From assembly GCA_035290465.1 (NCBI GenBank), contig DATDUI010000037.1:1-38703 (forward strand): DNA of 38,703 nt, read 5' to 3'. The position numbers and the translations under genes were made by a program. Under the pieces are notes generated by a model. That model had not been told where the DNA came from and searched no databases. It saw nothing but the letters and a program-made list of their open reading frames with translations. Below are positions 1-38,703 of this stretch, piece by piece. This DNA is from Candidatus Nanoarchaeia archaeon. Lineage in GTDB: Archaea; Nanobdellota; Nanobdellia; Pacearchaeales; GW2011-AR1. Each line of letters opens with the position of its first letter. Positions within the stretch are counted from its first letter, which is position 1.

Positions 1-1
1 G

Positions 2-109
2 GTAGAAATAAAAAAAATAAACAAAAAAGAAAAGGCTCTTGTTTATGATGTTTCTGTAGAAGAAACAGAATCTTTTTTTGGAAATCATTATCCTATATTA
101 TTACATAAT
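2..109 (+). other. C-terminal end of an intein (blocks F/G) inserted in the primase gene; splice junction between 109 and 110
   Basis: Frame 2 translates as ...KALVYDVSVEETESFFGNHYPILLHN|S. The VYDxxVE...F pattern plus hydrophobic-hydrophobic-H-N followed by Ser (+1 nucleophile, codon 110..112) is the canonical intein C-terminal splicing signature. Confidence 0.75.
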
Positions 110-1369
110 TCAGGTTCAAAAGGGTGGCATATTTTAATCCCCTGGAAAGCATTTCCAAAAGAATTAGGCGAAGAACAAACTAAAGATTTATTCCCGGATT
201 TACCCCGAAAAATCGTAGGATATATTACAGACAAAGCAAGACCTGAATTAGAAAAAATGCTCCCCGAAGATTTTTATAAACAATTCAAAAATACTACACT
301 TAAACGAGGGATAAAATGTTCTATCTGTAATCAAATCGCCCAAAGTTTTAATCAAGTAGAATTATATTGTTCTTTTTGCGGGATTTCAGAAATTAAAAAA
401 TTAAATAATGATGCAAAACAAAAATGTGCTCATTGCAAAAGAGAATTAGAAATAAAGAATCAAAAAAATATCAGCGAATGTAATAATTGTAACACCACAA
501 ATGACTTATTGAACAGAACAAAAAAGCAAGGAAAATTTTCTGAATTTGTAGAAGAAGATTTATTAGAATTAATGGGATTAGATTTAGTTTTGGTTTCTCC
601 TAGGCATTTATTTAGGATGCCTTATTCATTGCATGAAAAAACTGCTTTGGCAAGTATTGTAATTGATCAAAACAAGATTAAAGATTTTGAAATGAAAGAT
701 GCTGACCCAATGAAAATTGAAATTAAAGATTTTAATCCGGATGTAAAAGAAGGCGAAGCAACAGAATTAGTAATACAAGCAATGGATTGGTTTCAGGAAA
801 ATAAAATTAGAAGAGGAGTAGTTGAAGAAAAAATTACCGGCAAATATGCAGATTATAAACCCCTCAAATTAGAAAATTTATCTGAAGATAACTTTCCTCC
901 GTGCGTTAAAAGAATCTTAAATGGAATTGTCGACGGTAGAAAAAGAGCATTATTCATTTTAATTCATTTATTTAGATCAATAGGAATGGATAAAGAAGAA
1001 ATTGAAAAAAAGATTTATGAATGGAATAAAAAAAATGAGCATCCTTTAAACGAAGGTTACATTAAATCTCAATTACAATGGGCTTATAGAAAAAAACCAA
1101 TAATGCCTCAAAACTGCAAAGAATTTTATCAGGGAATTGGCGTGTGCGTTCCGGATAATCTTTGTGACAAAATAAAAAATCCTGTTAATTATGTTGTTAA
1201 AAAAAATTACATGCAAAATAATTTTTCTAAAAATTCAGAAAAGAAAAAAGATGATAAACCAAAGAAAGAAGTTAAGAAAAGGGCTCCGATAGTGAAAAGT
1301 ATTAGGGAGAAGAAAGTTGGTGTTGGGAAAGTTGTGGAAGAAGTGGTTAAAAAAATAACATTATTATAG
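2..1369 (+). CDS. DNA primase, single-chain PriS catalytic domain fused to a PriL-type Fe-S C-terminal domain; 5'-partial, C-extein starts at 110
   Basis: Frame 2 is open from the window edge into the listed ORF 257..1369. The C-extein begins SGSKGWHILIPW (AEP primase motif II, SGxxGxH), followed by RMPYSLHEKT and four CxxC pairs (CSIC, CSFC, CAHC, CNNC). The C-terminus FPPCVKRIL..DGRKRALF..NCKEFY..GVCVPDNLC has 4 Cys arranged as in the PriL C-terminal Fe-S domain. Confidence 0.8.
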   Translation, partial: VEIKKINKKEKALVYDVSVEETESFFGNHYPILLHNSGSKGWHILIPWKAFPKELGEEQTKDLFPDLPRKIVGYITDKARPELEKMLPEDFYKQFKNTTLKRGIKCSICNQIAQSFNQVELYCSFCGISEIKKLNNDAKQKCAHCKRELEIKNQKNISECNNCNTTNDLLNRTKKQGKFSEFVEEDLLELMGLDLVLVSPRHLFRMPYSLHEKTALASIVIDQNKIKDFEMKDADPMKIEIKDFNPDVKEGEATELVIQAMDWFQENKIRRGVVEEKITGKYADYKPLKLENLSEDNFPPCVKRILNGIVDGRKRALFILIHLFRSIGMDKEEIEKKIYEWNKKNEHPLNEGYIKSQLQWAYRKKPIMPQNCKEFYQGIGVCVPDNLCDKIKNPVNYVVKKNYMQNNFSKNSEKKKDDKPKKEVKKRAPIVKSIREKKVGVGKVVEEVVKKITLL

Positions 1370-1402
1370 GATTATTTAGTTTGTAGAAAAAATATCTTTT
1401 TT

Positions 1403-2467
1403 TTAATTAAATTTTTTTTCACCCTTTCCATTTATTAAGACCTCTTCCGAAGTTATTTTTTGAATCTTATAATTTTTATCTAAAGTTAATTTTATCTCTG
1501 CAAGAGAAATTTCTGTATCATTAATAAATGCTTTATCGAATGCACCATATTCAGCATAAATCGCATACAAAGACTCGTGCTCTAAAGAAACATAAACGAA
1601 TAAAATAATATTTTCTCCTTCTAAATTTATATCTACAATTTGATAACCTTTAATTTCTTTGACATTATAGCTATTCCCTGAAGATATAATTTTTATATTG
1701 TTTAAATCAATAATATTTTGAATTTCATTCAATAATAATTTTTCTATATTTTCTAAAGATTGATTTATCATTTTTGTACCCTTTATTTCTTCTTCAAGTT
1801 TTCCTTTCAAATCTTTAATTTCTCCTAATATTAAAAGTTCTTTTTGAGTTATCTCTAAAAATTCTTGTTTGAAATCATTATTAAAATCAGAATCGTTAGT
1901 CAAAAAGAAATATTTATCATATTTATTTAAAGAAACAAATTCTAATATAGATTCCCAAATTAGAGCATCTTTAAATCCGGAATCCACTTGATTATTATTT
2001 TTTTTATAAAATGGTTTTTGTTTTTTAATGACTTTATCTATTAATTTTGGAAAAATCTTTTCTGAAGGGTTATTAATCTTTGTTATATTATATTTACGAA
2101 GATAATTTTCTTTCTTTACATCTAAATAAGGGATATATTCTATCTTAGGTAAATTTAATATAACCCCTTGAAGTTCTTTGAACTTTTTAAAATTTAAATT
2201 TATTTTTTCTAAATCTTTAATAAAACATTCATTCTGTTGTTGTTTCAATTCTTCTAATGCTATTTCAGGTATGGCAACTTGAATGATAATCTCTTTTGAA
2301 GGTTTAAAGTTAAAATTATTAACCAGATTTTCATGAAGATTTTTATTGATCTCTAAATATTTATAATTTTTACAAAATAAATTTCCCTTGGAATAATTCC
2401 CTAAATGATTTGTATCAATAATTACAAGTATATTTTTACTTTTAACATCCATTTTATTATTTAACAA
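1403..2467 (-). CDS. PIN-like nuclease domain protein (PIN_12/DUF4935-like) with an unassigned C-terminal extension of about 150 aa
   Basis: The PIN acidic motifs occur in order: ILVIIDTNHL, IPEIALEEL, FKDALIWESI, FFLTNDSDF. The C-terminal half is coiled-coil plus beta-rich and has no motif I recognise. Confidence 0.6.
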   Translation of the reverse strand: MLNNKMDVKSKNILVIIDTNHLGNYSKGNLFCKNYKYLEINKNLHENLVNNFNFKPSKEIIIQVAIPEIALEELKQQQNECFIKDLEKINLNFKKFKELQGVILNLPKIEYIPYLDVKKENYLRKYNITKINNPSEKIFPKLIDKVIKKQKPFYKKNNNQVDSGFKDALIWESILEFVSLNKYDKYFFLTNDSDFNNDFKQEFLEITQKELLILGEIKDLKGKLEEEIKGTKMINQSLENIEKLLLNEIQNIIDLNNIKIISSGNSYNVKEIKGYQIVDINLEGENIILFVYVSLEHESLYAIYAEYGAFDKAFINDTEISLAEIKLTLDKNYKIQKITSEEVLINGKGEKKFN

Positions 2468-2535
2468 ATTTTTTTATCTTTTAATCTTTATTATTCTTTT
2501 AGGATAATAGTCAATAACTCCCTTGAAAAGTCAAT

Positions 2536-3876
2536 TTATCTTCGTCCAATAAAAGATTTATATCCCTTAATCAACTGACCCAAGTCGCCAATATGTGCAG
2601 TCGGATGTTTTCCATGCATATTCCCAACAGGAACACCAACATCAATAACCTGAATACCTTTTTGAGCAAAATATTTAGCAATAGTCCCCCCGCCACCTTT
2701 TTGAAGTTTTGAAGGTAATTCACTCATCTGATACATAACATTATTCTCCTCAAACAAATCCATTAAATAAGAAGTAATTTGATTTGATGCCTGATTCCCC
2801 CCAGATTGTTTTTCTCCGCCATTTGATTTAACAATAGCAATACCACGATTAAATCTCGTAGCAATCGTCGGATCTTGATATTGAGAATCATAACTCGTCA
2901 AAGCAATATCAACATCTGAAGAAATCATCAAAGAATTATTATAAATCCTATTCATCAAACCCAAAGAAATATCTCTCTCAGGAACAAATTCTTTACTAAG
3001 TAAATTATAAATTGCAGAATCTAAAAAAGTTGATTGTGCACCACTTAAACCAGTACTCCCAATTTCCTCCCTATCACAGCCATAAACAATTAAAGGAAAT
3101 TCCAATTCTTTTGAATCCAAAGCCGCCTTAACACTCGCAAAAACACAAATTCTATCATCATGACCATAACCATCAATTAAACCATCACCCAAAATTCTCA
3201 CTTTATCTGCCGGAACAATATACCAACTACCCCGATAAAAATCCTTTTCATCCAATCCTTTTCTTTCCAAGACTTTCAAAAAAGATTCTTTTTTACTAAA
3301 ACCAGTAATAAATTTAAACATCTCATGAGGAAATGCTTTTTTTAAAGGTAATTCATTCACTTCTTTAGAAATATGAATCCCCCTGTCAGAAAGTAAACCT
3401 TCTAAATTAAAAGTAATTTCTCCTTGTTTTTTTGTAATATGACCAATTAATTTAGCAGTATAATCAACATGCTGATGTTCCCAAATTCCCCCATAAGGTT
3501 TAGTTTTTAAGATAACTCCTTCAGTACCTTCTTCAATAGGATTTCCCCTTAAATTTAAACAAGGAGCATCAGTATGTGCCCCCAAAATAGAAACCCCATA
3601 ATCATAGCATCTTTGTTTACCCTTTAAAACAATAGCAAATTGTTTCTTATCCGCATCAGTCATATAAAACCCTCTTTTATTATCAATAAACTTCTGTTGT
3701 CCGGTAAATTCTTCTAAACCCTCTTTTTTAACCATATCAATAACTCGCCTAACCGTTAATTCAGGAGTTTTACAATAATCAAGAAATTGAACATATTCAG
3801 GGACAGTTTTTTTCCTTAATTTTACAGATTCATGTACATCCAAATTTTCTAAAGCAGATAATTTAGGGTCAATCAT
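2536..3876 (-). CDS. M18-family aminopeptidase (aspartyl-aminopeptidase-like)
   Basis: The metal-ligand motifs are typical of M18: GAHTDAPCLNLR, GHDDRICVF, DREEIGSTGLSGAQS, SSDVDIAL, NMHGKHPTAH. Confidence 0.85.
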   Translation of the reverse strand: MIDPKLSALENLDVHESVKLRKKTVPEYVQFLDYCKTPELTVRRVIDMVKKEGLEEFTGQQKFIDNKRGFYMTDADKKQFAIVLKGKQRCYDYGVSILGAHTDAPCLNLRGNPIEEGTEGVILKTKPYGGIWEHQHVDYTAKLIGHITKKQGEITFNLEGLLSDRGIHISKEVNELPLKKAFPHEMFKFITGFSKKESFLKVLERKGLDEKDFYRGSWYIVPADKVRILGDGLIDGYGHDDRICVFASVKAALDSKELEFPLIVYGCDREEIGSTGLSGAQSTFLDSAIYNLLSKEFVPERDISLGLMNRIYNNSLMISSDVDIALTSYDSQYQDPTIATRFNRGIAIVKSNGGEKQSGGNQASNQITSYLMDLFEENNVMYQMSELPSKLQKGGGGTIAKYFAQKGIQVIDVGVPVGNMHGKHPTAHIGDLGQLIKGYKSFIGRR

Positions 3877-3929
3877 AAAAAAAATACCACAATTAATCTT
3901 TATAATAATTTATATCTAAATAACAATAA

Positions 3930-3937
3930 TTTTAAAA
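3930..3937 (+). promoter_or_regulatory. TATA-like box TTTTAAAA for the 3960 gene (leaderless geometry)
   Basis: The box centre lies about 26 nt upstream of ATG 3960, the same spacing seen at other first genes in this window. Confidence 0.4.
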
Positions 3938-3959
3938 ACAATATTCTATTATTTCTTTT

Positions 3960-5858
3960 ATGAAAAATAAGGTGATAATGTTATTCTGGGTTTTTGTAAT
4001 ATTATCAATGCTAATTTCTCCATTAATTTTAAGTGCAGAAAACGCAACTGCAGATATAACAGTTGATACAAGTAATGATATGGAATCAAAAGTTGAAAAA
4101 GCATACACATGTTTAACAAATAGTATTGACGAAAAAACTTGTACAAGTCTTTCTTTTGAAGAAAAAGTATTTTCTTTACTTGCAGTAGATAAATGTGAAT
4201 CACAGATTTTAAGCGAAGCAAAAAATGGAGAATGTTGGCCAAGTTCAGGATGTAAATTAAAATCAACAGCTCAGGCAATTTTAGCTTTAAGTAATACTGA
4301 AAGTGAAACCACAAAAGCTGAAAGTTGGTTAATTGCACAAAATATGACAGCAACAGACCTTGATTGGTTCTTAGAAATTGAAAGCCCGGAAGCAACAAGT
4401 TGTAAAATTACATACTCAGGTGCAACATACACAATTCTTATCGGAGAAGATAAAAAAATTAATACTGGAGCAGGAACTTGCTTAAGTTTATCAGAAGGAA
4501 GATGGTGGTTAAAAATTTCATCAACCTGTTTCAATCAGGATATTGACGTAAGTTGTGATAAACAATTCTTAACAACATTATTATACAAGAAAAAAACATC
4601 ATCAACAATTTATGTATCTGAAAAAGCAACTTCAGGATCAGCAGAAGGAACAACAACTGAAAGAGTGAGTTCTTACTGTTTTAAACAAGGAAGTGCTTGT
4701 GACTATGAAGGAAGTTTATGGGCAACATTAATATTAAATCACTTAAATTATGATATCACACCATACTTACCTTACTTAATAACAATGGAAGAAGACAATC
4801 AAAAATATCTTCCGCAAGTTTTCTTATATTTAGTTACAAGTCATTCTGATTATCGAAATGAATTATTATTAAAACAAAAAGATAAATATTGGGAAGAATC
4901 AGGAGATAAATTCTTTGACACTGCTTTAGCTTTATACGCATTTCAATATGAAGAGCCAATAGAAAAAACAGAATCAATTAACTGGCTTTTAGAAGTCCAA
5001 GGTAAAGACGGGTGTTGGCAAAGTAATATAAGAAATACTGCATTTATTTTATATTCAGTTTGGCCAAAAAGTTTTTACACACCAGTTGATGACGAACCAG
5101 ATACAAGTATTGATTGCACAGATGCAGGATATTTCTGTATGTCGCAAATGAATTGTAAAGGAAGTATTTTAGATGCTTATAGTTGTTCAGGGGTATCTAA
5201 ATGCTGTGATAAAGAATTTACTTTAGACCTTTGTGCAGATCAAGGCGGAGAAATTTGTAATTCAAATCAGGAATGTTTAGCCGGTTCTATTGTTGATTCA
5301 TCAGACACAAATTATGGTGAAGTCTGCTGTGTAAGTGGAAGATGTGATGTTCCAACTGAACCAGTAGAATCTGATTGTGTAGTATATGGTGGAATTTGCA
5401 GACCTAATGGTTGTGATGATGGTGAAGAATCAACAAGTGATGATTGTAGTTTTTCAACTGATTCATGTTGTGTAAAACCCACTGTAACAGAAGAGAAAAA
5501 AAGTTATTTATGGATTTGGATTTTATTGATATTAATTTTACTTGTAATTTTAGCTCTAATTTTCAAAGATAAATTAAGACCTTATTGGTATCAATTAAAA
5601 TCTAAATTTTCAAAGACTAAACCAGAAGAACCTAAACAAGGATTACCAAGGATGATGCCTCCTTCAAGAATGCCTTTTAGAGCTCCTCCAAGAAGAATGT
5701 TACCTCCTCCACAAAGTAGACCTCCAGTGAGTGGACAAAGACCACAAATAGCTAATGGGCAAAGACCTCCTTTAAAAAGAATGCCTCCTGCACCACAAAA
5801 CAAACCTTCTGGAGAAGTTGACGAAGTTCTAAAGAAATTAAAAGAAATGGGTAAATAA
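3960..5858 (+). CDS. Type-I anchored surface protein: signal peptide, alpha-alpha-toroid (prenyltransferase/terpenoid-cyclase-like) repeats, three Cys-rich modules, TM helix, proline-rich cytoplasmic tail
   Basis: The N-terminus MKNKVIMLFWVFVILSMLISPLILSA is a signal peptide. Repeats such as CWPSSGCKLKSTAQAILAL, DKFFDTALALYAF and GKDGCWQSNIRNTAFILYSVW follow. The Cys-rich block is at 5115..5471, the TM helix YLWIWILLILILLVILALIF starts at 5505, and the RMxPP-type tail is at 5619..5807. Confidence 0.75.
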   Translation: MKNKVIMLFWVFVILSMLISPLILSAENATADITVDTSNDMESKVEKAYTCLTNSIDEKTCTSLSFEEKVFSLLAVDKCESQILSEAKNGECWPSSGCKLKSTAQAILALSNTESETTKAESWLIAQNMTATDLDWFLEIESPEATSCKITYSGATYTILIGEDKKINTGAGTCLSLSEGRWWLKISSTCFNQDIDVSCDKQFLTTLLYKKKTSSTIYVSEKATSGSAEGTTTERVSSYCFKQGSACDYEGSLWATLILNHLNYDITPYLPYLITMEEDNQKYLPQVFLYLVTSHSDYRNELLLKQKDKYWEESGDKFFDTALALYAFQYEEPIEKTESINWLLEVQGKDGCWQSNIRNTAFILYSVWPKSFYTPVDDEPDTSIDCTDAGYFCMSQMNCKGSILDAYSCSGVSKCCDKEFTLDLCADQGGEICNSNQECLAGSIVDSSDTNYGEVCCVSGRCDVPTEPVESDCVVYGGICRPNGCDDGEESTSDDCSFSTDSCCVKPTVTEEKKSYLWIWILLILILLVILALIFKDKLRPYWYQLKSKFSKTKPEEPKQGLPRMMPPSRMPFRAPPRRMLPPPQSRPPVSGQRPQIANGQRPPLKRMPPAPQNKPSGEVDEVLKKLKEMGK

Positions 5859-5864
5859 GTTATT

Positions 5865-6353
5865 ATGATTTCAAATAAGTCTAATTTAGGGTTACTAAAA
5901 TTATTCACTAATATTGATATGGATATCTTGCTTGAAAATAATGATAATCCTTTTGGATCTTTAGACTTCCATTTAATCGATGAACCTCAAAATCCCTTTA
6001 AATCTGCATTTCTTTTAAATTGTGGAAATCTTTTAGATTCATCAGATTCTATTAATTATAAATATCCTTTTATAATAAAACCGAGATATTTATCCATTGA
6101 TGTTTCAGGTAAATACTTAAACCCTGTTCTTGATGAAATGATTCCATCATGGAATCAATCGAAGTATAATATAATTTTAGCTTCAATTTCACAATTACCA
6201 AGTCATTTCGTTTTATTTGAACTTTATAATGGATTTGATGAACAAAAGCAAGGTCTAACAAGAGGAAGATACTTTAAAAATAATCCAAATTTAATTAATA
6301 ATTGGGATGAAGTTCAGGATTATTGCAAAAAAAATAAAATAAAGATTTATTAG
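5865..6353 (+). CDS. Hypothetical protein; its last 38 codons plus stop lie in the left copy of the 118-bp direct repeat
   Basis: A 162-aa ORF starts 7 nt after the stop of the upstream gene. I recognise no motif in it. Confidence 0.6.
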   Translation: MISNKSNLGLLKLFTNIDMDILLENNDNPFGSLDFHLIDEPQNPFKSAFLLNCGNLLDSSDSINYKYPFIIKPRYLSIDVSGKYLNPVLDEMIPSWNQSKYNIILASISQLPSHFVLFELYNGFDEQKQGLTRGRYFKNNPNLINNWDEVQDYCKKNKIKIY

Positions 6354-6354
6354 T
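6237..6354 (+). repeat. 118-bp perfect direct repeat, left copy (3' end of ORF 5865..6353)
   Basis: A base-by-base comparison with 7806..7923 shows 118/118 identity at a constant offset of 1569. The flanking bases differ on both sides. Confidence 0.95.
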
Positions 6355-6472
6355 AATAATATTGCTAGAATTAAAAGAAATAATTCTTAAAAATTAATTG
6401 GGATAGTTTTTTCTAAATCTAAAAAGATATTGAGATACACTTCAAAATCAGTAAGTTTAAAATATCTAAACA

Positions 6473-6480
6473 TTTATAAA
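6473..6480 (+). promoter_or_regulatory. TATA box TTTATAAA for the cassette operon
   Basis: This is a consensus archaeal TATA box centred 25-26 nt upstream of ATG 6502. Confidence 0.55.
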
Positions 6481-6484
6481 TAAA

Positions 6485-6504
6485 CATACATATTTGTATG
6501 TATG
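6485..6504. promoter_or_regulatory. Inverted repeat CATACATA-n4-TATGTATG between the TATA box and the start codon, overlapping the start codon (operator-like)
   Basis: The 8-bp arms at 6485..6492 and 6497..6504 are perfectly complementary. The element sits at the predicted transcription start. Confidence 0.45.
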
Positions 6505-7107
6505 AAACATACAGAAAATAAATATAAAAATATACTAGAAAGTGGAGAAAAACAGCTGGAAATATTATTAAATCTGCTAGCAGATACAAATCAACAAATA
6601 GATATTTATGCAGTTGGGGGAACTGCAATGGTTTTGGCAGGTCATAAATCATCCACAAGAGATATAGATTTCTTCACTACCAATTCTTATCAGGAAATAA
6701 AGAATTTATTTGAAAAAATAGCTCTTAAAGAAATAGATTCGACAAAAGCATGTAATAAATGGAAATTTATGGATACTCGGTTAGACATCTTTTATTCTGA
6801 TAATGAGCAAATTTTAGGATTTCCTTTGCATGAAAAATGGAAAGAAAATTCAACGCATCTTAGAAAAATAAGAAAAGTAAACTTGTATATCTTAAATTGG
6901 ACAGATATAATTGCGACAAAACTTGCAAGAGGGGAAGAAAGAGATTTTGAAGACATAATAATTATTATTGAAAAAGAGAATCTTAATTTTGAAGAATTTA
7001 AAAAACATTTTTTAGAACAATCAGAAATTCATGCAGGTAGTTTTCAAAAAGGAAAAGATAATTTAAAATATTTGGAAAAGGAGCTAAAGAGAAATGGCAG
7101 ACTATAA
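6502..7107 (+). CDS. Minimal nucleotidyltransferase-fold protein (DUF6036 / AbiEii-like class)
   Basis: It carries IYAVGGTAMVLAGHKSSTRDIDFF (G[GS]-x9-13-DxD NTase signature). The C-terminal helix IATKLARGEERDFEDIIII is typical of this class. Confidence 0.65.
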   Translation: MKHTENKYKNILESGEKQLEILLNLLADTNQQIDIYAVGGTAMVLAGHKSSTRDIDFFTTNSYQEIKNLFEKIALKEIDSTKACNKWKFMDTRLDIFYSDNEQILGFPLHEKWKENSTHLRKIRKVNLYILNWTDIIATKLARGEERDFEDIIIIIEKENLNFEEFKKHFLEQSEIHAGSFQKGKDNLKYLEKELKRNGRL

Positions 7108-7705
7108 ATTAATTGAAGATTTAAAGAAAGAGGGTTTTATTCTTAGTTATCCTGAAATATCATCAAATGATGAAAAAATAATCTCGATATTAAAAGAGAA
7201 TGATTCCAGATTAAATTTAGCGATTCCCCTACTTCTAGATAAGCCTTTTTCATATAAAAAGATAATAGATGAAATTCCCAAAAGAAATATTTTTATTTTT
7301 AATAAAATTATCTTAATATCTTATGAAATTTTTAAAAAAGAAAAAATAGATTCATCTTTTTTGGAAAAAATAATTAAGAACTTTAAAATAAAAAATAATC
7401 TTAAGAGAAATGAATTGGAATATTTTTACGAAGAATTTAAACTTTCAAAAGAACTCAAAAAGAAGAAAACCTTTAACAAAAGAGAGTTTGAAAGTAGAGA
7501 AAATTTAAATATATTAATTAATTTAGAAAAAATATTCTCGCCTGCAAAAATAAGAATACTAAAGAATATATATGAACATAAAAAATTAACTCCTACGGAA
7601 GAAAGATATTATTATCGTTCTATTAAGCCTTTCATTGATGCAATATTGAATAATTCTGTTAGAAATTTTTTAGAAATAGTTCTAAAGAATAAAAGTCAAA
7701 GATAA
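7094..7705 (+). CDS. Hypothetical protein, translationally coupled partner of the NTase (14-nt overlap); possible C-terminal HTH
   Basis: The ORF overlaps the end of the NTase gene. It is Lys/Glu-rich and helical. The C-terminal segment KKLTPTEERYYYRSIKPFIDAI looks HTH-like, but this is tentative. Confidence 0.55.
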   Translation: MADYKLIEDLKKEGFILSYPEISSNDEKIISILKENDSRLNLAIPLLLDKPFSYKKIIDEIPKRNIFIFNKIILISYEIFKKEKIDSSFLEKIIKNFKIKNNLKRNELEYFYEEFKLSKELKKKKTFNKREFESRENLNILINLEKIFSPAKIRILKNIYEHKKLTPTEERYYYRSIKPFIDAILNNSVRNFLEIVLKNKSQR

Positions 7706-7805
7706 TAGATGCCAGTTCATTATAAACGATTTTTTGGTTTCACCTTCATGAATACAGCGAAAAGGAGGTTAGAAAAATATATAAGAAAATTACAACAGAT
7801 AAGAG

Positions 7806-7923
7806 GATGAACAAAAGCAAGGTCTAACAAGAGGAAGATACTTTAAAAATAATCCAAATTTAATTAATAATTGGGATGAAGTTCAGGATTATTGCAAAAA
7901 AAATAAAATAAAGATTTATTAGT
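7806..7923 (+). repeat. 118-bp perfect direct repeat, right copy (orphan gene tail)
   Basis: It is identical to 6237..6354. An in-frame TAA at 7800..7802 precedes it, so it has no start. Its TAG (7920..7922) lies 8 nt from the stop of the convergent gene at 7931. Confidence 0.95.
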
Positions 7924-7930
7924 TTCTATT

Positions 7931-8581
7931 TTATTCTAAAACAATATTTTCTAAAGAAGAATGATTTTGTTCTGCTTTTTCAATTTGTGGTTGATAATTA
8001 GTTTCTATTTCTTCTTTATTTGGATTGAATGCATATATCCCTGACATTAAACCAATTGAACCTGCTACTAATGTTGTAGCAAGAATTTTTTTCATTTTAG
8101 GCGTTTGTTTTTTTACAAATTGTGGTATTCTTTCTGTTTCTTTTAATCCTGCTAAATCCCTAAAAGAATCAATAGTATATCCTAAAGATCCTCCGGAAAG
8201 GAAAGCTAAACCAATTGAAAAAGCTGTACCTAATGCTATTTCTTTTAAATCTCTTGCACCGGAAGCATAATAAAATGCTGGTGTAATAGCAATATTGTAC
8301 AGTCCCGCATAAATTGAATCGTGTAAATATTTCATCTTTTCTGTAGCTTCATTGTTTATATTAAAATAATCTCTCGAAATATCTAAACCCTTTGTGAATA
8401 ATCTTCCAAATCCAATCTAAGTTAACCCTGTAGCTAAAATTCTGGCATTAATTGACGTTTCATTTGACATATCCGAACCAATTGTTTCAATAACACTGAA
8501 TATCGGATTTGTTAATGTTAATAAAGCAGTACTATCTACAAGATGATAATTTAAATTTTCAATAATCTTATTTTTATTCAT
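7931..8581 (-). pseudogene. AlaE-like (L-alanine exporter family-like) small membrane protein interrupted by an in-frame TAG at 8417..8419
   Basis: ATG 8581 has a TATA box 25-26 nt upstream. It opens 54 codons (MNKNKIIENLNYHLVDSTALLTLTNPIFSVIETIGSDMSNETSINARILATGLT) that run in frame through one TAG into the listed ORF 7931..8335. The combined sequence resembles the AlaE/YgaW layout as I recall it. Confidence 0.5.
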
Positions 8582-8601
8582 TAAATCTGCAAAATTAAAG
8601 C

Positions 8602-8611
8602 TTTTATAAAT
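8602..8611 (-). promoter_or_regulatory. TATA box (minus-strand ATTTATAAAA) for the AlaE-like gene
   Basis: The box centre is 25-26 nt upstream of ATG 8581. This supports 8581 as the real start of the interrupted gene. Confidence 0.45.
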
Positions 8612-8678
8612 CTATTTTTTTCAAGAAAAACTTTTATTAACTCCTATTTCTATTAAATGCTATGAAAAAGATGTGGGG

Positions 8679-8751
8679 TTCAAAACTAAGCTGTGCCTAC
8701 GCACAGATCAGAAGTAATAGTTTTGAATACAAAGAAAATCAGGGATTTTCT
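8679..8751 (+). promoter_or_regulatory. Structured 5' leader element: nested hairpins upstream of the 8781 surface-protein gene
   Basis: The outer 10-bp stem TTCAAAACTA (8679..8688) / TAGTTTTGAA (8718..8727) encloses the hairpin CTGTGC-ctac-GCACAG (8691..8706). A second 8-bp hairpin follows, AGAAAATC-agg-GATTTTCT (8733..8751). The region is locally GC-enriched, and an AGGAG SD follows. Confidence 0.35.
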
Positions 8752-8780
8752 AGCATTTCCATTTCAGGAGAAATGAAAAT

Positions 8781-10115
8781 ATGAAAAAAGTGGTTATATC
8801 ATTAATCTTAGCTTTAATTCTTTTGCCAAATATTTTGGGAGTAAGTTTTGAAATGAATGAAGAATTTAAACAAGGTGAAACATTAATAGCAAAAATTTCA
8901 GGTAATTTCCTGACCCCAATTTTAAAAGAAAATATTAATTTTTATCGAGGTCATACACGTGTAGCAGTAAATTATGATTTAACAAAAATAGATGATATTT
9001 ATTATCTTTCTGCTTCGTTATTAAGCAAAGCTCCAAATAATTATTCAATAATCATTGATAATGTAGAATATATGCAAGGGGCAACAGTAAAAACAGATGA
9101 CATTGTAAAAAATTTTACGGTTACAGAAGGTATTGCAGATTTTTCAATAACTCCCGGATTTATTATCGCAACAGATACATTTGAAGTAACTTTGCAAAAT
9201 TTATTAGATGCTCCGTCAACAATTAATATTAAAATCGAAAAAACTCAGGAAGAAACAAGTCAGGGTTTTTTCGCGTCTTTATTTGGAACCACAACTGAAA
9301 CACAGGATTATTCAATTTCATTAAAATCCGGAGAAATTAGAAGAGTAAAATTTAATGTTAATAATATAACTGCTTCAGCATTGCATACTATAACTTTTTC
9401 TTCAACTAATTTAAAATATGAATTGCCTGTTTATGTTTATGCAACAAATAAAACAACAGCATCAAACGAAAATCAAATAACTCGTTTTGGCATTGAACCA
9501 ATAATTATGGAAATATCAATGACGACAAATTCAAATAAAACTTATGTATTTTATTTTCGTAATACCGGAAATACAACGATAAAAAATATTACTTTGTCAT
9601 TATCTGATTCTTTGAAACCATATGCTTTATTCTCTAATGAAAGTATTGAAGAAGTAGAAAAAAATTCAAGCTATAAATTTTATGTAAATTTTTCATCTAA
9701 AGATAATGAAGAAATAATTAATGGAAGTATTAGAGCAAGAATTGTGAATGAAACCGGAAATACTTATGCATATTCAGAGATTCTATTAAAAATAGTAAAA
9801 GATTATATCCCTTTGGATAATGAAACTAATGAATCAACTGATGAGCCAATTCCTTCAATTTCAAAAACTTGTGCAGAACTCGAAGGAATAATTTGTAAAG
9901 CTGATGAAGAATGCAATGGTGAAATTGTTAATGCAAAAGATGATAAATGTTGCATGAATGAATGTACTGAAGAAAGCAATTCATTAGGGAAATTAATTGG
10001 CTGGGTAATTATTTTATGCATTGTTGGATTTTTAGTTTGGTTTTTTAAAACAAAATATCGTGGAGCACATAAAGAAATAGATTTAGTTGAAATTTCTAAA
10101 TGGAAGAGAATTTGA
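8781..10115 (+). CDS. Surface glycoprotein candidate: signal peptide, beta-rich ectodomain with many N-x-S/T sequons, one Cys-rich stalk module, C-terminal TM anchor
   Basis: The signal peptide is MKKVVISLILALILLPNILG. I count about 14 N-x-S/T sequons. The Cys module is CAELEGIICKADEECNGEIVNAKDDKCCMNEC (9870..9965), and the TM helix is LIGWVIILCIVGFLVWFF. Confidence 0.75.
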   Translation: MKKVVISLILALILLPNILGVSFEMNEEFKQGETLIAKISGNFLTPILKENINFYRGHTRVAVNYDLTKIDDIYYLSASLLSKAPNNYSIIIDNVEYMQGATVKTDDIVKNFTVTEGIADFSITPGFIIATDTFEVTLQNLLDAPSTINIKIEKTQEETSQGFFASLFGTTTETQDYSISLKSGEIRRVKFNVNNITASALHTITFSSTNLKYELPVYVYATNKTTASNENQITRFGIEPIIMEISMTTNSNKTYVFYFRNTGNTTIKNITLSLSDSLKPYALFSNESIEEVEKNSSYKFYVNFSSKDNEEIINGSIRARIVNETGNTYAYSEILLKIVKDYIPLDNETNESTDEPIPSISKTCAELEGIICKADEECNGEIVNAKDDKCCMNECTEESNSLGKLIGWVIILCIVGFLVWFFKTKYRGAHKEIDLVEISKWKRI

Positions 10116-10174
10116 TAATAATTCTTATTAGGTATGAAAAAAGTTTATAAATCTGAAACCTTTTCTTACTAGGT

Positions 10175-10572
10175 ATGAATGAAGAAAGAGAGAAGATAAT
10201 TTAAAAAAAGGAAGAAATAATTCGGCTGTTGTTTTATTTTTTAAGTGCTTAATCTCACTTTGTGATTTGTTTTTATTGCGAAAGACAGGCAAAAGTCCTT
10301 CATCACATAATTCAAGATTTAATATATTGAAGGAAAGATTCAGAGAAGTTTATGAGATTTTGGACAAAGATTTCCCATTTTATCAAGGAAGTTATGTCCA
10401 GTCTATGACAAAAGAACTTTTGAAAAAAAGAGTTCCTCTTTTTGAAGCAGGATTTCTAATCGGTGAATTATCTTCTCTGGTGAAGAAAGGAAAGGTAAAA
10501 CTAAAGAGTAATATCATAATGCAAATATTTATAAACTATTTGGCATTACAATACATATGTCACAAGAGATAA
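10175..10572 (+). pseudogene. Frame-inconsistent gene: the leaderless-type ATG at 10175 closes after 9 codons, and a long start-less ORF (open from 10183, listed as 10267..10572 with TTG) continues in the -1 frame
   Basis: TATA TTTATAAA at 10144..10151 is centred about 27 nt upstream of ATG 10175. The listed ORF has no ATG. Its 3' end overlaps the promoter of the ATPase gene. Confidence 0.3.
10528..10535 (+). promoter_or_regulatory. TATA box TTTATAAA for the ATPase gene
   Basis: The box is centred 25-26 nt upstream of ATG 10557. Confidence 0.5.
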
Positions 10573-11828
10573 AAGATATATTAATTCTTCAAAAAAGAGA
10601 ATTAGAGAATAAGTTAAAAGAAAAATACATAAACAGAAGAGATAAATTAGAAGGATTAGATTCAGACATAATAAAAGTTATTATTGGTCCAAGAAGAGCA
10701 GGAAAGTCTTTTTTTTCAATACATCTTTTAAACAAAATTGGGGATTTTGGCTATGTTAACTTTGATGATGAAAATCTAATTAATGTCAAAAATTATGATG
10801 AAATAATTACTGCAATGAATTCTATTTATAAAAATCCTAAATATGTTTTCTTTGATGAAATTCAAAATTTACCAAACTGGGAATTATTTGTAAATAGATT
10901 GCAAAGAGGGAGCACTAATTTAATTATAACGGGTAGCAATTCAAAACTTCTTAGCAAAGAATTAGCAACACACTTAACAGGGAGGCATTTTTTAACACAT
11001 ATACTCCCATTTTCATTTAAAGAATTCATTGATTTAGATAAAAAAGAATTAACAACTATTGAAATCAAAAATAAGTTTGAAGATTATATCTTTCATGGAG
11101 GTTATCCTGAACCTCTGATTAAAAATCTAGACTTTAAAGAATATCTCTCAACTCTTTTCAATTCAGTCATATATAAAGATATTATTAATAGATATAAGAT
11201 AAGAGCTAATAAAGAAATGGAAAATCTATCTTTTTATCTCTTATCAAATATTGCAAATGAATATTCTTATAATTCCCTTACAAAGGTAACCGATATAAAG
11301 AGTTCACATACAATACAAAAATATATGGGATACTTGGAAGAGTCTTTTATTTTCTTTAGTTTAAACAGATTTTCTTATAAGGTTAAAGAGCAAATTTCCT
11401 CAAATAAGAAGATTTATTGCATAGATAATGGGTTTATACAGGCAAAAGCATTTAAATTAAGTCCGAATATTGGAAAACTTTATGAGAATATTGTAGCAAT
11501 TGAATTGAAAAGAAGAGAATATGAAAAAGAAATTGAAGTCTATTATTGGAAAAATGTTCAAAATGAAGAAGTAGATTTTTTGATTAAAAAAGGAACTTTA
11601 GTTAAACAGCTTATTCAGGTTTGTTCTGACATTAAAAATTCTGAAACAAAAAATAGAGAAATTAGAGCTTTAATTAAAGCTGGTGAAGATTTGAAATGCA
11701 AAGACCTTTTGATGATTACAGATGATTATGAGGGTGAAGAAAAAACTGAATGGTTTGATAAGAAGGCAATAATAAAGTTTATCCCTGCTTGGAAATGGCT
11801 TTTGGAAAAAAATTCTAAGAAGAAGTAA
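10557..11828 (+). CDS. AAA+ ATPase of the AAA_14 + DUF4143 type
   Basis: Walker A is IIGPRRAGKS and Walker B is VFFDEIQ. The C-terminal part (FYLLSNIANEYSYNSL ... IYCIDNGF) is typical of the DUF4143 architecture. Confidence 0.85.
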   Translation: MSQEIKDILILQKRELENKLKEKYINRRDKLEGLDSDIIKVIIGPRRAGKSFFSIHLLNKIGDFGYVNFDDENLINVKNYDEIITAMNSIYKNPKYVFFDEIQNLPNWELFVNRLQRGSTNLIITGSNSKLLSKELATHLTGRHFLTHILPFSFKEFIDLDKKELTTIEIKNKFEDYIFHGGYPEPLIKNLDFKEYLSTLFNSVIYKDIINRYKIRANKEMENLSFYLLSNIANEYSYNSLTKVTDIKSSHTIQKYMGYLEESFIFFSLNRFSYKVKEQISSNKKIYCIDNGFIQAKAFKLSPNIGKLYENIVAIELKRREYEKEIEVYYWKNVQNEEVDFLIKKGTLVKQLIQVCSDIKNSETKNREIRALIKAGEDLKCKDLLMITDDYEGEEKTEWFDKKAIIKFIPAWKWLLEKNSKKK

Positions 11829-11894
11829 TCCGTTTTGGTTCTTAGTATTACTTTCTTGTTATTTTTAATCCCCAAAAACATTTATATACTTAAG

Positions 11895-11910
11895 GTGTAT
11901 AAATATACAC
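11895..11910. promoter_or_regulatory. Perfect palindrome GTGTATAaaTATACAC embedding a TATA-like core (operator overlapping the promoter)
   Basis: The 7-bp arms are separated by 2 nt. The TATAAATA core is centred about 26 nt upstream of ATG 11928. Confidence 0.5.
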
Positions 11911-11927
11911 TAGAGGTATATACTCTA

Positions 11928-12509
11928 ATGATAACAAAAAATGAAAGCAAAGTTTTGAGAATGCTATTAATGGCATTTGGAGAAGAATATTCAATTAACA
12001 GAATAGCAAAAGTTTGTGGCCTTTCACCAAATGGAGCATTAAAGACATTAAGAAAATTTGAATCTCAAGGAATTTTAACAGTTAAGAAAATTGCAAATAT
12101 TAATTCTTACAAAATCAATTTTTCAAATAACAAAACAAAAAACATACTCGAACTTGCACTAATCCCAGAAATCCCTGAAAAAATAAAATACCGATATGAT
12201 GATTTGGGACCTCTAAAAAAAATCACTGAAATAGGAATAATCTTTGGGTCTTACATAACAGATAAACAAAAACCGACGGATATAGATTTGTTTTTTGTTC
12301 TGGATAAAAAAAATTTCAATGAATACAAAACTTTAAGCAAAAAAATTTATTTTACAATGCCTTTGAAAGTGCAGGATGTTCTTCAGACAAAAAAAGATTT
12401 AAAAGAAAATATTTTAAAGAAAGATAAAGTAATAATTGAAATATTCCGAAAAGGAATTATTTTATGGGGCTATGATAAAATAATAAAATTTTTTGAAAAT
12501 GACAGATAA
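11928..12509 (+). CDS. wHTH + minimal nucleotidyltransferase (MNT-type partner of HEPN)
   Basis: I trimmed the listed ORF 11835 to the first ATG. The N-terminus ESKVLRMLL..YSINRIAKVCGLSPNGALKTLRKFESQGIL is wHTH-like. The NTase motif is IIFGSYITDKQKPTDIDLFF. Confidence 0.75.
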   Translation: MITKNESKVLRMLLMAFGEEYSINRIAKVCGLSPNGALKTLRKFESQGILTVKKIANINSYKINFSNNKTKNILELALIPEIPEKIKYRYDDLGPLKKITEIGIIFGSYITDKQKPTDIDLFFVLDKKNFNEYKTLSKKIYFTMPLKVQDVLQTKKDLKENILKKDKVIIEIFRKGIILWGYDKIIKFFENDR

Positions 12510-12993
12510 AATAAAAGATTGTCTTAAATCCGGAGAGAAAGGAGAAAGACACAAAGGATTAAGAAAAGTGAAGACTAGTGAAGTCTTAATTAAAGGTCAT
12601 TTAAGAAAAGCAATTCATAACTTTAATGCAATTGAAGAGTTTTATAAAAGCGGATATTCTGATTGGAGTGCTTCTGCTTCCTTTTATTCTCTTTATCATT
12701 GCCTTCTTGCAATTCTGGCAAAAAATGGGATAGAATCGAGAAATCAAACATGCACATTTGCTTTTATTGAGCAGATGATTAACGATAAAAAATTATCTAT
12801 AACTAAAGAAGAATTAAGCGAAATATTTGATAAAGATATCACTGAGGACCTTATGCATAGTAATAAAATACTTGATATAAGAGAGAATATGCAATATTCA
12901 ATTAAAACTTCATTAGAAAGAAAAGAGTTTGATTTATTAAAGCAAAGAACAAAAGAATTACTTGATAAATTAAGGAGAGAAATTGAAAAATAA
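12493..12993 (+). CDS. HEPN domain protein (partner of the upstream NTase)
   Basis: It overlaps the NTase gene by 17 nt. The helical core ASFYSLYHCLLAILAKNGIESRNQTC resembles the HEPN (PF05168-type) helix. The context is a classical MNT-HEPN pair. Confidence 0.7.
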   Translation: MKMTDKIKDCLKSGEKGERHKGLRKVKTSEVLIKGHLRKAIHNFNAIEEFYKSGYSDWSASASFYSLYHCLLAILAKNGIESRNQTCTFAFIEQMINDKKLSITKEELSEIFDKDITEDLMHSNKILDIRENMQYSIKTSLERKEFDLLKQRTKELLDKLRREIEK

Positions 12994-13195
12994 AAAAACA
13001 AATTATAAGTTATGATTTTTTTTATTCTTAAAATATAAAATCCCTAAAGATATAAGGATTATTCCTAAAATGATTAAGGAACTATTTAATAAATTTATTT
13101 TGATTCCTATAAGATTTAGATAGAATACGGCAAGGGGAACAATTGCGATGAGAAAGATAGTTATCTTTTAATAATGTAAAAACATATATAAATTT

Positions 13196-14590
13196 ATGAA
13201 AAAGGTAAAAAAAGAATATTTATTTTTAATGATCATTCTAATTTTTGCATTTTTCTTGAGAGTTTATAGTCTTGGAACTCCTGTTTTTTGGGTTGATGAA
13301 GCAACATCATCTGTTGCTTCTTTAATGATCTTGGAAAAAGGTTTTCCGATTTTTGATTCTGGGCTTTTTTATGATCGAGCGTTATTATTTCATTATTTAC
13401 AAGCATTTTTCTTGTTATTTGGGCAGACTGAATTTTTAGCAAGATTTGTATCTGTTATATTTGGTTTATTGACAATTGTTTTAATTTATTTTATTGGTAA
13501 AGAATATTCTAATTCCGGGGGAATTATAAGTGCTTTATTTTTAAGTGTATTTTATTTAGAAGTTTTTTTTTCCAGACAGGCAAGATTTTATCAGTTCTTT
13601 CAGTTGTTATTTTTCCTTTCTTTGTATCTTTTGTATAAATCTAAAGATGATTCAAGATTTCTTTATTTATCTTTGATTTCATTTTTTATTACGATTAATA
13701 CTCAAATAGCAGGGCTTGTTTTAGCTCCTTTTTTTATTTTGCATATTTTAATTTATAATAAGGGTATAAAGAGATGGTTATCTGTTTTTCCCAGTATTTC
13801 ATTATTCTATAATTTTATTCCTAGTAAAGATCTTTCTTCGAATTCTTCAATTTCTGCGATAAATTATTTTAAGGAATATGCTGGACAAGTTTTGAATATG
13901 ATTTATCTTTTTATTTTATTTGTGCCTGGGTTAATTATGGCTTTTATGAAAAAGAAAAGGCTGACATTATTGATAATCTTACCTTCGGTTATTTTATTAA
14001 TTGGTGTGTTTGGCTTGAAGTCTTTTGCTTTAAGATATGCTTATTTTTTTATTTTTCCGTTGATTTTGTATTCTTCTTTATTAATGTCTTTCATGTATGA
14101 AAAATACGGTAAATTAATTTTAGTTTCAATATTCATTTTATTTTTGATACCTTCAAATTTATTCTTTTTGCATACTTATGTTAATATGATTAAACCAGTT
14201 GATTATAATTTTAATGATTATTCTGCTCCTTTTACTGATTATAAAAATGTTCCTTCTGAATTAATTGATGAGATGAAGAAGGGGATTTTGGTTAGTTATT
14301 TTTCTTCAGATGTGCAGTGGTATATTAAAAAGCCAGATTATGTTTTGCCTTTTTCAATGAATGGGATAGGGGAGGATTCTATTTCCTGGAATTGTTCTAT
14401 TGGTGTTTGTGATAGATATAGTGGGGCTTTGATGTTGAATGAAGATTTAGAGAGTTATTATTTAGTTGCTGATTTGTTTAGCGTTAGTAAGCTTAATGAT
14501 GAGCAGAGGTTAAGGTATGAGGGATTGATTGAGGGTTGTTCTTTGGTATGGGAACAGGTTGATTTGAAGATATATCATTGTGCTATATAG
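13196..14590 (+). CDS. GT-C fold glycosyltransferase (ArnT/PMT_2-like, polytopic membrane protein)
   Basis: The first-loop motif is LGTPVFWVDEATSSVASLMILEKGFP. There are about 10 hydrophobic helices and a soluble C-terminal domain. Confidence 0.7.
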   Translation: MKKVKKEYLFLMIILIFAFFLRVYSLGTPVFWVDEATSSVASLMILEKGFPIFDSGLFYDRALLFHYLQAFFLLFGQTEFLARFVSVIFGLLTIVLIYFIGKEYSNSGGIISALFLSVFYLEVFFSRQARFYQFFQLLFFLSLYLLYKSKDDSRFLYLSLISFFITINTQIAGLVLAPFFILHILIYNKGIKRWLSVFPSISLFYNFIPSKDLSSNSSISAINYFKEYAGQVLNMIYLFILFVPGLIMAFMKKKRLTLLIILPSVILLIGVFGLKSFALRYAYFFIFPLILYSSLLMSFMYEKYGKLILVSIFILFLIPSNLFFLHTYVNMIKPVDYNFNDYSAPFTDYKNVPSELIDEMKKGILVSYFSSDVQWYIKKPDYVLPFSMNGIGEDSISWNCSIGVCDRYSGALMLNEDLESYYLVADLFSVSKLNDEQRLRYEGLIEGCSLVWEQVDLKIYHCAI

Positions 14591-14676
14591 TTTGTTAACA
14601 AATGTTTTTAAATAAAAATAGTCTTTTAGTTTGAATTAAACAGGGAGATTTTCCTATAAAGATTGGAAACTAAATT

Positions 14677-15225
14677 ATGGCAAAAACAAAGGGGATTGAG
14701 GTTGGAAAATTTGTTCAAAGGAATAATATGCTCAAAAAAATTGGGTTGGATACAGATAACTGCATTTCCTGGATTGAAAATGAAAAGCTCTCCCCGGGTT
14801 ATAAACCAAGAATAGCCAAAAGAAGAAATTTTCTTTATACAAATTATGTTGTTTTTAGTGAATTGATGCATTTAATTTCAAATAAAGATCTGACTATAAA
14901 GAGTGAAGAAGTAATTGGTTTCCTAAAAAGAAACCATATCCGCCCAATAAAGAAAAAAGATGTTGATAAAATTAAAGTTGAAGAAACATTTAATAAATTA
15001 AAGGCTGAATGTAAAAAAAATAATTGGTCTGCAGGGGAAAGCGATTTAAGGGTAATATCTGTATATTACAATGCAGGAATAGATTGCATTTCAACAAATA
15101 ATTTAAGACATTTTAAAGATCCGTGCTATTATCTTAAAATCTCTTTAGATTTTCCGCCAATTATTCAACCATATTCTAAACAAGATGTAAACAGAATGTT
15201 AAGAAATTTATATAAAAATCATTAA
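14677..15225 (+). CDS. Hypothetical protein, possibly a divergent PIN-like nuclease
   Basis: GLDTDNCISW, VVFSELMHL and ESDLRVISVYYNAGIDCISTNNLRHF resemble PIN motifs 1, 2 and 3/4, but the last acidic position is Asn. This call is tentative. Confidence 0.45.
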   Translation: MAKTKGIEVGKFVQRNNMLKKIGLDTDNCISWIENEKLSPGYKPRIAKRRNFLYTNYVVFSELMHLISNKDLTIKSEEVIGFLKRNHIRPIKKKDVDKIKVEETFNKLKAECKKNNWSAGESDLRVISVYYNAGIDCISTNNLRHFKDPCYYLKISLDFPPIIQPYSKQDVNRMLRNLYKNH

Positions 15226-15479
15226 TAATTAAACATATCTTCATATTTTGATAAGTTTATTTTCCCATTATCAACTTTATTTCTTAATTCCATAACTTTT
15301 TTTGTTGATTTATCAAGCTTATTTTTCCCCAATGATCCTAGAAACAGATCAAATTCAAATAAATCAAATTCTTTTTCAATTACCTCTTTAGTAACTTGTT
15401 GAGCAAGAGCTAAGATTTCTTTTTGTCTATATTCTAAGAAATTATTTAATTCTGGACAAGAAACCTGTGACTGTTCCAT
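15222..15479 (-). CDS. Hypothetical small helical protein, convergent with 14677..15225 and overlapping it by 4 nt
   Basis: It is an 85-aa ORF with normal-looking composition. I recognise no motif. Confidence 0.4.
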   Translation of the reverse strand: MEQSQVSCPELNNFLEYRQKEILALAQQVTKEVIEKEFDLFEFDLFLGSLGKNKLDKSTKKVMELRNKVDNGKINLSKYEDMFNY

Positions 15480-15637
15480 TATTTATTACAAGATTTCTCC
15501 CTTATAAATTTTATTATGAATTAGAATTGTCCCTTTTTTTGCCATGAATATCTAAGCAAAATCTTGTTTAAAATCCTTTCTATTTTTTCTCAAATCAAAA
15601 TATTTAAAAAAGGTTATTATCTTGGAATAGTAACAAA

Positions 15638-17164
15638 ATGGAATTATTATTAATCATTTTTTTGTGTATGACTGTAATAGAAGTCTTGGCTTTAGTTGTG
15701 CTTATTTTTATTACTAATCTTAAAAAGAAATCGTATAAAATTCATAGAATTGTGATTAAAAAAAAGGCTAAGGTTATTGAAAAAAAGAAATTTAAATTAA
15801 AGGATGTATCAAAGGAGCAGTGGGTTATTTTTGGATTTTATGTTTTGGTTATTGGTTTTATCGCTTATATTAGTTTGAGTAATTATATGCCTGAGGTTAT
15901 GACTCCAATTAATAGTGGGGAGTATTCAATTTCATTGGAGAATCCAACTAATAGTTTGAAAGTATTGTATTTTAGTAAGGATATTTTTGATGATGTTAAT
16001 AATGGTTCAATTATGGTTAATAGTGAAAGTATTGTTGATTTAGTATTTAAACCAAAGTTGATTTTAGAAAATGGGAGAGATGCGGAAATTTTAATTGAGG
16101 GGAAGAATTTAGGTACTGATGTTTATTTTGATGATAAGTTGATTATACCTGATTTGAGTGATTATGAGAAAGTTGGTGATTTTGAGGATAGTGAAGTTTG
16201 GATTAAGAGGGATTTGGTAAAGGAGTCTTATATTGATCAAGATACTTTGAATGATTTTATTTATTTTAATTTTCCTGGGGCTAGTGTTTATTCTTTTAAG
16301 GAATTAGATAAGGGTGTTCCTGTTTTAACAGATTGGGCATCAACTGAGACAAGGATTGATACTACTTTTAGAGCTAGTTTAAAATTAGCTGTTTATCATG
16401 GGGGCGGAGATTTGAATCTTAAATTTACTAAACAGGATTTAAATGGTTATGTTGGAAAGGATGAATATAATTTGTCTGTGATTGATTTTTCTACTGGAAA
16501 AATTGTTTATTCTGAAATTTTTAAGGATGATGGAGATAAGAAAGATAGTAAAATTTTAGGGGATGAAGAGGATTATAATGTTAATATTAATTTAGATAGG
16601 GGAATTTATTATTTAGATTTTAAAGAAGATAAAAATAATCCTTCGGCTGATTCAACTTTGAAGAATTTTAAGATTAGTTCAAATAAGGTTTTGATTGTTG
16701 GGGATATGCTTGTTTATGAGCCAAATCAAAAGTTTTTTACAAAAGCTAATAATGCTAAAGAAATTAAATTTAAATATTGGTGGGATGGTAAAGAACAGCA
16801 TATTTATTTTACTGGGGATAAAATATTTACCGAAAATATTAATAAAGATTACAAAGGTAAAGATTACATTGTTAAGCTAGAAAAAGGATTTTATAATTTT
16901 AAAATTGAAAAAGGATATATCTGGGTTAAGGGAGATTATTTTTCTGTTGATAAAATTTCTTGGTTTGATTTACCTACATCTGGAGAAACAAAATTAAAAT
17001 CTAATAATGATGTTTTGATTTTTGGTAAAGATAATTATATTATTGAGGGAGAAAATGTTTTTGTTAAGATTCCTATTAAAATTAAAGATGAAACTAGTAA
17101 ATATAAATTTCAGGTTTTAGACAAGGATAAATTTATTATAAATAAAATTGAGATTGTGATTTAA
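15638..17164 (+). CDS. N-terminally anchored extracytoplasmic protein, translationally coupled to the downstream GT-C enzyme
   Basis: It has a single N-terminal TM helix (LLLIIFLCMTVIEVLALVVLIFI) and a second hydrophobic helix, followed by a beta-rich region of about 420 aa. Its stop at 17162..17164 lies 1 nt before ATG 17166. Confidence 0.7.
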   Translation: MELLLIIFLCMTVIEVLALVVLIFITNLKKKSYKIHRIVIKKKAKVIEKKKFKLKDVSKEQWVIFGFYVLVIGFIAYISLSNYMPEVMTPINSGEYSISLENPTNSLKVLYFSKDIFDDVNNGSIMVNSESIVDLVFKPKLILENGRDAEILIEGKNLGTDVYFDDKLIIPDLSDYEKVGDFEDSEVWIKRDLVKESYIDQDTLNDFIYFNFPGASVYSFKELDKGVPVLTDWASTETRIDTTFRASLKLAVYHGGGDLNLKFTKQDLNGYVGKDEYNLSVIDFSTGKIVYSEIFKDDGDKKDSKILGDEEDYNVNINLDRGIYYLDFKEDKNNPSADSTLKNFKISSNKVLIVGDMLVYEPNQKFFTKANNAKEIKFKYWWDGKEQHIYFTGDKIFTENINKDYKGKDYIVKLEKGFYNFKIEKGYIWVKGDYFSVDKISWFDLPTSGETKLKSNNDVLIFGKDNYIIEGENVFVKIPIKIKDETSKYKFQVLDKDKFIINKIEIVI

Positions 17165-17165
17165 A

Positions 17166-19325
17166 ATGAAGTTTAATTTTGATCCTTATTCAAAACAATT
17201 TATGTTTTTTGGGATTTTTGTTTTTTTAAGTTTGGTTTTGATGAATGAATTAGATATTTTACCTTCTTGGGTAAATGTTAAATTTGGATTTATTTTAATG
17301 ATGACTGCAATAACTTATTTTTTTGTTGTTAAAATAAAAGAGATTCCTGAAAAAAAGAGGGATAAATCAAGTATTGTTTATTATTTTAGTCATTTTTTTT
17401 TGTTGAGTTTAATTATTATTGCTGTTAATCAGTTTTTAAAGAGGCAGATTATTATTGATAATTTGTTTTATATTTCGGTTGTTTCAATTGCTTTTGGTTT
17501 TTTGACTTTTTATGCTAATCGAGATAGGGTTGAAAAAGAGATTGAGGACGAAAAAATTGCTGAGGATAAAGCTGAGGAGAAAAGAGAGAATGAGTTTGAT
17601 AAGAAGTTTCCTAGATTAAAATGGTTTGATTTTTCATATAAGTTTAAGGAGTGTTTTAGTGATAGAAGATGGTTTGAATGGATTTTTAGGATTTTAATTT
17701 GCCCTTTTGTGTTTTTGGCAAGGTTGCCTTATGTTTTTGTTAAGTGGATGTATCGGGAGGGTTGGTGGTATAGTTTTGTGCTGGCTTTAATTTTGTTAAA
17801 TTCTTTTATGATTTCAATTGATAATTTAGATCTTCTCCCATTACAAAATGATGAATTTTTGACATATAATGCAGTGAATTATATTATAAATGGAGATTTT
17901 AAAATGATTGATTTTCAATATGGTGCAGATTCAAGTAAAAGTCAATTATTTTATAGTAGGTCTCTTCCATTTTCATTAGGCGTAGCTTTTTTTGTAAAAA
18001 TTCTTGGAGGAGATTCTTTAAATTATTTTAACTTAAGATTTTTTTCGGTTTTTTGTTGGGTCTTAACTTTAATAGTTTTTTATTTGATTCTTAAAATATT
18101 TTTAACAAAAATTCCTCTTTTATTTTTATTATTCAGTTTTTCATTATTTTATCTTAATATTTATTATTCAAGGGTATCTAGAATGTATTCTTTATTTCTT
18201 TTTATATTTTTTGTTTTAATTTTACTTGGTTTAAAAATCTTTTCAAAATTAAAAGAAGAAAAAAAATTTCCATCAATAAAAAGATCTCTCCTAATTCAAA
18301 AAGAATTTTTCATTTCTAACTTTCGAGAAATAACGTTATTTTTGATAATATTCTTTATAGGAATAAAAGTTCATTACCATACTTTTTTTGTATTGATAAT
18401 CTTTTATTTTTATTTGGTTTTTAATATAAAGAAATATAAATGGCTCTTTTATCCTTTAATTTTATTTTTAATAATTGGTTTATTTTTAATCGGATTTCAT
18501 TTATTTATTTACCCTTTAATTGGAGTATGGTATTTTAATTCAAGAGGTATAATTTATCCTCAATTTCTAGAATATAATTACAAATATCTTGCTGGGGGGA
18601 TTGGAACAATTATGTTATTTTTTATTCCATTATTTCAGCTTAAGAAATCTCCAAATTTAATCAAATTTTCTTATATTGTTTTGTTTTCAATTGTTCCATT
18701 ATATCTTTTTTTATTTAATGGGATTCAATTTCATGAACCAAGATATATGATGTTCATTTATCCATTTTATCTAATTATCATCGTTTATTCTATTTACCTT
18801 ATTTCTAAATTATTTACTGAAAAAAATAAATTTAAAACTATTTTATTTTTATTCTCTTTATTTATTTTATTTATAACTCCTTTTACAATTTTCGGTATTT
18901 GTGGTAATAATCTTTTGGTTTCTTGTCCTATAAGTCATGAGTCAAAGATATTTAATTTAGACAGATGGAATTATGATTATGATGAAATTTATCAAAAAAT
19001 AAAAGAAAATTTAGAAGATGATACAATAATTGTTGGGAGAACAATACATGAATTTTATTTAGAAAAATATTCTATTGATAATGATGTATATCCTTTAATT
19101 GAAAATATTGATTATCCTAAAGATTCTTTTACTGAATATTCTAAAGAAGATCTTGAAAAAAAAGATTTGATTTTTGTGGAGTATCCTGAATTAATTTATG
19201 TCCAAAGAGAAGAATCATTTGATGAGATTTATAATTATCTGGATAATAGAGAGGACAAAAAATTAATTTATGAATCGGAAGATAAAAAGACATTAGTTTA
19301 TAGCATTTCCAAAAAAGTTTCTTAA
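17166..19325 (+). CDS. Large polytopic membrane protein, GT-C-like glycosyltransferase (PMT_2/ArnT-like)
   Basis: It has many TM helices and the loop motif ISIDNLDLLPLQNDEFLTYNAV (acidic DE). It ends in a C-terminal soluble domain. Confidence 0.6.
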   Translation: MKFNFDPYSKQFMFFGIFVFLSLVLMNELDILPSWVNVKFGFILMMTAITYFFVVKIKEIPEKKRDKSSIVYYFSHFFLLSLIIIAVNQFLKRQIIIDNLFYISVVSIAFGFLTFYANRDRVEKEIEDEKIAEDKAEEKRENEFDKKFPRLKWFDFSYKFKECFSDRRWFEWIFRILICPFVFLARLPYVFVKWMYREGWWYSFVLALILLNSFMISIDNLDLLPLQNDEFLTYNAVNYIINGDFKMIDFQYGADSSKSQLFYSRSLPFSLGVAFFVKILGGDSLNYFNLRFFSVFCWVLTLIVFYLILKIFLTKIPLLFLLFSFSLFYLNIYYSRVSRMYSLFLFIFFVLILLGLKIFSKLKEEKKFPSIKRSLLIQKEFFISNFREITLFLIIFFIGIKVHYHTFFVLIIFYFYLVFNIKKYKWLFYPLILFLIIGLFLIGFHLFIYPLIGVWYFNSRGIIYPQFLEYNYKYLAGGIGTIMLFFIPLFQLKKSPNLIKFSYIVLFSIVPLYLFLFNGIQFHEPRYMMFIYPFYLIIIVYSIYLISKLFTEKNKFKTILFLFSLFILFITPFTIFGICGNNLLVSCPISHESKIFNLDRWNYDYDEIYQKIKENLEDDTIIVGRTIHEFYLEKYSIDNDVYPLIENIDYPKDSFTEYSKEDLEKKDLIFVEYPELIYVQREESFDEIYNYLDNREDKKLIYESEDKKTLVYSISKKVS

Positions 19326-20245
19326 TTTTCTTTTTTTAAAATTAAAAAAGGAATAGCCCCAAACAATCTATAAATTAATTCTATTAAATATAATAAAAAT
19401 GAAGCAATTAACGCTTTTTCAGGAAGAACTAAGTTCCATTTTGCGAATTCTATGAAAAGAAATTCCCTTATTCCAAATCCTTGGAAAGAGATAGGCAAAA
19501 CTAAGGCTATTGTTAATAATGGGATCAGAATAAATAATTCAATGGTTTTTACTTCAAAACCTACTGCAGAAAATATTAAATGATATATAATTACTTGCAA
19601 AAGAATGATAATTAAACAATAAAATGAATGCATTATCAATTCTTTTTTTGTTCTTTGACTTTCAAAGATTATTTTATTAAATAATTCATTTTTAATTAAA
19701 TTACAAATTTTCTTTTTAATCCATTTTTCAATTGTCGCATAAATAAAGACTATACTAAAAAAGAATAATATTCCGAATAAAATTGTTGGAATTTTTTCAT
19801 TATTTGTTAAAAAATAAATTGTGAAAATTGAACATCCTAAAAGAATATACCAAATAAGAGAATATATTCTATCGATTAATGAAGAGAATAAAACTTTTTT
19901 CTTCTCTTTAAATGAAAACATCTTATAAGTTTCGCTTCCAATAGCACCTATTCCAAAAAGGTTTACAAAATCTGAAGCCCAATAGATACTCATTAATTCT
20001 TTTAAATTAGTTTTATTATATTTTTTAAGAAAAACATTCCATTTTAAAACCATAAAGATTAAGGTTACAAAAGCAAGAAACAAGCAAGGAATTAGAAATA
20101 AGACATTTATCTCTTTTAATAAAGATAAAACTTGAGAAATATTCAAATTAACAAATACAAAATATAAGATACACAAACTTAAAAGTAATTTAATAATAAG
20201 GTTATATTTATTCCAGAATTGTTTAATTTTATTTAATATTTTCAT
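19322..20245 (-). CDS. Flippase-like membrane protein (lysyl-phosphatidylglycerol-synthase TM region / UPF0104-like)
   Basis: It has about 8 TM helices. The N-terminus KLLLSLCILYFVFVNLNISQVLSLLKEINVLFLIPCLFLAF is typical of this family. It is the last gene of the glycosylation operon. Confidence 0.6.
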   Translation of the reverse strand: MKILNKIKQFWNKYNLIIKLLLSLCILYFVFVNLNISQVLSLLKEINVLFLIPCLFLAFVTLIFMVLKWNVFLKKYNKTNLKELMSIYWASDFVNLFGIGAIGSETYKMFSFKEKKKVLFSSLIDRIYSLIWYILLGCSIFTIYFLTNNEKIPTILFGILFFFSIVFIYATIEKWIKKKICNLIKNELFNKIIFESQRTKKELIMHSFYCLIIILLQVIIYHLIFSAVGFEVKTIELFILIPLLTIALVLPISFQGFGIREFLFIEFAKWNLVLPEKALIASFLLYLIELIYRLFGAIPFLILKKEN

Positions 20246-20727
20246 TTACTGATAACTTTGTTTGCATTTATCTTGGAATTGTCTTCTATCTTTACTGGAC
20301 CAATTATCTTTGCTCCAGCCCCAATCATAACATTATCCCCTATAACCGGAAATCCATTTGAGATAAAATTTGTTCCAATAGTCACAGAATGATAAATAAT
20401 ACAATTTTTTCCTATAATTGCCCGGGGATTAATAAAAATTTGTCCAAAATGAGGAAGAACTAACCCCCCTCCAACTTTTGTTTCAGGATAAATCTCAATC
20501 CCCGTTATTAAAGTCAGAGGTCTCCAAATAAATAGCAAATATAATGTTTTTAACAGAGGGATTTTATTTATTAATTGCCCAATTCGAAAAATAATTAAAA
20601 ACCATACGGGGGGACAAAAAATAATATTCTTAAAGGTATCCAAGAAAAAAGAATTAAACCCCACACAATTTTTCATTTTGTAATCATGTAATGATTTCAA
20701 GTCCTGGTATAATAATTTAAAACTCAT
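20242..20727 (-). CDS. Left-handed beta-helix (hexapeptide) acetyltransferase, serine-acetyltransferase/EpsC-like
   Basis: The hexapeptide repeats are GIEIYPETKVGGGLVLPHFGQIFINPRAIIGKNCIIYHSVTIG ... PVIGDNVMIGAGAKIIGPVKIEDNSKINANKVI. Confidence 0.75.
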   Translation of the reverse strand: MSFKLLYQDLKSLHDYKMKNCVGFNSFFLDTFKNIIFCPPVWFLIIFRIGQLINKIPLLKTLYLLFIWRPLTLITGIEIYPETKVGGGLVLPHFGQIFINPRAIIGKNCIIYHSVTIGTNFISNGFPVIGDNVMIGAGAKIIGPVKIEDNSKINANKVISK

Positions 20728-21843
20728 TTACAAAACCTCTTCATATCTTTTTATAATATTTTCATATTTAAAATTATCTTCATATCTTTTTCTTGCATTT
20801 TTCATAAACTTATTTAATAATTTTTTATTTTCAACCATTATTCTTATTTTTCTTTTAATTTCTTTTATATTTTCTCTTTCCACTAAAAATCCCTCATCTT
20901 TAGATACAGTTTCTTTGCAAGCCGTAATATTTGAAGATAGAATAGCACATCTTGTACTCATTGCTTCGATATATACAATCCCTTGACTTTCTCTTTTAGA
21001 AAGTAAAGAAAAGATTTTTGATTTATTTAATAAAGTTTGATATTCTTTTTTTGTATTATCCAGCCATCCCGTAAAAATTACATTCTTACTATTATCGGCT
21101 AATTTAGACAATTCATTTTTATAAGGCCCATCTCCGGCAATATATAATTTCCAATCTTTTAGATTAAGTTGATTAAAAGCAGTAATCAAAAATTGAAAAC
21201 CTTTTCTTTCTAAAAGTCTGCCTGAAGACATGATTAGATTTTGTTTTTTAATAGATTTGTCTAAATAATCATTTGCACCATTAGGGATAATCCTAACATC
21301 ATATTCTCCAATTTCCTTTTTTATTAAATCTCTCAAATATTTCGATGGAGAAGTTATCAACTTTGCTTCTTTGCAAACTCCTCTTAACATTGGTCCTGTA
21401 AAATAATGTAACAATTGAAATCTGTCTGTGTTGTAATGTGGTATATCACTTCCATGAGCAGTTATAATGTATGGAATCCCAAATTTTTTTTTAACCCATT
21501 TTGCTAAAATTCCCGTTGGGATAATAAAATGGCAATGACAAATATCATAATGGTTATCTTTCAAATGCTCTTTCAAAAACTTTTTTGCAGAATAAAGATA
21601 ACTTAATTGCTCCCAAGGATGACAAATTTCTTTTTTGCTTCTAATGCATTTTACTCGATAAATTTTCATTCCATCTTTTTTTTCATATTCTGGTAAATCC
21701 TTGTAACCCATAGTCACAACCCCTACTTGATTTCCTTCTTTTACATAACCTTTTCCCAATTCGTAAGAAACTGGACTTGCCCCCCCACCCAATGGTGGAA
21801 ATTCATAATTTAAAATTAATATTCTTTTTGTTTTATTTAGCAT
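20728..21843 (-). CDS. GT4-family (GT-B) glycosyltransferase
   Basis: The N-terminal motif is ILILNYEFPPLGGGASPVSYELGKGY. The C-terminal motif is SKRESQGIVYIEAMSTRCAILSSN (E-x7-E type region). Confidence 0.85.
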   Translation of the reverse strand: MLNKTKRILILNYEFPPLGGGASPVSYELGKGYVKEGNQVGVVTMGYKDLPEYEKKDGMKIYRVKCIRSKKEICHPWEQLSYLYSAKKFLKEHLKDNHYDICHCHFIIPTGILAKWVKKKFGIPYIITAHGSDIPHYNTDRFQLLHYFTGPMLRGVCKEAKLITSPSKYLRDLIKKEIGEYDVRIIPNGANDYLDKSIKKQNLIMSSGRLLERKGFQFLITAFNQLNLKDWKLYIAGDGPYKNELSKLADNSKNVIFTGWLDNTKKEYQTLLNKSKIFSLLSKRESQGIVYIEAMSTRCAILSSNITACKETVSKDEGFLVERENIKEIKRKIRIMVENKKLLNKFMKNARKRYEDNFKYENIIKRYEEVL

Positions 21844-22333
21844 TTTGATTGTTTAGATATTCTTTATATTCTTCTTCATTCATTATTGAATAAGATCTTA
21901 TTATTTTCATATCTTTTTTTGGATTGTGTTTTCTGATTGAAACTGAAAGTTGGTCTGTATCTGAATCTTTTGATTCTTCTCTTTGTCTTTTATCTACTAA
22001 AAGACGGATTATCTGGCAATCGTCCTTAATAAGATAATTTTCAGAATTACCTTTCTTTAATGCATCTAGAACTACTTTAGCAATATTATCAACATCTTGT
22101 GAGTCATATCTCTTTTTATTTACATGAATCACAATTGCGACATCAAGTTTTTCGTTTTCTATGTTTTTCCAACTTAAATCATTTATTTTTTCAAATTCTA
22201 AATGTGCTTTTATTTTAGAAATGGTTTCTTTTTTGCCGAAATAATAAGATTTTACTTCTAATAGTAATCCAAAATTTTTGGAATCTTCTAAGATCCAATA
22301 ATCATCACTGCAATTTTTTTGTTTATTTTTCAT
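21833..22333 (-). CDS. RusA-like Holliday-junction resolvase family protein
   Basis: LDVAIVIHVNKKRYDSQDVDNIAKVVLDALKKGNSENYLIKDDCQIIRLLVDK matches the RusA core D-[LV]-DN-[LI]-xK-xx-[LF]-DAL ... DD-xQ-[VI]. All three catalytic Asp positions are present. Confidence 0.6.
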   Translation of the reverse strand: MKNKQKNCSDDYWILEDSKNFGLLLEVKSYYFGKKETISKIKAHLEFEKINDLSWKNIENEKLDVAIVIHVNKKRYDSQDVDNIAKVVLDALKKGNSENYLIKDDCQIIRLLVDKRQREESKDSDTDQLSVSIRKHNPKKDMKIIRSYSIMNEEEYKEYLNNQNAK

Positions 22334-23271
22334 TTCCGAATAATTTCCCTAATATGATATCTTTTTTCATTCGGAGAAGTCTTTAATTGAATTTTTATTA
22401 AAAGATCGATAATCATTCCAAAACTAAAAAACATAATACCCATAACCATCATAAAAAATCCTAAAATAAACCAACCATTTGCACTTAAATCTAAACCATT
22501 CATTAATTTTTCTTCAAACATCCAGAGTTCAATTAAAAAACCTGAAATAAAAGAAATTAATCCTAATAATCCAAAAATATGAAGTGGTCTTTGTGAATAT
22601 TTTTGTATAAACCAAATATAAATTAAATCGATAAAACCTCTAATAGCTTTACTATAACCATATTTAGTTTTACCATATATTCTTGGTCTATGATTTACCA
22701 CTATTTCACCAATTCTAAATCCCTTCCATTTTAAAATAGCTAAAATATAACGATGCATTTCACCTTGAATGTCTATAGCCTTAATTGCTTCCCTTTTGTA
22801 TACTCGTAATGTGCAACCAGTGTCATGAACCTCGTCGTTAATGAGTATTTTTCTCAAAAATCTACCAATATGAGTAAGAATTTTAATACCACCTTTATCT
22901 TGTCTATCTTTTCTCCAACCACAAACAACATCCAAATTATCTTTTTTTAATTTCTCCAATAATTGAGGTATATCCTTTGGATCATTTTGTAAATCCCCGT
23001 CCATAGAAATAACGATTTTTCCCTGAGAGATTTTAAATCCTGCGTCTAAGGCAGTTGCTTGGCCATAATTTTTATTAAGATTCACAATTATAACATTTTT
23101 TAATTTTTGAAGTTCATTTAAACTATTATCAGAACTTCCATCATTAATATAGATAATTTCATAATTTTTAGAAATATTATCCATTACTAATTTTATTTCT
23201 TTATTCAATTGAATTATATTTTCTTCTTCATTATATATTGGTATAACAACAGAATATTCTATTCCTTTCAT
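22330..23271 (-). CDS. GT2 polyprenyl/dolichyl-phosphate glycosyltransferase (DPM1/ArnC-like) with C-terminal TM helices
   Basis: It carries YSVVIPIYNEEENI, YINDGSSDNS and MDGDLQNDP (DxD region). Two C-terminal TM helices follow. Confidence 0.85.
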   Translation of the reverse strand: MKGIEYSVVIPIYNEEENIIQLNKEIKLVMDNISKNYEIIYINDGSSDNSLNELQKLKNVIIVNLNKNYGQATALDAGFKISQGKIVISMDGDLQNDPKDIPQLLEKLKKDNLDVVCGWRKDRQDKGGIKILTHIGRFLRKILINDEVHDTGCTLRVYKREAIKAIDIQGEMHRYILAILKWKGFRIGEIVVNHRPRIYGKTKYGYSKAIRGFIDLIYIWFIQKYSQRPLHIFGLLGLISFISGFLIELWMFEEKLMNGLDLSANGWFILGFFMMVMGIMFFSFGMIIDLLIKIQLKTSPNEKRYHIREIIRK

Positions 23272-23294
23272 TTTTTTAAAAAAATATCTGCGAG

Positions 23295-23302
23295 TTATAA
23301 AC
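23295..23302 (-). promoter_or_regulatory. TATA-like box (minus-strand TTTATAAC) for the glycosylation operon
   Basis: The box is centred about 27 nt upstream of ATG 23271. Confidence 0.4.
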
Positions 23303-23334
23303 CTTTTTAATTTTACTATTTAAGTCCAGTGAAT

Positions 23335-23446
23335 TTATCCCAAAATTTCTAATTTTATCCACTTATCGCCAAATGAATTTTTCGTTATCCAAAATCCTTT
23401 TTTTTTATCCCGTTTTCGTCCAAAGGTTTTTAAATGAAAATTATCC
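23335..23446 (+). promoter_or_regulatory. Array of five perfect, same-orientation TTATCC boxes plus degenerate copies in the divergent intergenic region
   Basis: Perfect copies lie at 23335, 23355, 23385, 23405 and 23441. Variants are TTATCGCC at 23363 and TTCGTCC at 23415. The first four perfect copies are spaced 20/30/20 nt apart, which puts them in helical phase. Confidence 0.55.
23427..23435 (+). promoter_or_regulatory. TATA-like box TTTTTAAAT for the 23453 operon
   Basis: The box is centred 22-25 nt upstream of the ATG ATG at 23453/23456. Confidence 0.45.
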
Positions 23447-23452
23447 TATTTA

Positions 23453-24880
23453 ATGATGGAAAACAAGAAAACTAATTTGAAGACCAAATTAATAGCAAGT
23501 GTATTTACAGTTGCAGTTTTAATTTTATTAGTTTTTTCAGGTCCAGCTCAAGCATTAAATTTAGGATTAGCAGATTTTTTAAATTCAAACCCCCAAAAAG
23601 AAGAATTAATCTCTACAACTGCAACAATTGATATTCGGACAGATGAAAGAATTTCTTTTGATAATGCTGTTGGTATTTATCGAAATGATAAATTTATCTG
23701 TTCATTTAATGCAAATACCGGTGAAAATGTTTCAGCTTGTAATGGAATTCAGGTAAGCTTAATTTCAAATAATATCGGAGGTCATGGTTATGGATACGGA
23801 TACGGCTATGGATATGGTTACGGGTATGGTTATAATAATGGATATACAAACAGCCAATTTACATATAATTTAACATTTGACACATCTTTATTCAATATTG
23901 GAGATAATACAGTACAATTAAAATACGATGCAGGAGACAATCATATTTTTTCTTCTAATGTTCAAATAGTTACAGTTCAAACATCTAGCAATCAAGAACA
24001 CATAACAAACGAAAAAACAACAATTAATGAAAACACAACTGAAGTAATTATTGATGAAAATAGTGGTTCTGTTAAAGAAATCATAATCCCCTCAACAATT
24101 GATAAATATAGTGAAATAAAACTTGATATGCAATCTTTATTAAATTCCGGTGATGTCACAATCCCCGATGATTTCACACTCATAAGAGAAGGTGTAAATA
24201 ATTATAGTGTTGTAATCTCTAAAGATACAGTTATTTCCGGCGGAAATTCTTGGGATGGAAAAATAATCCTTCCAACTGTTAAAATTAATTCAGATTATTC
24301 TATTTTAGACGGTTCTATAAATACAGTAATTGATTTAGGCGGAGAAACTGAATTAACCTTCTCAGAACCAGTTAAAGTTACTATTGGAGGCATGGCTGGG
24401 CAAAAAGCAGCATGGACAAGAGGAACAGGTTCTATGACTAAAATAACAACAGTATGCAACTCTTTAACTAATCCTACAAATATAAATTCTGTTTCTCCAA
24501 GAGAATGTTACATTGATGAAGGAAATGATTTAGTAATCTGGACATATCATTTTACAGAATTTGGAACTTATCAAGAAAATTCCCAAAATAATGATCAATC
24601 TTCTTCAAGTTCAGGATATAGCCCTATAAAAAAGATAAATGAATCTTCTTTGGTTAATGATAAACCTGAAGCAATAAAATTAGGGTATCCAAACACCGCA
24701 GAAGGCGATAAAATAGTTCAAAATGAAAATAAGGCAGATGAGAAAGGATTTGTTTCTGGAGTCACTGGTGCAGTTGTAGGAGCATTAACATCCGGTTCTG
24801 GAATAGTGGTAATAATCTTTATAATTGGTTTGATGGGAAGTTTTGTTGGTGTAAGATCTTTTAGAAAAAAAAGACTTTAA
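23453..24880 (+). CDS. Secreted, C-terminally anchored surface protein with a (GY)8 repeat
   Basis: The signal peptide ends in AQA|L. The repeat region is GGHGYGYGYGYGYGYGYGYNNGY. The protein is Ser/Thr/Asn-rich, and the C-terminal TM helix IVVIIFIIGLMGSFVGV is followed by RSFRKKRL. Confidence 0.75.
   Translation: MMENKKTNLKTKLIASVFTVAVLILLVFSGPAQALNLGLADFLNSNPQKEELISTTATIDIRTDERISFDNAVGIYRNDKFICSFNANTGENVSACNGIQVSLISNNIGGHGYGYGYGYGYGYGYGYNNGYTNSQFTYNLTFDTSLFNIGDNTVQLKYDAGDNHIFSSNVQIVTVQTSSNQEHITNEKTTINENTTEVIIDENSGSVKEIIIPSTIDKYSEIKLDMQSLLNSGDVTIPDDFTLIREGVNNYSVVISKDTVISGGNSWDGKIILPTVKINSDYSILDGSINTVIDLGGETELTFSEPVKVTIGGMAGQKAAWTRGTGSMTKITTVCNSLTNPTNINSVSPRECYIDEGNDLVIWTYHFTEFGTYQENSQNNDQSSSSSGYSPIKKINESSLVNDKPEAIKLGYPNTAEGDKIVQNENKADEKGFVSGVTGAVVGALTSGSGIVVIIFIIGLMGSFVGVRSFRKKRL
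23786..23833 (+). repeat. Eight tandem Gly-Tyr codon pairs using scrambled synonymous codons
   Basis: The sequence is ggttat ggatac ggatac ggctat ggatat ggttac gggtat ggttat. Confidence 0.9.
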
Positions 24881-24894
24881 AAATCTTATTAAAA

Positions 24895-24900
24895 GGAGGT
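24895..24900 (+). promoter_or_regulatory. Shine-Dalgarno GGAGGT for the operon-internal gene 24905
   Basis: AAAAGGAGGTaaaaATG, with 4 nt between the SD and the ATG. Confidence 0.6.
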
Positions 24901-24904
24901 AAAA

Positions 24905-25387
24905 ATGAAAAATTTAATTATCTTATCATTATTATGTTTTATTATAATTGGAAATCTAAATGCACTCACAAATGAGAATGCACAAGGAAGTGATTCAATG
25001 AATATTAAGGCAGATATTTTAAAATCCAGTGTCAGTATTAATGTTCCTGATAATATTACATTTGAACAAATAACAAAAGGATATCTTTCTGAACGAAAAG
25101 ATTTAAACATTGAAAATACAGGGACAACAGATATAAATGTAATTCCTTTACTTGAAGAAAATTATACTGAAGGAATTTTTGATCATATCTCTTTCAAAAA
25201 AACATTATCTGCTAATCTTACAAGAATTGGAAATTTTGAATTCGAAATAAAAAAACCAACCACTATGGGAGGAATTAAAACAGAAGGAATTTACATGCAT
25301 TTAGATTTGACAGGATTTGAAGGGGAAATACAAAACGATTTAATAGGGCATAACACAAATATAATCTTTTGGGCAATTCCTATTTAA
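24905..25387 (+). CDS. Small secreted beta-rich protein (second gene of the surface module)
   Basis: The signal peptide is MKNLIILSLLCFIIIGNLNA. A strong SD lies upstream. There is no TM anchor and no motif I recognise. Confidence 0.7.
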   Translation: MKNLIILSLLCFIIIGNLNALTNENAQGSDSMNIKADILKSSVSINVPDNITFEQITKGYLSERKDLNIENTGTTDINVIPLLEENYTEGIFDHISFKKTLSANLTRIGNFEFEIKKPTTMGGIKTEGIYMHLDLTGFEGEIQNDLIGHNTNIIFWAIPI

Positions 25388-25388
25388 A

Positions 25389-25964
25389 ATGAAATCCTTT
25401 ATTTTTTTATTATTTTTTATCTTTTTATGCAATTTTGTTTCTTCTATTGAATTAAGTATTTCACCATCCCAGATAGATTTTAATGCAAAAACTAATCAGG
25501 AATCATGCAAAGAAATAACAATTTCCACAATAAAAAATAGCATCTTAATTGGATCTGACCGATGGGCAGAAAAAAATATTGTTCAAAGAAATTTTTTTTT
25601 ACATAATCTTTCTTCAAAAGATTTAGATATAAAAATTAACTATCCAACCAATTTAAAAGCCGATGAAATAACAAACGCAAAAATTTGCATTGTCTCAAAA
25701 AATTCCGGGATTTATCACGGATTATTATTATATAAAACACAAAATAGTTCTGCAGGAGTTGGAATTTGGATGAACTTAAATATCACAGAATCAGAAAAAT
25801 TTTCAATAATAAAATTAACAGGAAATGCAATTTCAATAGAAAATAATAAAACTTCTTTATTTATTCTGCCTATTTTTTTAATAATAATCTTGATATTTTT
25901 ATTCGTAAAATTAAATAGAAAAACAATATCAATCAAAAAAAAGAAATATAAAAATTCCTCCTAA
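25389..25964 (+). CDS. Secreted Ig-like-fold candidate with a C-terminal TM anchor (third gene of the surface module)
   Basis: The signal peptide is MKSFIFLLFFIFLCNFVSS. ELSISPSQIDFNAKTNQESCKEITIS suggests a beta-sandwich-like start. The TM helix is LFILPIFLIIILIFLFV. The gene starts 1 nt after the upstream stop. Confidence 0.7.
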   Translation: MKSFIFLLFFIFLCNFVSSIELSISPSQIDFNAKTNQESCKEITISTIKNSILIGSDRWAEKNIVQRNFFLHNLSSKDLDIKINYPTNLKADEITNAKICIVSKNSGIYHGLLLYKTQNSSAGVGIWMNLNITESEKFSIIKLTGNAISIENNKTSLFILPIFLIIILIFLFVKLNRKTISIKKKKYKNSS

Positions 25965-26542
25965 GAAAAAGCATCCCATAAAGATTTTGTTTTTGGAATT
26001 ATCCCTCTATCTCTAAGCATTCTTTTTAATTTTTTTATTTTATAATTTTCTTTTTGAGATAATTGTTGTATAGCAAATTCTTTTTCATTTTGTTCAATCC
26101 AAAAATATTTTTTTGCGTGGTCAGATACTTCATTTATCATTTGATTGTCATCTACATAAGGAGTTCGAGAAAACTGAGTGGTCAAAATATCAAGAAACAT
26201 CATCTCTAAAGGATTGCCATATTCTTCACACGCTTGTTTTTGAACTAAATAATCATCAACTAAAGTGTCTGAATTAAATGGTGGTTGATGATGTGTTCTT
26301 TCATGTAATGTCAAGATTTCAGTTGATTTTTGAAATAACGTATGATCAATTGTATAAAATTTAGTTGCAGGATCTAAAAATAAATATCTATAAACAATAT
26401 GTTTGGTATTACGTGTGGTTGCTAATGCACGTCTAAAACCTTCGAAAGGAAATTCTGTATCAAAATGAATATCTGTAAAGTTATAATTTTTAGCAATATC
26501 TGTTATTTCTTTTTTAATATCCGGTTTTAATTTTAAATCCAT
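25961..26542 (-). CDS. Hypothetical protein with an HExxH motif (possible Zn-metallopeptidase)
   Basis: LTLHERTHHQ contains H-E-x-x-H. I recognise nothing else in it. Confidence 0.5.
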   Translation of the reverse strand: MDLKLKPDIKKEITDIAKNYNFTDIHFDTEFPFEGFRRALATTRNTKHIVYRYLFLDPATKFYTIDHTLFQKSTEILTLHERTHHQPPFNSDTLVDDYLVQKQACEEYGNPLEMMFLDILTTQFSRTPYVDDNQMINEVSDHAKKYFWIEQNEKEFAIQQLSQKENYKIKKLKRMLRDRGIIPKTKSLWDAFS

Positions 26543-26611
26543 AATTTTGATAAAAATTGTAAGGGTTTTAAATATTATGCAAAAAAATCTTCGATTATTT
26601 GAAATAATTTT

Positions 26612-27043
26612 CTATTTTTTCGTCAACTCTTTTAACTTTCTCTCTAAAATAGCTTTCTCAGATTGAATAATTCTTGCAACTTCATCATATCCATGAAGTC
26701 TTCTTGTAAGTTCATTTAAAATATCGTTTAATTCATGATTTGTCAATTGCAAATCTTCAGGATATAAAACATCAATATGTGCAGGCATATACTTAAACAT
26801 CAACATTGTAATTAGCAAAACTTCTTCAACTTCAACTTCAAGTTCAGCAAAAGCAGTAAAAAGATTTTCTTGATTTTGCAAAGGATTCGGCTCACTAATT
26901 TTTTTATCCACAACCTTAACACCTTTCTCAGAATTAATTTTTTCAATTAAATTATTTAATGTTTCAATTAAATGTTCAGGCGGTCTTCCTAACACTTCAA
27001 TAATCATCATAACCCTTATTTTTGGTATATTATCTGAACTCAT
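26612..27043 (-). CDS. Hypothetical cytoplasmic protein, overlapping the end of the ComEA-like gene by 14 nt
   Basis: It is a 143-aa alpha/beta-looking ORF with a C-terminal coiled coil (IIQSEKAILERKLKELTKK). I recognise no family. Confidence 0.6.
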   Translation of the reverse strand: MSSDNIPKIRVMMIIEVLGRPPEHLIETLNNLIEKINSEKGVKVVDKKISEPNPLQNQENLFTAFAELEVEVEEVLLITMLMFKYMPAHIDVLYPEDLQLTNHELNDILNELTRRLHGYDEVARIIQSEKAILERKLKELTKK

Positions 27044-27617
27044 TTTTCTTAATTCGGTATTTTTTTATTAAAAAAAGACAACATAAAAGTATACTAAAAC
27101 CTATCAAACCATATACTGAATAATCGCTTTTCTTTAATTCCTTATTAACTTCATCTGTTTTTATATCTTTTGGGTTTAAATTGTTTAATTGAATAACTTC
27201 TAATTTTTCAATGGAATTATTTTCAGAGATATTTTTAAGTTCAATATCTTCACGAATTAATTTATAATAATCCTTTGATTCTTCAAAATTAATTTCAACA
27301 CTCTCGATTTCAATGGATTTATTTTCTTCAACTTTTTCAGTTTCTTTAACAGATTCTTCTTTTTCTTGAACACATGCAAGTCCTTGATTCTTTATCTTTT
27401 GAAGAGTAATTTCCTTTATACCCTTAACATTAATTAAATCATCAAGCGTTTCATAGAACCTCATATCAATTATTGCTTGAGCTTTTACAGGTCCAATCTC
27501 AGAAATACTATCTAATTCTTCTAGAGTTGCAGAATTTATATCAATCTGTCCTTCATTACACAAAGAATAAATTTGAGGAATAAAAAAAATAACTAAAATC
27601 AAAATATATTTTTTCAT
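27030..27617 (-). CDS. ComEA-like helix-hairpin-helix DNA-binding surface protein (signal peptide, HhH domain, acidic linker, C-terminal TM anchor)
   Basis: IDINSATLEELDSISEIGPVKAQAIIDMRFYETLDDLINVKGIKEITLQKI matches the ComEA HhH2 pattern. The N-terminal signal is MKKYILILVIFFIPQIYS, and the C-terminal TM helix is YGLIGFSILLCCLFLI. Confidence 0.75.
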   Translation of the reverse strand: MKKYILILVIFFIPQIYSLCNEGQIDINSATLEELDSISEIGPVKAQAIIDMRFYETLDDLINVKGIKEITLQKIKNQGLACVQEKEESVKETEKVEENKSIEIESVEINFEESKDYYKLIREDIELKNISENNSIEKLEVIQLNNLNPKDIKTDEVNKELKKSDYSVYGLIGFSILLCCLFLIKKYRIKKNEFR

Positions 27618-27700
27618 TTATTAAAAAATTAAAACTTGTTTTTGAACTTTATTGATACTTTGGGATAAATTTATATAATAATTATTCTTTTTATTAAATA

Positions 27701-27919
27701 ATGCTAGAAAATCTTATTTATTTTCAAATTTTGGGTAAACCATTAATTATGTATTTTGGAATCTTAACTTTATTATCCTTTTTATTTACCGCATCAATTG
27801 CAGTATTAAATCAAAAAGGAATACATTTGATACCCTTTGTATGGCATCCACGAATGGCAATAATCTCAATTACTTTAGCAATAATGCACGGAACATTTGG
27901 GATTTTAGCTTATTTTTAA
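27701..27919 (+). CDS. Small two-TM membrane protein
   Basis: It is 72 aa with two hydrophobic helices. TATA TTTATATA at 27670..27677 is centred about 27 nt upstream of the ATG. Confidence 0.5.
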   Translation: MLENLIYFQILGKPLIMYFGILTLLSFLFTASIAVLNQKGIHLIPFVWHPRMAIISITLAIMHGTFGILAYF

Positions 27920-28081
27920 AATAGAAATAAATTATTTCGTAAATCTTTCAGAAATTCTTAATCATCTTCAGGATTATATTTTTTTACAATTTCATAGGAA
28001 TCAAACATTTTCAAAGGATAAGTTATAACTTTTTCATCTCTTACTCTCCCATCAAGAGTGCTAAATATATCTGTTTAATAA

Positions 28082-28100
28082 ACTGCTATAAAGTAGCAGT
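28082..28100. promoter_or_regulatory. Inverted repeat ACTGCTA-n5-TAGCAGT upstream of the AbiE promoter (operator candidate)
   Basis: Perfect 7-bp arms lie at 28082..28088 and 28094..28100, 20 nt upstream of the TATA box. Confidence 0.4.
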
Positions 28101-28120
28101 AAATTAAACAAAAGAAAAGG

Positions 28121-28128
28121 TTTAAATA
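28121..28128 (+). promoter_or_regulatory. TATA box TTTAAATA for the AbiE operon
   Basis: The box is centred 25-26 nt upstream of ATG 28150. Confidence 0.5.
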
Positions 28129-28149
28129 ATAACTTTTCTCTTGTAAATT

Positions 28150-28743
28150 ATGGGAAAACTAAAATCAGTATATTCTGCACTCTTGAACAGAGGAGAGAAG
28201 ATAATGAAAAGGAAAGAGATAGTCAATCTAATAGAAGACTATAGAAAAATAGAGAAGATTAGCATAACTAATGCTCTATGGTATCTTTCAAGACAGGGGC
28301 ATATCAAAAGAATATTTTTGGATTATTATTATATAAATTCAATAGAAGAAAGAGAACAAAAATTCTGCAAATATCTAGACAAAGAACTTTTATTTCTTGT
28401 TTTAAATAAAATCGATATTAAATGGTATTTGGGATTAACTTCTGCAAGTTATAGTGGCGGAGAAATATGGCAAACCCCTAATATGTTGGTTATCATAAAT
28501 AATAAATTTAGTGGCAATAGAGCAATAATGGGTTTTAAAACAAAATTTATCAAGATAAAAGAAAGCCTAATATTTGCATTAGTTAAGGGAAAAACCGATA
28601 AGGGGATAGAATACTATTATTCAGATAAAGAAAAAACAGAGTTGGACGAAGTTTATTTATCTAAAAAAGGAAGAGTAGCAAAAGATAAAAAGACAAAGAC
28701 TTATCTTAAAAGATATCCAAAATGGCTTCAAAAATTAACATAG
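28150..28743 (+). CDS. AbiEi-like antitoxin/transcriptional regulator candidate
   Basis: It lies immediately upstream of the AbiEii-type gene and overlaps it by 22 nt. The N-terminal wHTH-like segment is RKEIVNLIEDYRKIEKISITNALWYLSRQGHIKRI. Confidence 0.6.
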   Translation: MGKLKSVYSALLNRGEKIMKRKEIVNLIEDYRKIEKISITNALWYLSRQGHIKRIFLDYYYINSIEEREQKFCKYLDKELLFLVLNKIDIKWYLGLTSASYSGGEIWQTPNMLVIINNKFSGNRAIMGFKTKFIKIKESLIFALVKGKTDKGIEYYYSDKEKTELDEVYLSKKGRVAKDKKTKTYLKRYPKWLQKLT

Positions 28744-29639
28744 AACAGTATATCGGCGAAATTAAAAGAAGGATGAATCTTAATATTGATGATGATATTA
28801 TCAAAAAGGATTTATTGCTTACTTTAATTTTAGCTGAATTTGAAAAGTCTGACTTGGGCAAGGAACTTATTTTCAAGGGCGGAACTTTGCTCTCTAGAAA
28901 CTATTTGAATTATCATCGTTTCTCAGAAGATTTAGATTTTGTTTTTAAGGACTCGACTTCTATAAGAGAATTAACAAGAAGTGCTAGAGAAAGAAAAGTT
29001 AAAACTTTTCTCGATGTTTTTGTTCCTAAGCTTAAAGAAGTTGCAGATATTTTGGGATTAAATTTTAGCACAAATAGGAGCGATACAAAATACTGCAAGA
29101 TGTTGAGTGGAAGAACCGTTTATACTTTTAAGATTTATTATTCTGATACCAACTTCATAAAAGTAGAAATAAATTTTATTGAAAAGATAATTTATACCCC
29201 GGAGAAGGTTTCAATAAAAGCAATAACTGACTTTTTTGATTCAAAAACCATGTTGTATGAACTCGGATTATCTTATAAAAACTTCAATGTTCCAAGCTAC
29301 TCACTGGAGGAGATAAAACTTGAAAAGTATAGGGCAGTTCTAACCAGAAAACATCTCCAAGAAAGAGATCTGTTTGATTTATTCTTGATAAAAGACTCCT
29401 TGAATGCAGATGTAAAACTTATTGTAGAAAAAATAAAGAATTCTTCACTTATAAAAAAAGACCTAACAAAATTGATTACAGATAAACTAGCTCTTCTTCA
29501 AAATAATAAGTTCTTTGAAAGCAAAGAAAAAGTAGAAAACCTTTCTATTGTTCAATACAACAAAAAAGAATTTAAAGATTTTAAAGAAAAGATAAACCCT
29601 AAGCTTATTGAAATCTGTAATAAGTTCTTGGGAAAATAA
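28722..29639 (+). CDS. abiEii: AbiEii/AbiGii-family nucleotidyltransferase toxin (DUF1814)
   Basis: LIFKGGTLLSRNYLNYHRFSEDLDFVF is the family signature (KGGTAL...RFSEDLDF). Confidence 0.85.
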   Translation: MASKINIEQYIGEIKRRMNLNIDDDIIKKDLLLTLILAEFEKSDLGKELIFKGGTLLSRNYLNYHRFSEDLDFVFKDSTSIRELTRSARERKVKTFLDVFVPKLKEVADILGLNFSTNRSDTKYCKMLSGRTVYTFKIYYSDTNFIKVEINFIEKIIYTPEKVSIKAITDFFDSKTMLYELGLSYKNFNVPSYSLEEIKLEKYRAVLTRKHLQERDLFDLFLIKDSLNADVKLIVEKIKNSSLIKKDLTKLITDKLALLQNNKFFESKEKVENLSIVQYNKKEFKDFKEKINPKLIEICNKFLGK

Positions 29640-29780
29640 TTTTTATTTTAAATAGCATCTTCCTTTACTCCGTTATTCGTTCTAATATGAGTACAAGAGT
29701 ATTACAGGAAATTTTTTGTAGTTATCCGTTAAATTTCCTGTTTAGAAAATTCTAAAAATTTCTAAAAGAATTTTCTATAA

Positions 29781-29865
29781 CGGAAGTGAAGCTCGCTTCC
29801 CCTCGTACCCTCCCTACGAATTCCAAGCTGGCGATTAACTCAGTGGAAGCACATAAAACCCCTAA
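29781..29865. other. GC-rich island (about 55% GC over 72 nt by my count) in an AT-rich intergenic region; unassigned structured RNA or gene relic
   Basis: The sequence is CGGAAGTGAAGCTCGCTTCCCCTCGTACCCTCCCTACGAATTCCAAGCTGGCGATTAACTCAGTGGAAGCAC. Possible pairings are GGAAG/CTTCC and GCTTCC/GGAAGC. No cloverleaf can be drawn on either strand. Confidence 0.3.
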
Positions 29866-29902
29866 AAGCAAATCTTAAATACTTTATTAATCTCTAAAAA
29901 AT

Positions 29903-30175
29903 ATGAATTTTAAAAAATTCCCTGATTGGATTCTCTCCGGAATAATTATTTTTCTGGTATTAATTGTATTGGGAATTATTCTATTCGTATTAACACTTGG
30001 AAAAATTAATATTTTATTTTGGTTAGTTATCCCCTCAGTAGCCTTTGAACAAATATTTGAAACTTTCTGTTATAAATTTTCAAATCGTACACTCGCAAAT
30101 TTACTTTTTGCTTTCTTTTTCTGGTTTATAATTGGAGCAACTGAAGGTTGGATTAGTAGTAAATTAAAAAAATAA
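29903..30175 (+). CDS. Small membrane protein (3 predicted TM helices)
   Basis: It is 90 aa and hydrophobic. A TATA-like CTTAAATA lies about 25 nt upstream. Confidence 0.5.
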   Translation: MNFKKFPDWILSGIIIFLVLIVLGIILFVLTLGKINILFWLVIPSVAFEQIFETFCYKFSNRTLANLLFAFFFWFIIGATEGWISSKLKK

Positions 30176-30205
30176 TCAAATTAAAAATTTGAAGAATTCC
30201 CTTTT

Positions 30206-30700
30206 TTATTCTTTCTTAGGATTTGCATCCAAAAAATCAAATCCAGTCAAAACTCTTTCAACTAAATCGTTTTTATCATAAGTTGTTCTATAAATCTCTT
30301 TATAAGTTACATCAACTCCTTGATTATCTTGTAATTTTCTATATAATTCTTTATGTCTTTCATCAGAACCCTGACTTGTAAAAGTTCCATGTTGACATTT
30401 GAAAACTACTCCATATTTTTCAGGAACTTCACTTGAACTTATTTGTAACCCATTTCCTATGCCAATTCCAAAATCTCCATCATAATCCATACTAACTGAA
30501 CCGAATCCTTCTTCTTCCTCCATTAGATTCATAGCTTTTAATTCAATATCAGTATCATGTCTTGACGGAGTATAAATTTTAGTAATAACTATCGCATCTT
30601 CATGTAAAACATTTGAAACTTCTGTTTTAATTTCTTTACAACCAGTTAATCCAATTGCTCCTACCAATATAATTGCTCCGAGTGTTTGTTTTATCGTCAT
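30206..30700 (-). CDS. Lipoprotein-like secreted protein
   Basis: The N-terminus MTIKQTLGAIILVGAIGLTGC carries a lipobox-like LTGC. Confidence 0.65.
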   Translation of the reverse strand: MTIKQTLGAIILVGAIGLTGCKEIKTEVSNVLHEDAIVITKIYTPSRHDTDIELKAMNLMEEEEGFGSVSMDYDGDFGIGIGNGLQISSSEVPEKYGVVFKCQHGTFTSQGSDERHKELYRKLQDNQGVDVTYKEIYRTTYDKNDLVERVLTGFDFLDANPKKE

Positions 30701-30775
30701 AATTTAATGAAGAGATTAATGTTTATAAACTTTTTCATTTATTTACTCCTTTTAAGTTACGACATTTATTTAATT

Positions 30776-31207
30776 TTAAAACTTTCTGTTATTTGCTACT
30801 AAATTCAATAAAATTTCAATAATCTTATCAAACTCCCCCTTATTATTGATATAAAAATCTCTTGGAATTTCTTCTCCATAATAACCCATTCTATTCCTAA
30901 AAAAAGACATATGGGAAATTAAATCAGCTTCATTTTCCAATTCTGGATGCATCTTATAAAAATATGAGATCAAACATTGATGATTTTGCGATTTTAACCC
31001 ATTTTTCAAAAGATAAGCAACTAAAAGTTCTTTAATAATCTCATAATAATCCTCCACCAAAAATGAAACATCCTCTCCTAAATTTCTCTTTAATTTTTCG
31101 TATCTCTTAATCGCCATTTTTTTTATAGAATCAATTCTCTCCAAATCCACCTCAACTTTTTTAACAAAATTTTTCTCACAAACATTCCAACTTATTAAAT
31201 TTATCAT
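30776..31207 (-). CDS. HEPN domain protein (second MNT-HEPN pair)
   Basis: It overlaps the upstream NTase gene by 4 nt. The helix YYEIIKELLVAYLLKNGLKSQNHQCLISYF parallels the first HEPN protein. Confidence 0.7.
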   Translation of the reverse strand: MINLISWNVCEKNFVKKVEVDLERIDSIKKMAIKRYEKLKRNLGEDVSFLVEDYYEIIKELLVAYLLKNGLKSQNHQCLISYFYKMHPELENEADLISHMSFFRNRMGYYGEEIPRDFYINNKGEFDKIIEILLNLVANNRKF

Positions 31208-31704
31208 TTTATCTTAAAACTTCCATAAATTTTAATTCCATTAACAACATTATTAAAGAGATTCTCTTGTAAATTATTAATATTAGATTCAACAAACAAA
31301 TCAATTTTATGATTCAATTTTTTTTCAAACTTACCTAAATCCAACTCCTTTTTAACCAGACTTTCTATAAATAAATCAACATCACTCTCTTTATCTGACT
31401 CTCCTTTTCTAAAGCTACCGAACAAAATAATCAAAGATGGATTAAGCTCTTCAACCAAATAATCAATAAGACCTATTTTAGTGATTTCATCAATAAAATA
31501 ATTTATTTTCTTTATATTAAAATAAATTGAAGCAATACTCTCATTATTTTTATCCAACAATTTTTCTTTTTTCAAATCATTTAACAAAACCTGAACACTT
31601 GAACGCGGAATTTTTGTTAAACTCGCAAGAGTTCTTACTGTGAATTTCTTTCCGGGATACTCAAAATAAACCCTTAAAATTTTATTAATATTTTCTTGTC
31701 TCAT
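31204..31704 (-). CDS. wHTH + minimal nucleotidyltransferase (second MNT-HEPN pair)
   Basis: The N-terminal wHTH is FTVRTLASLTKIPRSSVQVLLNDLKKEKLL. The NTase motif is ILFGSFRKGESDKESDVDLFIE. Confidence 0.75.
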   Translation of the reverse strand: MRQENINKILRVYFEYPGKKFTVRTLASLTKIPRSSVQVLLNDLKKEKLLDKNNESIASIYFNIKKINYFIDEITKIGLIDYLVEELNPSLIILFGSFRKGESDKESDVDLFIESLVKKELDLGKFEKKLNHKIDLFVESNINNLQENLFNNVVNGIKIYGSFKIK

Positions 31705-31710
31705 TTTATA

Positions 31711-31720
31711 GACTTAAGTC
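31711..31720. promoter_or_regulatory. Perfect 10-bp palindrome GACTTAAGTC between the TATA-like region and ATG 31704
   Basis: The element is self-complementary and lies 7 nt upstream of the start codon of the NTase gene. This mirrors the operator-like placement in the other TA-type modules. Confidence 0.35.
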
Positions 31721-31816
31721 CAATATATTAGATTCACTCCCCCTTATATATATTTGCACAATTTATAATCTCTTCTCCCTATGAAGTTTCCACTAAGGTC
31801 AACAAAAAGAGTAAAC

Positions 31817-31824
31817 TTTATATA
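31817..31824 (+). promoter_or_regulatory. TATA box TTTATATA for gene 31846
   Basis: The box is centred 25-26 nt upstream of ATG 31846. Confidence 0.5.
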
Positions 31825-31845
31825 CAAAATTTTAATTTATATCCT

Positions 31846-32631
31846 ATGGAATTTAAAAAATTATTTCCGGATATGAAAAAATGGCATTTATTCGTAAAAA
31901 TAATTCCAATCTTAATTGCGATTCTTATATTAAAATTACTTTTTCATAACTATAATCTTGAAATTGTTACCCTAAATGCATTATTTACAAGTTTAATCGC
32001 TGCAACAACTTTTCTTATAGGATTTTTAATTTCAGGAGTTATTTCAGATTATAAAGAAAGCGAAAAAATCCCCGGAGAAATGGCTGTAAGTTTAGAAGTA
32101 ATATATGACGAAGCATATATTTTAGATAAAAATAAAGGGAACAAATTAACCAAAGAATTTATTGTATACTATAAAGATTTTTTAAAATCCTTAAATGAAT
32201 GGTTTTATCGAAAAGAAAGAACAAAAAATATGATTGAAAAATTACATAACATGAATGATTACTTTTCAGAATTTGAAAGTTTGATGCAAGCAGGTTTCCT
32301 TTTAAGAATGAAAAACGAACAAAATAATCTTCGAAGAATGATAATCCGGGTAGACAACATTCGGGATTTATCTTTTGTTCAGTCAGCGTATGCTATTGTA
32401 GAAACATTAGCTTTTTTCGTTGTATTTGGATTATTAATTATAAAAGTAGATCCATTCTACGAATCAGTATTTTTCACACTAGTAGTATCTTTCTTAGTAA
32501 TATACATGATCTTTTTAATTAGAGATTTAGATAATCCTTTTGATTATTCAGAAAATGGTGAAAGCGGAACAGAAGTTTCATTAAAACCTATTCATGATTT
32601 AACCAATAGAATGATTGAAAATAAGAAATAA
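31846..32631 (+). CDS. Membrane protein with 2 TM + helical cytoplasmic domain + 2 TM (bestrophin/DUF4239-like topology, tentative)
   Basis: Hydrophobic helices occur at residues of about 14-34, 42-66, 191-211 and 215-236. A consensus leaderless promoter lies upstream. Confidence 0.6.
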   Translation: MEFKKLFPDMKKWHLFVKIIPILIAILILKLLFHNYNLEIVTLNALFTSLIAATTFLIGFLISGVISDYKESEKIPGEMAVSLEVIYDEAYILDKNKGNKLTKEFIVYYKDFLKSLNEWFYRKERTKNMIEKLHNMNDYFSEFESLMQAGFLLRMKNEQNNLRRMIIRVDNIRDLSFVQSAYAIVETLAFFVVFGLLIIKVDPFYESVFFTLVVSFLVIYMIFLIRDLDNPFDYSENGESGTEVSLKPIHDLTNRMIENKK

Positions 32632-32641
32632 CCATTATATA

Positions 32642-32664
32642 AAAACATATAAGATTTTATAAAT
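32642..32664 (+). repeat. 23-bp exact repeat AAAACATATAAGATTTTATAAAT, copy 1 (contains a TATA box)
   Basis: It is identical to 34662..34684. Its TTTTATAAA core is centred about 27 nt upstream of ATG 32686. Confidence 0.85.
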
Positions 32665-32685
32665 TTAAATAACATTAAGTTTTTT

Positions 32686-33051
32686 ATGTGTTCCAGCATA
32701 GTAATGCATTTTCCTAACCTTCAATTAAGTTATTCTTATAATGGATGTTTATATCGACGTGATTGGAAGACTAAAGAATCAATATGCTCTTCAGTTAAGA
32801 TTAACCCTAATTATTTTATAGAATTTGCACAGGATAATAATAATTTATATGTTGCCACATGGGAAGAGATTTTAGCAATAGATGTTAAAAAAGATAATTC
32901 AATCTGGAATACAAAATTAAAACGTATAATGTTTAATAATCCTGATTTTCAATTAGTAAGCGATTCAAAAGGATTAAGAAAATTAATATTAGCTGAAAAT
33001 CGAACAATGATTTTTATTAATCCAAAAAATGGTAAAGAAATTCATTTTTAG
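32686..33051 (+). CDS. Hypothetical protein, possibly a short beta-propeller (PQQ-like repeat) fragment
   Basis: NNLYVATWEEILAIDVKKDNSIWNTKL resembles a PQQ-type blade. The promoter geometry supports expression. Confidence 0.45.
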   Translation: MCSSIVMHFPNLQLSYSYNGCLYRRDWKTKESICSSVKINPNYFIEFAQDNNNLYVATWEEILAIDVKKDNSIWNTKLKRIMFNNPDFQLVSDSKGLRKLILAENRTMIFINPKNGKEIHF

Positions 33052-33066
33052 TCTTTATTAAATAAG

Positions 33067-33075
33067 TATATAAAA
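33067..33075 (+). promoter_or_regulatory. TATA-like box TATATAAAA for the permease gene
   Basis: The box is centred about 28 nt upstream of ATG 33099. Confidence 0.45.
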
Positions 33076-33098
33076 TAATTCTAAGTAGAAAGATAATA

Positions 33099-34337
33099 AT
33101 GATAATACCAATAATCATTTTAGCGATTGTATTTACACTTATCGCTGTAAGACAAATCGGCAATATAAAACTTCAAATTTGGCAGATAATGTTATTTGGA
33201 GCAATAGCTGTTTTAATAACCGGTCAAATAACTTTTCTTGACGCATTTAAATCTATTAATTTAGAAATAATGTTATTTTTATTTAGCATGTTCATAATTG
33301 GCACTGCACTTGAAGAAAGCGGTTATCTTTCACACCTATCATATAAAATATTTAAAAAAGCAAAAAATACAAATCAATTATTATTATTTATTTTATTTGG
33401 AATGGGATTAGGCTCTGCACTTTTAATGAACGACACATTAGCAATAATCGGAACACCAATGATTTTGCTTCTTGCTAAAAAACATGACATGAATCCTAAA
33501 GCTCTATTAATTGCATTAGCATTTGCAATAACAATAGGTAGTGTTCTAAGTCCAATTGGAAACCCCCAAAATTTTTTAATTGCAACACAAGGAAATATTG
33601 ACAGCCCTTTTGTAACTTTTTTAAAATATCTATTTTTACCGACAATTATAAATTTATTTTTTGCTTTTTTATTAATAAAACTTTTTTATAAAGAACAATT
33701 TAATAAAAGTTCATTAAATCATTCTTCGGAAACAATCAAGGATTCTAACCTCGCATATTTATCAAAAATTTCCCTAGGTTTATTATTAATATTAATATTA
33801 ATTAAAATAATCGTAGCATTTCTAAATATACCGATAGATTTTAAATTAGTATATATAACCCTCATATCTGCATTACCCATTTTAATCTTTAGCCAAAAAA
33901 GAATTTTGATAATAAAAAAAGTAGATTGGCATACATTAATCTTTTTTGCTTCAATGTTTGTTTTAATGGAATGTGTTTGGAATACCGGATTTTTCCAGTT
34001 AATAATCGCGAATTTAAATATCAATATCCTCTCTATACCGATGATTTTAGCAGTAAGCGTATTATTAAGCCAATTAATCTCAAATGTTCCGTTAGTAGCA
34101 CTATATTTACCCATTCTTTCAAATGCCGGTGCAACAACAACAGAAATGATGGCATTAGCTGCAGGAAGTACCATCGCGGGTAATTTATTGATTCTTGGTG
34201 CAGCAAGTAATATTATAATCATCCAAAACGCAGAAAAAAAATCCGGAGAAACAATAACTTTCTTGGAATTTGCAAAAATAGGTATTCCAATGACAATAAT
34301 AAATATCTTAATTTATTGGTTCTTTTTTATAATTTAA
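33099..34337 (+). CDS. ArsB/NhaD-superfamily anion permease (CitMHS/SLC13-like)
   Basis: It is polytopic. The motifs LMNDTLAIIGTPMILLLAKK and IGSVLSPIGNPQNFLIA are typical of ArsB_NhaD permeases. Confidence 0.8.
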   Translation: MIIPIIILAIVFTLIAVRQIGNIKLQIWQIMLFGAIAVLITGQITFLDAFKSINLEIMLFLFSMFIIGTALEESGYLSHLSYKIFKKAKNTNQLLLFILFGMGLGSALLMNDTLAIIGTPMILLLAKKHDMNPKALLIALAFAITIGSVLSPIGNPQNFLIATQGNIDSPFVTFLKYLFLPTIINLFFAFLLIKLFYKEQFNKSSLNHSSETIKDSNLAYLSKISLGLLLILILIKIIVAFLNIPIDFKLVYITLISALPILIFSQKRILIIKKVDWHTLIFFASMFVLMECVWNTGFFQLIIANLNINILSIPMILAVSVLLSQLISNVPLVALYLPILSNAGATTTEMMALAAGSTIAGNLLILGAASNIIIIQNAEKKSGETITFLEFAKIGIPMTIINILIYWFFFII

Positions 34338-34399
34338 AATAAAAATTTCGCTTTTTATATAAGAGAAATATTTAAAATATCGAAAAATGTATCTTTATA

Positions 34400-34663
34400 A
34401 TGGTAATTTTAAATACTTTAATAACATTTCTTTATGTATGTACAGGAATAATCTCAATTATAGCATATTTTCCAACAATAAGAGATTTAAACAAGAAAAT
34501 CGCAAGTGCTAATATAAGTTCATATTTTCTTTGGACATTAACAACAGGAGTTTCATTTTTATATGCTTTAGTAATAATTTCAGACCTTTTGTTAATAATT
34601 ATTACCGGTTTAAGTTTTGTATGTTGCATGACAATATTAACCTTAGTATTTAAATTAAAATAA
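34400..34663 (+). CDS. Small 3-TM membrane protein (SemiSWEET/PQ-loop-like size and topology, tentative)
   Basis: It is 87 aa with three helices. YFPTIRDL occupies the position of a PQ motif. A TATA-like ATATTTAAAATA lies about 25 nt upstream. Confidence 0.5.
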   Translation: MVILNTLITFLYVCTGIISIIAYFPTIRDLNKKIASANISSYFLWTLTTGVSFLYALVIISDLLLIIITGLSFVCCMTILTLVFKLK

Positions 34664-34684
34664 AACATATAAGATTTTATAAAT
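34662..34684 (+). repeat. 23-bp exact repeat AAAACATATAAGATTTTATAAAT, copy 2
   Basis: It is identical to 32642..32664 and overlaps the stop codon of gene 34400..34663. ATG ATG at 34705/34708 follows at leaderless distance and opens only a 19-codon ORF. Confidence 0.85.
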
Positions 34685-34765
34685 AGTAAAATCATATCAA
34701 TTATATGATGAGGGTAATTGAAAAAAAATTTATTAATAAAATAAATTTTTTTCAGTTTATTTAAA

Positions 34766-36133
34766 ATGCCAAATCAAATTGATTATTTGAATTCTTTTAA
34801 TCAAGGTTTAATAAATTATAACAATTCATTCCAAGAATTAATAAAACCATTAACTGCTAAATTTATTTTAGAGCAATTAAACAATCCAACTTATCTTTCT
34901 CCTTCTGATTTTATCAAATTAAATAGCTTAACATATGATTTATTAGCTCAAAGTTTTAATGGATCTTTAAGAGATTCTCTGCAATATGTTAATCAATCTG
35001 TAGAGATTATGAATTTTGAGGGAATGGATGAATTTTTGAAAAAAGAGAGTACATTAATTGATTTAATTATTAAAACACTTCCCAAAAAAATTCAAGGGAT
35101 TGAAAAAGATTTCGGATTTCATTTTGATAATGGAAAATATAATCATTCTTATGAAACAAATTGTTTTGATTTTTATCAGGTTTTACCTAATAAAGAAGGA
35201 ATAGAAACAAAAGGAAAACCTTTATTGATTAGCCCTCCTTATGTTTTAGGTCCTGATATTTTAGCATTTTTACCTAATGAAGGAAAAAGTTTTGTGCATG
35301 AATTTGCAAATAATGGAATCCCAACTTATATTCGAATTATTAAACCAATTTTAAAAACACCTTCTGTTCAAACAATGTCCCTCGAAGATGAATGTAGAGA
35401 AACAAAAGAATTCTGTAATCGATTATTAAAAACTCATAATCAACAGGTAACTTTAGCAGGTTATTGCCAAAGTGGATTTACAGCAATGTTAAGCTGTCTT
35501 TCCGGAAAACTTGAAAAAGAAGTTGATGCATTAATTACATTTGTCTCGCCAATGGATGGAACTAAAAGTACTGGGATAAATAAATATTTAATTGGTCTTC
35601 CAGATTCGTTTAAAAGTTTAAAATATGCAACAAGAATTTTACCGAATGGAAATACAATAATTGACGGGAGTGCAGTAAGTGCATTGTATCGATTAAAAAG
35701 TATGGCAACTGAATCACCCATTTCAACATTTTTAAGAGATGTTCAAATGATTAGAAAAACCGGTGAAATTTCAAATACAATGATTGGATTAAATAGATGG
35801 TTAGCTTCATACAAAGAAATTGATTTACCTAAAAAAATAATTGAAACCGCAGATATCTCTTATGCTGTACCAATAACATCACAAGGAGATTTACCGATAA
35901 AATTATTCAATAAAAAATTAAATTTTAAAGATATTGATAAATATCTTAAATATTGTCAATTAAATATTTCAACATTAGATAATTTGGTTGAACCAGAATG
36001 TGCTAGAATTCCAAAAGAATTTTCTAAAATAGTTGAAGTTATTGAACATAAAACCGGTCATGTTGGAATTGCACTTAGCCCACAAAAATTTCTTGGACCT
36101 GCAATAGAATTTCATAAAAATTTATCTAAATAG
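34766..36133 (+). CDS. Alpha/beta-hydrolase of the class-III PHA synthase (PhaC) type
   Basis: The lipase-box-like motif is LAGYCQSGFTAMLSCL (G-x-C-x-G). ITFVSPMDG, TLDNLVEP and HKTGHVGIALSP parallel the Cys-Asp-His catalytic positions of class III PhaC as I recall them. Confidence 0.65.
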   Translation: MPNQIDYLNSFNQGLINYNNSFQELIKPLTAKFILEQLNNPTYLSPSDFIKLNSLTYDLLAQSFNGSLRDSLQYVNQSVEIMNFEGMDEFLKKESTLIDLIIKTLPKKIQGIEKDFGFHFDNGKYNHSYETNCFDFYQVLPNKEGIETKGKPLLISPPYVLGPDILAFLPNEGKSFVHEFANNGIPTYIRIIKPILKTPSVQTMSLEDECRETKEFCNRLLKTHNQQVTLAGYCQSGFTAMLSCLSGKLEKEVDALITFVSPMDGTKSTGINKYLIGLPDSFKSLKYATRILPNGNTIIDGSAVSALYRLKSMATESPISTFLRDVQMIRKTGEISNTMIGLNRWLASYKEIDLPKKIIETADISYAVPITSQGDLPIKLFNKKLNFKDIDKYLKYCQLNISTLDNLVEPECARIPKEFSKIVEVIEHKTGHVGIALSPQKFLGPAIEFHKNLSK

Positions 36134-36201
36134 AATTTGAATAATAAAAATTTATTCAATAAATATAAAAAAAGAAAAATAAAAAAAAGAAATTTTAGTT
36201 T

Positions 36202-37104
36202 TTAACTATATACCGTTGTACTTTCTGGATAAAATCTTACTTGTACTAGTTTTGTACCTTGGTTATAATAATCCCATCCATATACTACCAAATCAGCAAT
36301 ATCAAAAACCCATGCATCATCGAAGTATTGGCAGTTGAATTCTAAATAATAATTCAAGTCTTCTGTATTAAAGACTCCATCATTATTGAAATCAATACCT
36401 GCAAGGTCATCCATTGTAATTTCACCATCGTTATTGGTATCATACAAATCATCACATGCATAACCTGTCCAATAAAACATATCGGTTATAGGTTGTGCTT
36501 GATTTTTGCCTCTTACAGGTGCAATTCTTGTAAGCTTTGTTTCATCCAAAGTAAATGCACCATTTGCTGTAACAACTCCTAATTCCATTAATGATTCAGC
36601 ACTGCAATCAATAAAACTACCAAAGCCATCAATTGGAGCTGTTTCATTATCGTTACAGGCATCAACTATTTTCGGATAAAACACAACACTTCGTTCTTCA
36701 CCAGTTTTTTGATTGCCCGGTTTTCCAAGGACTCTTGCATAAACTTGGTATTTTCCACTAGGTAACTGTATCTTTGCAGGGTCACTTTCACCCATTGCAC
36801 AAGGATCAATTACAGATAATTCTGAAAGAGAAGATTTTCTATTCATAATATATTGAATTTCAGAATATCCATATTCTTTCACAAAAATTGAACTTCCATC
36901 AGAACTTGGATTACATGCAAAAGAATCACTCTTTCCATGTATATTCAAATTAAAATGTGGTCCACTTGGAAATCCATTACTCCAACTTTGAACTGCTTCA
37001 GATTTTTCAGCGTTAGTAAAATCCATAGAGTACAAGCCGGCAATAATAAGTACCAATACCGCAAGTAAAAAACTACTTAACAAAACGTGTTTTTTATTTA
37101 CCAT
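36202..37104 (-). CDS. Secreted protein with a C-terminal dockerin/EF-hand-like Ca-binding repeat pair
   Basis: I trimmed the ORF to ATG 37104, which has a GAGGTGA SD and opens a signal/anchor (MVNKKHVLLSSFLLAVLVLIIAG). DTNNDGEITMDD and DFNNDGVFNTED fit DxNxDGxhxxxD loops. Confidence 0.7.
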   Translation of the reverse strand: MVNKKHVLLSSFLLAVLVLIIAGLYSMDFTNAEKSEAVQSWSNGFPSGPHFNLNIHGKSDSFACNPSSDGSSIFVKEYGYSEIQYIMNRKSSLSELSVIDPCAMGESDPAKIQLPSGKYQVYARVLGKPGNQKTGEERSVVFYPKIVDACNDNETAPIDGFGSFIDCSAESLMELGVVTANGAFTLDETKLTRIAPVRGKNQAQPITDMFYWTGYACDDLYDTNNDGEITMDDLAGIDFNNDGVFNTEDLNYYLEFNCQYFDDAWVFDIADLVVYGWDYYNQGTKLVQVRFYPESTTVYS

Positions 37105-37106
37105 AT

Positions 37107-37113
37107 TCACCTC
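37107..37113 (-). promoter_or_regulatory. Shine-Dalgarno GAGGTGA for ATG 37104
   Basis: The minus strand reads TTTGAGGTGAATATG. Confidence 0.5.
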
Positions 37114-37162
37114 AAATTTAATTAAAAATAATAATCTTTTGTTGCTTATAAATATTTTTATA

Positions 37163-37180
37163 ATACGAATATATTCGTAT
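37163..37180. promoter_or_regulatory. Perfect 18-bp palindrome ATACGAATATATTCGTAT
   Basis: The two 9-bp half-sites have no spacer. It lies 8 nt downstream of the stop of gene 37188..37760 and just upstream of a TATA-like TTTATAAG (minus strand, 37145..37152) for the 37104 gene. Confidence 0.6.
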
Positions 37181-37187
37181 AGATTAA

Positions 37188-37760
37188 TCATTCATTCTTT
37201 GATTTTAAATTAATCTCCTCAATTTCTAGCAAACTATTAACAATAGCTCTTTTAACTTCAGGATGTTTTACTTCCAATCCATCAATAAAATCAGTGATTT
37301 TATCTGTCTTAATTTTTTTATCTTTAAATTTTAATCCTTTAATTTTTGCATAAAGTAAAATTTCTTTATCGGTAAATAAATAAAGAGGCTTAATAATTTT
37401 TCCAATCTTTGGAGAAGATTCATTTAATTTTGAACTATTTCCGTTAATAATTGTCTTAATAATTGCGTGAGATTCAACATCGACATTAAAAGAAATAGCA
37501 ACTTTAGTTGAGTCCTTGAAAGGTAACTTAACAACCTTTATCATTCCCCTGTTTGTAAAAATCTTTAAAATATCTTCTAATACAACATCTTTAACATCAT
37601 TAGATTTTTTATATGCAATAGTATCATTTGGTTTAATTAAATCAAACTTTCGATTAATATAAAGAACTTTTTTGTCAAAATATTTAATAAAACAAATTTT
37701 GCAAAGCTTTCGTTTGTTTGTAAATTCATATACCGGGTTTAGTTCACATTGTTTGCACAT
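37188..37760 (-). CDS. Short TtuA/Ncs6-like protein with an N-terminal Zn finger but a degenerate PP-loop
   Basis: CKQC...CKIC followed by FDKKV matches the TtuA/Ncs6 N-terminus. KPLYLFTDKEILLYAKIKGL and LEVKHPEVKRAIVNS match the C-terminal part. The SGGxDS position reads KKSNDVKD. Confidence 0.55.
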   Translation of the reverse strand: MCKQCELNPVYEFTNKRKLCKICFIKYFDKKVLYINRKFDLIKPNDTIAYKKSNDVKDVVLEDILKIFTNRGMIKVVKLPFKDSTKVAISFNVDVESHAIIKTIINGNSSKLNESSPKIGKIIKPLYLFTDKEILLYAKIKGLKFKDKKIKTDKITDFIDGLEVKHPEVKRAIVNSLLEIEEINLKSKNE

Positions 37761-37763
37761 TTT

Positions 37764-38651
37764 TTATTTAGTTTTTTTTGATTTTTTAGTTTTTGTATTA
37801 TTTACTTCTTCTTTAATCATTTTGGTTATTTCTTCTTTAGTCATATTTTCTACTTTAGGAATCTCCGAATCTTCTTTTTTTAAACTTGTTGAATCAATCT
37901 CCTGAATTTTTGAAAAAAAGTTGGTTAATTTAAATCCAATATTAATAAATTTTAATCCAATTCCTAAAATTAAAACACTAAGACCTATAATAAACATAAT
38001 TAAAAAAACATTATATGACCTAATAAAAAATATTGGTAAAAAATTCATAATTGATTCCGGAGAAATAAGAGATAATAATGAATTAATTTTCATAAAAGGC
38101 AAAGAAGAAAATATAATCAATCCTCCTAAAATAATCATAAAATTTGATTTTTGTTCAGTTAATAAAAAACTCAGGATGATTAAACCAATTGTAATCATTA
38201 AAATAAGATAAAATTTACTCTTCCAATAATCTTTAGCTTTTTCTGAAACTAAAACAAAAGGTTTATCTGCTAATTTAACACATTCCCAAAAATTACAATC
38301 ATATTCTTCATAATACATTTGCGTAACTAAATTTGCAATTCCATATTTAATCACTTCTTCAGGACCTAACAAGATATTTTCACATGGTATCACGAATGTA
38401 TAACCCTCTTGAGCAAAAACATACTCTGAATTATTTTGGCAATAAGTTGTCATTAAATAAAAATCTTTATTAACACTTTCAAATAAACCTAATTCATTAT
38501 TTGCTAAATCTTCAACTAATGTAATCATTTGCGGTTTAACTGTTTCATATTCAAGTGACCATGATAAAGTCAAAAAAATATTTCCAATAAATAATGATAA
38601 AAATAATAAAATGCTTACACCAATTAATAAAATACTACGTATAAAACCCAT
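37764..38651 (-). CDS. Membrane protein (N-terminal TM, Cys-containing ectodomain, 3-4 C-terminal TM helices, Lys-rich tail)
   Basis: It is a 295-aa ORF with a consensus leaderless promoter upstream. I recognise no family. Confidence 0.65.
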   Translation of the reverse strand: MGFIRSILLIGVSILLFLSLFIGNIFLTLSWSLEYETVKPQMITLVEDLANNELGLFESVNKDFYLMTTYCQNNSEYVFAQEGYTFVIPCENILLGPEEVIKYGIANLVTQMYYEEYDCNFWECVKLADKPFVLVSEKAKDYWKSKFYLILMITIGLIILSFLLTEQKSNFMIILGGLIIFSSLPFMKINSLLSLISPESIMNFLPIFFIRSYNVFLIMFIIGLSVLILGIGLKFINIGFKLTNFFSKIQEIDSTSLKKEDSEIPKVENMTKEEITKMIKEEVNNTKTKKSKKTK

Positions 38652-38671
38652 AAATCTTTAATGTTTTGTGG

Positions 38672-38681
38672 ATTTATAAAA
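38672..38681 (-). promoter_or_regulatory. TATA box (minus-strand TTTTATAAAT) for gene 37764..38651
   Basis: The box is centred 25-26 nt upstream of ATG 38651. Confidence 0.5.
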
Positions 38682-38703
38682 GTTAAGGAGAATGAAACTT
38701 TCA

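Follow-up and report, generated by a model that had tools for sequence, protein, structure and literature searches.

We asked how a 1451-bp segment that carries two genes and no recombinase came to lie between two perfect copies of the 3' end of an archaeal host gene. In the window (the whole stretch of 38,703 nucleotides that was analysed), positions 6237..6354 recur at 7806..7923 with 118 of 118 positions identical at an offset of 1569, and this 118-bp pair is the only long repeat in the 38.7 kb (self-BLAST E = 5e-56). The elements of the locus, in order, are these:

5865..6353, plus strand: ORF162, the target gene with the duplicated 3' tail (ORF call, without known domain)
6237..6354, plus strand: left (attached) repeat copy, comprising the last 38 codons of ORF162, its TAG and 1 nt
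6355..6460, plus strand: left insert flank, not shared with other copies of the cassette
6473..6504, plus strand: promoter/operator with a TATA-like box and an inverted repeat, conserved in relatives
6502..7107, plus strand: DUF6036 minimal nucleotidyltransferase (NTase; Pfam PF19502, E = 1.7e-13)
7094..7705, plus strand: 203-aa partner protein, with 18 homologues on contigs that carry NTase homologues
7706..7805, plus strand: right insert flank between the partner stop and the orphan tail, not conserved with the closest cassette relative (L014)
7806..7923, plus strand: right (orphan) copy of the ORF162 tail, untranslatable
7931..8335, minus strand: convergent 134-aa gene (ORF call, without domain) that adjoins the orphan tail

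The left copy starts at a codon boundary of ORF162 and supplies the last 38 codons and the stop, so the upstream gene is intact, as the preliminary description had proposed. The orphan copy has no start codon and is closed on its upstream side by an in-frame TAA (7800-7802). Its own TAG (7920-7922) and the convergent gene's stop are 8 nt apart, and that gene stands beside the orphan in all 10 contigs that we compared. Read on the minus strand, the orphan also contains a T8 tract (7896-7903) 28-35 nt past the convergent-gene stop which, given oligo-T termination in archaea, is probably the terminator of that gene. It is plausible that the right junction is the ancestral one. The repeat itself is unique host sequence, as it occurs twice in the window and once in the sister lineage, there as the tail of the same gene.

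Could this arrangement have been produced during assembly? Assemblers can be misled by repeats, and our evidence consists of contigs; what was joined to the chromosome might have been a 1.57-kb circle of its own or a repeat that had collapsed. However, both perfect copies were present in 10 contigs, each assembled independently, that came from nine samples or more (JGI and ENA), with names in three styles (k141_, MEGAHIT-style; NODE_, SPAdes-style; scaffold_) and from strains that differ elsewhere. The DNA was compared for these 10 contigs; 13 more with an identical protein are known only as similar places. Furthermore, if k141_ stands for a final k-mer of 141 nt, as the contig names suggest, single k-mers in those assemblies would be longer than the 118-nt repeat and would span it. 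The 10 contigs make an artefact, which the preliminary description had allowed for, practically negligible as an explanation, and with 118 of 118 positions identical and both copies perfect in each contig they bear out its proposal of a genuine gene-tail duplication. The structure is real and is fixed in the lineage. The strains differ from one another by SNPs in a patchy mosaic, and homologous recombination is therefore active among them.

We then compared ORF162 and its surroundings with the sister lineage. Homologues of ORF162 formed a single cluster (P0001, 94% identical). ORF162 is the last gene that is syntenic with the sister lineage: synteny with L011-L013 stops at 6357, and in the sister lineage ORF162 is followed by SerRS, not by the 134-aa gene. 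The gene differs from its sister-lineage counterpart by 9 synonymous and 10 non-synonymous codon changes, and these are distributed unevenly, with 0 nucleotide differences in the 233 positions of the 5' part and 21 in the 257 positions of the 3' part. There is a breakpoint near 6098 between an identical 5' part and a 3' part that is 8% diverged. Judged by the end of synteny at its stop codon and by this breakpoint, ORF162 is a likely recombination anchor, and its position is at the border of an island that varies between strains of this DPANN archaeon. We found no tail duplication at the other strain-specific insertion of the window (PIN_12, 1344-2510), where instead the final codons of the upstream gene had been replaced.

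An empty site, with ORF162 followed directly by 7924 onward, was not found: all 10 contigs compared by DNA were filled, though the 13 others may include an empty one, and such a site may also have existed outside the databases. Neither an empty site nor a circle junction was seen among the contigs with the exact protein, in the homologue cluster P0001, in a metagenome scan with the repeat core (which returned only sister-lineage loci) or in IMG/VR. Likewise, there were no empty/filled pairs among 50 GTDB loci, where homology between loci was confined to the cassette. With only filled sites and no circular junction in the collections searched, the direction of the event, an insertion, is one that we infer.

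What does the insert contain? A TATA-like box TTTATAAATA at 6473-6482 is followed by an 8-bp inverted repeat with a 4-nt spacer, CATACATA-TTTG-TATGTATG (6485-6504), which overlaps the ATG of the NTase. Promoter and palindrome are both kept in L014, and a BRE/TATA-like motif, in several cases with a palindrome, is present in about 20 other loci; the cassette promoter may well be autoregulated. Besides DUF6036, the NTase matched DUF2204 (7e-5) and, weakly, AbiEii in Pfam, and AbiEii in PADLOC (6e-5). It has a Pol-beta fold related to AbiEii/MNT. Its homologues (n = 21) are all of DPANN type, and the region of the GG..D.D motif, conserved in 18 homologues, is invariant. The partner ORF overlaps that of the NTase by 14 nt, and in every case the partner gene follows the NTase directly, adjacent or overlapping. 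The 203-aa partner had no match in Pfam, NCBIfam or PADLOC; its AF2 model (pLDDT 78) is helical throughout and had no fold match in the PDB. The partner is presumably the cognate toxin or the antitoxin/regulator, and the pair looks like a toxin-antitoxin module. The preliminary description of a self-promoted two-gene cassette without a recombinase, bracketed by the repeat, thus holds, as the promoter is conserved and 40 ORFs of the window were without a mobility domain.

The conserved part of the insert is smaller than the interval between the repeats. Between genomes, nucleotide homology comprises ~35 nt of promoter and the two ORFs (~1.22 kb), while the flanks are unrelated. On the left, similarity to L014 ends upstream of about 6461, and a T6 tract (6407-6412) follows the ORF162 stop; on the right, the flank ends at a non-homologous junction (7805|7806). 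Neither flank (6355-6460, 7706-7805) had a nucleotide or translated match in any compared locus, and a 33-aa ORF at 7709-7810 had no relatives. Across the compared loci we found no conserved termini or terminal motifs of the cassette.

We next considered known mobility systems. No integrase, transposase or RT domain was found by Pfam in 40 ORFs of the window, among them nearly every ORF of at least 100 aa, and neither the window nor four related loci had an Rfam match. An attC/integron origin was rejected, as single-strand DNA folds of the repeat and both insert flanks were no better than those of shuffled sequences (z = -0.23, -0.18 and +0.71, not significant). Visual inspection of the right flank (7708-7805) showed no GTTRRRY/RYYYAAC pair, the left flank having been judged by folding only, and the window had no sign of IntI/attI or of a cluster of at least two attC sites, with no integrase domain and no other repeat family. 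A DGR TR/VR pair was rejected too: there is no RT, the copies in the window are identical, and the mismatches at another locus (L015) fall on third positions and involve several base types, not adenine specifically. A DNA transposon or IS does not account for the locus either, as there is no transposase and there are no terminal inverted repeats, and the duplications, 48 to 145 nt across loci, are not short or fixed.

Is the window a single case? We screened DPANN loci with the NTase pair for direct repeats (at least 40 nt, 80% identity) that bracket the pair, with 540 segments as controls. Such repeats were present in 10 of 37 loci versus 2 of 540 control segments (27% vs 0.4%). The repeats in these 10 loci are host-specific and 48-125 nt long, and L070, where a 50-nt repeat brackets the pair, was missed by the automated screen and comes in addition to the 10. 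Repeats of gene tails bracket the NTase pair in five loci, one of which is the window; the other four are these:

L037: NTase pair bracketed by the tail of a DUF7343 gene
L054: NTase pair bracketed by the tail of UppP/BacA
L061: NTase pair bracketed by the tail of a 116-aa gene
L070: NTase pair bracketed by the tail of an FtsX permease gene

The cassette between tails of other genes, which the preliminary description had named as a check, was thus found. In L043, L045 and L056 the repeats bracket wider segments that contain the NTase pair. Tail repeats also surround other cargo, namely ParE/antitoxin, Fic/DOC, AAA_14/DUF4143 and Bro-N cassettes (in L015 and L044, tails of an HVO_A0114-family gene and of CysRS bracket neighbouring ParE and Bro-N cassettes), and one MNT-HEPN pair is bracketed by a duplicated 5' head with its promoter. 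The cassettes occur in either orientation relative to the target gene. Within a population the context of a given cassette was constant, and we never observed the same cassette at two sites (P0034, 8 contigs; window NTase, 23 contigs). No relatives of the cassette were found on viruses or plasmids in IMG/VR or PLSDB.

These loci bear on two further proposals made for the window. An att-type origin of the repeat is disfavoured: the repeats of L037, L054, L061, L070, L043, L045 and L056 are unrelated to one another and share no core or att sequence, and in the window neither an integrase nor an attC-like fold of the repeat was found. The idea of a self-contained mobile element is not supported either, as the conserved unit is a promoter and two ORFs without conserved termini, and the ParE, Fic, AAA_14/DUF4143 and Bro-N cassettes share the tail scar, with a head version at MNT-HEPN. 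Since unrelated cassettes carry the same scar, the insertion machinery is most likely that of the host.

We also asked how the two copies of a repeat differ from each other where they are not identical. The differences between orphan and attached copies are distributed over the three codon positions as 32/14/51 and affect 38 codons synonymously and 40 non-synonymously, where ~21% synonymous would be expected (P about 5e-6). All orphans are free of premature stops upstream of the region where the gene itself stops. In the L015 and L070 pairs, orphan and attached copy stop at one and the same position but use different stop codons, and the L015 orphan keeps an ATG-started ORF of 51 aa. Orphan and attached copies thus differ like functional alleles. 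In addition, of the 11 tail cases, 7 have the cassette-side end of the repeat at most 4 nt from the stop codon. If identity ends where the homology of donor and recipient ends, a repeat end near the stop codon would be expected; under random staggered breaks such clustering would be unexpected.

Taken together, we favour, with moderate confidence, a long target duplication that arose when the 1451-bp segment was inserted just past the ORF162 stop by one-sided homologous recombination of the host, the addictive cargo then being retained. The cassette would not move itself; host recombination would have a single-sided anchor, the conserved coding tail of ORF162. This could have occurred by a Campbell-type single crossover of a circularised fragment containing the tail and the cassette, or by homologous invasion in the tail combined with an illegitimate join at 7805|7806. 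Either route would give gene tail, cassette and tail copy in this order and would leave ORF162 undamaged, and likewise the convergent gene in its 3' region. The Campbell-type crossover that had been suggested for the window is therefore, together with one-ended homologous insertion, what fits the data best. Recombination between the flanking direct repeats would normally delete the insert. Addictive cargo of toxin-antitoxin or restriction-modification type would penalise its loss, and the scar would therefore be seen mainly around such cassettes. Several points weigh against this explanation. The two copies in the window are 100% identical, with no sign that either came from a donor, and the allele-like divergence at other loci could have followed from later allelic replacement after a de novo duplication. 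The donor must already have carried the cassette beside the same gene, which leaves the primary insertion at each new locus unexplained. The toxin-antitoxin activity of the pair is putative, and the enrichment of repeats around it (27% vs 0.4%) could mean that the pair aids its own insertion.

How else could the structure have arisen? A true long target-site duplication, formed during de novo insertion, would involve no donor tail allele: nicks or breaks 50-150 nt apart would be filled in, or replication would switch template out to the cassette and back upstream. Furuta et al. describe the restriction-modification cases in this form (PMC2853133), both the window and L070 have perfectly matching copies, and the presence of the cassette at many unrelated loci, each with its own host duplication, may mean that duplication is intrinsic to primary insertion. 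We nevertheless consider this route unlikely. Random staggers that spare both genes should mostly straddle the intergenic spacer, whereas 7 of 11 repeats end at the stop codon; the diverged pairs look like alleles under purifying selection and not like products of neutral decay (although later allelic replacement could mimic this); and no microhomology is evident at the junctions. A tandem duplication of the ORF162 tail (or a tandem paralogue), followed by exchange with a diverged genome or by a deletion that left the cassette in between, would formally yield the same A-B-A' structure and corresponds to pathway (ii) proposed for partial duplications of rRNA (PMC3457768). Two once-functional copies would fit the allele- or paralogue-like divergence and the 51-aa ORF of the L015 orphan. 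But this would take several steps, repeated independently at more than 10 loci, the loci examined showed no tandem paralogue of a target gene, and it would be left unexplained why minimal selfish cassettes lie between the tails and why only 50-150 nt survived, so that we find this origin improbable.

Two readings would assign the movement to a dedicated enzyme. The repeats could be attL and attR of a recombinase-less, cis-mobilisable element integrated by a site-specific recombinase acting in trans. A 3'-end duplication that restores the gene is typical of elements that integrate into gene 3' ends, and our search for recombinases covered the window only. This reading is very improbable in view of the lack of an integrase in the window, the unrelated tails of 48-145 nt without a shared core or motif at other loci, and the insertion of cassettes in both orientations. 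Alternatively, the DUF6036 NTase and its partner could be a new autonomous mobile element that inserts itself, duplicating a long target in the process, and may mobilise cassettes nearby as well. The bracketing enrichment is strong and specific (10/37 vs 2/540), the boundaries of the unit are discrete and tight, and a Pol-beta-fold enzyme with an all-helical partner could in principle act on DNA ends. Yet the same scar surrounds unrelated cassettes that lack the domains of the pair, terminal repeats or conserved ends are absent, the family resembles AbiEii/MNT toxin-antitoxin NTases, the same cassette was never seen at two sites in one population, and it is absent from the viral and plasmid collections (IMG/VR, PLSDB), which makes an autonomous pair quite improbable. 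A broader proposal is that DPANN archaea have a dedicated recombinase-free route that places minimal selfish cassettes at gene 3' ends and duplicates a tail of 50-150 nt; in its strongest form the pair itself would drive the insertion, for example by filling long staggered breaks. We regard this as rather doubtful; if the pair did drive insertion, it would represent a new class of autonomous mobile element of about 1.2 kb.

How toxin-antitoxin and defence cassettes move without mobility genes is a long-standing gap, and the only described scar of such movement is the long target duplication, known from a few bacterial restriction-modification cases without a mechanism. The present analysis adds that this scar is common around toxin-antitoxin-type cassettes of DPANN (about a quarter of one family vs 0.4% of controls), that what is duplicated is often coding sequence from the 3' end of a housekeeping gene, up to the stop codon, and that the copies are allele-like. 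These features provide testable handles for one-ended homologous capture versus the filling-in of staggered breaks. They also suggest that ultra-compact genomes may tolerate insertions of this type, with the duplication preserving the C-terminus of the gene and the 3' signals of the neighbour embedded in it. Orphan gene tails could mark the recent gain of a cassette in metagenome-assembled genomes.

Finally, we compared the locus with known systems. The elements e14 and phage 21 insert in the 3' end of icd and carry a replacement tail, and the CIMEs of streptococci are recombinase-less, cis-mobilisable elements. The locus resembles the former in its duplicated gene tail, intact gene and orphan tail at the far end, and the latter in that the cassette is without its own recombinase. 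Unlike these systems, which depend on an integrase and a defined core, it has no integrase, and the scar has no shared core and occurs at many unrelated targets. With AbiE/MNT, which are found in defence islands, the cassette shares a minimal Pol-beta-fold NTase, a tight overlapping two-gene operon and a palindromic operator; it differs in that no AbiEi, HEPN or other known domain was detected in the partner, the NTase comes first and the activity is putative. Integron cassettes and CALINs, reported in Archaea including Nanoarchaeota (Ghaly et al. 2022, PMC9668308), are likewise small, often encode toxin-antitoxin systems, lie in arrays between repeats that resemble one another within the genome and in DPANN MAGs mostly have no integrase nearby. 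However, they end in a folded attC with R''/R' boxes, whereas the window repeat is a coding tail in two copies only, without attC fold or boxes, and the cassette brings its own promoter.

Campbell-type insertion-duplication and homology-facilitated illegitimate recombination have been shown in naturally transformable bacteria (PMC3240628 and references therein). As would be the case here, one region of homology suffices, the product is a homologous segment, foreign DNA and a homologous segment (or one homologous and one illegitimate join), and no recombinase encoded by the element is required. In contrast to those bacterial processes, the host is archaeal and the anchors of 50-150 bp are short, and the illegitimate type usually deletes recipient DNA instead of duplicating it. 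The closest counterpart is "insertion with long target duplication" (Nobusato et al. 2000, Gene 259:99; Furuta, Abe and Kobayashi 2010, PMC2853133). Long target duplications of variable length were described around restriction-modification complexes, selfish units of the post-segregational-killing type that had no mobility genes, most of the hosts being naturally competent bacteria; the listed repeats are about 45-420 bp long, some overlap gene 3' ends, repeats flank these cassettes far more frequently than they flank the average gene, and none of the cases that passed the screen was archaeal (PMC2853133). The locus shares with these cases a small selfish-type unit, the lack of integrase and transposase, and direct repeats of unique host sequence, and, as in the Kobayashi group's screen, the repeat is longer than 30 bp, the insert is shorter than 20 kb and no mobility gene lies in or beside it. 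Their definition also asks for a genome with the empty site, whereas at the window locus only filled contigs were found (10/10 compared by DNA). The locus further differs in its cargo, a toxin-antitoxin-like pair of NTase and partner, in its DPANN host, and in that the DPANN target is usually a coding tail that ends at the stop codon, with allele-like copies. Thus, the locus is a variant of the long-target-duplication kind outside the original restriction-modification set.

The two copies of the repeat were identical at all 118 positions at an offset of 1569, and a self-BLAST comparison of the 38.7-kb window found no long repeat other than this pair (E = 5e-56). The locus is laid out as follows.

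5865-6353: ORF162, the gene whose 3' tail is duplicated
6237-6354: left (attached) copy, starting at an ORF162 codon boundary and spanning the final 38 codons, TAG and 1 nt
6407-6412: T6 tract inside the insert, after the ORF162 stop
6473-6482: TATA-like box
6485-6504: 8-bp inverted repeat over the ATG
6502-7107: DUF6036 minimal nucleotidyltransferase (NTase; PF19502, E = 1.7e-13; weak AbiEii matches in Pfam and PADLOC)
7094-7705: partner ORF, overlapping the NTase ORF by 14 nt
7806-7923: right (orphan) copy, directly preceded by an in-frame TAA (7800-7802) and lacking a start codon
7896-7903: A8 in the orphan tail (T8 on the minus strand), 28-35 nt past the stop of the 134-aa gene
7931-8335: convergent 134-aa gene, whose stop lies 8 nt from the end of the right copy

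Repeat identity, offset, codon boundary, TAA and 8-nt gap were re-checked, and the preliminary description proved right in all its statements on the sequence. Judged from their composition and position, the T8 and T6 tracts are candidate archaeal oligo-T terminators, the T8 tract plausibly serving the 134-aa gene. The window repeat and insert flanks contained no significant single-strand fold, and an Rfam search returned no match.

The possibility raised earlier that the structure is an assembly artefact has negligible probability. The exact ORF162 protein was present on 23 contigs, and DNA was compared for 10 of them, obtained from JGI and ENA samples that number at least nine; all 10, which belong to several strains, had the cassette between two perfect copies. 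These contigs carry three naming styles (k141_, NODE_ and scaffold_), and a 141-nt k-mer, if used for the k141_ contigs as the name suggests, would be longer than the repeat. Two of the contigs (L006 and L009) represent different strains, with ∼3% divergence from the window in 4163-5795, which falls within a 632-aa cysteine-rich surface-protein gene, and with another island on the right. Between 5796 and 8095 there were zero differences in all four contigs mapped (L003, L005, L006 and L009), so that ORF162, cassette and orphan tail were free of strain differences. This patchiness suggests mosaic recombination, or else a recently swept cassette block combined with selection that diversifies the surface protein. 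Rightward of the cassette the strains vary: L006 departs after 8791, and L010 joins ∼10109 to ∼26601, lacking about 16.5 kb in which glycosyltransferase genes lie along with the AAA_14/DUF4143 and Polbeta+HEPN modules. L004 (k141_376356, 38703 bp), apparently a stored copy of the window's own ENA contig, has A where the window has G at 3368 and 4667. On the left, a PIN_12 gene (1403-2452, minus strand) lies in a strain-specific insertion (1344-2510) that is absent from L006, L009 and the sister-lineage contigs L011-L013; no duplication flanks this insertion, which has instead replaced the final ∼9 codons of the gene upstream (257-1369), a primase-like gene with an intein.

The insert carries a toxin-antitoxin-like pair. 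The partner ORF had no family match, and its AF2 model, all-helical with a pLDDT of 78, had no match in the PDB. In MAGs of DPANN archaea (Woese-, Pace- and Nanoarchaeota), NTase and partner stay paired, often amid defence genes. The closest relative shares both the TATA-like box and the inverted repeat; a BRE/TATA-like motif occurs in about 20 other loci, several of which also have the palindrome. Nucleotide homology between genomes is limited to ∼35 nt of promoter and the two ORFs, about 1.22 kb in all, and the flanks of this unit are unrelated between genomes. Within the insert, 6355-6460 and 7706-7805 lie outside the conserved unit, and searches traced no origin for them. Further toxin-antitoxin-like modules occur in the window (PIN_12, AAA_14/DUF4143 and Polbeta+HEPN, called from precomputed Pfam families, as well as AbiEii and an NTP_transf_2 gene). 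In several genomes (L026, 90-1268; L078, 4773-5954; L017, 11764-12960) the NTase pair directly adjoins, on either side, a ∼393-aa PDDEXK_1 gene (Cas4/RecB-like nuclease); the window lacks this gene.

Scanning GTDB genomes with an NTase alignment yielded 50 loci, which were analyzed by self-comparison and ORF maps. The preliminary description had proposed looking for the cassette at other loci beside the tails of other genes, and such loci exist (L054, L061, L070 and L037).

Direct-repeat brackets at other DPANN loci (coordinates of the respective locus)
L015 (DPANN MAG): 133-nt repeat, 95% identity, tail of a 116-aa HVO_A0114-family gene; brackets a ParE/antitoxin pair, NTase pair immediately downstream
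L054: UppP/BacA tail, 53 nt; window's arrangement
L061: 116-aa gene, tail plus 33 nt; window's arrangement
L070: FtsX-permease tail, 50 nt, 100% identity; mirror image of the window's arrangement
L037: DUF7343 gene tail, 91 nt, 82% identity; mirror image of the window's arrangement
L043, L045, L056: wider or intergenic brackets
L054, Fic/DOC cassette: tail repeat bracket
L031, AAA_14/DUF4143 cassette: tail repeat bracket
L044, Bro-N cassette: tail repeat bracket, beside a CysRS tail
L036, MNT-HEPN pair: 7737-7888/9617-9768 and 8153-8236/9824-9907, duplicated 5' head of a divergent gene and promoter

The L036 bracket is a head-duplication version of the tail scar. When direct repeats of at least 40 nt and at least 80% identity within 2.5 kb were scored, 10 of 37 NTase-pair modules were flanked by them, compared to 2 of 540 same-size control segments from the same loci; L070 was overlooked by this automated test. 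Both orientations of the cassette relative to the duplicated gene were seen. Multi-copy intergenic repeats (73-94% identity) lie between successive cassettes, NTase pair included, in L022/L048 (2935-3235, 9805-9941, 11226-11289, 14659-14871), L030 (97-159, 967-1055, 3526-3614, 5940-6021) and L028 (897-964, 3964-4047, 5360-5443). Two short hairpins (z = -3.2) occur in the L028 unit, and GC-rich palindromes in L022, whose genome is AT-rich. The multi-copy repeats, which could be terminators, REP elements or attC-like sites, may be a phenomenon other than the tail scar.

The genomic position of ORF162 bears on the event. Its homologues form one cluster only, at 94% identity, from a co-occurring sister lineage (L011-L013, L019-L021). 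Synteny with this lineage reaches 4 nt beyond the ORF162 stop and then breaks; there ORF162 is followed by a convergent seryl-tRNA synthetase, with no cassette, orphan tail or 134-aa gene. The first 233 nt of ORF162 are identical between window and sister, 21 of the next 257 differ, and the upstream divergence is 3.8%. Thus, a recombination breakpoint lies within ORF162, the last core gene ahead of a variable region. No contig was found with ORF162 directly joined to the 134-aa gene (an empty site) or with a circular form; we infer that the event was an insertion.

The best reading, which we rate at about an even chance, is a host-mediated, one-ended homologous insertion. Donor DNA with the cassette beside an allelic ORF162 tail would have recombined with the resident tail, either through one Campbell crossover with a circularised fragment or through homologous invasion at one end combined with illegitimate joining at 7805|7806. 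ORF162 would stay intact, and the convergent 134-aa gene would keep its native 3' region, the orphan copy supplying the T8 tract. The differences between attached and orphan copies bear on this. In nine pairs they numbered 32, 14 and 51 at codon positions 1, 2 and 3, and synonymous versus non-synonymous codons 38 versus 40, with ∼21% synonymous expected (P about 5e-6). No orphan had a premature stop ahead of the gene's own stop region. In L015 (TAA/TGA; 2157 versus 2843) and L070 (TAG/TAA; 9241 versus 7945) the stop is at the same position but a different codon, and in L044 the last four orphan codons differ (12280-12291 versus 11243-11254) with the stop kept at or near the homologous position; these three orphan tails look as if they derive from other alleles of the gene. 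Judged by these substitutions, the diverged copies differ like functional alleles. This excludes simple in-situ duplication with neutral decay of the orphan and fits either a donor tail allele imported with the cassette or later allelic replacement. Tandem duplication plus replacement, proposed for rRNA genes (PMC3457768), is improbable here.

The repeat ends carry further information. In 7 of 11 tail cases the cassette-side end is no more than 4 nt away from the stop codon, the others being at +33 to +78 or -12. Such a boundary would be expected where donor and recipient homology ends. It seems unlikely that staggered breaks or template switching duplicated a long target de novo, as random breaks that spare both neighbour genes would mostly straddle the tiny spacer. 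The repeats are host-specific, comprising 48-145 nt from the tails of genes that are unrelated to one another and include several housekeeping genes; no core shared between loci was found, and the 40 window ORFs scanned had no integrase, transposase or reverse transcriptase domain. A site-specific recombinase acting in trans is very improbable. That the NTase pair mobilises itself is quite improbable; the between-genome comparison revealed no terminal motifs on the conserved unit. Of the preliminary interpretation, a recombinase-less, Campbell-like, gene-preserving insertion fits, while an att site and a self-contained mobile element do not. Direct repeats would be expected to delete such inserts, and addictive cargo would make loss costly, which may account for the occurrence of the scar at units of the toxin-antitoxin and restriction-modification types; this agrees with the stabilising effect known for toxin-antitoxin cassettes (cited in PMC9668308).

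By itself, the window locus is of modest interest, as a fixed scar. Recurrence across DPANN genomes and allele-like copies ending at stop codons raise this to moderate, and the recurrence provides concrete tests for an insertion mechanism open since 2000. A full-text search of a limited literature collection found no report of the scar for toxin-antitoxin cassettes or DPANN archaea.

Finally, we compared the locus with known systems. It has a superficial likeness to e14/icd-type tail replacement and CIMEs but lacks an integrase and a core. Archaeal CALINs with toxin-antitoxin cassettes occur in Nanoarchaeota (PMC9668308); the window, however, fails the attC test that defines integron cassettes. 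The proposed insertion works like Campbell insertion-duplication and homology-facilitated illegitimate recombination (PMC3240628). Among phenomena described so far, the nearest is the insertion with long target duplication seen for restriction-modification complexes, in which long, variable duplications of a unique target arise without mobility genes, mostly in naturally competent bacteria, and for which no archaeal case passed the screen (PMC2853133, PMC3874152). The window shares its structural features but not an observed empty site, and since its cargo is not restriction-modification, it is a variant beside the original set rather than a member of it.
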